Shown: positions 1-64,000 of the stretch, in pieces | How positions within the stretch are numbered: position 1 is the stretch's first letter | Layout: the number at the start of each line of letters is the position of its first letter | Assembly (NCBI GenBank): GCA_026936335.1 | Contig: JAPMXV010000001.1 | Location: forward strand, 186,001 to 250,000 | From: Mantamonas sphyraenae STR306 | Lineage: Eukaryota > Protista > CRuMs | Length of the DNA: 64,000 nt | Reading direction: 5' to 3' | Made by a program: the position numbers and the translations under genes | The notes under the pieces: generated by a model | Seen by the model: the letters and a program-made list of their open reading frames with translations, nothing else | What the model was told of the DNA's origin: nothing | The model's database searches: none

Positions 1-1
1 G

Positions 2-1174
2 GTGGCACAGTACAGCGTGGTGATCAACGCGGCGGAAAAGAGTGTGCAGGCGGAGCTGGAGGAGGTGGACGTGGTGCGACACAAGGAGGAGCTGGTGAAC
101 GCACGGCAGTACCAATTCTACTGCCAGCTGCTGCAGACGAATGTGGAGGCGTCGCGGGAACAGATTGGGATCTATGTGGAGAACTACGAGGCCAAGTTGG
201 TGGAGCTGCAGACGATTGTCAAGTCGCAGACGGCGGTGGCGACGGAGGCGGTGTTTCCACGATTCCTGTTTCTGGCACACATGTGGGAGGGGCTGCAGGA
301 GGAGGAGGAGATCCTGCAGGCGATTGGGGCCATCAGTGACGCGGTGCATCCGTTTTCGACGTCGTTTGAAAGTGCACTGCGGGACGAGGATGTGGAGACG
401 TCGTTTGCTCTCAAGGCAGAGACGGACGCACGGACGGCTGCTGAGGAGGCGGCGGCAGAGGCAGAGGTGGCGGAACGCGGTGGGGCGCCTGCAGACGGGG
501 CTGTGGTGGTGAGTGCCGAGGAGGTGGAGGCAGCAGAGGTGGTGACGGAGTACAAGGGCTTCTGCCCGTGGACTTTGGTGGCACGCGATGGCCTGCTGCT
601 GCAAGGAGACGTGTCGTTGGGTCTGGTGGTCTACAACGAGCGGTACTATGCGTTGGCGTCGTCGCGCGCACTGGCAGAGTTTCTGGAGCATCCAGAGGCG
701 TACGTGGCCGGAGTGGCGGAGGCGGCGCGGAGGTCGCCAGAGTTGATTGCGTTGTTGGGCATCGAGGAGGCGTGGAGTGGAGTGGGGCGACTGGAGGAAA
801 TCCGTGTGCAGATGGGAGCGTGGGGAAGGGACGGGTCGAGCGCAGGCAAGTCGTTCTCGGATGCACAGTGTGGGACGGACGACTATGAGCTGCCGTCGGG
901 TCACGACGAAGGGTACGAGTGGAACGAGTGGGCGATGCGACGCAAGGCGCTGTTGCTTGTGAATCTGCGCAACAAGAGGACGCACTCGACACAAACACAC
1001 AAGAGTCAGTTCCGCAGGGAGGCGGAGACGCAGGTGTATGTGAACAAGGAGAACGGGACGCAGACTGGCATTGACAAGGGGGTCAACCACGCCAAGCGGG
1101 TGCAAAAGGTGATGGGGTTGCGCGGCGGGCGGCAGGAGAAGGTGCACGTTGTGAGTGTGGAGTTGGAGCTGTGA
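2..1174 (+). CDS. CFAP206: Cilia/flagella-associated protein 206 (5'-truncated by the window edge)
   Basis: Motifs EYKGFCPWTLVARDGLLL and YEWNEWAMRRKALLLVNLRNKRTHSTQT..FRRE.ETQV match the CFAP206 C-terminal half as I recall it. Confidence 0.88.
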   Translation: MAQYSVVINAAEKSVQAELEEVDVVRHKEELVNARQYQFYCQLLQTNVEASREQIGIYVENYEAKLVELQTIVKSQTAVATEAVFPRFLFLAHMWEGLQEEEEILQAIGAISDAVHPFSTSFESALRDEDVETSFALKAETDARTAAEEAAAEAEVAERGGAPADGAVVVSAEEVEAAEVVTEYKGFCPWTLVARDGLLLQGDVSLGLVVYNERYYALASSRALAEFLEHPEAYVAGVAEAARRSPELIALLGIEEAWSGVGRLEEIRVQMGAWGRDGSSAGKSFSDAQCGTDDYELPSGHDEGYEWNEWAMRRKALLLVNLRNKRTHSTQTHKSQFRREAETQVYVNKENGTQTGIDKGVNHAKRVQKVMGLRGGRQEKVHVVSVELEL

Positions 1175-1243
1175 GGAATGAATGGGCGATGAATGTGGGA
1201 GCAGTGGATGGGATGGCACATGCACTGCAATTGCGAGAAGGGC

Positions 1244-1256
1244 GAAAAAAAGAAAA
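1244..1256 (-). terminator. Pol III oligo-T terminator of tRNA-Arg
   Basis: TTTTCTTTTTTT on the minus strand just downstream of the tRNA 3' end. Confidence 0.7.
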
Positions 1257-1260
1257 TGGT

Positions 1261-1376
1261 CACCCCCGACGGGATTCGAACCCGCAACCTCCCAGTACCC
1301 GAAGGACGATAGAAGCCGGGTGCGCTATCCAATTTGGCGGGGATGATTGTGCTAAAATCCCATGCGCCACAGGGGT
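1261..1376 (-). tRNA. tRNA-Arg(UCU) with two introns: 1362-1334 at position 14/15 and 1309-1297 at position 37/38
   Basis: Spliced minus-strand sequence ACCCCTG TG GCGC AATTGGATA GCGC A CCCGG CTTCTAA CTGGG AGGTT GCGGG TTCGAAT CCCGT CGGGGGT G folds into a complete cloverleaf. A T-rich Pol III terminator follows. Confidence 0.88.
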
Positions 1377-1645
1377 GGTTTGCGCCTAATGCGGCCGAAC
1401 AGGTAGATAATGGAGTTGGATTTGCATTAAGGAGAAACGGGGTTGCGACCAGGGTGTGAGGATATGGGAGAGATTGTTGTGGACTGGAGAGGGGGGAGAG
1501 GGGGTAGTGTGGGTAGTGGGGGAGAGGAATGGGGGAGTGGGGTGGAGGGATGGAGGCGTGGGGAGTGGGTTCGAGCGAGTAGCGGGAGCGGAGGCAGGAG
1601 AACAAGGAGGGGAACCGTGCCAATTCGACAGTCGGAACCGAGAGC

Positions 1646-2290
1646 ATGAGCGAGCGCTCGGAAGTGTTGCAAGCAGAGCTGCAGGCGATGGAGGACCTGA
1701 TTGGCCAGTTTGACGCGGATGACTTTGAGGACGAGGCGTTTGGGGTGGCAGAGAGTGGACAGGGAGTAGGCGTGGCGCAGGAGACGGATGTACAGGTAGC
1801 GAATGAGGCGAGGGTGGATGATGTGGATACACAGGTGGATGTAGAAGAGGGTAGGCTGCGGGAACCTGCGGATGCCAAGTTTCAATTTCCGTTTGATCCG
1901 TACGACATCCAGGTGGGGCTGATGAAGACGATCTTTGAGACGCTGGAGAAAGGGGGCGTGGCACTGCTGGAGTCGCCGACGGGCACGGGCAAGACGCTGT
2001 CGCTGATCTGCGGGACGCTGCAGTGGCTGGAACAGGAGCTTGGCGAACACGGGCAGCTGGGGCGGAAGGAATGGAGACCCATCTTGGAGGCACAGCAGAG
2101 GGATGGACGAGCAAGAGGGATGGAGGCGGCAAAGAAGCAAAAGAGTGTAAAGAGCAGCAAGGCAGACGGCCTGAGCTGGGTCAAGGCGCACGAGACAAAG
2201 ATCAAGCAAGCACAACAACGGGGCAAAGGGGACAAGGAGAAGGAGCGAGTGAAACGCAAACGCAAAGTGGACGTGGCCTACGAAGACACA

Positions 2291-2324
<34 letters not shown>

Positions 2325-4293
2325 TGGAGCAGAGCAAGGAGGAGATGGACTTTGAGGCGGAGCTGAGGGAGTGGGAAGAGCGGCTGCTGCTGCCTGTGAC
2401 GATGGCAGAACGGGATGGAAAGGAAGAGGAGGAGGAAGAGCAGGTGCGGAAAGTGTACTTTACGAGCAGGACACACTCGCAACTGTCGCAGTTTGTGGCA
2501 GAGTTGCGAAAGACGGCGTACGGACAATGGGCACGTGTGACGGCGCTGGGGTCGCGCAAACAACTGTGCATCTACGACAAAGTGCAGGAACTGGGCTCCC
2601 TGGATCGGATGAACGAACGGTGTATGGAGCTGCAGGAGGGGACGGGTGGAGGGCTGTCTGCGGGAGGTGGTTCGAAACGCAGCAAGACAAGCGGGTGCCC
2701 CTACTACTCACGAGACAAAATCAAGGCTCTGAAGGAGGCCGTGTTGGCACGTCCCATGGACATCGAAGAGCTTGCAGAGTTGGGCGGGTCCAAGAAGCAC
2801 CAGGCGTGTCCGTACTACGCGTCGCGGCGTGCGATCGGGGCGGCGCACGTGGTGTTGCTGCCGTACAGCCTGCTGTTGAACGAACGCGCACGCACGTCGC
2901 TGGGCATCGATCTGAATGGACAGACGGTGGTTGTGGACGAGGCACACAATTTGATCGAGGCGATTGCGAGCACGCACGGGGCCGGCATTGGCGTGGCACA
3001 GTTGGAACGTGCGGCGGCGCAGGTGGATGCCTACGTGGCACGGTTTCGCACACGGCTGCGCAGCGAAAACCTGGATCGTGCACAGCAGGTGGGACGGTTG
3101 GCAAGTCGGCTGGCACGTGCGGGCCGACGGATGAGCATGGAGGAGGATCGTGTGATGACGCTGAACGAATTTGCACGCGAGACCGGAGTGGACGTGTACA
3201 ACCCGTTTGCACTGGGGGCGTACCTGGACGAGTCGCAACTGGCACGCAAGGTGATCGGGTATGCGGCGGCAGGACGGCAGGGTGGAGACCTGACGAGCAT
3301 GCGACGGCTGCAGGGCCTGCTGGAAGCGCTACAGAATGCAAGCAAGGACGGTCGCATGGTGTGGCGTGGCTCTGATGCACGCTTTGAGTTTGTGCTGCTG
3401 AATCCCGGCGGGCACTTTGCACGGGTGCTGGAGAGCGCGCGTGCGGTGTTGTTGGCGGGGGGCACGCTGAAACCGGTGGAGGAACTCACAAGTGCCCTGT
3501 TTGCAGGTGTGCCTCGTCAACGTGTCCACACGTACGCGTGTGGGCACGTGGTGGCGCGCGAGCAGCTGGCGGTGGTGCGTGCACGTGCGGGACCGGATGG
3601 AGGGCGTTTGAACTTTCGGTTTGGAGCGCGAAGCGACAAGGCCATGGTGGCACGGTTGGGCGAGAGTGTGGTGAGTGTGGCAGAGCATGTGCCTGCGGGG
3701 ATGGTTGTGTTTTTCCCGAGCTACGGGTACGAGGAAAGCGTGTGGGGCCAATGGAAGGCGAGTGGGGTGCTGCGACGGCTGCGGGAGCTCAAGCGTGTTT
3801 TGCGTGAGCCACGGGGCGCACGGGGCGTCGAGGCAGTGCTTGAGGAGTACAAAGAGGCAGCATGTGGGGAGGGAGGCGGTGCGGCGTTGTTTGCAGTGGT
3901 GGGCGGGAAGATGAGCGAGGGAATCAACTTTGCAGACGACATGGGACGTGCCGTGCTGATGGTGGGACTGCCGTATCCCAATCGCACAGACGCAGTGCTG
4001 CGTGAGAAAATGGCGTGGGCAGACGCAGTGGAGGGAGGCATTGGAGGCGACGCAGTGTACAGGAACATGTGCATGAAGCTGTGAACCAGAGCATCGGGCG
4101 TGCAATCAGGCACCGTGGAGACTATGCTTGTGTGGTGTTGCTGGACGAGCGGTATGGGGAGGAGCGGGTGGCGTCCGGATTGCCCGAGTGGATGCTGGAG
4201 TGTGTGGTGGACCGGGCCGGGAATGGGCAGGTGTGGGGTGAGGTGGAAGAGGTGATTGGTGGGTTTTTCGAAAGGGTAGGTCGTGGTGAGTAG
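1646..4293 (+). CDS. DDX11: DDX11/ChlR1 Fe-S DEAH helicase (1-nt frameshift near 4078)
   Basis: [31 protein letters not shown], Fe-S cysteines (QLCI, NERC, CPYY), [17 protein letters not shown]. Motif VI '[12 protein letters not shown]' lies in the -1 frame (ORF 4015-4293). Confidence 0.93.
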
Positions 4294-4327
4294 GGGGGGG
4301 GATAGGGTGATCAGATGAGCGGTACGG

Positions 4328-4450
4328 TGGTGAGCCGGTTTCTCCGCCGGGGACCAGAGCCCAGTGCGTTTTCGCCCATGGGCGCTTCGTCGTCCTCATT
4401 GGCCTCCTCGTCGTCCGTTTTGGGGTCTCCATCGTCATCCAAATCATTGT
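4328..4450 (+). repeat. Diverged inverted copy of the 3' part of PUB-PP2C exon 1 (11333-11485)
   Basis: Encodes PEPSAFSPMGASSSS...GSPSSSKS versus PEPSAFSPMVASSSS...GSPSSSKS. The reverse complement aligns at the DNA level with scattered substitutions and indels. Confidence 0.8.
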
Positions 4451-4555
4451 GGGGGAGGAGGGAACGGAGGGAGAGAGGACAGGAAGGTCGCGAGGTGGGA
4501 TTCGGAGATGTTGAATCCAAGACCATTATCTCTCTCTCGAATTTGGTAGTGCGCT

Positions 4556-4674
4556 GCTCCTGTAGCTCAGCCGGTAGAGCTTAGTGCTTATATCCCCTAT
4601 CCAGGTATGCGAAAAGCGCTTCAGTGCGCGTGGAAGCAACGCTATGGTCCCGAGTTCGATCCTCGGCAGGAGCA
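4556..4674 (+). tRNA. tRNA-Ile(UAU) with a 46-nt canonical intron (4593-4638)
   Basis: GCTCCTG TA GCTC AGCCGGTA GAGC T TAGTG CTTATA[intron]A CGCTA TGGTC CCGAG TTCGATC CTCGG CAGGAGC A. CTT/AAG anticodon-intron pairing is present, followed by TTTTTCTTTTT. Confidence 0.93.
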
Positions 4675-4763
4675 ATTTTTCTTTTTGCGCTTCCCAGCAG
4701 GAATGTCCTCAACAACACCTTTGTTGATTCCGTCCTTCCCCACGTCTCGCTCGGTTCAACACA

Positions 4764-5315
4764 TCACTCGTACAGGTACTGGAAGCTCTTGTGCAGGCTA
4801 TTCGGCAAGGGCGAGCGGACCTTTTCGCCGCGCACCTCCCACATGGCAAACAGCAGGCCATAGGCACACATGGTAAAGAGGACAAAGAGCCAACGCGGCA
4901 GGACAACAATGCCCTCCTCGTGCAGGTACCGTCCCAGGCTCATGATGCCCTGCTGGGTAATCCAGGCCACCATTTCCAGCACGCTGGCTGGCTGTTGCAT
5001 GCCCACCAACAACGACGTGCCCATGGCTGCCACAGTCCCGTTCACAGCGTCCTGCTTGCCTCGCATGGCCGTCAGAGCCAACCGCAGGGCCTTGAACACG
5101 CTGACAAACAAACCCAGAGCCACCCCGTACTCAGCTGCGCCCTTGACGCTTGTTGTGATCAGCTTCACCGGGCCATACCCCTTCAGGATCAAACCCAGCC
5201 AGAATTTCATGGGGAAACGGATGAGGCAGCCCATGATGAAGCCTCGCTGCGCTCCTTTGGTCACTTGGTAGATGGACCCGCCCAACGTCACCGGTCTGCT
5301 CTGTGAGTTTGTCAT
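4764..5315 (-). CDS. Tim17/TMEM135/PXMP4-like membrane protein (start uncertain)
   Basis: Several hydrophobic helices. YGVALGLFVSVFKALRLAL..RGKQDAVNGTVAA resembles the TMEM135/PXMP4 fold. Confidence 0.5.
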   Translation of the reverse strand: MTNSQSRPVTLGGSIYQVTKGAQRGFIMGCLIRFPMKFWLGLILKGYGPVKLITTSVKGAAEYGVALGLFVSVFKALRLALTAMRGKQDAVNGTVAAMGTSLLVGMQQPASVLEMVAWITQQGIMSLGRYLHEEGIVVLPRWLFVLFTMCAYGLLFAMWEVRGEKVRSPLPNSLHKSFQYLYE

Positions 5316-5510
5316 TCTGCTGCATGTAAGCAACCCAAGCGCAGCTGTGTCAGTGTGCTGCACTACCCACGCCACACTCACGTCGAAACGACAACCCCTG
5401 TACCTACCTCTGTGTCTGTGCAATTCACGTGGAACCACTCTCGCACAACCAAACCAAGCCCCTCTCATCCCCTCACCTCTTCTCCCCCCCCCCCCCCCCC
5501 CACACACCCA

Positions 5511-6332
5511 ATGTTTCGAAGACGCATGATTCCTGCGTCTGCGCACTATCGCATCGATGCTGAACTCGTCAAGGCGTCCGAGAGCACCCCAGTGACGCGC
5601 ACAGCTGCCGCCGCGCTATACTCGGCCATTGTACCAGCGTCTGCACTGTGCATCACCATGGAAACACACCCTGCGGCATGGGGACTCGTGGCTGCGGTTT
5701 CTGTGGGCAATGCCCTCACGTATCACCGCTGGTGTGAACCTCGTCACCCAGGTCCCCACCCCGACTACACCCAAGAGCAGGTGAACTTTCACCAACTTGC
5801 CACACACAACAACGCCTTTGTACAAACCAGTGACGCCGAACAGATGGACCACAACCAGATCATGCGCATCTCCGACCCGGCCAAGTGGTCTTTCCTCAAT
5901 TCTGCCTCACACTCTCGTGCTCATTTCCGCTCTCGCCGGTTCGTCCAAGACCCCGCGCCCGAGCCATTTTCACCCAGCACAGCCACTGCCCTAGCTCTGC
6001 GCGGTGTCACCATCGGGACCATCTACTCGTGCGTCCTTCTCGGCGGTATCCCCGTGCTGCAGGACGGTGACGTGGGGTTGGGCATCGCCATGTCGTTGAT
6101 GCTCCTCCCCGAGGCCCTGGCCGTGGGCCATCTGTTTGTCAGTCCCATCCTGTATCCAGTGGCATGGTTTCTGGGACGGAGCATCTGCAGGACCCAGAAG
6201 CACCACGAGCACACAGGCCCGTCCGCTCCCGTCGACACCATCACCCAACTCGACCGCTCCTCTCCCGTCACCAACCTGCTGCCTCAAGAGGCAACCCCAG
6301 AGCAGGGGAAACACACCACGAGGACAGGATGA
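5511..6332 (+). CDS. Hypothetical membrane protein
   Basis: Open frame with two clusters of hydrophobic segments; no family recognised. Confidence 0.5.
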   Translation: MFRRRMIPASAHYRIDAELVKASESTPVTRTAAAALYSAIVPASALCITMETHPAAWGLVAAVSVGNALTYHRWCEPRHPGPHPDYTQEQVNFHQLATHNNAFVQTSDAEQMDHNQIMRISDPAKWSFLNSASHSRAHFRSRRFVQDPAPEPFSPSTATALALRGVTIGTIYSCVLLGGIPVLQDGDVGLGIAMSLMLLPEALAVGHLFVSPILYPVAWFLGRSICRTQKHHEHTGPSAPVDTITQLDRSSPVTNLLPQEATPEQGKHTTRTG

Positions 6333-6440
6333 CCAACACGAGGGCGGCAGCAGCAGCACTCCTTCTTTGCGCCAATGAACGCATCCCAAACACACCCACA
6401 CACACCCACTCACCCACCCACTCGCCTCTGATACTCTGGA

Positions 6441-7384
6441 ATGGCAATCACCTCTGAGCAGCATGCCATCATGCGTGCAGTGCTCACGGCTGCCGCCAGC
6501 CTCTCTCTGCTTGGCTCCGTGGCTGTGCTCGTGCTTGTGCTCGTGTTTGACCGCTTCTCTGCACCCCACATCCGCCTGGTCTTCTTCCTGAGTGTGGCCA
6601 CCCTGGGCAAGGCACTGTCCAATCTCATGGGCGACGTCCGTGACGACCCTGTGCTCTGCGACGTGCAGGCCAGCACCAGCCAGTTCTTTGACTGGGCCGC
6701 AAGCCTTTACGTGGGCACCATAGCCCTCACCGTGTACAGCGTCGTGTCCAGTGGCACTCCAGTGCGTTACTGGATGCTCCACCTGGGTGTGTGGAGCCTG
6801 GCTGCCCTCTTTGCAGGCCTTCCCTTCATTGGCGACCACTACGGCCACGCCGGTGCCTGGTGTTGGATCACACGTGAGGGCAATGGCGACGTGTGGCGTT
6901 TCCTCACCTTCTACCTTCCCCTCCTCCTCATCTTCATCGCCATCCTCATCACCTACGTCAAAATCCAGCAGCACATTGCCCACAAGGACGCAACGCAGGC
7001 AGCACCTCGCTACGTGAACGTGCAGAAAGCAAGAAGGAGGTGGAACTGGACATTGTCAGGCGCCTTCGATTGTTTCCCCTTGCCTTTCTTCTCATCTGGA
7101 CCATGCCTTTGGTCAACAGGGTCCACGACTGGATCAGTCCCGACAACCCGTCGTTTGCCCTCCTCATTGCTCATGTGTCCACCGCCCCACTCCAGGGCTT
7201 CGCCTACTCCCTCATGTTCTGTCTCGACCAGGACACACGCCAACGACTCGTCTACTGGCGCGTCTACCTCGACCGCTGTCTCCATCCGCAGGCCGAACGC
7301 AACCGCAGCCAGGCTCGCGCCTTTGTCTTTGACGCCTCCCTTTCCGAGGACGCCTCCGAGGCAGACATCGACACCCTCGAGTGA
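6441..7384 (+). CDS. cAR/GCR1-family (Dicty_CAR) GPCR (frameshift near 6986)
   Basis: 7TM pattern with SLSLLGS, LCDVQA, YGHAGAWCWI and RFLTFYLPL. TM6-7 (RRLRLFPLAFLLIW, PLQGFAYS) lie in the -1 frame. Confidence 0.82.
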
Positions 7385-7546
7385 CACAAACACACACTCT
7401 CTCATTCCACTCCTTCCTCATGGCACTGCACTGTTTCCACACACTCACCCGTGTGGCCCCAACACAAAAACAACAAAAACAAGGTTTACAGCTCGAACCG
7501 CTGGCACCCACCGCCCACCGACCACACACGCACACACAACGACACA

Positions 7547-9010
7547 ATGGTGCACGCGGATGAAGGCTCCGCGTGGGATGTGATCACCACGGTTGTGGCC
7601 ATCCTCTCGTCCGTGGCCATAATGTTTGGTTCGGCCTTCATCTGGAAATACAGGGACTTTCGGGCCTTCAAAATCAAGCAGGTTTCCGTCAATCTAACCA
7701 TGGCCTTTTGTGGGACCATACTCATGTTGAGTTCCATCGTCTCCAACAACCACTACTCCAGGCCCCGTCCGCCGGATTTCTGGACAGAGTGCAGCCTGTG
7801 GAAAAGTACGTTGTTGTCCGTGGGCCCCTTTTGTGCCCTTTTTTGGCACTTTGTGTGGCGTTGCGGATTTCACCCCCCGTCGCCTCCACTTTTCCCAAAC
7901 AGGCCCCGCCCCCCGCTGACGGTCTCATGCGTTGCCCCCGTGCCTGCTGCCTGCTGCCTGCTGCACGCTGCACGCTCTCCTTCTACAGACTGGCTGGGCG
8001 TCTTTCTGGGCATCGGCCCCTGGCTCAACTGCCTCATTCTCCGCTGCGTGCGGCTCAAAATCGTCTTTATCCAAGAACAGCAGACGTCGCCGAAGGACTT
8101 TTGGAAGTACCTGGCTGTACTGCAGGTCCCGTATCTCATCTATTGCATTGGTATGTTGTGTTCCCTCCCATTCCCCGTCTGTGTCGTCCTTCCCCTCGCC
8201 TATGCACGTCGTGGGACTGGGCATCCGGCTGACCCCGCATTGGCGCGTAACGTTTGCGGCCCCCTTCCCCTGCGTACACACAGCAAGCGATGTGCTTGAC
8301 GGCCAAGTATACGAGTCGGAAAAGTGGATTTGCCAGTCGAGCGAGACGGTGTGGACAGTGGTGCTCCTTCTGCTCCTCTTTCTGTACACAGTGGCGTTCC
8401 TGGTGCGTTGCAAATGGCGAGAGGGGAAAGACCCCCCCCATGCTACTTTTCGTCCCCGCCTTCCCCGCCACCCCCCACCACTCCTCCACGGCTAGTCGAC
8501 TACCCCTCCATCCACGATCCCTATCTCCATCCATCTTCCAACCCTGTCCCTCTCCCCTCCGCCACCCTACCCCACCCACCACAAACCCCAACTGGAGAGC
8601 TGTGCTCACATCATCCACTCCCCCCCCCCCCACCCCTTCCTCACCCACAGGTAACTGCCTACCAGATCCGCAACATTCAAGATGAATTCCACGAAGTGAA
8701 CGAAATCAAGGCGGGTGTGTTGATGATCATCCTGCTTGCGCTGACAAACCTGCTTCTGTGGATTGCCAAGATCAGTGGCGACGAGAGCATTGAGTTGAAG
8801 ATTCTCAACCGGGTGCTGTTTACCCTCCTGACCTGCTTTGCCGTCTCCTTCTTCTTCTGGCGATGCAACGGCCCCACCATCGTGGGCATCCTTAGGATGG
8901 GGGCCAACGAGTACGAGTCCTCCCTCAAGGCAAAGATGCACGAGGATCGCATGAAGCGTGTGAGTGTGCAGATGGAAGCAACGCCCAACGCAAGTGGAAA
9001 CAAAGCATAG
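7547..9010 (+). CDS. Family-3/7TM-RGS-like seven-transmembrane receptor, 4 exons (7547-7805, 7989-8150, 8284-8402, 8651-9010)
   Basis: GT-AG introns join in frame. Seven hydrophobic helices; AYQIRNIQDEFHEVNEIK resembles the class C / RGS1 intracellular loop 3. Confidence 0.68.
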
Positions 9011-9278
9011 GCAGCACAATGGTGCATGCATGTCAACAATGAAGCAGGGTCCTGTTCTCTCCTCCCCACTCCCCACTCACTCTCTCTCTCTCTCCGCACA
9101 CACCCGTTGTTCCGTTGTTACGTAACCGTGCATTCCACCCCATCCCGAGTCCCTCCACACACTGTGTCGTCGTCGCATTCTCCCCATTCCCCAGTCCAAC
9201 TCTCCTCGCAATCCACGCCAAACCATTCTCCCGTCCCTTCCCCCGTCCCTTCCTGCAACCACCCCCTCCGCCTCCAAC

Positions 9279-9932
9279 ATGCGCATTCGACGCCAGGGGA
9301 TCCTCGTGGACCTCATCCAACGCCACAGCCACCGGGTGACGGATACACATGTGCAGGCCCTGCTCACAGACTCGGACACTCCGTGGGTATCCCACACAGC
9401 GGTAAAGACGCTGCTGGAGGCCATTCCACCTGAACATGACGATGCCAGCCAACACACACTGGTGTCGATCACACGTGCGTGTGGTCTGCTGGCCCAGGAA
9501 GGCCAGTTCAAACGCAAGGGGCGGTCGGAAGCTGCCACCGCCGCTCTCGCACGCGCCCAGGCACAGGTGGATGAAAAGGAGTACTTTAGCATGGTCAAGG
9601 ATGTGGCCAAGGGATGGCAAAGGTACCCTCAGAACGATGGACAGAACACCTCCATGGCTGTGCGCACCCTGGGCGTCAATGGCAACATTGTCTTTACCGC
9701 CTTGGGCATGGCCACCTTCTGCTATGTGGCCAGCAGGGCCGTTGTCAATGATGAACGCACCCAATGGATCTGTGCCCTCATTGGGGGCATGGCCATGTTC
9801 CTTGTCGAGGTGGTCCTCTTTATCATCCGCGCCACACGCAGCGAGCGTGAGGAGGTCCAGCTTGGCCAAGCCCATGCCAAACGAGGCTTTGCCCCTGCCA
9901 CAGAGAGTGTCCCAAGGGTGAGACCAAAGTGA
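9279..9932 (+). CDS. TMEM199: V-ATPase assembly factor Vma12/TMEM199-like
   Basis: EKEYFSMVKDV followed by two C-terminal TM helices ending EVVLFIIR. Confidence 0.72.
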   Translation: MRIRRQGILVDLIQRHSHRVTDTHVQALLTDSDTPWVSHTAVKTLLEAIPPEHDDASQHTLVSITRACGLLAQEGQFKRKGRSEAATAALARAQAQVDEKEYFSMVKDVAKGWQRYPQNDGQNTSMAVRTLGVNGNIVFTALGMATFCYVASRAVVNDERTQWICALIGGMAMFLVEVVLFIIRATRSEREEVQLGQAHAKRGFAPATESVPRVRPK

Positions 9933-10096
9933 TGGCTGCCTCCACCACAGCACGCCAACGCAAGCAGCGGCGATGATGTTCAGGATGACTCTGCTCTCCA
10001 ACGCAACCAATGTCCATGTCACACCCTATCTACTCTCACCCCCTCCCTCCCATCTCAACAAAACCATCCATTGCCATCCATCCAATCATCCATCAT

Positions 10097-11936
10097 TCAT
10101 TCATTCGACGGCGATCCCTGCACATTCTGCCTTTGCACGGGGGAAAAGTCCACCACCATGACACTGATGTTGTCAGTGCTGCCATTGTTGTACGCATAAT
10201 CACGCAGCTTCTGTGCTGCCAGCGTGGGGTCGTCCACGTACTCCATCGCATGCGACGTCACCGTCTCGTCGCTCACCACATCAAACAGGCCGTCGCATGC
10301 AAGCACCAGGAAGCTGTTGTCCGGATGGCTCACATCCACCACCTCACACACATACGGATCCGGTGACACCAGCGGCTGCAGATACCAGTCGCCAATGGCC
10401 CTGCTGACCGCCAGGATACCATTCACCCTTGAACACGACAGAGATCCCAGTGTGAACGTCGTCACATGCCCACCCAACTTGCGAATGCGCAGCTCCTCCT
10501 CGGGCAGATCCGGTTTGTGATCCAAACTCAGCCTGGTGGCTCCTGCGTCTGCGTGTGCCAACACCGCACGCGAGTCGCCTGCATTGGCCACCCATAGCCG
10601 GTTGCCCTTGGCATACGCCACCAGAGCCGTGGTGCCCCCCTGGTACCCGTCTTTGATCACCATTTGGTTGATTTCCCGAAACGCACGCGTAAACGCTCCC
10701 ACCGGCGACCACTCCTCACTGTACAAGTCCCCACTCTCCTTCTCCTCCTCGTCCAGATACCGCGCCATCATTTCGTGCAACTGTTCCGCACACACACGCG
10801 ACACATCTGCGCCTCCATGGCCATCAAACACCGCAAAGTAGTCTTCGTCCTCATTGCCACGGAACTGCCCGTGGATCACCATCTCGTCCTCCATCGTCGG
10901 CCGTCGCCCCACCGTGTCTGCACTGCCCACACTAAACCGCGACGGCTCTCCATACGTCGTCACACGGCCCTTCTTCGACTTGGACGATGAGGATTTGCCA
11001 AACAGCTGTGCACGCGCCCTTCCGTGTCAGCAGAGGGCCTTTTTGAACGCTCACCTCTTCTCCTCCCCCTCGCGCCAAGCTCCCACCCAACCTACGCTCA
11101 TCTTGGGGAATGTAAACCCTGTAGATCCCACCATTCCACATCACAACCATGACCACACACGTGCAACGCACACAACGCCACAGCACACGCCCGGTGTGTT
11201 CCCCCCGTTGTGCGTTAGTGCCAACATTTCCGACAAAAAACGTGCCTTCTCGCGCTGGTTTTGGCCCGCTGTCCACGGGCCACACACACACACGCACACA
11301 CACACAATGCCCACCAAACGCCCCACACTTACGTGACGATGACTTGGATGACGATGGGGACCCTGAATTGGACGACGAGGAGGCCGAGGAGGCCGATGAG
11401 GACGACGAGGACGACGAGGACGACGAGGCGACCATCGGTGAAAACGCACTTGGCTCTGGTTCGCGCGGAGAACCCTGCTCACCGCCATCTGTGTCCTCAT
11501 CACCCTCCTCATTGTCATTGTCATTGTCATCACCATCCACCCCGTGGCCGGCGTGTCCCTTGTCGTCTCCCTTTGCCCTTTGCTGTGCTTGTTGCTGCAG
11601 CAGAGCGTCCAGCACGTTGTTCAGTGTGCTGCGTCCGTGTTCAAACGCGGCCAAGTCCAAGTCGCCATCAGCCAACTCCAGAAACGCCTGTCCATCCCGA
11701 GACACCGTGTCAAATCCCAACTCAATCAACGTGTCCACCCCGGCCTCGTGTTTCGCCAGCAACTCGCTGAACTTGGCGTTGCCAATCCGGATGCGTCGGT
11801 ACGTCTCGTCCTGCGGGTGGTTCAGCACATTGTTCACGTAAATCAACAGAGTGTCCACTGCCTTTACGCGCAACTCCGGGTTCACAATCGACTCCAGCCG
11901 CCCGATCGCCTTGTCCAGTTGTGCGTACTGCGACAT
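10097..11936 (-). CDS. PUB-domain + PP2C phosphatase fusion, 3 exons (11936-11333, 11118-11096, 11005-10097)
   Basis: PUB motif YVNNVLNHPQDETYRRIRIGNAKF..LIELGF. PP2C motifs GRRPTMED, FDGHGG, ANAGDSRAVL, LAVSRAIGD, ACDGLFD, DNISV. Donors GTAAGT and GTAGGT and acceptors CTACAG and GCACAG keep the frame. Confidence 0.82.
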
Positions 11937-12075
11937 CCTGCCCTGCTGCCGACGATTGGATTGACTCGGCCGTCGCGCCCTGCTCACACACACACACACA
12001 CACACACATTGCCACCACATCTCCTTCCCTGCATTCTCCACACCCAAACCCATGCTTGCCTCTTCCAGCAGGTCT

Positions 12076-13692
12076 TCATTCGCCTTCACCTTCGCCTTCG
12101 CCTTCCCCGTCGTCCCCATCCCCAAACACCTCCTCCAACACCTGCCGGATAATCGTCCCTGAAAAGGGCACGCTGATCCGTTGGGCTCCCTCGTGGACAC
12201 TGCGTGTGAGCAGTTTGTGGTCGTAAAACTCGGCCAGATGCTGGTCAAAGGCGTTTTGTGTGGACGCCCAAAAGTTGTCCTGAGCCACATTGAACAAGTC
12301 CCAATAATCGATGCCCGTGCGATGACGCAGTGTGTGGCGTGCCACGTGACGAAACAGCTGTTGGGCATTGCCAATCACACTCAGCAGCACGTACTGAATC
12401 CCCTGTGTGCTGATGCTGCTCCCACCCAACAACAACGACGTCTGCATGTGCAACTCCCCCACATACGGCTCCATGCTCGGGGTGTGTTGCCACACCCAGT
12501 TGGACCGCCCCGCAGAACTCTGGTCCCACAGCAGTGCACTGTTCACATGATCCACCGACGCAAGCACCCCAAGCCCAGGCAGGGCAAACACACGTGCCAG
12601 TGCATCCCGTGCTGCGTCACTGCGCAATGATTTGCCATCCAAACTGTGCACCACCACATACACCCGTCCACCAACAGCCCCAGCCCCAGCCCCGTTCCTT
12701 CCTCTCCCCGCTCGACGCTTGCCCCACGCACGCTCCAGCTGCCGCAACGGCTCTTCGATCTGTCCACGTCCACGTGGGGGCAATCCCAACACATCAGAGG
12801 TCAGTGTGGACAGCAACTCGGCCACAGAGGCTGCGTTGGAGAATCCGTGGCACACAAGTGTCGTGCCGTCACCCAGGTGCGCCTTGACAAACCGATTCAA
12901 CATCTCCTTCTTCGATCCCAGTCCATACACAAGCACATTGAATCCTTGGCCCAGAAGGGCCTTCCATTTCGCATACTGAAGCGCATGCAGCGCTCGCAGA
13001 CGTCGTCGCTCCTCCACGTGCTTCTTTGCCGCCCCTGCAAACAGCTGCTTGCTCTCCTTGTCCGTCAACAGACCCGTCAGCGCCTGCGATGTCTTTGATG
13101 ATTTGGATCCCCCGGTCTTCCGTGAAGATGAGGAGGATGAGGACGACGAGGACGACGACGAGCTTTTCGGGCTTGCCGGCTGGTGATCAAACGGCGTGGC
13201 CGACGCAACTTTGGCTCGTTTCATCCTGTGTTTGCCTGCCATGGCCCCCTTGCCCTTTGCAGACGACCCCGACGACAACAACGTCACGTTGGGTTCAAAC
13301 ACATCGTCCAGGTGTGCCTCCACGTCATGGTGCGAGGCTAGAAAAGCAACCGGGGAGCGTTCTCGCTTCCGTGTGTTCCTGCTTCCCCTCTGTACACTTG
13401 CCATCTCCGACTCTGCCTCGTCCTCGCCCCCTGGTGACTCTGTCCCCGCTCCTCCTCCTCCTCCTCCTGAGCTGCTGCTCGTCACCTCTGTGGTCAACGC
13501 AGACGGCGACAGCGGCGTCGGCGACCTTGCCCCGAACCCAGAGGCACTCGGCGACGGCGTGATGTGTCTGCGCGACGGCAGCACCGACACTGCTCGTTTG
13601 TCGATGATCACAGGCATGTGATTGTGCATCGTTTCAATCTCCAGATCGTCCTCATCGTCCAACACCAGTGGTGGCCCCCCTGACGACCTCAT
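12076..13692 (-). CDS. ORC2: Origin recognition complex subunit 2 (start uncertain)
   Basis: GFNVLVYGLGSKK, VVHSLDG, LASVDHVNSALLWD, LAEFYDHKLL. Confidence 0.92.
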   Translation of the reverse strand: MRSSGGPPLVLDDEDDLEIETMHNHMPVIIDKRAVSVLPSRRHITPSPSASGFGARSPTPLSPSALTTEVTSSSSGGGGGGAGTESPGGEDEAESEMASVQRGSRNTRKRERSPVAFLASHHDVEAHLDDVFEPNVTLLSSGSSAKGKGAMAGKHRMKRAKVASATPFDHQPASPKSSSSSSSSSSSSSSRKTGGSKSSKTSQALTGLLTDKESKQLFAGAAKKHVEERRRLRALHALQYAKWKALLGQGFNVLVYGLGSKKEMLNRFVKAHLGDGTTLVCHGFSNAASVAELLSTLTSDVLGLPPRGRGQIEEPLRQLERAWGKRRAGRGRNGAGAGAVGGRVYVVVHSLDGKSLRSDAARDALARVFALPGLGVLASVDHVNSALLWDQSSAGRSNWVWQHTPSMEPYVGELHMQTSLLLGGSSISTQGIQYVLLSVIGNAQQLFRHVARHTLRHRTGIDYWDLFNVAQDNFWASTQNAFDQHLAEFYDHKLLTRSVHEGAQRISVPFSGTIIRQVLEEVFGDGDDGEGEGEGEGE

Positions 13693-13780
13693 CCAAGCAA
13701 TTTTCAAACTGGTCGCAAGTGCGCCGCCCCACACACTTCCACCTGCATGTGTGTCCACGTCACAATCGCACCTTGCCTCG

Positions 13781-13877
13781 GGCTAGTCCGTGAACCTTGA
13801 GTACTACGGGCTCAATCGTAGGCGGGCTAGACCTCGCTCATTGCATTTGTATGTGTGGGCGAGCCTCTCTCTTTTTT
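13781..13877 (+). ncRNA. Candidate structured RNA (two hairpins plus U-tract), unassigned
   Basis: CTAGTCCG/CGGGCTAG with inner TTGAGT/GCTCAA, then CTCGCTCA/TGGGCGAG, then T6. G-U pairs favour the + strand. Confidence 0.35.
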
Positions 13878-13934
13878 GCCGCTTTTTCAGCAATGAGATC
13901 AGCTTTTGCCAAATCAGTTTTCATTCGCCCCTTC

Positions 13935-15692
13935 CTATGCCCCATGCTTGACCAGCTTCCCGTCCTCCATGTCGCTATGGTCAGAGGAGGAGGACTGACG
14001 TCGCAGCGGCACCTGTTCGTCACGAGAAGGATGGCTACGTGGGAGCCTTGTGTCGGACCGCGCTTGTCGCCGCAGTGACCTCTCGTCGTCTCCACCCTCA
14101 GCCTCGTCATCGCCATCCTCCTCGCCACTGCTCTGCGAGGGCAAGCGCTTGGGACGTGATCGCAGCGAAAAGGCAATGAGCAATGCACTCAAGGCCTCCA
14201 GAGTGCGTGTGATGCAGAACAACAGCAGATAGGACTCGGGTGTGATGTCCATGGGGCCACTGACCAGCACAGAGGTGGTGGCCAGTGCCACCAGTGCCCA
14301 CCATAGTGCAGACAGGGTGGTGAAGCGCTGGATGACGCGCCTGCGTTCCTCCAGATGGCGAAGGTTGGCCAGCCTGTTCCAAAACTTGACACCGTAATAA
14401 AAGATGGCCAACACCAGAGCCACCACCAACACATCCCACACCACCAAATGCACCGTCATGGCCACAAAGCGAGTGTGGTCGTCGTACCTCCTCAGTGTCT
14501 GCGTGGTGACAATAAACACCGTCGTCACCGTCGACACAATCGCATACGGACGCTGAAAGACCTCCAGCGAACGAACCACGCCCACATGCAACGACGGTGT
14601 CACCAACAATGCCCAATACAGCACCACATACGCAAACCCAGCAAACCCAGCAAACGCACCCAGCCAGAAAAACACATCGCGCACAATCGCACGCCACGGC
14701 GCCGTGGATGGCGCAGGATCAATCACAAATTCCAACAGACGCAGGGCGGACCACATCAGCAGCATTGTGGTCACCTGGTATGGCATCGCATGGTTGCTGC
14801 CCGTGTCGTACAGCAGCCACAGCCGGTAGCAAAAGTACACCAGCGCCAAGCCGTACGCACTGCCAAACACCACCGCAACTGCCACGTACGCGTTGGACGC
14901 AAACAGCTCACGCCACACGCCCGCCTCTGTGTGTGACCCCATCCACACATTGTTGCACAACCACCATGTAACGCCACCGGTGGGGGTGCCATTCAGCCGT
15001 GTCAGCCAACTCCGCAAGAGGGGAAAATGAGGAAACCACGCGCGCCGGCTGAAAAACAAGGCCCCCTTCCCCACCCGCACCACGAACACAGAGGGGAGGT
15101 GTGTCCGGCTAGCAGCACATGCTCATCACACAAACCAATGGAACGTACCGGCAGTAATGGTCACGAGGACCTGTTGCCTGGTGGCCGTTTGCACCAGGGT
15201 CTGTGCGTGGCGCGCAGACACAGACACGGTGGGCAGCTTCAGGGAGCTGGTGGCTGGGTTGTCGTCCACGTCAAAGGGAGGCGAGGTCGGATCATAGTCT
15301 TCCGACCCAGGCGATCCAGGGCGAGTAAGGCCAATGACCAATGCATGGGCACCTGCCTTTTCGGCAGCATGCGCCAGCGTGGTGTAAAAGTGGCACGTGA
15401 GTGCCGTATGTACATCCCACACCACAAGCGACACGTTGCCCGTGGCCCTGGGCAGCGAGCACTCGCTCTGTGACTCTGGGATCCGTTGCACCTGCACAAC
15501 ACCCGTCACTGGAGCAAACTTGCCCCCCGGGGTTGGATTGTAGGGTGATGGCATGTGACCCAGCGACGACGGTGACTTCACCGTCAGACTCGCCACCGGA
15601 GTCGGCAACCCGCACAGCATCAGAACCAGCAGCAGAACCAGCACCCCACCTGTCGTACTCCTCATCCTCCACAACGACCCTTTCATGCTCAT
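13935..15692 (-). CDS. Signal peptide + PA domain + 7TM-like (THH1/TOM1-type) membrane protein; intron 15148-14927
   Basis: PA-like AHAAEKAGAHALVIG...LKLPTVSVS. A phase-1 GT-AG intron joins it to an exon with about 7 TM helices. Confidence 0.68.
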
Positions 15693-15926
15693 GACACCCA
15701 CCCTTGACTGTGGTGGTGATGGTGGCGGCCTCATCCTTCCCTGTGCTGCCTCCACTGGCGCACCCTCACCCTCCCACCCATCTCCTGCCCCCCCCCCCCC
15801 CCCTCTCACCCCCCTTCCCCCTTTCCCCTACCATCAACACCAGAGGAAATCTCATCGTGCATACCAATGCATGATCCTCTGTGTGGGAACCCGATCGCCT
15901 CTGCCCAACCCAACCAAAAGAAAACA

Positions 15927-18900
15927 ATGCCCTCATCCGACTCGGACGATTCCGACACAGACAATGGATCTGAACTGGCATTGCTGTTTGCCGATGGTCA
16001 GGTGCCTGTGGTATCCAGTGCTTCGGACGCCGCCAAACTGGCTCAACGCACCCTCAACGACGAACCCAGCCCTCCCGAGGCACCATCCCCTACCCCAGGT
16101 TCATCTTCCTCCTCTTCCTCCTCCTCTTCCTCCTCTCCTCTCCTGTCTCCATTGCCTTTACGTGTGACCAGGAGATCCTGGACATGGTGGCGGAGCTGAC
16201 GTCGCAGGGGGCAGTGCACCGGCACGTGGACACACCGTACCCTCGCACAGTGCGTGAGTTCTACGTGTACTATGAAGAGATTGAACAGGACGAGGATCGA
16301 CTGAACGAGTTCAAGGCCATCCAGGTGTCTGCCAACCCGGGCAAAACCATCCTGGGGTACATTCCCAAGTACGTCAACTCCTTCCTCAACTCCAATGGAG
16401 GCACCATCTACTTTGGCATCGAAGACGATGGTTTGGCCATGGGCGTCGTCCTCAGCAGGGGTCTCCGCGACAAGTTGCGTCTGCACGTCGATTACATCCT
16501 GGAGAACTTCTGGCCCCCCGTGCCCCCGGACCTGTTTGAGATGCGCTTTGTGCCTGTGGTACGCCTGACAATGGACAACAAAGTGGATGCCACCTTTCAG
16601 GAACGATGGGTGGTCGAGGTGGCTGTGGCCAAGGGCCTGGCTCCCGTCACCCTCATGGGCAAGAACAGGCCCCAGGCCTTTATCCGTCGCGAGGGTGGCT
16701 GTTTCAAGATGCACCGTGAAATGATTATGCAGAAGGTGTTCTATGAAGACACGGCCCTGGGCAAGGGTATCGAGAAGGCCAGCAAGGGCAAGTGGGAACG
16801 CCAGGACAAGCTGACGTCATCTTCGTCCTCCTCTTCCGCCGCGTCCGGCGCTTCCGGCTCTTCCGGCAGCAAGGGAAAGATCATGCAGGACAATGCATAC
16901 ACACTGGAGGAGCCACCTGAGGATGCGATGGGGCGTGAGAAGGAGGTGGATGCGCTTGTGGAGCAGGTGTTGGCCCAACGTGGACGAGGCAACGGGGTGT
17001 GTTGCGTGAGCATCCATGGACCAGGTGGCATGGGCAAAACCACCCTTGCTCTGTTGTTGGCCCAACGACTGCGTGCCAAACATGGTTACAAGGGCAACCA
17101 GTTTGCCATCAAGCTCAAGGGCAGCACCGACAACCCTGTGCCCACAGACGATGCCATGGCATACACTGTCCGTGCCTTCTACCCAAGTGCCACCATGCCC
17201 AAGAGCACCTCTGAACTCCATGCCTTCTACCTCTCCTGTTTCAGAGTCAACAAGTCCATCCTCTTTCTGGATGACGCTGCCTCCTTGGACCAGGTCCAAC
17301 ACCTCCTCCCTTCCACCCCCGTCTGCGTCATCGTCACCTCCAGACGCAATCTGGCTCTCGATGCACACGTCTCCGGTGCCATCAACTACCGTCTGGGCCG
17401 CCTGGACTACGCCGTCAGTGGCCAGCTCCTCATGAACATGTGGACCGACGCACGCGAGCGCCATCTGCGCACTCTGTCCTACAGTGGCGGTGCCTCGTCC
17501 ATGCTCGATGCCAACCAATTGACCATGGAACAGGCTGTGCAGCTGGCCGAGCTGTGTGATGGCCTGCCTCTCGCTGTGCGCGTGGTCGGCGGAATCCTGA
17601 CTAAATCCATCAACGTGCGTGTGGGCCCTCTCATGGACAAGCTGCTGAACAGCTCGCAGGCCCTGTTGCACCTGGACAACAGAGTGGTGGAGAACAGTAT
17701 GCGCACCTCGTTGGCTCTGCTCACACGTGGTCAGGCAGACCTGTTTGTGCGCTTGGGTGTGTTCCAGGGCCCCTTTGACGAAGACGCAGCAACAGCCGTG
17801 TCGGGTCTTCAGGGTGAGGATGCTGCTGTGGATGAGGTGCGTGAACGCATGGCTGTTCTCATCGACTATTCTCTGGTGGAGTTTGATGTGGGCACGTGGC
17901 AGTACCGCCTGCACGACCTTGTCCGCGAGTTTGTGCGCGGTCTGATGGCCAGCGAACACGATGCAGACACGGTGCGCATGTGGCATGCCCATGTGGTCGA
18001 CCATTACCTCAATCGTGTCCATGACTGCATTGACCTGCGCGAGGAGGATGAGGAACGGGCCTTGGCTCACTTCGACCTCATTGTCGACCCCGTGTGTGAA
18101 GCCATGCACCTTCTCCTCACCGACCCTGCCCTCTGCACCTCCCTCTCTCGAGTCCGAGGAACAGGTGCCCAACACAACGACGATGTGGATGATGACGTGG
18201 ATGATGTGGACCATGCCCAGTCGCTGGTGGCCCATCTGCTGGCAGACGCAAGGCCTCTGTTCCACGCACGCCTCGACGCACCCCACCTGCACACACTGTA
18301 CACACAGGTGTTGGAAGAGTCTGGTGATAGTATGGATGTGCACATGCGTCCTGTGCTGCTGAGTGGACTGGCATGGGCCCTGAGTGAACAGGGGATGTTT
18401 GACGAGGCGCAGAAGAGGTACGAAGAGGCAGAGCAGGCGTGTGAGAGGGAAGGGGCACCTGCACGTGTGGTGGCCCAAGTCAAGTTGGACCTGGGTGAGC
18501 TGTTGTGTGAACGGTGTGAGTATGACGAAGCGGAACGGGTGTTGGAGGAGGCGGTGCGTGTGCAGGGGGAGATTGCACGCGAGAGCACAGCCATGGCACG
18601 CACGCTGGTGGCACTGTCGTGGTTGCATGAACAGCAGGGACGATACGATGAGGCCATGGACGAGGTGAAGGAGGCGTCGCGGATGTACAGCCAGGCACAC
18701 CATGGCCAGCAACGACGCAGCGAGCAGGTGTTGTGTCTGACACGAGAAGCCAAACTGTTGAAGATCCGTGGGCAGAACAGCCAGGCGTTGGCATTGCTGC
18801 AGCAGGTGGAACAGTTGCAATGTGTGTTGTACGGAGACGAGAGTGTGGCTGTGGCACGCACACGCAAGCGGATGGCCAAGGCATTGGGCTCTCTGGGTCG

Positions 18901-20028
18901 GCATGACGAAGCATTGCAAGAGTTGGATCGATCGCTGCGTGTGCTCTCCTCTGTGTTGGGCGACAGTCATCCCAGTGTGTGCAGTGTCAAACGCTCCCTG
19001 GCCTTCAACCTCTTCTACTACCGCAGTGAGGATGCACAGGCCGAACGCATGTTCAACGAGGTGCTCGATGCATGCATGCAACGTCTGGGCAAGGATCACA
19101 TCGAAACGGTGTTCACCATGAACGATTTGGCCCTGTTGTACAACCACATGGGACGGTACGACGAGAGTGAACCCCTGTTCCTGCAGAGCCTGGACATTCG
19201 AAAGAGACTGTTTGGTGCAGAGCACCCGTACACAGCAGTGGCTCTCAATGACCTGGGCAACCTGTATCGTCTGCAGGGCAAGGACGATCTGGCGGAACAG
19301 TATCTGTGTCGAGCGCTGGACATTCGCAAGCGAAGGTTGGGACCAGGCACCCCCGAGGTGGCACGCACCATGAACAACCTGGCCATTGTGTATCGCAAGG
19401 CCAAACGCAACACGGAAGCTGCAGAGCTGTACGACGCCGCGTTGGCCATTCGCATTCGCCTGCTGGGCGAGGAACACAGTGAAGTGGCAGCCACATACAA
19501 CTCCATGGCCACCCTGTACCTGTACAAACGCGAGTATGAACGTGTCGACGAGCTGCTCCACAAGGCACTGGCCATCAACAAGCAGACCTTGGGCCATGCC
19601 CATCCCAACGTCATTCAGAACCACATCAACCTGGCCAACCTGTACCGCACCCAGAAGCGTGACGACGATGCCATCGCCAGCTTTGAGCAAGCCATTGCGC
19701 TGGTTCGTGAGTCCCAAGACGGCGACTCGGCAGAAGGTGGCCGACAAGCTGGTCAGATCAAATCCATAGTGCCTCTGTATTCCAAACTGCTGCTCAAGCG
19801 TGGAAAGGCACATCTGGCTCACGGTCGCATCGACAAGGCCACTGCCGACTTCCTCGACGCCCGACGAGTGTTCACAACCGACGGTGGCGAGTGGAGCAAG
19901 CGTCTCGCCGAGATCACACGTCTTCTGGAACGATGTCGTGTGGTGAAAGAGGAGGAAAAGAAGGACGACGACGAAGTGGTCGTCGCAGACGATGGGGTGA
20001 AAACCACGAGCGGCGCTGCAGCATCGTC

Positions 20029-20064
<36 letters not shown>

Positions 20065-20191
20065 CGAAAGCCTAATGGCCAAGACGACGCCTACAGCAAG
20101 CGTCATGCCGACGCTGATCATGGTATTCCTTTTGAGCGTGCTGATGACACTGCTCATTTGGAACTGGGAACAAACACACCCTAAAATTTGA
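15927..20191 (+). CDS. NLR-like protein: Schlafen/AlbA_2 - NB-ARC - TPR repeats - C-terminal TM (frameshift near 16158; main ORF 16184-20191)
   Basis: EDRLNEFK and FLNSNGGTIYFGIEDDG (AlbA_2). GPGGMGKTT, LFLDDA, IVTSRR, CDGLPLAV and RLHDLVR (NB-ARC). Multiple LG.(D/E)H...A..N.LA TPR repeats and a hydrophobic tail. Confidence 0.9.
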
Positions 20192-20253
20192 TTCACAATG
20201 AAATCTCACCAACGCTTCAAACCGACCAATTTACATTTCAATCAAATTTTTCA

Positions 20254-20847
20254 TTATGTTTCCTCTGTGTCAGGTTCCACTGTGTTTGTCTCTGCTTCCT
20301 CGCACATCTCTTTCAACGAGGCACGCAAAGTGTCATCGACAATCAACACGAGAGTGTGCTCCTGGAAAAACTCGCTAAAGGAGTCTCGGACAAAGCCAAG
20401 CTTCTCCTCAAAGAGAGCCAGGCTGCCGCTGTTGCTGGTGCCAATCTTGACCGTGAACTGGGTGATTGTGTCCAGGTGTGCCAGTGCATAGTGCATCATG
20501 AGACGCAAGGCGACTGTGGCGTATCCCTTGCGCCGGTAGGCTTCCTCTGCAATCATCACTTCGAGTTCTGCGTTTGCGCGGTCGGTGGGGTCCACAAAGA
20601 AGAGATTGACGTCGCCTACCATGTCTCCAGTGTCCTCGTCCACAATAATAAAGGTGAGTTTGTCATCGTCCTTCTGCCAGCTCTCCTGCATGGCGTATTC
20701 CTCGTCCAGGCTGAGCGGTTCACTCGCAGTTTGCTCCTGCAGCTTGGGGTCAGCCATCCACGCGTGGTATGTTTCCACGTGTTTGCGCTGGTACGGCACA
20801 AGCCTGACGGGCTTCAAAGTGATGCTGGTGCTCTCGTTGATGCGCAT
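20254..20847 (-). CDS. NAT9: N-acetyltransferase 9 (GNAT)
   Basis: MRINE..LVPY...HVETYHAWM...TASEPLSLDEEYAMQESW..DDDKLTFII, GDVNLF, EVMIAE. Confidence 0.95.
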   Translation of the reverse strand: MRINESTSITLKPVRLVPYQRKHVETYHAWMADPKLQEQTASEPLSLDEEYAMQESWQKDDDKLTFIIVDEDTGDMVGDVNLFFVDPTDRANAELEVMIAEEAYRRKGYATVALRLMMHYALAHLDTITQFTVKIGTSNSGSLALFEEKLGFVRDSFSEFFQEHTLVLIVDDTLRASLKEMCEEAETNTVEPDTEET

Positions 20848-20978
20848 TGGGACGGGGTGGTGGAACGAGTTTGGTTGGTTTGCAGGCAGCGAGCAAGACA
20901 CACCGGGGTTCGTTCACACAAGGGGCATCGAATGAATCTGTACATGGCATCCATCGACTATTATCACCCACCCGCCTT

Positions 20979-21510
20979 TCACATCCTCTCTTCGGGCAAG
21001 GAGAAGCCTACCCGCTTGGCAAACTTGTCGACGTCGCTCTGTTCGTCCTTGTTGTCGGCCATTCCCATGTCCAGAATGATGTCCTGTTCATGGAGACAGA
21101 TACGGGGAACGGGGAGGAGGGAAAGGTTGTGTGGTGAGCCCAGGGCTAAAGAGAAGGAGGGAGTGGGTGGGTGGAGAGAGAGAGGGGGGGGCACTCACCC
21201 TGTGGGTGCGCATGTGCTTGAAGCTCTGTGCCACCTGCCATGCTTGTGTGACCAATGTGTTTGCCTGTTGGGCATCCTGCACATCCCTATTGTCTTCAAA
21301 CTGCTGTCGAACCCACGCCCCAATCGACTGCTTGTCCAGTTGCACCTCTGTTCCGGCCATGGGCTTGGTCTTGTCTGCACGCGCCAACACAGCTGCAGGC
21401 AACAGCTCCACACCCACTTGGGCATCCCCAGCCATCCTATAGCTCTGTCGCATCAGTGCCCTGTATGTGGCAAGTGCAGATGGTCCCTTGGAGGAGGAGG
21501 AGGAGGACAT
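20979..21510 (-). CDS. Mitochondrial LYR-motif (Complex1_LYR) protein, 2 exons
   Basis: TYRALMR...VRQQFEDNRDVQD. A GTGAGT donor near 21198 and a GAACAG acceptor near 21084 join to DIILDMG..AKRVGF. Confidence 0.7.
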
Positions 21511-21655
21511 CGGCAAGGTGTGGGTGAGGGTTTGGTTTGCCTCTGCCCACGCAGGCCAAATCACAGTGGAGAAGGGTCAGGTGGTGTTTGTGTCTGTGTG
21601 TTTCTGTGTGTGTGTGTGTGTGTCTGTGTGTGTGTGTGACTGCAGTGACCAAATC

Positions 21656-22660
21656 ATGACATCAAAGGCAAACCTGCGGGTGCTGATGCGCCAGCAACAG
21701 GCCAAAGAAGGGACGAAGCACAGGGTGCAGCACGCGGCGGCCTCATACACTGCCAGTGGGAAACTTACATGCAAACTGTGCCAGGTGGGGGTGAGTGAAC
21801 CCAAGTGGAATGGCCATGTGGCCAGTGTGGAACACAAGGCACGTGTAGAGGCAGCCAGGCAGGCCTTGCAGCAGGCAAAGGCGGCGGAAGCAGCGGCAGC
21901 AGCACAGGCCGAGGCCACACGGACCATGCAGAACCTGGTGCAGTATGCATCCGACAGCAGTGACAGTGAGGATGAGGATGAGGATGAGAGGCAGGAGGTG
22001 AATGAGGAAGAAGAAGGGGTGGTTGTGATGAAGGAGGTGAAGATGGAAGACGCGCCAACCAAGGGCACACGAGGACACAAACGAGCACGAAGTCCAACAG
22101 GTCAAGAGAGAGACAACACAGAGACGGAACAACAGAAGGAGGAGGACGGGGGAGGAGGAGGATGGGACGAGGGGATTACCACCAGGGTTCTTTGATGGGG
22201 GTGAGGAGGGTGGTGGGGGCAGTCACAAGCGACAGCGTGTGGAGGCGGTGGATGGTGGAGAGACAGAGACAGAGGCAGAGACAAGTGGAACGACAGTGAG
22301 TGGAAGCAAGAGGGAAGGAGGAGGAGGAGAGAGGGAACTGCCAAAGGGGTTCTTTGATGAGGAGACGGGTGTGGGACAGGGGAAGGAGGGGCAAGGAGGG
22401 GCAGGGGGAGGAGAAGGAACAGCAAGCCAGGCAGACTTGGATGCACAGATGGAGGCATTTGAAGAGGAGTTGAAACAAAAGACGAGAAGCAGGGAGGCAC
22501 TGTTGGAGGAGGAGGAGGAGAAGATGATGCAACGACGAGCACAGAGGGAGAAGGAGGAACAGGAATGGCAACTGCAGAGGGTGCAACAGCTCAAGGAGCG
22601 TCTCAACAGGTCCATCACAACACCCAAAGAGGAACAGTCAGTGATTCATCATCATCAGTA

Positions 22661-22693
<33 letters not shown>

Positions 22694-22840
22694 GCAGGCA
22701 AAGGGAGCCTGACGACCTCCGCAGGACGTAGACAACCTATGGACTTATTCTCAGCAGGAGATGAAGATGAGGATGATGAGGATGAGGAGGGATTGGATGA
22801 CGACGCAGATGAGTTGGATTGGATGGCAACAGCTCTGTAG
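21656..22840 (+). CDS. ZNF830: ZNF830/CCDC16-like zinc-finger splicing factor (two frameshifts)
   Basis: YTASGKLTCKLC....KWNGHVASVEH zinc finger, LP(P/K)GFFD motifs, acidic C-terminus ending in LDW. Confidence 0.78.
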
Positions 22841-22933
22841 AAACAACACCTCTCGCTTTCCCCCAATCCAATTGTGCTGCCCACACACGCACATCCACCC
22901 ACCCACCCAGCCACACACACACACACACACACA

Positions 22934-24543
22934 ATGTCATCACGAAGACGCACAAGACCGTCGGCGATCAACACATCGCTGCAGGCGTCGAGGGCGTCGC
23001 AACACACACGGCAGCACTTTCACTCGCTACGTGAGGCGTCGAGCACCAAGGCAGCACGTAGCAGTGTGGTCAAGGGTGGACTGTTCTCACCCTCCTTCAC
23101 AGTGGGCAACTTTGACATGCGCAATGGCTTCCGCATGGTGTCGAGCACCCAGGTGAACGCACGCAGTCGACACGACCCCAAGGCGTTCATCTCGGTCAGC
23201 CAACACTCCCGCGAGCGGCCGGAACACTCACCACGCGCACGAAGTGCACGCGTGTTGGAAGACACTATCCATGGCTTTGCCTCTGTGGATACCCAACGCA
23301 CGTGGAGCAGCAGCACACGCAGTCGCGACTCGAAAAGGGCTAACGGCTATGCTGGCGGCGGCAGTTCCCGCAAAGCCTCAGTCGCAGCAGCTGCAGGCAC
23401 GGGTGAAGGTGACGACGACGCCCATGCACGCAGCACCAGTTGCACCAGCCAGGGGAGCAATGTCAGCAGTAGCAGCAACAGCAACAGCGATAACAACAGG
23501 CAAACGCAGCGGCGAACGGGAAGCAGCCATGCCAGGAACACAAGCCGAGCTGAGGCTCTGGCCAACTACACCGCCCATGGACAGGAGGATGACGAGCAAG
23601 GGGAAGTGTTGCATGCATCACAGAGTGGCACCAGTCAAGGCACGGGACACACAATCAGCAACAGCAGCAGTAGCAGCAGCAGCAGCAGCAGGGGAAGCGG
23701 CACAGGGGTGGACGAGAGAGAGGAGAAGCGACGAGGCTCCAGCTCGTCACGGATGCCAAAGTTGGGACCACGTCTCATGCTGCATGCAGTGGACGAGAAC
23801 GAGCTTGTGGCAGGACAACAGTATGTGTTGCAACAGAACGACTATGACGTGTTGGCGGCACACGACGGTACACACACAGCACACACCCTGGAGCCACAGG
23901 GACGCAGCAAACGATCGGGATCGGTGAGCTCAGAGGCTTCAGACATGTCCACCCTGTCGCAGATGTCATCCATGGGATTCGATGGCTTCCTGTTTGGGAG
24001 GGAGCGACTGAAACGAGCCGCGGAAAATATCATGGCGGAGCAGGGACGACGACGCTCAAGTGGAGTCACGGATGGGCTGGACGAAGGAGAGGATGATGAG
24101 GAAGGTCATGGAGGAGGAGGTGGAGGCGGCAGGGCATCACGTGGGGTGCACTTTGTGGATGTGCCCTCTGTGGACGATGGGATCATGGCAGGACAGCTGC
24201 ACCGCGCTGAATCGTTGTCGGATGACCACGATGGGATGACAGCCAGTGCAGAAGTCAAGGGCAAGAAGCAACGGGAACAGTTCTTCCACACCGAACAGGT
24301 GGAAGGGGTGGACTTTCTCGCACGCAATCTGCGCATTGTACAGGGCGACACCGGCGCCGCCATGAGCTCCCTCGTGCGCAAGATGCAACTGGCCAAACGT
24401 TTGGCAGCCAAGAAGCAACGACAACGGACGGGAGCAGCAGGAGCAGAAGCCGGGCAGGAGGATGAGGAACGGTCGCGGGATGGGGCAGGCGGGTGGGAGC
24501 ATGATCGTTCTTACCACGATGAGGATGGATTGCACGAGACAGG

Positions 24544-24576
<33 letters not shown>

Positions 24577-27500
24577 TCCAGAGTTTGAACATATCAAAAG
24601 GTCCGGCGTGGGGGCAGCAATCATTGACACGGCACTGCAGACGACAGAGGCAGACGCATTGACGGCAATGCTGCGCAGCAGCAAAGACAAGGAGAAGGGG
24701 ATGGGAGGCAAACGGTTGGGACGAAACAGCAGCAGGCACAGCACCTCCAGCAACAACAGTGGCGGCAAGCAACACCAGCAGGAACAACACGCAACACAGA
24801 AACGACCCACGACATCGTCGTCCTCTTCATCATCATCCTCGTCGGTGTCCTTCGACCTGCAGGCCCTGGACTCTGAAATAGACTCGTCACAGATGACCAA
24901 CGAGCATGCAGACATCCCCGGGGTGGGCCAATCCTCGCTGCATTGGGGCATGCACGCGTCGTCGTCGTCTTCTGGCAAGGGACGGCATGGTCTGGGTGAA
25001 CACGACGAAAACGGGGAGGATGGGGATGGCACGGATGAGGAGGAGGAGGAGGAGGATGAATCGACTCTGGGAAGCCCTCGCGTGGTCAAGTTTCGAGAAA
25101 CGAAACACTTTACACGTACGCAGTACCTGCAACAGCAACAGCTGCGGCTGCAATCGACGGCCAATGCAGTCAAGGTGGAAGGGGTGCAAGGAATGGCAGC
25201 CATCGATAGGCTGCCCAGCACCGAGCGGGACGATTTGTATGACGAGACGATGGGCATGCTGATGGAATTGATGCAGGAGGTGGAATCCACAGAGAGGGTG
25301 CGGTTGGAGTGTGCCAAACGCCTGTGGAAGCAACACGTGGCCAACAGTGCCATTCTGCGAGCACGCCAGAGCCAACAGGAGTTGGAGGAGGGCCTTCGCG
25401 GTGGGTCGGGCGGACGCTGGCGGTACGGAGGCAAGGAGACGGCGATGTACATGTACACAGTGGATGTGGAGGCTGTGGTGGACACGTTTGTGCACCTTCT
25501 GGAAACGGGGACGGAGGTGACGCGTGTGCACGCGGCGGCGTTTCTGAAACGGAATCCGTTGCAGCACGACAGGGTGGTGGAACAACTGATGGAATGCCTG
25601 ACGGACGCAAGTGCACGAGTGGTGGTGGAGGCAGAGAAGGCACTGGGTGGGTTGAATGTGCACGACGCCAAACTGGTGTCGTCCCTGCTGTTGCGCCTCA
25701 ACACCGCCGGATGGCGACAACGTCTCAGTGCCATTGTGTTGTTGCGTCGGTGCAGTGACGACCCACGCGTGTCCAAGGCCCTACACAGAGTGGCCAAGGA
25801 GGATTGGAACTTCAAGGTGCGTCTGGAGGCGTGCAACTCGTTGATCGAGCTGGGTGAACGCGACATGGTGGTGGATGCCCTCACCGTCTCGGCCAACGAC
25901 AAGGACGACAGCGCACGCAAGCAGGTGATGATGATTCTGCGTGCATGCACCCAACTCCTCACCGAGGACATTGGCTTCCTGCTGATTCGTGGCGCCGCCG
26001 ACTTGTGCACCCCCGTGCGTTTGGAGGCGTTCAAAGCACTCACAGCACGCGGCATTCGTTCGGCCAGCTGCGAGGACGCCCTGTTTGCCACGCTGGACAC
26101 AGACAATTGGCAACTCAAGGTGGAAGCCATCAAGTCCCTGGGCAAGCTGTACACGAGCGAGAGCCCCGAGGAACGATTGCGCATCAGCAATCGTCTTGCG
26201 TCGCAGCTGAGTGAAACCCATTCGGCGGTGTTGTCCGAGACGGCGCGTGTGCTCACCGACCTGGGCATGGCCCACAAGCTGCGTTTGCATGAGTCACAGA
26301 AACTGGAGGTGGTCAAGCAGAGTGCACAGGTGTTTTTGGGTCGCAGTGGCAGTCGTGCCAGTGTGCGAAGCCAGGGCAGTGCCGGTGGAGGGGCTGTCGA
26401 GGGCGCCGGTGCAGGTACAGGTGCAGGTGCCGGAGGGGGAGAGTCGGGCACACGCAGTGGACGAACGACACCGCGAGGCGGAGGGACGGCAGGTCAGGGG
26501 TCCCGTGGGGCAAATGTGCAGCAACAACAGGTGCAGGAACTGGTGGATGTGTTGCAGCACTCATTCAGCTGGTGTGAACGTGCAGAGGCGGCGGCGGATC
26601 TGGGAGTGTATGGGGAGGACGAAGAGATGGTTGTGAATGCCCTGCTGCGCGCGAGCAAGGATGCACACAACTATGTGCGTGCACAGGCCACACGGTCACT
26701 GGGAATGGTGGGATCACTGCAGACACGCATCCTGGATTGCATGCACAGCCAGTTGGAAGATGAGGATTGGAGTGTGCGCGCAGAGGCAGTGCATGCGTTG
26801 GGTCGCCTGCGTCCCCCGGGAGAAGGCAGCATCAAGGCAGTGTTGCCTCTGGTGGGTGACAGCGACAACATGGTGCGATTCCAGGCAGCCAAGACTCTGA
26901 TGTATCTGGGACACCAGAGCGAATCGTTTGAGGAGCGGAAGACCATTGTGGAAACCCTGCTGGACAGCATGGAGGACAGGTACCAGAGTGTGCGCCACCA
27001 GATTGTCAAGACTGTGGGTGCCCTCGTGCAGGACACGGCCATGATGGACGATGAGTTGTATCTGGAAATCATGCTGGAGTGTCTGCACGACCAGTATGTC
27101 AAGGTGCGTCTGGCAGCCCTGCGCAACCTGGGATGCCTGCCCACCGTGACACGCGACACAGCTGCTGCCGTGGTGGCGTGTCTGGCACACAAGAACGAAG
27201 AGTTGCGTGTGCATGCCGCCGCTGTGTTGGGTGCCTATCCCAACGCCGCCAGCGAGTCGCTTGTGGTCGATGCCCTCACGCGCATGCTGGAGGATGCCAA
27301 TCCCAACGCTCGCTTTGCCGCAGCCAAGGCTTTGGTGCGTCTTGGGCTCAAGGATCTGCGTCTGGTGGCCCCGCTGGTCACCAAGCTGGGAGACAAGCTG
27401 TGGCGAGAACGTGTGGAGGCGTGTCAGACGCTGGGGGCTCTGGCCATTGTGGATGACAAGTTGTTGGCCATGCTGAGTGAACGCGTGGCGGACAGCAACC

Positions 27501-29134
27501 AAATGGTGCAGGTGGCCGCATCGCAAGCCCTGCTGGCGATGAACCAGAGCGAATTGGTGGTCAGCAATCTGATTGAGCAGCTGGGCGACCGTGTGGATGC
27601 CATCAAAGTGCGTGCCGCACGTGTGTTGGCCCAGTTGCAGGTTCAGGACTCACGTGTGGTCTCGGCGCTGTTGGTGTGTCTCTTGGATCCCAACGACACT
27701 CTGCAACGCCAGGCAGCCTCCACTCTGGAGAGCATTGGGGCGGCCAAAAAGGCCATCACTGTGTTGGTGCGCAGGCTGGAGAGTGACGCCAGTGGTAGCA
27801 AGACCCAAACCACCACTGCCCTGGGCAAACTGTGTGCCTACCTGCGTGTCACCGACGAACGTGTCCTGTCCATCCTCGTGGGTCGTTTGGCCGACGACGA
27901 CTGGCGCACCAGTGTCAAGGCTGCTGCTTCCTTGGCTGCCACCGGTGTGGCTGCACCCTTTGTGCGCACGGGTCTCCTCTCCCTCCTGTACTCGCCCAAG
28001 CGCAAGGTGCACAGCAGCCGGCGTGCCGACGATCTCATGTACGGCAGCGAGCAAGCAGAGGCCCTCAAGGCCCTGAGTGCACTGCAATTTGACGACGACC
28101 AGGTCATTGGTGCGTATCTGGAGCATCTGGAGGCCGAGGATACGTTTGTGCGTGTGGCTGCCGTGGCGGGTCTGGGTGCTTGTCCCAGCACACGCAGCGA
28201 AACCGTGCTCCAACACGCCCTGGTGTCCAAACTCAACGACAAGAATCTGTACGTGCGCGCCGAGGTCCTGTCAGCCCTGGTCAACCTGGGCATGGATGGC
28301 GAGCTGGTGGTGGCTGCATTGATTGTGGGCATGCAGGATGTGGACGAGCTGGTGCGCGCCCAGGCCGTCAAGGCGTGTGGTGCCCTGGCCATGCGTGATG
28401 CTGATCTGGTGTACATGCTTCTGGATCTCCTCAACGACGACTATCACCAGGTGCGCCGCATGTCTGCCCAAACCCTGGGCGAATTGGGGGTGCGCAACGA
28501 CTTTATTGTCAACTCACTCATTGTGCGTCTGGAAGACGAGTCGTTCTACGTGCGGGCCGAGGTGGCCAAGTCCCTGCGTCTGCTCTCGGTGCGCAGCAAG
28601 AAGGTGGTGCGTTCGCTGGTTTCACGTCTGCGCGATTGGAACGACATGGTCTTCTACGAAAGTGCCAAGGCCCTGGCTGCCCTCAATGTGCGTGAAACTC
28701 AGGTGATCAAACCGCTCCTTCTGCATCTGCAGGACGGCGATGCTGTCACTCGCCAACGTGCAATCACTTCCCTCTCGGAAATGCGTGTGCGCACCAAGGA
28801 GGTCGTGGAGGCGGTGCTCAGTGGCCTCAATGACACAGACGCCGGGGTGCGCTTGCAAAGTGTCATTGGGCTGGGTTTGCTCCGTGTGCGATCCGATCGG
28901 GTTCTTGGCGCCCTCATGGACAAGTTGGACGACGAGGATCCGCGTGTGCGTGTGGAAACCACGCGCAGTCTGCAAATGATTGGCTTTCAAGACGACGCCG
29001 TGCTCGAGGAGCTGCGCAAGCACGCACGCGACGACGAGAACGACGAAGTGCGCGAGTTGTGTTTGCAGCAGTTGCGTGCCCATCCGCAGCCCGTGTTTGA
29101 CGTCTTGAGTGCAAGGTCGAGCAGTGAGAACTAA
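22934..29134 (+). CDS. Large HEAT-repeat protein with a disordered N-terminus
   Basis: About 2065-aa open frame. Dozens of (L)xD.d..VR..A...LG PBS-lyase-type HEAT repeats begin at roughly aa 860. Confidence 0.85.
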
Positions 29135-29225
29135 GCAATGTATGTAGGAACGGATGTGAATGGTGTCCATTTTGGCTGAATCCCCACCATCAATTGCGTT
29201 GTGTTGTTGCGTGAGTTCCGCCTGA

Positions 29226-32200
29226 TCACTGGATCACACACAGTCCGTCGTCGTCGGAATCACTCTCCCATGCGGTGCCACCCTGCACAAAGTCGCTCTC
29301 CCGTGGAATGAAATCCGCGTCCATGTCGCGACACTGTTCGCAGGCGTACAGGAGTTTCTCGCGCATGACTTCCTTGGACGAGTACTTGGGCAGGAAGAGT
29401 TGGAAGAAGCACGTTGCCGACCGTGGCAGGTACTCGTCCTGGTTCTCGTCGCCCACCTCGCTCATGACACTGCTCAGGGGCAACACCTTGAACACTTGGT
29501 CAAACTCCTGGTCGTGACTAGGCAGCCTAGATCGGCCCCACACAAAGCGCAGGAACGAGCGACGCTGCTGTGCGTTCATCTCGCCCAACACCTCCCACAA
29601 CATTTCCACCGACCTGTGCGTGGCGTTGAAGCCACCCGAGTACTCCGTGTGTCGCTTGAGCAACTTGAGATCCACGTCCGATTTGCCACACACGCGCAAC
29701 TCCAACTCGTCCCACTTGAACAAACGCAGCAGGTGTTCCGGCACCACTGCCACCAATCCACGTCGCATGGCAGCCACCTGTGTGTTGAATTCGTTCAATC
29801 GCTGCGTCTGCACCCGTTCGATGTACTCGTCCCGCGTGTCGATCGTCACCGTGCGATCGTGACCGTCTTCCACCAGCTCCACCTCGCGTCCATCCACGTT
29901 CACGGTGGTGAATGCCAAGTCCATGGCTTCCAGCTCCGCGGCTTCCGTTCGCTTCAGCGCCTCCAGTCCAGCCGTCTCCAGCGCATCGATTGCTTCGAGA
30001 TCATTGCCGTTCAGCGGCGCCTGCACCAGCTGCTTCCACACAATGGACGGCAAGTCCATGTTGAAGGCCTTCTTTGTGCGCACGGCAATGCCCATCAGCT
30101 TGCCGATGGTCTCAAACAAAGCCAAATGGGCGCCGGTGTCGCGCGAGGGATTGGGCAGGTACTTTTCCTGATCCAATCCCACGCCGTTGACTGCGTTCGG
30201 CGTGGGCACAAACAGACCCAATGCAGGGTGCAGGATGTCTGCGCTGAATTGGGACATGGCCTCTGCATAGGGGCCTCCTGGTCATCTGCACCCTCGCCCA
30301 GGAACTTGACCTTGAATGCCTGGTCGGCGTGCAGCAGCTCGTGTGCTGGCACGATGCGCAACTGGTCGTGTGCCTGCACAAACTGCACCTTTGGGATTTC
30401 AAAGTTGCTGTGCTGGGCCTCGGCCACGGCCAGGAGTCGATTGAGGTAGATGATGGGCCTGTGTGACCGCAGGGTCTCCAGCATGTAGGAGCCTGCAAAC
30501 TTGACTTTGGTGTCAAACAGGATGAGGTGACGCAGCTTGTCCACCATTTCGCCCAGCGCAGGCACGCTTGCGCCACTGAAGCCAATCAGAGGCAACGCAG
30601 GCTCAATGGTGCGGTTGTAGCGTTGCAACAGGGCAAAGCGCAGACGCACGTCAAGGAGGGTCAGCCCACGCAGCGAGTCGTAATCGGCGTAGTTTTCGGG
30701 CGTCAGTCCGCGCGGGGGCAGCGCTGTCAGGATATCCTGCTGCGGGGTCTGGCTGGCCATGCGGTTCATGCAGTTGACCAAATCCTCGTCCATGGTGGTG
30801 GTCCATTCGGACTGCACACGCAGGGCCTCTTGGATGCGCTCGGCCTCTGCACGCAGCAGCATGGGGTCGTTCTGTGTAGACGTGGGCGTGACGAGCAGCT
30901 TGAAGCCCCAAACCGGTTCGATCTTCACCGCCGTCTCCAGCGGCAACAGACCCTGCCGAGGCAGGTTGGACGCAGGGTGTGTGACACGCATAAACATGTG
31001 TCCCTGTGGGTGAGTGCGCGGCAACGCTTCGCACTCGGCACACAGGGCATACCCGGCGCAGTGGATACACAGGAAGGCGATGCCTCGGATGGGCGACACG
31101 CCGCACATCTGACATTGGGTGCCGTGGTGCTGGTCGCCTTCGATGCGGTTGAGCATGCCCAGCGGACGGTGGCGCCATTTGAAGTGGGCGGTGACCTTGA
31201 CAAAGGTGTGTCCTGTGGACGAGTGCACGTCGCCGTTGATGCAATCCTCACACAGGTCGTAGTCCGCACACTGCAGACACTTGTACCGGGGTCCCGAGAT
31301 GGGCGTTTGGCGGCACCCGTCGCACGTGAAGCCCGGGGCGTAGCATTGGACACTAAAGTGCACGCAATCGCCCTCGACGGAACTGCCCGTGACCTTGCCC
31401 TTGCCATCCTTGAGGCGGATGTGCATGTTGGGTGGCAATTGGGTCTGGCCCGTGGCCACCACCGTCATCGAAGTGGTGTCCGGGACGCTCACCTTGCCGT
31501 GGTTGCACGGGTCGTTGTACACATACTGGAACGGGTGCTGCGACTCCACCTCCTCCGACAAGTCCATCTCCTCCGTCACTTTGATCCACTCGCGCAGGAC
31601 CACACCCACAGGGAAGCGGTTGTGTGCCACCAAACTCTCCATCATCTCGCGACAATGGTCCAGGGTTTCCACAGCCGTGCCACTCTGTGGCTCCACTGCC
31701 GGCAAACCCACAGTGTCCAACAGCAGCTCCTGCATCTCCTGGTTGGTTGCAAAGTCAAGGCCGTCGTACGCTGCACAGCGTGCGTGTGCATGCATGTGCT
31801 TCCCTTGCACGATCGCCTTGCCCTTGCCCTTGCCCTTGTCCTTGTCCATTTCCATGTCGCCATCTGTGGTGGTTTCCCCTTCTGTTGCGTCTGCGTCTGC
31901 TGCCTTGGCTTTCGCCTTGGCCATTGCAATGCGCTGTGGACGCAGTTCCTCGCGGATGACGCGTCGTGCACGCGTGCAGACCAGCAGGAGCTCGTTGTAG
32001 GCCTGCAAGATGGGAGGAAGACGGTACACGTGATCCTCCATGGCACCCTCGTCAAGCTTGCGTGCCAGCCATGCGACCTCGCTCAGCTGTGCCAACTTGG
32101 GCAGGCCGTCCAGCGGGAAGCGATCGACATGGGTGAGCAGACGGGCCAACAGATGGAGGGTGGGTGCAGCGTGCACACGCAGCTTCCACTCGCTGACCTG

Positions 32201-35200
32201 TGCGGCCAGCATGTCGTACACCGTGCGGTTGTATGCCACTGCACGCACACTTGCCAAGTGTGCAGGGTCGACGTCTGCGCGTGCCTCCAGGACATCGACT
32301 GCATCCAACACCAGCCCCAGCAGCCACACGGCCACAGTGTGTTTGCGCAACGCATCCATCACGTTGTGGCGCATCTTGTCTTCGACGGCCATGATGCCAC
32401 GCATGACATGGCACATGTCCACACTGCCTGTGGCCCCTCCATCCTCCTGCTTCTTCTCAAACGCACGCATGCGCACCAGGCGTGTGTTGAGCCAATCCGG
32501 AGAACTCGGGTAGGTTTGCACAAACTGCAGGTTGGCGGCTGCCATCTCGCCAAGGCGCTTCAACGCAGCAACCGTGTCTTCCACGGCCTCCACACCACTG
32601 CGCACGTCTTCCAGCACGCGTGTGTACAACAGTTGAAAGTCGGCCATGTCTGTGGCCGGTGTGTGTTGCTCCAGGAACATCGACGAACGTGCCACACGCG
32701 ACGTGGGAAGCGAAAAGTGGGGCTCCAGTGCGGGCGAGCTGTCCACTGCCAGCGACAGCAGTTGCATGACGGCACTTTGGGTGTGGTCGCCTTCTTCCTC
32801 CCGTTCGCCCTCCTGCTGCTGCTGTGCTGCCTCCTGGCCCATGCGTTCCATGGCAGACAGGGGTGCTTGCGACAGCACACGCATGAGCACGCGACGCGAG
32901 CTGAGGGCGGCTTCGCGTGTCTCCTTGGCCAGCACAAGGGCACGCAGGAGAGAGGGGCGCACGTGGGTGTTGTAAGTGCGCTCCGAGTCGGCGCTAAACA
33001 CGCGGAAGCGGCGGTCAAAGTTGGGTCGCTCGATGCTCTCAAACGGGAACCAGTATTGTTCCATCTCCTTCGTCGGCACCAAACAGGAAGCGCAGACGCA
33101 CGCAGCGGTTGGCTTCGTCCACCTGCGTCACCTTGCCCCAATGGCCCACACATCGGTTCATCTCGGGCACCCAGTTCACACGCGAGGGCTTCAACACCTG
33201 TGTGGCCACCTTGAGCATGCATCCTTCAAACACCTCTTCGAACAACCATGGACCCTTCGAGCGCACCTTGCTCACTTCCTTCACCAGACGCTTGATCTCC
33301 ACCTCCAGTTCTGCCTGGTTCTCCGCCTCCTGGTCGTCCGGCACCACGCCAAACAGCGACAGCACGTCCATCTGCTCCAACTCCACGCCTTCGTCTTTGA
33401 AATCGCATTCGTCGTCACTCAGTCCATCATCGTCATCACCTGTTCCGTTGTCTGAGCTGCTCGACGACGATGCCGACGACGAAGATGTGCTTGTCGTTTC
33501 AGGTGTCAAGACGATGTCTTGGGTTGCATCTGCAAGGTCTCGGATCACAGTGACAGACCAGGAGTTATCCCCTTCGCCATCGCCCTCTTCGCCGGGGTGT
33601 TCGGCACCCACCACTGGCGTGGTCGGTTCCGACGATGTCACGCTGCCCATCGACATTTGCAGGGCTGCTTGCAGAGCTGCAGCCTCGTCGTACTCGTCGT
33701 CCTCTTCCTCACCCTCTTCACCCTCCTCCTCTTCCTCTTCTTCTTCTTCCTCTGCCACCTCTTCGTCGTTGCCGTCTTGTGCATCCTCTTCACCTGCCTC
33801 GTGCATCTCCTCAGAGGCAGCCAATGCGGCTGCAAACGCGGCGTCCTCATCATAATCCTCGTGTTGGTGATTGTGTTCGTTGCCACCTTCCTCAAGCACC
33901 ACCTCCACATCGGCCGCAGCCACCGCCGCACCCCCAGTGTCTGCATCCGCGCTGGTGGTTGACGTTGTTGCCGTGCCCGAGTCCTCGCTTGCCTCGGCCT
34001 CGACGTCCTTGTCACCCGAAGCGGGGGTGGTGCCATTCGCCGCAGCCTCCATGTCCATGATCAGCTCCTCCACGCTGCTGGGCACCTTGTGGCCTGCCGC
34101 CAGCTTGTCACAAATGTACACAGCTCGCTCCAGCTCATTCATCGTTGCGTAATGAGCGGCCAATTCGTCCAGAGCGCTTGATGCACTCGATGCACCCCCA
34201 CCGCCACCGGCACCACTTCCACCGCCGCCAGCACCACCGCCGCCACTGCTGCTGCTGCTGCTGCTGCTCTCTCGGCTGCCTCCTTTTGAGCCGCCTCTGC
34301 CATGGAGCGTGCCTCTTCGTACAGACGCAGATCATCTTCGTCGAGCACATGCACGGCTGCGCCATTGGCACCGTCCTCGTCGTCGTCCCCATCGTCCCCA
34401 GCCTGTTCCAGCTCCCATGCGTGCTCCAGTAGCCACATGGCGGCCATGGCCACATTCTGACCCGTGGCTTTCAGAGCAGCCACACATGCTTTCATGCTGT
34501 AGCCCATTTCTGTGAGCGACATGGCATCGGCCACAAACTGCGGTTGTTCTTCCAGGGGCACCACACGTTCGACGACAGGGGCACGCAGGAAGGCTTCGGG
34601 ATCAAACATGAAAGCCTGTTGGCCAAAGTTGGCCATCACCACTGCACCTTGGCTGTGCAACCCGACAATGGGTGTGTGGTTGCCCGTCACGTCCTCTTCT
34701 GCCAACCCCACCATCTTGCCGTTGACAGTGTAGTACAGTCGCGCGGTGGCAATGTCCCACAGCAGACCTGCTGTGTCGCCCTGGTTCCACCGTGTCTGCT
34801 TGAAGTTGTGGTTGACCTTGCCGCCCACCAGGGCGTCTCCCGTGGCTGCGTGGAAGCCGTACCCGCCCGGCATGATGCCCGGCATTCCCCACGTAAAGTT
34901 GCGCTTGTTGGGGAACAGACCCAGGGCCACGTAGCACTCGCTGTGACCCTTGTCCAGCACGGTGACTTCAAAGTAGTAGTACCGCAGGGTGTTGGAAATG
35001 CCATGGTCTGCACGCAGCACACCCACCGTGTGTTCGCACTTGTCCACGGGCTTCATGTACCGCACCGTGTACGGATCAATCATGTGCAGGTAGTCCGCGT
35101 ACGTGGGTTCGAACCGTGTGGGCACGCGTGCATCTTGGTTGGCGTACAAGGCGTACGGTTCGTCCGAGTGTGCGTGTGCATCCATCTCCAGCTTGCGACT

Positions 35201-38200
35201 CGTCCCACTTCCGCCACGCTGCTTTGCCCATCGCTCACGCATCGTCCATGCGTCCACAGGCACCGTCTCTTCCGGTGTCTCCTGCAAGGCCAGCTCACGC
35301 AGGGCCTGCAGACTCTCGCCGCTGGCCGCAACCCGTGCCAGGCACGCTGCATCCTGCTTCACCATCTGTTCCAACGCCAACGCGCTCGCCGTCTGCAAGT
35401 CATGCAGGGCCAGTTGCTGCTGGTTGACATTCTCAGCCTCGTCGGCATCGTCGGCATCGCCATCCTGGCCATTTGTCTTGAATCTTGCCATCTGCTCCTG
35501 CAAGGCAGGCAGATGGGCCAGCACGCTGTGTACGAGGGCATAGTCGTCGCCGCCGAGGAAAGGTGCAGCCACGTGGCAGGCTGCGTCGGGGCTGACGACG
35601 TCGGTGGTGACGTCGATGGGCACCTTGGGTGAGGACGAGTCCAGAACCACTCGCATGCGTTGGATGTCGTCGTTGATGGCAACCACCACTCCGGCCTCAG
35701 ACACAGTGCCCATGGCCACTTGTGCACGTCCACCCACATAGGCAAACTCCTTGGTGCCTCCCAGCACGTACAGGGCACCCAGGGCACGTGCAGGCACAGC
35801 GCCCTCGTCCACGGACAGTTCGTTCAATGCATCCAAGAGCAATGTGCGCACCAGCGGCTCCCACTGAGCGTACCGTGTCAGCTGGCGCATGATGGAGACA
35901 AACTCCATGGCCCGCCAGCGGCATCGTTCGGCGCAGCCGTAGCGGGTGCTCAATGCCTCGCCTGCGTGGGTGATCATCCATGTGAGGATGGAAGGCACAC
36001 GAGACCATTGGTCGGCGGAAGGGTCGACCACAGGCAACACAAAGCGGAACAGGCGGATGGCCAGGCGAGCCACACGGTTGCTGGTGGCCTCAAACAACGC
36101 ACGCAGATCCAGCAGGGTGCGTTCGGCCATCAGATACGTGCTGATGTGCGTTGCAGAACGGAAGTGGTACAGAAGCGCAAGCACATCGAAGCACTGCTGC
36201 TCTGCCGTCACACCGCCAGCCTCGTTGCTGTGTGCCGTCTCATTCCCGGATCCGGATGACGATGACGTGGACGATGCTCCGACGGATGCATCCACAGCGG
36301 CAGAAGAGGCCCAGGTGGCACTCAGCACCTCGCGGTCGCCGGCATACTTGTGCAGCTCCTGCAGGAGGAAGTCAAACACGGATTGCTTCATCTCCACCAA
36401 CGGGGTCTCTTGACCCATGCAATTGCCAACCTCGGTGCGCACCACCAGCGCAGCCAGCACACGGTACAACAACCAGGCCGCTTGCGTACGTTGTGTGGCC
36501 AGTGTCCGCCTGCGTGTGGTCATCGGCGTGTGTTCAACGCCAGATGATGATGACGATGACGACGACGACGACATGGCTCCTCCCTCTGAGGACGAGGCTC
36601 CTGCTGCGTCGTTTGCTGCAACAGAGGCACTGTCGCGTGCAATAAAGGCAGCCAGCGAGTTCAACACCTGCACCGAGTGCAGGAAGCCAATGTCATTGGT
36701 TTGGAACTCAATGCTCCACAAATCCATGCACAGAATCTGCAGCGGCATCATTTCAAGCGCCCACGCTCGCTGCTCGGTGGCCTTGTTGTTGCCGCTGCCG
36801 GACTCGGTGGCCATCTGCTGCGACAGCAGGCGAGCGAGCTGAGTGAAGAGGATGGCAAACTCGGCACGCACCAAATTCTGCAGTTCACGTCCACATCCAC
36901 TCAGGCGATGCAAATAGTGGACATTCTCCTCGCCCACGTCCTGTGTCAGCGCAATGCGCGGGTCCAGATGCTTCTCCTTGAACAGATGTGGCTTCAACGA
37001 AAGATCCAGCAGACGCAGCACATCCTCCTTCACGGACACAGTGGAAAGACACTCAAACAGGCGGTTAAACGTACGCAAGCCCTCTGCACGGCTGCGTGCT
37101 CGCACCTGTCGCTGCTGCAAGGACGCTTGCAGCTGGGACAGGTCCACCGTGTCCGAGGTGAGGAACGTCTGCACGTCCTGCATGATGCGCTTGCCCTTGG
37201 ATTCGCTTGCCGCACTCTGAGACGATACCATCTGTGCCTGCGAGCGGAACTGTTCAACAGAGCGCATCAAATCCATCACGTGGTCCCAATGCTCACTGCG
37301 TCCTTGCACCTCCCCGCTCTCCCCTTCCACGGTCATTTGACGCAGCAGCGGCGATGTCCCACTGGCTGCCAAATCGCCCAGCTCGCCCATCGTCGGGCTC
37401 GCCGTTCCGTCGTCCGCACCCAGCATGGATTGCGACGGCGATCGCGACATGGGCGATGGCGTCGAAGTGGACGCTGACGCTGACGCTGACGATGACGACG
37501 ACGACGACGATGTGTTGCCCCCTGCTGCTGGCGTTACCTCCAGACTCAAACTCTCCATGCCATCGGCCAGGTTTGTGGTGGCTGCGGGTGTGCTGGGGCT
37601 GATTGCCTCGTCGCCTCCTGCGCCGCCTGCACCGCCACTCAGCGAATCGGTGCGCAGACGCGTAAGTGACACGTTGCTCGATGCCGATCCGGGTGTTTCC
37701 TTGGGTGAAATGGGTCCATCGACGCCAGGTTTGGGTGTCGATGAGGGTGAAAGGGAGGCGACGCCTGCAGATCCGCTTCCGCCAGCGAGGTTCGTCTGGT
37801 CGTCCGCCGCCTCAGTCAAGCCAAGGCTGGGTGCGGCACGGCCTGCTGCGGGTGGAGTGATGCCGTCGTCGACCATCCACGAGGGAAGGATGTCCAGGAG
37901 GAAGCGCACGCGCAACAGTCGGTCTTTGTACAAGGTGCTCTCCTCGTCACTGTCGCCCAGCGAGGACACCAGACCCAAGACAAGCGTGGCTGCCTGACGG
38001 AACACCGTAGTGAGCTCGCTGGGAGGCTTGGGACCAAACTGGTCCGTGGTCGGCGCAGATCGTGGCAGCCGATTCACCTTTGTGTCCCAATGAGCACCCA
38101 GGTACTCTGCGTAGGTGCGTGCCAACGTCACCATGCCCAGGTGCAGCAACAGGGCGGCCAACACGCTGCGGCTGAATTCCAGATGGGCCACGTTGGCAAG

Positions 38201-41200
38201 CGGCCGCAACATGCCGTTGGACGACACCATGTGCTTCACAAGCATGCTCGCTTCGCCTCCACTGTCCAGCTGCAGTGCAGCCAGGAATGCATTGTTGTCC
38301 TGCATCTCAGTCGCCTCGGAGGCCGACGATGCAATGTCCTCCAGTGACACGCTGGTGTACCTGTGCAACGCAGGCGACGATGCCATCAAACTGGGCCTGC
38401 CCTTGGGCTTGCTCTTGCTTGCAGCCGAGGATGTGGATGAGGATGACGACGATGACGGTTGCATGGACGATGACATGCCTCCGCAAAGCAAAGGGCCGTC
38501 GATCCAGCGCGAGCAATCGCGTTCGTCCTCGCTCATGGGCCCTCCGGTGACCAGGGTGCCTGCGCACTTGGCAGCCAGCCAGCAAGTGGTCTTTGTGAGA
38601 TCCAGCAGCCAGGGCAACTCTAGATGTTTGTCGTAGATGGGCTTGACTGTGGCACGGTATCCCCACAGCGTGCTCATGCGATCCGTCTTGAAGGCAAACA
38701 CGACGGTGTTGCCCTCGATGACGAGTGGCTCCTTGGGCCAGTTGCCACTTGTTGGGGAGCCGGAAAACACGTGCGGCACCAGTTTGTCTTCTTCAGACAC
38801 GTTGCCGCCTTCCTGCACGCGCGCATAAAGCTCCAAGCTGTCGTGGTTGCCCTCTGTGTGGCAATTGGGATCAAAGCTGATCACCAGCTTGGAGGCGTCC
38901 GGGATGCTGACCTTTTCAAACGTCTGGCTGTGCGGTGGGTACGGATGCAACGAATCGATGCTCATCTCGCGGATGCGGTTGGTTTGGGCACTCTCCAGGT
39001 TGTCCCTGCGGAACTCAAGGTCCGCCTTGGCCAGACTTGGGCACTGTTGCACCACACGGTCCAGGGTGGCAATCAACGGCATCAAGGAGCCCAACACCTG
39101 TGACACCATCCACTTTGCGTCTGCAAACAGACACAGTGCATTGATCAGCGGCGGCAACACGACGCCCACCACCGTCTCCTTCAGCACATCCATGGCAGCC
39201 AGCAACGCCTCGTCGGAGGAGGAAGGTGCGTTTGCTGCACCTGCGCTGCTGCCTTCGCCCAGCAGCGTGGTGCGCAGCACACGTGTGCATCCGTCCAGCA
39301 CCGTGCCCACGTAGCCCACCAAGGCCTTGACCTCGGGCATGGCGGCAATGTCTGTGGACTCGACAGCTTCCTGCAGGTAGCCCACCTGCGAAAGGAGGTC
39401 ACGCTGAACATTCAGCACGAGGAACAGCAGAGGCGATCTGTGGTCTGCTTCCATCTGTGCAAACTTGCTCGCACTCAGGCTGTCGTTCATGCTGAGGTTG
39501 AGCACAGCCATGGTCGAAGGCGGCACGGCCGACGCCGGTTCCCGAGAATCCAGCAGCGACGACGTGGACGCCGCGGCGTTGCCCAGGCTTTCTGCGCTCG
39601 ACTCCACCGCCTGTTTGATGAGCAGATCCACCACCGAGGTGAGGAACTGGCCTTGTGACGAGTCGCCAGGCACGAGCAGAGCGCTGAGGCTGGAGTGACG
39701 AGAAAAGTGCTTGCAGAACGCAGTCAGGAATCGACTGCCAGCGCCCATGTGGGACGCAGCCGCACCTGTGGAAGATGCGGACGACGAGTGGACAGCAGCC
39801 GTGCTGCCTTCCTCCTGTGCCTGTGTGTGGTTGTCTGCCAGCTGACGCGGGTCGCTGGGGATGTTCTGGATACTCGCGATGAGTTGGCTCTGGTCCTCTT
39901 TGGCGGAGAAGAACGTGGGCAAGCCAATTGTCAGCACCTGCATGGCTTCCGTGTACACAAAGGCATTGTAGTGGCCATGAGACACATTGGCCAGGCACTG
40001 CAGCGCTTGACGCATGCGATACAGGGCCGAATCGACTCCGGTGCCCGGTGCCAAGCCCACTGTTTGGGCGTCCACCTGCCACCTGTCCAGCCAGTACAGA
40101 TTGTTCTTCAGCGTACGCAGATACACAATCAGGGCGTAGATTGTGTGCACACGCTCGATGGGAAGGTCCACCTCTGCGGTGGGGTCTGTGTCGCCTGCAC
40201 CTTGGCCTGCAGCCTGCAAGATAAGGCGCAGCAAGCGCTCCATGGCATCCTGCTGCACACAGACGGAAAAGGGCATCTGGTTGCCGTCGAGCACGCCGTA
40301 CTGCTCGAGATGCATGTCCACCCAGTAGGGCCGCTTGACCTCGTTCAGGGACATGATTTGCGGGGCGCCAAAGCGAGCCAGGCGGTCGAGGGAGGCCAGT
40401 AGGATCATGGCTACATCGCCTGCGCGCATGGGTTTGTTCTCCGCCACAGCCTGGGCGTCAAAGACGTGGGCGTGTGTGGAGGCAGACAGCACCAGCTGCG
40501 AACACATGGACGGCAGGTTGCCTTCGCCTCGGCAGTACGCACGTGTGGCTCGCCAGCCGGGCTCCGGGGCGGGACCCACATTGGGCAGTGCCATCAAGGT
40601 GTGGTTGTGGTTTGTGTACACCCACACAATGTTTGTGTGTGCATCGTACACGGTGCTCAACGGGGAGCGATCCAACTGCGGTATGTTCTGCACTGCCTTG
40701 TGACGCACCCACGCATCGGGTGTGAGGGCGCTCGTCTTGTCGTCGCCGTCTTTGTCCTGTGCTTTGTCCTGTGCTTTGTCCTGTGCTTTGTCCTGTGGTT
40801 GGTTGCGGCTGCCCGTGCCCTCTTCGTTGTCCTTGCCATTGGCGCTGGCTGTGTCTGTGCACGCATCTGCATCGAGGGCCAGTTGCAACACCTCGAAGCT
40901 GGTCTTGCTGGAGAGGGTGTCGCGCACCACACTCAGCACACGGCCATCGGTGTATGCGGCAATGGGGCAAGGGTGGCGCACGTACATGCCTCGGAAGGCG
41001 ACAAAGCGCACGTCAATGTTGTGCGATCCGTTGGCGTTGCTGGACAACTGGGTGCTGCTGATGAACTTGATGAGGATGTAGGAGCACACACGCGGCTGGT
41101 GCTGCTCGATTTCCACCGTGTGTTGTTCCAGCGACAGCTGAAAGAACGACGAAGGCAGCATCCACTGCGGCAGGCCGTGATTCTCCGGGTACGTCATCAC

Positions 41201-41854
41201 ATCCATGGCCTGCGCTGCCGTAAAGTTGTCAAACATCTCAAACACCTTGAAGTCAGGCTCCTCGTCCAGAAACCAGATGAGGCCAAAGCGCACCGGGTTG
41301 GTGTATCCCTTGCGGGGTGCACGGATCATGTACTTGGAGCACGAGAAGCGCTTGCCGTGTGCGTCCCCCAACAACACGTTGACATTGGCTGGCTTGGTCG
41401 ACGAGTAGCACTTGCGCGACTGTTCCAGCAGATTCTCCACGGGATAATCCGTTACGCTGCCGCCGTCACACCGCAGCACGGTCAAATTCGACAGCCACGG
41501 GTCGTTCGCATCCTTCGACTCTCCCACCTTGTTGGAGGCTGAAGAAGACGAGGAGGACGAGGAGGACGAGGAGGAAGCAGGTGGTACGCCTGCAGCAGCG
41601 TCGCCTTCCACCGCTCCGTCGTCGCCGTGGTCGCCCTCACTCGCTTCCACCACAGGGGACACGGGAACCACCGTCACCGTGGCTGCACCCTCGCTGCTAT
41701 GACTTTGGTTGTCTTCCTGAGGTGCGCCACGTTCCTCCTCGTCGTCTTGGTCCTCGGGGGCCTCGGAAGCCGACGCCGACGCAAACTCTGCCTCCAGGTT
41801 GGCCGTGGTGTCTACATCCTGGCTGGCACTGGCATCCATAGTGACGCCCGGACC

Positions 41855-41902
<48 letters not shown>

Positions 41903-43863
41903 TCCGGGTGTTGCGGGTGAGATGGCATTGCGTGTGCCCATCCACGTGCTGGGGCTGGAGTTGCCCAGGTTCAAATCGGGCAGCTCTCGCTGTTGGACGA
42001 CGCTCTCGCTTTCGGGATCGTACACGGTCAGCCACAGGTGTTGGGTGCGAGCCTCCTCCACCACATAGCCGTGCAACACAAACAGCAGCTCGCCATCGGT
42101 GGTCATGCAAAACTCAGAGGTGGCCATGTGTGCATGTCCCTCGGGTGCAATGGCCCACTCGGCAGCCGTCCACTCATTGGCGTGGCTGTTGTCCTTCTCT
42201 TCATCGTCGCCTTCGTCGTCGCCAAACAACGATCGACTGACACTTTCCAGCGTCTCTGGGGACAGCTCCCACAGCTGCACCGCCACATTTGTAGCATCCC
42301 CTTGCGACTGGGGCCTGCGCGTGAGCACAAAGAGGGAGCCGTTTGCACAAGCCATGGTTGTGGCAGCGTCGCTGAGAAAGTGTTTGCGTTCGAGGTAGAT
42401 TGCATCCAGGGTGGTGCCGTGGAATCCCGTGCCCACCTTCATCAGGGCGTTGCTATTGTGCACATACATGAAGCGGTTGTCCATGGCCACGCTGCCATTG
42501 GCCGTGCTACTCGTGTCGTTGTGTGCACGCTGGCCAAACTTGTGACTCCACATCGTCGCCCCACAACTGTCCATGTGATTCAACGCAGGTGCGCGTGCAT
42601 GCATGGCCAGCTTGTGCAATTGAGGCATCACACACACCTCCATGTCTGCTCGTGCGTTCAGGAACTCCACCATACGCAGCAATTCGTTCTGCGACCGCGA
42701 CGCTACCGTGTACTGCATCAACAGTGGCACCGCCTCCTGTGCCGCTGCCTCTGACTCGCTTGCATATGTCCACACACGTTCCATGGCCATCCGAAGCCAC
42801 GCCGTGCTCTGTGTCTCTCGCAACGGAAGCTGCATCTTTTGCCACCGCTCCTCATCCATCATCACTTTCAACGTTTTCAGCAGCACCGTGGCATCGCCTG
42901 TGCGTGGATACAGAACGTTGCCCGTGCGCGGTTGATGTGTATGGGATGTGACGCCCCATCCATGCCGTGTCAGTGTCTTTGCTTCCTTCCTCTCGTGTCC
43001 AAGCCCTTTGTTTTGCTGGCTCATTCATCTTCCGCCAATGCAAGGCAGGATTGGCTCCTCGCAGGCGCCCACCCAAGCCATCCGCACCCACACAGCCGTG
43101 TCCTTGGTCTCCCTGGCACGCCAGAGTGGGTGTGTGTGTGTGTGCATGCCTCGTTGGGTCATCCCATGTCACAATCCCTTCCACGTACCGGTTTCGTCCA
43201 AGGCCTCGAGCAAACGCGCCAACACGTCGAAGGAGAACAGCACGTGCGAGCTCATCCCTTCCTCATTGTACCTGCGGTTGCCCAGAGAACTGCCGTCCAT
43301 AGACACCAGTGCATCGTCGTCCACATCCTGTGAGTGTACACATGTGCTGTGTCAGTCTCCCTGGGGAGTGGTGTCTGTGTGCGTGCTGCCGTTCCCGCCA
43401 AATCGCCTTCCGAGCCGGGTTTCCCGCCACATGCCACGTATGCCCAACCTACCCGAGTTTGTTTCCTCCTGCGCTCAAACGCCTGGTGGATACGCAGAAG
43501 GACGCGCAAACGGGAGCGCAGTAGAGTGAGAAAGAGGCCTCCGCTGGCGGAGAACGAGGTTGTGCTCAACTGGCGAATGCACGACCAGATGATGTGATCC
43601 AACTGTCTGGCCATCTCCTCCTCCGTGCACTTGTCCTCGTCCATGAGTCCCACCATGAGGGCGTCGTCACGTGCACTCTTGGATTCAAACTGTTGGTAAA
43701 AGTCTTCGTTGCCGATCACCGTCGCCAACTCGGGGAACTCGTTGCTCGCTGCCAGCGAGTCAAACACAAAGCGCTCGTCCAGCACTTGCCCTTCGTCCAG
43801 CGCAAGCCATTTCTTGTCATCAATGATGTGATCTGTGTTGGATGATGACAATGCGCCGCCCAT
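29226..43863 (-). CDS. Giant HECT E3 ubiquitin ligase, HECTD4/HERC-like (CUB-like, SPRY, UBA, UIM, MIB-SH3, 2x ZZ, HECT); 2 introns near the 5' end, 3 frameshifts
   Basis: ORFs 34139-43024, 33039-34163, 30095-33082 and 29226-30257 are collinear. Motifs: SPRY YYYFEVTV, UBA LTEMGYS, ZZ CDGC..PISGPRYKC, HECT FLGEGADD(QGG)PY and catalytic LPRSATCFF. An N-terminal MGGALSS exon is inferred. Confidence 0.86.
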
Positions 43864-43947
43864 CTCTTCCCCAAACAAGAAATTTTTTGTGTTGGTGTCC
43901 GCGCCCGCCCCCAACTACGTGTAACTCTTGGCCCCGCACACATCCCC
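43864..43947. promoter_or_regulatory. Compact divergent promoter region (HECT ligase / PKD2)
   Basis: Only 84 bp separate the two inferred opposing ATGs; contains an A/T patch. Confidence 0.4.
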
Positions 43948-44134
43948 ATGGCCTTCCGTCCCAAGCCTGGAGGCGGTATTGAGATGACGCCCGTGGGCGG
44001 CAGCGCAGGTGGCCCTGGACGCAAGCAAACGGGCACTGGCGGACGCGTACGTTGCGGCGCAGCAAGCGTGAATTTCGTTCCACACACCCTCACACACCCT
44101 CACCTCATGGGATGTCACTTCGCGTGTGCATGTC

Positions 44135-44171
<37 letters not shown>

Positions 44172-46642
44172 ACAGAGGCGTGCTGGGACGCGTCGTGGGA
44201 CCACAACACGTTCGCGGGAGCGGAGAGAGACCACGGTGGATACCGAGGACGAGGAACTGGACGTGCGGATGACCTTGCGTGACCTGGAACTGGCCCTTGT
44301 GGAGAAGTTGGAGCTGCGCAAGAACATGCGCCAGTTCTTTTTCTTTTGCTTCTTCATTGTCGTCTTTATGAGTCAGGTGTTCCTTGCCCGTGCCCCACGC
44401 GAGGCCTTCAACTCGGAAACCGCCCTCAAGGACGTCTTCATCGACGAGGAGTTTGAGGCCTCCGACTCCCAGTTCTACAAGTCCTTCCTGGATGTCAAAA
44501 ACATGGTGAGTGAGCGCTGTACCCATCTTGTCCGGTGTGCCTCTCTACGCATCGCCCCTGTGTCTCCTTGTGCGTCCCCGGCGCCCGTGCAGCGATCGCA
44601 CACATTTGTGGCCAGTTCCAAGAACTGCGTCGCGGCGCGCCCTCTGGCGTCGCCCCGGCGCCACACAGCCGTACACGGGTGCGGTGGCGTCTCGCAGATA
44701 CACGCACCCCGATGTGGAATTGGCCAAGATGACAGCGATGGGGATGTGTGAGGCACGGCGGTGGGCACACACTGACACAGAACGAGGGCGGAAAACGAAC
44801 GGGAGTTCAGGACGAAATCTGGCAGTGGATCGAGGGCCCGCTGATTAACCAGCTGACAGCCAACGAATGGTACAACGGCAAAGTGTACGACAAGACGCAG
44901 GAGGGGTTCATCTACATGTACAACAAGGTGATTGGAGGCATCCGTGTGCGACAACTGCGTGTCAAGGCAAACACGTGCACGGTGCCGGAGCGATACAGCA
45001 AGCTGTACCCCAACTGCTTCCCCAACTACCAACAGGGGATCACAGAGAGCCGTGATGCATACGGACCGGGGGGCATGTGGAAGTGGAAGTCGCCCGAGGA
45101 GACACGGTTGCCGTCGTTCATCGGACGTGCAACGTCCACCAACGTGTACGACGGCGGAGGCTTTGTGGTGGACATTCCCTACAACCGAACCACCATTCCG
45201 CAAGACTTTGCCCAACTCAAGCGTGACCGCTTCCTGGACAGGCAAACGCGGGCACTGTTCATCACCCTCAACTTTTTCAACCAGAACGAGAACCACTTTA
45301 TCACACTGAACACCCTGTTTGAGATGACCCCCGGCGGCCTCATCAAACCCTGGTACGTGTTCAAGGTTGTGCGTCTGGAGCTGTACACTTCGGCCCTGGA
45401 CATCTTTCGCGGCGTGCTCGAGTTTATGGTGGCCAGCATGCTAGTGTACTTCACCCAACGTGTGGTGCGTGAGGCACTGGCAGCCATGCACGAGCACCAC
45501 TCGTTGATCCCGTACCTGCAGGATTCGTGGAACCTGCTGGACATCATCAACCTCACCTTGTTCTGGTATGTGGTGGTGGAGAATGCCGCGTGGCTGTTGG
45601 ATCCCGAACGCTTCAACGTCACCCTGGACATGGCCGGTCGCACCAACTACATCCCGCTGGAGCCGCTGGCTGCGCGCTACATCAATCTGTACAATGTCAA
45701 CGCGTTCAACGTGTTCCTGACCTGGATCAAGACCTTCAAGTTCCTGAAGATCAACGACCGCATCTTCATCCTGTGGAAGACCATGAGCAGGGCCTCGGGC
45801 GATCTCTTTGCCTTTCTGATCTTCTTCACCATCATCTTTGTCGGCTTTGCGTTTATGGGTACGCTGTTGTTTGGGCCGACCATGACGGGCTACCGCGACT
45901 TTCTGGCATCGGTCACCACGCTGGGCAAGCTGGTGGTGGGCCAGTTTGAGTACCTGGAGTATGTGCGAGCCAACCGTGTGCTGGGACCGGTGTTCTTTTT
46001 CCTCTTTGTGGTCCTGGTCTACTTTACGCTGGTCAACATGTTTATTGCCATCATCAACGACGCCTTCACCGAGGTGAAGGGCGAGGTGGACGAGAGTGCA
46101 CGCAAGCTGAGCTACCAGTTGCGAAAGGGCATGCAGAATCGCATCAAGTACTACCGCACCAAGATCAAGGGCGAGAAGCACACGTCGCGACGTGCGTTGG
46201 AGAAGCGCGTGCTGGCCATGGTGCGCCAGAGCGAGTTTAAGGACTCGCCTGTGACCAACATCGACGACATCCAGCGCGGCATGAACCTGCCCCAGGAGGA
46301 CGCCGAGCTCGTGCTCACCGTCCTCGAACAGTATCGCGAGAAGAAGCGGTCAAGGAGAGAGGCGGAAATCACACAACGACACGAGGTGACAGAGGGCCAT
46401 CGTCTGGCTGCTGGAGGCGCTGCGGGGGCAGCGGGGGCAGGGCTGCAGGCGGCGCAGACGACTCATCCAGCCGAACGAATGTGGATCTGACCAACCTGGA
46501 CGTGGATTTGTCCAGGTTGCTGGCTAACAAGCAAACCAAGCTGGACAAGTTGGCTCAGCTGGAGAAAAAGGTGGACGAGCTCAACAAGATCCTCAGCGGC
46601 GTGGAAACCGCCATCCCCGGTACCATGAGCGCAGAATTGTGA
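43948..46642 (+). CDS. PKD2: Polycystin-2/TRPP (PKD2-like) cation channel, 3 exons, frameshift near 46441
   Basis: NKVIGGIRVRQLRVK..C, YDGGGF, FLDRQTRALFI, WNLLDII, LGPVFFFLF..LVNMFIAIINDAF. The C-terminal coiled coil is in the -1 frame. Confidence 0.9.
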
Positions 46643-46784
46643 TTGTGATTGTTGTGAATGAAAACAGGGACAGGCATGTGTGCACACCGCTGTGAGTGAT
46701 GTCCCTTTGCTCTTGGACAACACTGAATGGCCACATGTGCGCAAGGGGAGGCAGAAGAACTCGTGCGTGGGTTGTGTGGGGGAG

Positions 46785-48118
46785 ATGTCGTCAGCTTCTG
46801 CAGCCTATGTGGCAGGGACGGACAAGGACACGTCTCAGATCTTGAAAGGGTCGGACGACATGCCGCTGAACAAGATCGTGACTCGGATGATCAACAAGAA
46901 CGCGGTGACGATTGTGTTGACGATCAAGGGCGACTGGTGCGCGTTTTGTACAGGCTGGCTTAACTCGTTTGAGGCCATTTACGACGAGGTTCAGGAGTTG
47001 GGGGGCACTGTGGTGGCCATCAGTGCACAGGATCCCGAGTACATCGAGAAGAGCATCGAAAATTCGGGTGTGACGTTTCCAATGTAGGTTCCACCTCCAC
47101 GCACAGGATTTGGGAGAGGGTGAAGAGGCAAGGGCAAGCAACAATGACTGACCGATCGGTGCGTGATGGAACACAGAATCTACGATCCGTACTGCTGGTT
47201 TGCAGAGATCAACAACATGGAGGTGATGCACACGGTAGGTGACAAAAAGAAACGGTTGTGGAGGCAGAGATGTGGATTTTGAGAAGGCTCTGACACCGGT
47301 TTGAATCTGGCACACAGAGCTCGTACCTTTTGGATTCCCTTCACAGCGATTCCCTGCACACATACAAGTTTGCAGCGTTCTTGCCAAGTAGGTTGCGTGC
47401 GCTTGTGGGGATGGGGGGGCCGGCAGGTGGGAACGACCTGGGTTTGCTGAGAGAGGGGGGGGCTGACACCAAACGGACGTTCCGGGCACCCATTTCACAA
47501 CTTGGCCGCAGGTGTGTATGTTTATGAAAAGGGCAACATCGATCCGGTGTACAAGTGGGTGGACGACTTTTCGGAAAACACCTGGTTTGGGATGATTGGG
47601 CGCCCGACGGCAGAGTGTGAGTTCAGGCATCCGACGAGCCGGCACAGAGAACCTGCAACGTGGACGCTGACACAAAAACGGAAACCAACCGTGGATTGGG
47701 TGACATTGATTGTGCGGTGGTGCACACAGATTTGATGCTGGTGGCACGAAACACATGCCATGAGACGGTGGAGCTGCCGGACAATGTGCCGACCATCACC
47801 TACCACGATGCGCGAGGGATGTCCGTACCTTTGTGGTGCTACGTGACATGTTGTACGTGTTGTGGCAATCGCAACGATGCGTTTGCGCACAAGATGCTTG
47901 GACCGAGTTACGGCTATGACGCGCAGGGGAAGCGAACCATGGAAGCCGACCCGTTCAACGAGGATGCTGAGGAGTTTAAGAAGGCACAAGCCATCCTGGC
48001 CCAGGGTGCAGTCACACACGACACCCCTGAACGCGAGTTGCCCTCATGTCACTACGTGCCCAGGCACAAGCGGGAAAAGAAGAAACGGGCAGTTGAGCGT
48101 ATGGAAGAGGAGAGTTGA
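46785..48118 (+). CDS. AhpC/TSA (PRXL2-like) thioredoxin-fold protein, about 5 exons
   Basis: KGDWCAFC (CxxC), VVAISAQD, FP(I)IYDP. GTAGGT donors and CACAG/CGCAG acceptors. Confidence 0.65.
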
Positions 48119-48141
48119 GCTCAAGCAATGAATCAACAGTG

Positions 48142-49247
48142 TGGATTGGGAATGGAACGGGTGGGTGGAATGGGATGGGTGTGGGTTGATGAAAGTGAGC
48201 GATGGAGGAGGCAGGGCAAAACTCCACCACACACAAGGATGAGTGCAAAACAGATGTTGCAGAAGCGTGAGGGCGAACTGTCGCTGATCAGCATGATCTG
48301 TGACGAAGACACCATCACAGGGTTCCTGCTGGCTGGAGTGGGTGACCGGGACTTGAAGAACAAGGCGAACTACCTGATTGTGACCAGCAGTAGGTTTCTG
48401 CGTTGGCCTGGGGTTGAGGGGAGCGAAGGGGTGGGATGGGGACGGTGTGGATGGGATTGGTTGTGTATGGGAGATGTGTGGGAGGAGAACGGGCGGTGTG
48501 CATGTGGGTGTGGGAAGGAGGAGGTGGAGAGATTGGGAAGAGAGGACGGAGCGCAGTGAAACGCTGTTGGAAAAGGGGGTTGTGGAGGGGAGAGGGAGGG
48601 ATGGGAGAGAGAGGAGATGGTGTGTGGAAGGGCTAGGCAATGGATGGAGGAGGAGGAGGAGGAGGAAGAGGGGAGGAAGGGAGAGGAAGGTTGCCGGGGG
48701 GAGGGCAAAGGGGCAGACGGGAAGCAGCAGCGTGGATGGGAGAAGTGTGTGCGGAGGAGAGGCGGAGGGGAGGGGAGGGTTGGATTGGAAAGGAGACAGA
48801 TGGGGAGGATGGTTGTGTGTGGTGGGAATCATGGGTCATTGTTGACGATGTGTGGTGTGTGGGGTTGTGTAGGGGGGGGGGGTTTGAGCACGGTGTGCAT
48901 TCCCACAAGGGGCTGGTCTGAAGGATAGAAGAGTGGGGAAAGGGCACTGACACAAACACCGGCCACACTGGACACACACGCATGGATGCAACCACAATGG
49001 ACGCACACAGAGACAACAGTGGAGGAGATTGAGAGTGCGTGGAGGACGTTTACGACGCGTGAGGACGTGTCGATCCTTGTGATCAACCAGCATGTGGCGG
49101 ATGAGATCCGACATCTGGTGGATGAGTATGACAAGCCACTGCCGTCCATTCTGGAGGTACCGTCGAAGGACAAGCCATACGAGCAGGAGAAGGATAGCGT
49201 GTTTCAGAAGCTGCAATACCTGCTGGGGCCCAACCAATAAGAAGACA
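48142..49247 (+). repeat. Inverted repeat arm 1 (~1.1 kb)
   Basis: Near-identical reverse complement of 56931-58037, including the 5' flank and intron. Confidence 0.95.
48239..49240 (+). CDS. ATP6V1F: V-type ATPase subunit F, copy 1 (exons 48239-48389, 49011-49240)
   Basis: ICDEDTITGFLLAGVG, ILVINQHVADEIR, LPSILEVPSKDKPY. Confidence 0.95.
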
Positions 49248-49311
49248 ACCAACACCTCACATGCTGCTTCTCCACCCCTTCCCCTAACCCACCGTTCTCT
49301 CTCTCCTTCGG

Positions 49312-51036
49312 TCACCCGAAACCATCTTCGTCTTCCAGACCCAGCACGAGGCCGTCGGCACGAAAGAAACGACCGTGGATGTCTGGTTGGAGATGGGCAG
49401 TGTCCCATGTCCATGGTTGGTTGTCGAGGACGTGTGAGACGTCACCATGGGTGCGTTGGTCCAGCTGGTGGAGCATGAGGCAGTCTTCGTACACAGACGC
49501 GTTCGCCATCATGTCCACATCCATGGACACCAGACGTGTCTCGCCCACACGGATGTCGAAACGGGGAGCTCTGAGTTCGTAGGGCAGGGGGACATGGATT
49601 GTTTGTGTTTGTGCGTCGATGTGTGCACTGTCCGACACTTGAAGGGAGCTGCCGAGGAGAGACGGCAGAAAGAGAACGCCCATCTCAAAGGATGGGACCC
49701 GAAAACGTGCCCCATTGCCCTGCAGCTCGCCCCAGGCAGCCTTGGACATGTTGCACGACGTGAGGATAAGCCAGTCGAGACAGCCATCCTCGTCAAAGGA
49801 GGCACTGCGACGCGAAAAGGTCTTGATGTGTGGTGAGACCCGTGCACGCGAAGACATCAAACGGGAGGATTGGTACTTGCGCAGAATGTTCTGCACACAC
49901 TTGCGTGCCAGGTTCTTGACGGGACCACACAGTGAGTGACCAGCCTCCCATCCAGCAGGCAGGGATTTGCGCACATAGTCGACACTGGGCCACAACACCT
50001 GCATGTTGTACGCCTCCACTCCCATGCTGGAGGCAAAGTCCTTGAGCCAAGGGTCACTGAGAGCACCAAAGGAGGAAACCTGGCAGGTGAGGGTCGCCTG
50101 CGTCGATGCCCGTGGGCCATACTTGCGCAGCAAGGAACGCACACGCAGGTGGCCGTACCTGTGCATGGCGTTGCCCTCATGCAGACCAGGAACACACGCC
50201 ACCAGTGCCACACGCACTTTGCCATAGTCGTAGGCGTCGAGAAAGTCAAGCTCTCCCTCGCCCATGTGCTCAAAGTAGTCCCGCAGCGTGCAGACAAAGT
50301 CCTCCGCCAGTTCTGTGGGTTGACCACCAAATGGATAGTCATTGGACGATGAGGTGGAAGAGGACGACGAGGAAGAGGACGACGATGTCGATGTTGCGTT
50401 GGTGCTGGAAGAGGTTGGCTTGGCAGGGAAATCCTGACACCAGACACCCTGGGATTTGCACGCGTAGTCGATTTCCAGCAGATTGGCTGTGGTGATGGCC
50501 ACGCGGATGTACTGAGGCGTGGCAAGCACCAGCAGCTTGCCGTGATTGGTTCCATACGGGATTGGCATGCGTGCATCGCGCATGGAGACGAGATTTTCGC
50601 GCGTGTGCAACCCCAACTCACGCCACTCGTTCTCGAGATCTTCCAACCGCTCTCCGCGCTCCCCATGCACGAGACTCACGTGCGCTATGCTGCTCTTGCC
50701 GTACAGTGCCTCACATTGTGACACAAACCAAGGAAGATCCACCTTGTATGTTGTCACCACAGCTCGCACCACGGGACCGCCGCGAACTGTGTTGACAAGC
50801 CCAGCCAGCGTCACACACCCTCGGTTGTCCTCCTCCGACGCATGTATCACACGCGTAAGCCTCATTAGGGAGCCCGTGTACACTGTGAAGCGCTTCAGGG
50901 GTACCTGTGCCTTCCTATTGTGTCCATTGTCCACCACCTCCACCCTGCTTCGCTTCCTCTCCACCCCGGCGTCCGTCTCTTCCTCCTCCTCTCGCTCTCT
51001 CTTGCCAGCAGGGCTCGGAGTGACGCTTTCACTCAT
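49312..51036 (-). CDS. TDP1: Tyrosyl-DNA phosphodiesterase 1
   Basis: Two HxK motifs (YGTNHGK, SPHIKTF), TANL, SQGVWCQDFP, SCNMSKAAWG, SFEMGVLF. Confidence 0.94.
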   Translation of the reverse strand: MSESVTPSPAGKREREEEEETDAGVERKRSRVEVVDNGHNRKAQVPLKRFTVYTGSLMRLTRVIHASEEDNRGCVTLAGLVNTVRGGPVVRAVVTTYKVDLPWFVSQCEALYGKSSIAHVSLVHGERGERLEDLENEWRELGLHTRENLVSMRDARMPIPYGTNHGKLLVLATPQYIRVAITTANLLEIDYACKSQGVWCQDFPAKPTSSSTNATSTSSSSSSSSSSTSSSNDYPFGGQPTELAEDFVCTLRDYFEHMGEGELDFLDAYDYGKVRVALVACVPGLHEGNAMHRYGHLRVRSLLRKYGPRASTQATLTCQVSSFGALSDPWLKDFASSMGVEAYNMQVLWPSVDYVRKSLPAGWEAGHSLCGPVKNLARKCVQNILRKYQSSRLMSSRARVSPHIKTFSRRSASFDEDGCLDWLILTSCNMSKAAWGELQGNGARFRVPSFEMGVLFLPSLLGSSLQVSDSAHIDAQTQTIHVPLPYELRAPRFDIRVGETRLVSMDVDMMANASVYEDCLMLHQLDQRTHGDVSHVLDNQPWTWDTAHLQPDIHGRFFRADGLVLGLEDEDGFG

Positions 51037-51248
51037 TGTCAACCTTCACAGCCTGCTTGTCGTTGAGCTGCCCGCGCCGGTGCTTGCAAGCGAAAACCCC
51101 CGTTTGCAACAACCCCCGAGCAGAGTGCGTTGCCCCCAATGTTGCACGTCCATTGAACCACCATCCATCCATTCGTCCCAGAGTCTCTCTCTCCTATTTC
51201 TCACACAAACTGCGCATGCACACTGGCCCTCCCTTTCCCGCACTGCAG

Positions 51249-54200
51249 ATGAACGACGATTTCGAGGCGCTCTACAACTCGGAGGCTCAGGCACGCAGGC
51301 AGCTGCAGCAGACCTTTGACGACACCAAGCGCTCCCTGGAACGTATGTATAGCCCCTCCCGATGTGCCCTGTGCCGTTTGTCCCGTGTGTGAGGCCACGC
51401 GTGTGAAGCTGTGTGTGGCTAACCCATTTTTGGACATGGTGTGTCCGTTGAAATCCCGTGGGGCTGCGCAGGCGACGTGGCAAACCTGAAGACCCAGGCT
51501 GTGGCAGCCGAGGCACGGTACGGTGAGCTGGAGGCGTCATACAACGATCTCAACAAGCGGTTTGAAACGCAGCGCAACACGCTGAACGAGGTGAGTGGAG
51601 CGGGTCGACGCTGGCAAGGGACCGTTGCAAAATAGCAAAATCGTGTGCCCCCCCCCCCCTTGCGGGTGAACCGGGGTTGACCACACACAAGTGGAGAAGC
51701 GGGATTGCAGATGTGTTGCGATGGTGGGACAGTACGGATGTGAGCATGCACAGACTGCACAGGGTTGAGGAACAGGGTTGGAAAAGAGACACGGAGAAGG
51801 AAAAGGGGCCGGATTCGCCGTTGAAAAGTGCTTGCTTGCTTGCTTGCTTGCTTTTGAACACGCAGCTCCGTCGGAGAGGCAGAGAGGCGGAACACTGGCT
51901 CACACACACACGCACACACCCATGCACACCCATGCACGGAAACAACATGCACAGACGCAAACCAAGTTGGATCGGACGATGAAGGAGAACCAGCGGCTGA
52001 ACGAGCGACTGAACGCAGAAACCAAGGGAGCCCTGAGCACGGAGGCAAACATGCGCAACACAAACGCATCGCTGGAGGAGATGACGCAGATGTACGAGAG
52101 TGAGCGCATGGCACGGATCAAGCTGAAGCAGAACATGGACGACACGGTGGCCGATCTGACGAAGAAGTGGGAAGACACCAAGACGAGTCTGCTGGCGACG
52201 ACGAAGCAACTGAACCAGCTGCAGAGCGACCACGGGAAGCTTCAGGAGGCACACCAGCAGATGCGCACGCAGAACAGCGAGTTGACGACGAGCAACACGT
52301 CGCTGAAGGCTGAGAACGAGCGGCTGGAAGGACGGCTGCGCAACGAAACCAAGGCGGCGATGGAGATGGAGGCGGCAAAGGCGATGGGCGACATGAGCAA
52401 CAAGGAGCTGCAGGACATGTACACGACGGAAAAGACTGCGCGTTCGCAACTGAAGCAACAGTACGACGACGTGGTGGCCTCGTTTACGAAGCAGGTGGAC
52501 GATCTCAAGTCGCAGCTGCTGGCAGCACGCAAGGAGAACGACGAACTGTCGCGCAACAACAACAAACTGACGAGCAACAACCAGGAGCTGCGCACGTTCA
52601 ACTCGGAGCTGACGACCAAGAATGACGCACTGACGAGCGACAACAACAAGCTGCGCTCGCAACTGGATCGGGAAACCAAGGGCGCGCTGAACACGGAGGC
52701 CAACATGCGCAACACGAGCACGGCGCTGCAGGACATGACGAACCAGTACAACACGGAGAAGAACGCACGATCGCAGCTGAAGCTGCAGTACGACGATCTG
52801 AAGATGACGTCGGACAAGCGCATCGCGGATCTCAAGGCAAAGCAGGCCAGTCTGCAGAAGGACTACGACGAGCTCAACTCGAACCACGAGAAGCTCACTC
52901 GGAACCACAGCGAACTGAGCACGGCACACAGCGATCTGAACACAAAAGCACCGTGCACTGACGGCGGAAGCAGACAAGCTGCGCTCGCAACTGGATCGGG
53001 AGACAAAGGGAGCCCTGAGCACAGAGGCAGACATGCGCAACACGAGCACGGCACTGCAGGACATGACGAACCAGTACAACACGGAGAAGAACGCACGATC
53101 GCAGCTGAAGCAACAGTACGACGATCTGAAGATGTCGTCGGACAAGCGCATTGCGGATCTCAAGGCACAGCTGAGTTCGCTGCAGAAGCAGCACGACGAG
53201 CTCAACTCGAACCACGACAAGTTGAACCGCAACCACAGCGAACTGAGCACGGCTCACAGCGAGCTGAACACAAAGCACCGTGCACTGACTGCGGAAGCAG
53301 ACAAACTGCGCTCGCAGTTGGATCGGGAAACCAAGGGAGCCCTGAGCACAGAGGCGAACATGCGCAACACGAGCACGGCGCTGCAGGACATGACGAACCA
53401 GTACAACACGGAAAAGAACGCACGCAGCAAGCTGAAGCAACAGTACGACGATCTGAAGATGACGTCGGACAAGCGCATTGCGGATCTCAAGGCACAGCTG
53501 AGTTCGCTGCAGAAGCAGCACGACGACCTGACAAACCAGTACAACAAGCTGAACAACGACCACACGCAGCTGAAGAACCTGCACAGCGACACGAACCTGG
53601 AGCACACCAAGCTGGAAACAAACACGGGCGAGCTGCGCAAGAAGTTTGACCAGACGTCTGCGCTGCTGACGGCAAGCGAGGCACGATGCAACCAGCTGGA
53701 GAAGGAGAACACGCAACTGAAAACGGATCTTCACACGGAGGAGGTTGCGCGAGCGAACCTGATGCAGGAGTACCAGACGACAAAGCAGAAGATGACGGAC
53801 CAGATCAATGCGCTGAAGACCAAGCTGAGTCAGGAGACGAAGGAACGAAACAGTCTGCAGGAGGGCAACGAGAAGCTGAACGCAACGAGCAAGGACATCA
53901 ACAGCCGTAACGCAGGGCTGGTGATGGAGAACAAGCGCCTGACGGACGAAAACACGAGTCTGAACGCAAAGTACGACAGCGAGGTGCAGGAGAATGCGGC
54001 TCTGACGGGCAAGCTGAAGAACACCAAGAACGAACTGAAGCAGACGCGGGCCCTGTTTGAGAGCGAGCAGAAGAACAAAAACGCGGTGGAGAAGGAGCTG
54101 GCGGACACGCGACGCAACCTGGAGGGGAACATCAAGGATTTGCAAACAAAGATGAGCAACCTGAACAAGCAAGTGAGTGCGCTGACGAAGGAAAGGAACA

Positions 54201-54715
54201 AGCTGGAGGCGGCGAACAAGGAGCTGAGCGCAAAGAACGCCACGCTGGCAACAGAGACGCGCACACTGAAGGGACGTGTGCGAGACCTTGACAAGGAGCT
54301 CAACCGGCGGGTGGCAGCTTCCGGAATGGCGGGTTCGTCACGCAGCAGTGCACGCAAGCCGAGGCCACCCTCGCGTACGTCGACGGGACGTCGCAGTGTG
54401 ACAGGCAGCAGCAGCAGCAGCGGCGGTGGCGGTGGCGGTGGCAGCTCGACCACCACCACCACTACCACCACTACCACGGGACGCAAGAAGAGTGCCAGCA
54501 GCACCAAGAGTGGCGGGGACATGGAAGTGATCACAGCCATCCCCAAGGCACCAAGCGGAAGCGGAGGGTCAGGTGGTCGAATCAACGTGAGGGGCTCGAT
54601 GAGCAGCAGCACATCGGACGACGGAACGAAGAAGCGAGTGCCATCCACGCGGCAGTTGCCCAAGATCCAACCACGCCAGACCAAGACGAGTGCCATGCGT
54701 GCGGGTGGACGTTAG
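51249..54715 (+). CDS. Long coiled-coil protein with 109-aa internal repeats (3 exons; +1 A frameshift near 52946)
   Basis: Heptad-rich ORFs 51778-53649 (5' part) and 53033-54715, small upstream GT-AG exons, and a basic Ser/Gly/Thr-rich tail. Confidence 0.75.
51994..53560 (+). repeat. Tandem 327-bp coding repeat, about 5 copies
   Basis: Units start at 51994, 52321, 52648, 52976 and 53303 (x-L-x-x-x-L-x-x-ETK register). Confidence 0.9.
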
Positions 54716-54842
54716 ACAAAGAGAGAGAGAGAAAAGCAGAGAAAGAGAGAGAGACGGAACATCAAACCGACAGAAATGAAAGCCGACAGCACAGAGAAGA
54801 GAGAATGGAGAGCGAGAGAGAGAGAGAAGAGAAAGACCAAAT

Positions 54843-54999
54843 CAAAACGAACCGTCGTTTCCTGCCGTTCCCATGGAGGTGCCAAAACGGGTGCTCCTTC
54901 TGCACACTCCGACACTTGCACAATCTGTTGGCAAGGAATGGGTTCAGGGGTTTTCGTTTGAGCGAACTTTTTCGGGGTTCATTGCGACCCCGGCTTTTT
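54843..54999 (+). ncRNA. Candidate structured RNA (multibranch stem, U-rich linker, 3' hairpin, U-tract), unassigned
   Basis: Nested pairings AAACGAA/TTCGTTT, CCTG/CAGG, CCGTTCC/GGAATGG, GGAG/CTCC and CCGACA/TGTTGG, then AACTTTTT, CGGGGT/ACCCCG and T5. Confidence 0.35.
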
Positions 55000-55126
55000 G
55001 CGGCTGAGATTCACAAGAATGCCATTTTATCCAGTGATATGAATCAATCCTGTACCCCCATCCCCCTTCCCGTTCCCCCTCCCCGCTTCGCCTTCGCCCT
55101 TGCGGTTCCACAACAAGATTCCTCAC

Positions 55127-56668
55127 ATGATGGGCAGTGTCAACATCCGCTTGCATGCCGCTTTGATTGCTTGCTTGATTGCGTGTGCCGTGGCATCCGA
55201 TGTGCAGCCGAAGCTGCTGCGAGGCGAGGCCCTGTGGACCGCGTTGGAAAAAGGCGTGGAGGTGGAAGCTGGAATGCGAGCTTCCGAAGGCGAGCACCGC
55301 TTCCAGGTGGGTGACGAGAACCCGCTCGGCTGGGTGCCGCAGTACAAGGCTACAGTGAAGCCGAACCACCCGGTGGGATTTGCCGGCGAGTGCTTTGCCG
55401 ACATCGACGTGCGTTTGCAGTTCACGCAAGACGGCGTGGACGTGGTTTTTAACGTCAGCGACGCCACCAAGACCATCTGTGACACGGTGTACCTGGTCAC
55501 CACCGACTCGTCGTTCCATCTGAAGCGTCTGGTGTTCAAGGGCGAGCACACCGTGCATATCCGCCGCTGGAAGTCTCCTGCGGAGAAGGAGTACGTGGAA
55601 AGCACGGGCGTGCAAATCTTCATGTTCAAGGAGCACGCGCTGGACTTTGTGCTCAGCGCCTACGAGCTCATCCACATGTTTACAAGCGACAAGAACCAGG
55701 AGCAGCTCATGGAGTTCCTGGAGGAGAAGATGAAGATGCCCTTTGTGCCGCGCAAGGACGACGTGGTCTTCCCAGAGTCGCAGCTGGAGAACGGCCTGTA
55801 CCTGGCCATCATGAAGCTGAACGGCAGCCACGGAGGTGACAACACCATTGAAGGGTGGGCCACGGGTGGTTACACAGGCCATGTGGCGGCAGTGATGCAG
55901 ATGGACAACACCGGGGAGTACTACGTTGTGGAATCCAAGAACCCGCACATCATGATGACCAAGTGGTCAGAGTGGGTGCAGATTGCTCAGGAGACAGGCT
56001 GGCTGGTGGGTGTCCTCAAGCTGACCAAGGAGAACCAGGCCAAGTTCCAGGCCAACCTGACCAAGATCCAAACCTGGGTGCGCAGCGTGCTGGGCAACTC
56101 CTACGGCTACGCCAACTACCTCTTTGGCTGGATCGACGGCGTGCACAACTTCCCGGGCGACGTGACGGTGGAGACCATGGCCACCGCCTTCCAGCTCATC
56201 GATGTCATCAAGCCGGCCACCAGCGACCTGATGTGGGGCCAGGCCCTGAACCATCGCCTGGGCACCAAGGGCCTCAACGTGCCCCAACTCTTTGTGGAGA
56301 TGGCCAAGCGCAACCTGACCTTTGCCGACGTCATTGCCATGCCCGAGAACGACGAGTGGACCTACTCCATTGGTCCCTCTCGCGTCTGCTCCTCCTTCGT
56401 CTCCACCCTGTACAAGCTGGCCGGCGTGCTGGGTCCGGAAATCCAGGCCACCGAGCTTACGCCTCGTGACACGTATTCGGTGCAGATCTTTGATGCCAAC
56501 TGGCAGCGTCCGTCTGCCTGCGCACAGGATGATCTGCCGTACTGCCAGGTTAGCGGCAAGTACATCCTCCATCTGCCCGGGTACAACTCCATTCCCCAAT
56601 ACCCGCACATGTTTGAAAAGTGTGCCACCCAACCCTACCCGTTCACCTATGCCCCGGCACACTGCTGA
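55127..56668 (+). CDS. Secreted protein with a permuted papain-like (NlpC/P60, YiiX/YaeF-type) domain
   Basis: Signal peptide. His in TGHVAAV with YVVES, GNSYGY, Cys in RVCSSFV...YKLAG, and ELTPRD. Confidence 0.7.
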   Translation: MMGSVNIRLHAALIACLIACAVASDVQPKLLRGEALWTALEKGVEVEAGMRASEGEHRFQVGDENPLGWVPQYKATVKPNHPVGFAGECFADIDVRLQFTQDGVDVVFNVSDATKTICDTVYLVTTDSSFHLKRLVFKGEHTVHIRRWKSPAEKEYVESTGVQIFMFKEHALDFVLSAYELIHMFTSDKNQEQLMEFLEEKMKMPFVPRKDDVVFPESQLENGLYLAIMKLNGSHGGDNTIEGWATGGYTGHVAAVMQMDNTGEYYVVESKNPHIMMTKWSEWVQIAQETGWLVGVLKLTKENQAKFQANLTKIQTWVRSVLGNSYGYANYLFGWIDGVHNFPGDVTVETMATAFQLIDVIKPATSDLMWGQALNHRLGTKGLNVPQLFVEMAKRNLTFADVIAMPENDEWTYSIGPSRVCSSFVSTLYKLAGVLGPEIQATELTPRDTYSVQIFDANWQRPSACAQDDLPYCQVSGKYILHLPGYNSIPQYPHMFEKCATQPYPFTYAPAHC

Positions 56669-56930
56669 TCACCTGTGTGCGTGTGTGAGTGAGTGCGTGC
56701 CGAGAAACGAAATGGAAGAAAGCCATGGCTCAATCAAGCTGGTTCATCAATGGCCATCCAACTTGTGTGTCAAAGTGTGTGTGTGTGTGTGTGTGTGCGG
56801 GGCCAAGTGGAAGACAAAGAGCGAGCGAGAGAGTCGGCGTTGGGGTGTTTGGAGAAGCAGCGAGTGGGATGGTGGATGCTGGCAACAGCAAGAAACGCAA
56901 AGGGAAGGCGTGTTGACTGTGTGGTCGATG

Positions 56931-58037
56931 TGTCTTCTTATTGGTTGGGCCCCAGCAGGTATTGCAGCTTCTGAAACACGCTATCCTTCTCCTGCTCGTA
57001 TGGCTTGTCCTTCGACGGTACCTCCAGAATGGACGGCAGTGGCTTGTCATACTCATCCACCAGATGTCGGATCTCATCCGCCACATGCTGGTTGATCACA
57101 AGGATCGACACATCCTCACGCGTCGTAAACGTCCTCCACGCACTCTCAATCTCCTCCACTGTTGTCTCTGTGTGCGTCCATTGTGGTTGCATCCATGCGT
57201 GTGTGTCCAGTGTGGCCGGTGTTTGTGTCAGTGCCCTTCTCCCACTCTTCTATCCTTCAGACCAGCCCCTTGTGGGCATGCACACCATGCTCAACCCCCC
57301 CCCCCTACACAACCCCACACACCACACATCGTCAACAATGGCCCATGATTCCCACCACACACAACCATCCTCCCCATCTGTCTCCTTTCCAATCCAACTC
57401 TCCCCTCCCCTCCGCCTCTCCTCTGCACACACTTCTCCCATCCACGCTGCTGCTTCCCGTCTGCCCCTTTGCCCTCCCCCCGGCAACCTTCCTCTCCCTT
57501 CCTCCCCTCTTCCTCCTCCTCCTCCTCCTCCATCCATTGCCTAGCCCTTCCACACACCATCTCCTCTCTCTCCCATCCCTCCCCTCCCCCTCCCCAACCC
57601 TTCTTTCCAACAGCGTTTCACTGCACTCCGTCCTCTCTTCCCAATCTCTCCACCTCCTCCTTCCCACACCCACATGCACACCGCCCGTTCTCCTCCCACA
57701 CATCTCCCATACACAACCAATCCCATCCACACCGTCCCCATTCCCCACCCCTTCGCTCCCCTCAACCCCAGGCCAACGCAGAAACCTACTGCTGGTCACA
57801 ATCAGGTAGTTCGCCTTGTTCTTCAAGTCCCGGTCACCCACTCCAGCCAGCAGGAACCCTGTGATGGTGTCTTCGTCACAGATCATGCTGATCAGCGACA
57901 GTTCGCCCTCACGCTTCTGCAACATCTGTTTTGCACTCATCCTTGTGTGTGGTGGAGATTTGCCCTGCCTCCTCCATCGCTCACTTTCATCATCCCACAC
58001 CCATCCCATTCCACCCACCCGTTCCATTCCCAATCCA
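56931..58037 (-). repeat. Inverted repeat arm 2 (~1.1 kb)
   Basis: Reverse complement of 48142-49247 with scattered substitutions and small indels. Confidence 0.95.
56938..57940 (-). CDS. ATP6V1F: V-type ATPase subunit F, copy 2
   Basis: Same translated exons as copy 1, on the opposite strand. Confidence 0.95.
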
Positions 58038-58103
58038 TCCCTGTTCGTTGATTCCAACACCCACCGCCGTTCCTCCAGCCGCAACAACTCAACGCCAACC
58101 ACC

Positions 58104-60870
58104 ATGTCCTCTTCCAAATACGAAGAGAATGGCCCTCCGTCCATTGAGGAGGCCAAGGAATACTTTGTGCGGGAAGTTCTGCCAAAGAACCCAGAGACCG
58201 ATGAGATCTTCAGTGTGTGTGAGTCCCCCATGGGGCTTGCCTCCTTTGGAGTGGGTGTCACCCTGTACTTCAAACTCCTTGTACGTTTGTTGACCACGAC
58301 CCATCCTGGGAACCCCCGTTCTGCCTTTGTCCAACCCCAAACCGCCATGTTCCATGCTGCCCATGCCTGTCCATGTTCCGCAGACAGCACCGGTTCCTGC
58401 CACCGGTGCGAGGACTGCCTTGGGGACAAATCCAGGATTTTCCGGCGCAACACTCACACAGGTTGGTTTCCTTCGCCAAACCACATCGTCCGCACATCCT
58501 CCCGGATATGTTTGTGTGTGTGTGTGGTCCTGGTCCCGTCCATACGGTGTCTGCAGGTGTGGATGAGCATCCTCTTTGTCATCCAGGCGGCCGTTTCGCT
58601 GTCCAACGTGGTGTACAATCTGGGAGGAAACCGCGCGCCCGCAGGTTCTGGCATCGTGGTCCAGATGACCATTGCCAATCGCTTCGGTACGTACCCAGCC
58701 TCCATGATGTTCATGTGTGCTACCCGCCATCAGCGTTGTCTCTTGGTTTTCTTGCGGGAAAACCCCCCTTTGTGCTGTGTCCGGCAGACGCCGTGCGCGG
58801 GGGGCAAGGCGCATGTCTTTTTGCCCAACTTTTGAGCGTATGTGTGTAGTCTGACAGCGCATGGCCACACACAGGTGACCAAATCCCGCCAGTGCAGGGT
58901 ACGTTTGAGTTTGTGGCCATCCTGGTGTGTCTCCTGTTCTGGCTGATCGTCAAGAAGCGGCAGGTGGCGGTGGCGCGCAAGATAGACGCGAAAACGCTGA
59001 GTGCCAGCGACTACTCGATTTGGGTGGAGGATCTGCCCGAGGATGTGATTGACCCTCGCGAGTATCTGGACTTCTTCACCAAGCCCGAGAGCAACCAGGA
59101 GGTCGACTTTCCCATTGTGGAGATCACGATGGCGTTGGACAACGGCGAGATTGTCCACCTGCTGCAAGAGATGGAGAAGCTGGAGGACGAGATGCGGTAC
59201 AAGGAGGTGAAGAAGGGTGGCGAGTTGGAGGCCACCGACGGCTGCTGTGCCAAGGATCTCACCTACTACGAGAACAAGAAGGCCAAGTTGCAGGCGAAGC
59301 TGGACAAGGAGCGCGAGACCACCCACAAGCCTGCCAAGCTGTTTGTCACCTACGAGAAGCAGGTGGATGTCGATCGTGTCATTGAGATCTTCAACTACAG
59401 CAACATTTCACCAAGGTGCTGAACCTGATCTTCTGCTGCTGCCCGTGCAGCTTCGGTGTGCCCACCTTCCGTGGCAACCGACTGCGTGTCGAGCGCGCCG
59501 TGGAGCCTTCCGATGTGATTTGGAAGAACCAACACGTGAGCCGGTGGAGCCAGCAGGTGCGTGGTGTGCGCACCATTGTCGGCGGCCTCATCTTTGTGGC
59601 CGCAGTGACGGGCATCATCTACGCCGTCAAGGAGGCCGGAAAGAGTGCCAACGGTGTCAACAACACGTCCCTGACGGTGTTGGCCTCGTTCATTGTCACC
59701 ATTTTGAACCAGGTGCTTGTGCGTGGTCTCATCAAGCTGTCCCAGAGCGCACGTGCTCACTCCGTCTCGCAGCAGGACTCACGTCTCATGATTCTGCTGC
59801 TGGCCGCTCAGTTCAGCACCACCGGTCTCATTATCCTTGTGTCCACGCTGCTTGTGGAATCGGACCCGTACAAGCGTTTTGTGACGCTGGGCGACCAGGC
59901 CACGTTCATCGTGCTTGCCGATGCCTTCACCTCGAACATTGTGCGCATCCTTCGTCCGTTTGACCACTTGAAGAAGGACTACCTGGCCAAGAAGGCGCTG
60001 ACACAGTGGAAGATGAACTCGTTCTTTGCTGGCATGGACTTTGTGCTGGCCGAACGATACGCCTCTGTGCTCAAGACCCTCTTTGTCATTTTCACGTACG
60101 GCAGCATTGCGCCGGTGGTCTTCATCCTTGGCACCGTGTGTTTCATCATCACCTACTATGTGGACAAGTACTACCTGCTGCGTCTGTCCCACAACCCGCC
60201 CCTGCTGGACGAGAAGCTCTCCTTCCAATTGCACTGGATCCTGCCCGCCGCCATTGCCGGCCGCGGCTTCATGAGCGGTCTGTTCATGGGCCAGGTTCCC
60301 AACAATGGCACTGCCGCAGGTCTGGCCTTTGCCGGCATGGGTGTGGCTCTGGCGATGCTTGTGCTCCAGGTGTTCCCGTTCCTGCTCAACTCGCCCATGC
60401 TGCGCTGCTTCAAGTGTCTGTTTGACGACGATGCGAACCTGCAGGACGACGAGGAGGCCATGACTGCTCCGTCGTACAACAACATCCCTACCCCCATCGA
60501 ACGCTACATTCCTCCTGGTCCCGTGGAGGAGATTGCCAGCCAGGTCGCTTCCGTGCCCGGCAGGATGCCTCCCCTGGACGTCAAGAAGTGGACTCCTGCC
60601 GATGGCATCGAGGGCCAGGGCCCCGGCGCAGGTGCGTTCGTGCCTCCGCCCCAGCAGAACACCGATCCACAGAACGTGGTGCTCATGCAACAGATGGGCG
60701 CTGGGCCAGGATCGCCCGGAATGATGCCTCCCCAGCAGCAGATGATCACCGCCGCCTGCTTCCAGTGCCAGGGTGCCTTCCAGGCGCCTGCAGGCGTTGC
60801 CCAGGTGCAGTGTCCCAACTGTGGCGCCGTCAACCAGTTCCAGGCCCCGCCCATGGGCCCCCCGCAATAA
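58104..60870 (+). CDS. OSCA/TMEM63(TMC)-like multi-pass channel with a C-terminal zinc ribbon; multi-exon, frameshift near 59407
   Basis: GVGVTLYFKLL, ASDYSIWVEDLP, ERAVEPSDVIWKN, LAERYA, YYVDKYYLLR, tail CFQC..(14)..CPNC. Confidence 0.75.
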
Positions 60871-60995
60871 AGACAATAAGCAACTCCCTCGAAGGAGTCG
60901 CTTGTACCATGTTTGGTTCCCTCTTTGTGAGCAGAAGGATGATGGTGTGTGCGGAAAAGTGTGGATGCGCAGTCGCATCCAAGGACTCCTTTCGG

Positions 60996-62744
60996 ATGTG
61001 TGGCATTGGCGTGGTCATCCATGCACCCACCTGCTTCCCTGCCACCCACGCACAGGATGGAGAGGAAGACGAGGGAGATGTGGAGGAGGCTGGGCAGCAG
61101 AGTGGGAGCGTGCCAGAACCGGACGAACTGCTGGAGCTCCTGACCCCCCGTGGACCAGATGCAGGCTTTGTACACACCGTAGACACGGATGAGATGGATA
61201 GCATAGGTTCCATGCACGTAGTGGCCACGGTTCTGGCGCTGCGGGGCACACAGACGGTGGCACAGCCGGTGAGTGATGAGCACGGAAATGTGCTCGCCTT
61301 CAATGGCGAAATCTACGACACAGATGCATTTGGCGAGGGTTCCTTCGACCCAACCGTGGACAACGACACGGAGTTTGTCAGCAATGAGCTTGCATTGTGC
61401 ACAAGCCACACCGAGGTGTTGGAGTGTCTTGCCAAACTGCGAGGGCCCTTTGCTCTGGTGTACTGGCATGCAAGCATGCACACAGTGTACTTTGCACGCG
61501 ATTGCGTGGGAAGGCGTTCGTTGCTGCGCATGCACAGTACAGAGGCGTTGGTGTTGAGTTCTGTGGCAGCACAGGGCATGGGTAGGAAGTGGGAGGAGGT
61601 GCGACCGGCTGTGTACCACGCCCGTGTGGACAAGGGAGGCGTATTGGACGTCTCATGTACAGAGTGGAACACGCTGCACGCCGAGGATGTGCTTGGGGTG
61701 CGCACAGGGGAGGTGGAACCCAACTCGGACGAGGCAGAACTGTTGCAGTCCGCAGACGCAGTGCTGGAGACCCAGGACAACAAAGACGCAGAGGCACTGC
61801 TGGATGAAATGCGTGGCAGTGTTTCGCGTCGCTTGACGTGTGTGCAACAGGACAACCAGGTGGATGGACCACACAAGGCACGCGTGGGCATCCTCTTTTC
61901 GGGTGGCATCGACAGCCTGTGGCTGGCGGCTTTGGCACACGAGTGTGTGCCCTGTGAGGAACCCATCGATCTGCTCAACGTCTCGTTTGCCTCGCCAGCG
62001 TCAAATGCGCCGGATCGCAAGACAGGGGTGCGCAGCTGGCGGGCGTTGCAAGCGATGACGAACGGCAGCGGTCGCGTGTGGCATCTGGTGGACATAGATG
62101 TGGATGCCAGCGAAGTGGAGGCCAACTTGAAGCATGTGGCAGCCCTTGTGCATCCGCGAGACACAGAGATGGATGTAAACATTGCGTGCGCGTTGTGGTT
62201 TGCGTCTCGAGGCACAGGCACGCTGGAGGAGGATGGCCAGGCTTACGAATCCACCGCACGCATTTTGCTATCGGGGTTGGGTGCTGACGAGCAGTTTGCA
62301 GGGTACACGCGACACATGGCATGCTTTCGGCGCGGCGGTTGGCAAGCGCTGGATGCCGAGCTGCGATTGGATGTGGGCAGGATATGGCTGCGTAACCTGG
62401 GACGCGATGACCGTGTGGTCGCTGATCACGGCAAGGAGCTGCGTTTCCCGTTTCTGGACGAAAAGGTGATGCACCACGTACGCAGCGTGGCCTTGTATCG
62501 TTTGTGCAATCCGCACCTGGCAAAGGAGATTGGATGCAAGAAACTGCTTCGTGAGGCTGCCCTACTGACTGGATTGGACTCGGAGGGTTGTCAGCTGGCC
62601 AAACGGGCCATGCAATTTGGCACACGCATTGCCAAGCTGCAACAGAAGCGCCGCGGGCTCACCAACAAGCAAGTTGCCGGCAACACAAAGGCAAACACCT
62701 CCAAGAACAGCAACAGCAGCAGCAGCAGCAGCAGCAGCAATTGA
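60996..62744 (+). CDS. ASNSD1: Asparagine synthetase domain-containing protein 1
   Basis: MCGI N-terminal nucleophile, RGPD, FNGEIY, RDCVGRRSLL, LFSGGIDS, GLGADEQFAGY, RNLGRDDR, KRAMQFG. Confidence 0.94.
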   Translation: MCGIGVVIHAPTCFPATHAQDGEEDEGDVEEAGQQSGSVPEPDELLELLTPRGPDAGFVHTVDTDEMDSIGSMHVVATVLALRGTQTVAQPVSDEHGNVLAFNGEIYDTDAFGEGSFDPTVDNDTEFVSNELALCTSHTEVLECLAKLRGPFALVYWHASMHTVYFARDCVGRRSLLRMHSTEALVLSSVAAQGMGRKWEEVRPAVYHARVDKGGVLDVSCTEWNTLHAEDVLGVRTGEVEPNSDEAELLQSADAVLETQDNKDAEALLDEMRGSVSRRLTCVQQDNQVDGPHKARVGILFSGGIDSLWLAALAHECVPCEEPIDLLNVSFASPASNAPDRKTGVRSWRALQAMTNGSGRVWHLVDIDVDASEVEANLKHVAALVHPRDTEMDVNIACALWFASRGTGTLEEDGQAYESTARILLSGLGADEQFAGYTRHMACFRRGGWQALDAELRLDVGRIWLRNLGRDDRVVADHGKELRFPFLDEKVMHHVRSVALYRLCNPHLAKEIGCKKLLREAALLTGLDSEGCQLAKRAMQFGTRIAKLQQKRRGLTNKQVAGNTKANTSKNSNSSSSSSSSN

Positions 62745-62794
62745 ATCCAAGGAGGGATGGGAGAAGATGTGTCAAATGTACTTTTGTGCATCAA

Positions 62795-64000
62795 TCATAC
62801 GCACGCACTGATGTCCGTGGCACCGGTACCCGCCGTGTTGGTGCCATAGGGGCAATCAAAGCAAGCAGACAGGGCCTTGATGTTGCCATACTTGCCCTGG
62901 GGACAGTTTTGGCAGCCGGGCGAGCCGTCGACACCGGAATACTGGCCCACTGGGCAGGATGTACACACGCCGCCGGCATTGCTAAACTCACCCGCCTGGC
63001 AGTCGTAGCAAAAGGTGCGTGAGTAGCCACTGGTCTTGCCTGCGGGACACGTGAGACAGGTGGCCGTGGTGGACGAGGGCTGATACAGGCCCGGTTCACA
63101 CAACTTGCAGCGGCCGCCAAACTGAGAGCGGGTGCCTGCACGACAAGCCTTCCGCACGCCCTGGATGCACTCGTAGCCGTCAGGACATGACATGCACGTG
63201 TTGTTCGAGCTCTCCAGATACTCGCGGTAGGGTGTGCAGGGCAATGCAATGCCGTTCTGGCAGCGCCAGCCCGTGAGACACGGGCTGCAGGCAGAGGCGC
63301 CACCAAAGGAAAAGATGGTGGGCAGCTGCTGATAGGGACAGGTGGTGATGATGCCAGCACGACAGTAGGAGCCTGCTGGACAGCGTTCGCAGTCTGTGTT
63401 GTTGAACTCGCCCGCCCAGTAGGAGCCGCCTTCGCAGAAGCAGGCGGTGGTGGGCTTGGTGACGAGGAAGATGTCGTCAAAGTAGGCCTCGCCCGAATGG
63501 ACCTTGAGTTGGATGCGAATGTCCACCGACTTGATGCGTTTGGTCACCGTAAAGTCTGCAAAGGCGTACTCGTAGTCGTGGGTGCCTGTGTTGAACACAG
63601 CCGCAGCCACGTTGCTGGCCGAGGTCAGGTCCTGGTACAGCACGTCCATCACAATGGCGTAATTGCTGTCGGGGCTGCCGGACACGTTGAACGCCCGGCT
63701 GTACCCGGCAATGCGCAGGTCGATGGCGTTGGGCTGGTCCAATGTCACCGTCTGCGCCGCACCGGCCTGGAAGAACGTGGTGTTGTCCGACACCAACCGC
63801 GCTGCAAAAGGAAAGTCGTTGCTGACGTTTGTGTACCCCCCGGAAATGTAGGAGAATTGGGGCGAGGCCACCCACGAGCCCTGAAAGTCAAAGTGGGGAT
63901 TGGACACCAACGAGCCGCCATACTTGCTGTCTGTGCCATCGCAACGTGAGCACGACGACCAGCCCTGCATGCTGTACGTGCCATTGGCACAGGGCGAACA
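62795..64000 (-). CDS. Cys-rich surface/secreted protein (Ephrin_rec_like/GCC2-GCC3 repeats plus a jelly-roll-like domain), 5'-truncated
   Basis: Repeated C..CP.G.Y motifs. The segment from NPHFD to AYFDDI resembles a carbohydrate-binding module. Confidence 0.72.
   Translation of the reverse strand, partial: CSPCANGTYSMQGWSSCSRCDGTDSKYGGSLVSNPHFDFQGSWVASPQFSYISGGYTNVSNDFPFAARLVSDNTTFFQAGAAQTVTLDQPNAIDLRIAGYSRAFNVSGSPDSNYAIVMDVLYQDLTSASNVAAAVFNTGTHDYEYAFADFTVTKRIKSVDIRIQLKVHSGEAYFDDIFLVTKPTTACFCEGGSYWAGEFNNTDCERCPAGSYCRAGIITTCPYQQLPTIFSFGGASACSPCLTGWRCQNGIALPCTPYREYLESSNNTCMSCPDGYECIQGVRKACRAGTRSQFGGRCKLCEPGLYQPSSTTATCLTCPAGKTSGYSRTFCYDCQAGEFSNAGGVCTSCPVGQYSGVDGSPGCQNCPQGKYGNIKALSACFDCPYGTNTAGTGATDISACV

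Follow-up and report, generated by a model that had tools for sequence, protein, structure and literature searches.

A tail-anchored NB-ARC–TPR protein with an N-terminal AlbA_2 domain in Mantamonas sphyraenae: a candidate protist member of the Avs9 and SAMD9/9L design

The window analysed here is a 64,000-nucleotide stretch of DNA from Mantamonas sphyraenae (CRuMs), covering 186–250 kb of a large contig in the nuclear genome assembly. The gene described below lies about 202 kb into this contig and has eukaryotic genes around it; its features are collected in Table 1. The ORF translation is uninterrupted, with zero internal stops, and is embedded in a stop-free frame of 1405 codons. The local GC content, 0.58–0.59, is the same as that of the remainder of the window. 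This is a real, intact, nuclear gene.

A sequence-only reading of the locus had placed the start at 15927 and had seen no intron. The main ORF is indeed uninterrupted, but the ATG at 15927 belongs to an ORF in another frame (15867–16199), and the span 15927–20191 is not divisible by three. Because the frames differ, that start can be joined to the main ORF solely via an intron, and it cannot stand without one. Enumeration of GT..AG pairs for such an intron yielded dozens that are compatible, with none singled out, and the peptide of the upstream ORF resembles the N-terminus of none of the homologues. On the other strand, an antisense ORF of 1001 aa (16817–19822) overlaps the gene; neither it nor the neighbouring ORFs gave a Pfam match, and we treat it as a shadow of the GC-rich gene.

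Table 1. Features of the locus (positions in the window)
Feature	Position	Strand	Basis or remark
Upstream ORF in a different frame, containing the start proposed earlier	15927..16199	+	Candidate 5' exon or 5'UTR
Complete ORF	16184..20191	+	1335 codons + stop; minimal model, first in-frame ATG at 16184
Single AlbA_2 / Schlafen-fold domain, aa 21-192	16244..16759	+	Pfam, fold
E37-D-R-L-N-E42-F-K44, putative first two catalytic acidic residues	16292..16315	+	Alignment to SLFN13, SLFN11
G78-I-E-D81-D-G83, putative third catalytic acidic residue	16415..16432	+	Alignment to SLFN13, SLFN11
NB-ARC STAND NTPase module, aa 245-640	16916..18103	+	Pfam, motifs
TPR region, aa ~735-1190	18386..19753	+	Pfam, repeat HMM
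Core of the predicted C-terminal transmembrane tail anchor, L1311-W1326	20114..20161	+	Hydrophobicity

The N-terminal domain matches SLFN_AlbA_2 (PF04326) over residues 37–176 (E 1.6e-10; 41.9 bits, cut-off 25.3) and scores 47.3 bits in a genome-wide profile search. Its E37-x4-E42-F-K44 aligns with the E-x4-E-F-K of SLFN13 (5yd0) and SLFN11 (7zel), and the counterpart of D81 in both proteins is the second Asp of their G-V-D-D motif. In an alignment of 50 homologues, E37, E42 and K44 are invariant and D81 is at least 90% conserved. Thus, both the AlbA_2 domain with E-x4-EFK and GIEDDG that had first been read from the sequence and the equation of its Glu-Glu-Asp with the catalytic residues of SLFN11/13 are borne out. 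An AF2 model of the domain (pLDDT 89) has Schlafen, SAMD9 or bacterial AlbA_2 structures as all its top matches in Foldseek and VIA. It fits Schlafen C-lobes and the SAMD9 tRNase domain, including the DNA-bound SAMD9 AlbA_2 structure 7ksp, and on the SLFN chains the alignments span C-lobe residues only, about 170–335. The likeness to SLFNL1, suspected earlier, takes the form of a structural resemblance to the SLFNL1-type single AlbA_2 domain, with a TM of 0.74 to the SLFNL1 Atlas cluster. We infer that the domain is a candidate RNase with an intact acidic catalytic site. Prediction of an AlbA_2 homodimer returned a score of 0.00, which is no answer and counts neither way.

The NB-ARC match (PF00931) covers residues 252–484 (E 1.1e-9; 38.3 bits, cut-off 23.5), and the motifs follow in order: Walker A GPGGMGKT (279–286), Walker B LFLDD (360–364), TSR (385), GLPLA (460) and LHD (576). 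The NB-ARC is, as had been claimed, complete, and the ordered motifs with a C-terminal repeat sensor domain are those of a STAND (NLR-like) protein. In the repeat region, Pfam places TPR_12 (E 9.6e-71) and TPR_10 (E 2e-56) on eight stretches each. With a repeat HMM derived from the protein itself, six canonical 42-aa TPR_10 units are recognised in tandem (aa 893–1145; nt 18860–19618), and some five to six degenerate ones besides, between residues 743 and 1187. Since this makes about 11–12 units in all, the earlier estimate of more than ten was about right. A PADLOC run on the locus returned a generic TPR match only, and a feature search of the ESM Atlas only generic NB-ARC/TPR clusters.

The sole hydrophobic segment of the 1335-residue protein lies at its C-terminus (aa 1303–1329; mean Kyte-Doolittle 2.58), where the core LIMVFLLSVLMTLLIW is followed by nine residues and the stop. 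With one predicted TMD near the C-terminus and no other TMD or N-terminal signal, the product would be a tail-anchored protein, in agreement with the single C-terminal TM noticed at the outset. The tail is kept in all five full-length eukaryotic orthologues, equivalent hydrophobic C-termini being present in P0003, P0004, P0006 and L010; the Mantamonas tail combines strong hydrophobicity with a neutral end, and the orthologue tails are milder with basic ends. No tail anchor was seen at the C-terminus of P0018, a metagenomic bacterial protein and the one bacterial homologue examined in this respect. MAVS and the Bcl-2 family have a single C-terminal TMD that fixes a cytosolic signalling or oligomerising part to the membrane of an organelle. 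The parallel with the Mantamonas anchor is one of analogy only, with no sequence or domain homology; a constitutively membrane-anchored NLR-like protein is, to our knowledge, an unusual case.

The layout of an AlbA_2 effector followed by a STAND NTPase and TPRs is already known from SAMD9/9L, Avs9 and bNACHT34. AlbA_2 is the catalytic effector both of SAMD9/9L, which cleave tRNA-Phe, and of the cell-killing Avs9, and in bacteria AlbA_2 domains show an association with defence islands (PMC12680541); bNACHT34 is headed by a Schlafen RNase domain (bioRxiv 10.1101/2022.07.19.500537). The effector-STAND-TPR layout first proposed for the Mantamonas protein is confirmed as part of a real four-part architecture, and the order of its effector, STAND and TPR parts is that of Avs9 and bNACHT34. 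What is new here is the type of NTPase (NB-ARC), the presence of a tail anchor and the occurrence in a range of protists. In contrast to the bacterial AlbA_2-STAND-TPR proteins, among which bNACHT34 has a NACHT in place of the NB-ARC, it is encoded by a eukaryotic nuclear gene and has a low-complexity linker as well as the anchor that P0018, the one examined for it, does not show at its C-terminus. Location in a defence island, a criterion for Avs9, is inapplicable because the gene is eukaryotic.

SAMD9/9L share the AlbA_2-STAND-TPR core with the Mantamonas protein, but membership in that group is ruled out by the absence of their SAM, SIR2-like and OB-fold domains (no Pfam match at E≤1). The NTPase of the Mantamonas protein, moreover, is of the canonical NB-ARC type and bears GLPL and MHD-type motifs, a tail anchor is added at the C-terminus, and phmmer detects no sequence similarity to SAMD9 at E≤1. 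The label "Schlafen" that the gene had been given holds for the Schlafen/SAMD9-like fold and for the E-x4-E ... D constellation of the C-lobe, and the single-domain layout resembles SLFNL1. It does not hold for Schlafens sensu stricto (SLFN1-14), which have a two-lobe Slfn core, a SWADL linker and, in group III, a helicase. Since the Mantamonas protein has one lobe and not two, a single AlbA_2 stretch with no SWADL or helicase match in Pfam, it is not a Schlafen proper; furthermore, Schlafens are not regulated by a STAND switch. The closest functional analogues therefore seem, as judged by design, to be SAMD9/9L and bacterial Avs9 rather than SLFN11/13. The NB-ARC plus TPR_10/TPR_12 module itself is common to protist, fungal and actinobacterial (AfsR/SARP-type) NB-ARC-TPR proteins, but these differ in having DNA-binding, TIR or unannotated N-termini and no tail anchor.

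AlbA_2-NB-ARC(-TPR) proteins form a widespread, undescribed protist family, and our literature search found no paper on it. A word-indexed search with the AlbA_2 region retrieved P0001 only; the others came from an exhaustive search of representative proteins, in which 34 of the top 150 AlbA_2 relatives have a homologous NB-ARC, giving at least 34 AlbA_2-NB-ARC proteins. Named members come from 13 protist species, and the family extends over Amoebozoa, Metamonada, Ichthyosporea, apusomonads and Mantamonas sphyraenae. One orthologue is found in Thecamonas, and others lie on environmental eukaryotic contigs carrying Tctex-1, RalGAP and CCT genes. In Paratrimastix, the AlbA_2-NB-ARC module is joined to a GCN2-like kinase and a HisRS domain within a single predicted protein.

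Within the Mantamonas genome the AlbA_2 domain is single-copy (profile search). There are about 19 NB-ARC loci, and about a dozen NB-ARC-TPR_10 paralogues exist, so that an NLR-like STAND repertoire is present; a paralogue count had been called for by the sequence-only reading. Since a genome search with the protein's own NB-ARC recovers one weak paralogue only, the gene belongs to a separate, older lineage than the other NB-ARC-TPRs of the genome. The same reading had also suggested examining TPR variability and had held that a slow-evolving, single-copy housekeeping orthologue would speak against an immune gene. Between orthologues, the TPRs are 30–39% identical against 28–35% for the NB-ARC; the TPR region is thus not the more divergent, and no hypervariability is seen. 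The gene is single-copy; its orthologues have a patchy taxonomic spread and, at 28–50% identity, are strongly divergent. Sequence comparison places it in an old, taxon-congruent orthologue group and not in a recent lineage-specific expansion.

The bacterial protein P0018 has AlbA_2, NB-ARC and TPRs in the same domain order and in a bacterial gene context. It is 40% identical to the Mantamonas protein in AlbA_2 and 32% in the NB-ARC, as close as the eukaryotic orthologues; a narrower bacterial alignment used to seek related loci gave two. A split with 98% support separates the eukaryotic AlbA_2-linked sequences from all others in the NB-ARC tree. The AU test does not reject a single clade of these sequences with P0018 (p-AU 0.279), nor, with it, a single origin of the fusion. 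The eukaryotic AlbA_2 tree roughly follows taxonomy. Outside the family, the best NB-ARC relatives are actinobacterial BTAD-NB-ARC-TPR (AfsR/SARP-type) or XRE-NB-ARC-TPR proteins and one TIR-NB-ARC-TPR protein. These trees do not include the published Avs9 (P. fluorescens A0A7T4VS34), which was compared by architecture.

We propose, with a probability of roughly 0.5 and by analogy with characterised systems, that the gene encodes a tail-anchored NB-ARC STAND NTPase with an N-terminal AlbA_2 nuclease and a TPR sensor, which would act as an RNA-cleaving switch in defence, stress or cell death and would be a protist member of the Avs9/SAMD9/9L design. The protein would be held by its C-terminal anchor on an organelle membrane, facing the cytosol, and the TPR array, as in related switches, would keep the NB-ARC switched off, with ADP bound, until a ligand binds. 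By the same analogy, nucleotide exchange would lead to oligomerisation, and the single-lobe AlbA_2 domains would cluster into an active assembly that binds and cleaves RNA. Cleavage of tRNA or rRNA might then stop translation and so mount a defence, stress or cell-death response. The giant viruses that the sequence-only reading had offered as an example are one conceivable trigger. The RNase activity, the immune role and the target organelle are what we infer from these likenesses.

It is possible, though in our judgement rather unlikely, that the gene has a conserved regulatory task in housekeeping or stress instead of an immune one. Its product would be a switch of the Apaf-1 or RNA-quality-control kind on an organelle membrane, and its AlbA_2 domain would process or bind specific cellular RNAs in response to signals from within the cell, for example organelle damage or starvation. 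A single-copy gene with a conserved tail anchor, a TPR region that is not hypervariable and orthologues across several supergroups would suit such a regulator, as would the Paratrimastix fusion, and the roughly taxonomy-congruent AlbA_2 tree is as compatible with a conserved cellular role as with immunity. The patchy distribution and strong divergence of the orthologues argue against it, as do the link of bacterial AlbA_2 domains to defence islands and the defensive role of all AlbA_2-STAND proteins characterised so far (SAMD9/9L, Avs9, bNACHT34). We consider it improbable that AlbA_2 is a sensor or binder of nucleic acid and not the executioner, with RNA or DNA detected N-terminally and the signal passed on by oligomerisation or by TPR-bound partners. 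Some members of the superfamily only bind, for example DIP2311 and the RecG-related N-domains 3lmm and 2kyy; some AlbA_2 proteins, e.g., SLFN5, retain the triad yet mainly bind nucleic acid; and the match to 7ksp is to a DNA-bound form. However, effectors of STAND proteins usually sit at the N-terminus, and the strict conservation of E37, E42 and K44 and the near-strict conservation of D81 in 50 diverse homologues argue for selection on catalysis.

An artefact, be it bacterial contamination, very recent horizontal transfer or a dead gene, is scarcely credible. The whole architecture does occur in P0018, and the nearest NB-ARC relatives outside the family are bacterial. Contamination and recent transfer are nevertheless contradicted by the genomic context, the genome-typical GC content and the eukaryotic orthologues, to which the tail anchor is common, and the intact frame of 1335 codons speaks against a dead gene.

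Returning to the proposed RNA-cleaving switch, all AlbA_2-STAND nucleases characterised to date come from animals (SAMD9/9L) or bacteria (Avs9, bNACHT34), and the two groups have previously been argued to be convergent. The protist family, with its canonical NB-ARC, its full-architecture bacterial relatives and its presence in several supergroups, would bridge this gap and would make an inherited, transferred or convergent origin directly testable. It is tempting to speculate, tentatively, that AlbA_2-NB-ARC-TPR is an ancient eukaryotic module of innate immunity or cell death that goes back to one common origin with a bacterial Avs-type gene, whether inherited or transferred early, and did not arise by convergence. 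It would then have passed mostly vertically through Amorphea, CRuMs and Metamonada, with the tail anchor added in the CRuMs and apusomonad lineage, giving an RNase-armed NLR that fires from an organelle surface. If this were true, the protein would amount to a MAVS-like platform with a built-in translation-killing effector. The conserved tail anchor offers a simple handle for localisation and reconstitution.

The gene is a single open frame on the forward strand, and all the motifs that the sequence-only reading had named were located in its product (see the table). That reading had placed the gene at 15927-20191; the gene is there, but the proposed start did not hold, since the ATG at 15927 lies in a different frame and the span is not divisible by three. 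The open frame around the gene comprises 1405 codons in total. An intron joining the upstream and main frames is possible; enumeration gave many suitable GT..AG pairs, with none preferable to the rest, and in a comparison of N-termini the peptide upstream of the main ORF resembled no homologue. The CT-rich tract just upstream of the ATG, translated as poly-Ser in the upstream frame, could be coding sequence, belong to a 5′UTR or form the polypyrimidine end of an intron. The GC content of the window is 55-62%, and the antisense ORF inside the gene most likely arises as a shadow of the GC-rich coding sequence opposite.

Features of the gene, its product and related loci (window positions unless a locus handle, L, is given; residues numbered from M1 = 16184)
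Feature	Position	Strand	Remarks
Upstream ORF	15867-16199	+	holds ATG 15927; frame differs from main ORF
CT-rich tract	16099-16160		60 nt
Main ORF	16184-20191	+	1335 codons, uninterrupted
Antisense ORF	16817-19822	-	1001 aa; no Pfam match
Downstream ORF	20188-21639	+	483 aa; TTG start; overlaps stop codon of the gene; no Pfam match
SLFN_AlbA_2	aa 37-176		Pfam, E 1.6e-10, over curated cut-off
AlbA_2 motifs			E37-x4-E42-F-K44; G78-I-E-D81-D-G83
NB-ARC	aa 252-484		Pfam, E 1.1e-9, over cut-off
NB-ARC motifs			Walker A GPGGMGKT 279; Walker B LFLDD 360; TSR 385; GLPLA 460; LHD 576
TPR array			Pfam, TPR_12 E 1e-70, TPR_10 E 2e-56
Perfect TPR_10 units	aa 893-1145		six of 42 residues, in tandem
Hydrophobic stretch	aa 1303-1329		9 residues from there to stop
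Ankyrin-IQ-NB-ARC paralogue	L004:4517-8707	-	1396 aa; 29% identity; contig C8
CSD-AlbA_2-TerB/DUF533-like	L007:5710-6879	+	KSB1 bacterium MAG
STAND-Cbl_N2-SH2 fusions and CHAT protein	L024:4138-6339; L033:3444-5735; L035:3491-6685	+; -; -	

With 50 aligned homologues as input, AlphaFold2 models aa 1-205 confidently (mean pLDDT 89.4, pTM 0.82). The model's first Foldseek matches in the PDB are all Schlafens (SLFN12, 11, 13, 5 and 14; E 4e-9 to 1e-7), followed by the SAMD9 tRNase/DNA-binding domain (9o0d, 7ksp; E about 1e-6) and then by bacterial AlbA_2 proteins; when ESM Atlas entries are ranked by query TM, the chordate SLFNL1 cluster comes first (0.74), and bacterial AlbA_2 fusions to PemK, TPR or ABC ATPases are level with it. 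A Schlafen core was rejected, since it has two AlbA_2 lobes and the protein just one; the N-terminal domain is a single-lobe AlbA_2 of SLFNL1, SAMD9 or bacterial type. In HMMER alignments with solved chains, E37 and E42 fall on the E-x4-E-F-K of SLFN13 and SLFN11, and D81 on the second Asp of their G-V-D-D, which after tag offset are E209, E214 and D252 of SLFN11; the title of PDB 7zep, naming an "E209A" mutant, is consistent with E37 being E209. Among the 50 aligned homologues E37, E42, K44, N69 and G73 are invariant and D81, R95 and D96 at least 90% conserved, which argues that the predicted active site is under selection.

At the other end of the protein, a repeat HMM built from its own units finds 5-6 degenerate TPR units flanking the six perfect ones. 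The sole strongly hydrophobic stretch lies as close to the stop as is expected of a tail anchor. In each of the five full-length eukaryotic proteins, the query included, the last ~30 residues contain a hydrophobic tail, and thus the predicted membrane anchor is a conserved feature of the orthologue group. Basic residues follow the tail in the four orthologues (KGKARQ; RRAPGRRRR; YRNRRQRNVSRT; KW), whereas the M. sphyraenae protein has the neutral end NWEQTHPKI. The Thecamonas orthologue, P0003, also starts with MGGVSS..., a possible N-myristoylation signal besides its C-terminal anchor, and its Walker A reads GPPGIGKAS.

An exhaustive HMMER search with aa 1-239 against 1.84 billion representatives gave 968 matches at E<=1e-3, of which 166 reach E<=1e-10. 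A homologous NB-ARC is also present in at least 34 of the best 150, three of which (P0003, P0004, P0006) additionally match the query's own TPR region. Every match with an organism name is a protist: the apusomonad Thecamonas trahens (XP_013762160.1, annotated only as "tetratricopeptide repeat family protein"), the Amoebozoa Cavostelium, Arcella, Mastigamoeba, Mastigella and Pelomyxa (two proteins), the ichthyosporean Creolimax, the Metamonada Dysnectes, Monocercomonoides, Blattamonas and Paratrimastix, and two isolates of "Eukaryota sp.". Besides Thecamonas, three environmental eukaryotic contigs encode the full AlbA_2-NB-ARC-TPR layout; a Tctex-1 gene lies on one of them, and RalGAP and CCT genes on another. 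Other partners of the same AlbA_2 subfamily are NACHT, LRR (in a Blattamonas protein annotated as NLR), UBA-CSD, sometimes with a C-terminal XAF1_C (P0154, P0011, P0025), and U-box (P0017, P0023, P0032), so that the subfamily behaves as a mobile effector module. In the top match of the search, P0002 (NCBI, 2337 aa), SLFN_AlbA_2 is matched partially 19 times in tandem, each time by the first 68 positions of the model; this is a peculiar repeat protein or else a wrongly predicted one. P0016 (Paratrimastix pyriformis KAJ4455189.1, 2478 aa) joins RWD, protein kinase and HisRS-like domains, a GCN2-like layout, to AlbA_2 and NB-ARC in one predicted protein, either by a gene-model merger or as a real link of a tRNA-sensing kinase with an AlbA_2-STAND module.

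Bacterial relatives include the CSD protein of the KSB1 bacterium (L007) and P0018, an AlbA_2-NB-ARC-TPR protein of 1012 aa on a metagenomic contig whose small, tightly packed, co-directional genes point to a bacterial context. P0018 is as close to the M. sphyraenae protein (40% identity in AlbA_2, 32% in NB-ARC) as the eukaryotic orthologues are (40-50% and 28-35%). Outside the family, the closest NB-ARCs are those of actinobacterial BTAD- or XRE-NB-ARC-TPR proteins and one TIR-NB-ARC-TPR protein. The maximum likelihood trees were quick ones with many rows lacking a taxon label, and so give indications, not proofs. The one built from 72 NB-ARC modules has a branch (98% SH-aLRT) with the 26 AlbA_2-linked NB-ARCs of eukaryote type on one side, and P0018 sits at the base of the bacterial side, its placement not resolved. 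A constraint that unites all 27 AlbA_2-linked NB-ARCs in one clade lowers the log-likelihood by 2.65 units (p-AU 0.279), so that a single origin of the fusion is neither rejected nor demonstrated. The AlbA_2 tree unites the known bacterial sequences in a single clade (99%), and its eukaryotic sequences follow taxonomy roughly (Archamoebae, other Amoebozoa, Metamonada) on an unresolved backbone, with the protein of M. sphyraenae, which belongs to the deep-branching CRuMs, grouping weakly with Thecamonas.

Effector-STAND-TPR proteins with an AlbA_2 or Schlafen nuclease are already published for bacteria and animals; for a protist AlbA_2-NB-ARC family, or a tail-anchored version, we found no paper in an incomplete coverage of the literature, which does not prove absence. 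The parts of the protein, its intact catalytic and NTPase motifs, and the conservation of its layout, anchor included, are established from sequence. By analogy with STAND behaviour, SAMD9/9L and Avs9, we propose, with a probability of about 0.5, a tail-anchored NB-ARC switch that fires an AlbA_2 RNase. The TPRs would keep the switch off until a ligand binds; nucleotide exchange and then oligomerisation would follow, and the clustering would turn on the single-lobe AlbA_2 domains, with RNA cleavage leading to translation arrest. Since two lobes build the RNA-binding clamp of Schlafens, induced proximity would be a natural activation mode for a single-lobe domain. The AlbA_2 site of SAMD9/9L cleaves tRNA-Phe, and D45N in Avs9 abolishes cell killing (PMC12680541).

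The layout held by the orthologues might instead belong to a conserved regulator of stress or cell death outside immunity, a possible though rather unlikely reading. That AlbA_2 is a binder or sensor, not a nuclease, is improbable beside the intact catalytic motifs, and with the same layout found in other protists an artefact is barely conceivable. The number of paralogues had been raised in the sequence-only reading; genome-wide searches, which covered 25,061,354 bases in 78 contigs, find the AlbA_2 domain once. The published FALCON assembly of the species has 25.06 Mb, 78 contigs and 59.19% GC (PMC10492846).

A search with the protein's own NB-ARC returned one weak paralogue, the ankyrin-IQ-NB-ARC protein. 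With the Pfam NB-ARC model, 19 open frames gave 20 matches at E<=0.001, of which a single one fell short of the curated cut-off; the organism thus has an NLR-like repertoire. NB-ARC-TPR_10 genes account for about a dozen of these and look like a lineage-specific NLR-like expansion; contigs C67 and C73 have three each and C68 has four (loci L021, L022, L025-L032). Their products measure some 880-1670 aa, except for one that exceeds 2000 aa, and comprise 2-27 TPR units and an N-terminal region of 200-860 aa in which Pfam matches nothing. The gene is the only AlbA_2-armed and the only tail-anchored NB-ARC member among those examined, and belongs to an older, separate lineage, not to the local expansion. 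The repertoire also includes STAND NTPases (NB-ARC/NACHT) that continue into a Cbl-type EF-hand (Cbl_N2) and SH2, and a CHAT protease-like protein carries the same Cbl_N2-SH2 tail; it is unusual for phosphotyrosine readers to be combined with STAND or caspase-like domains.
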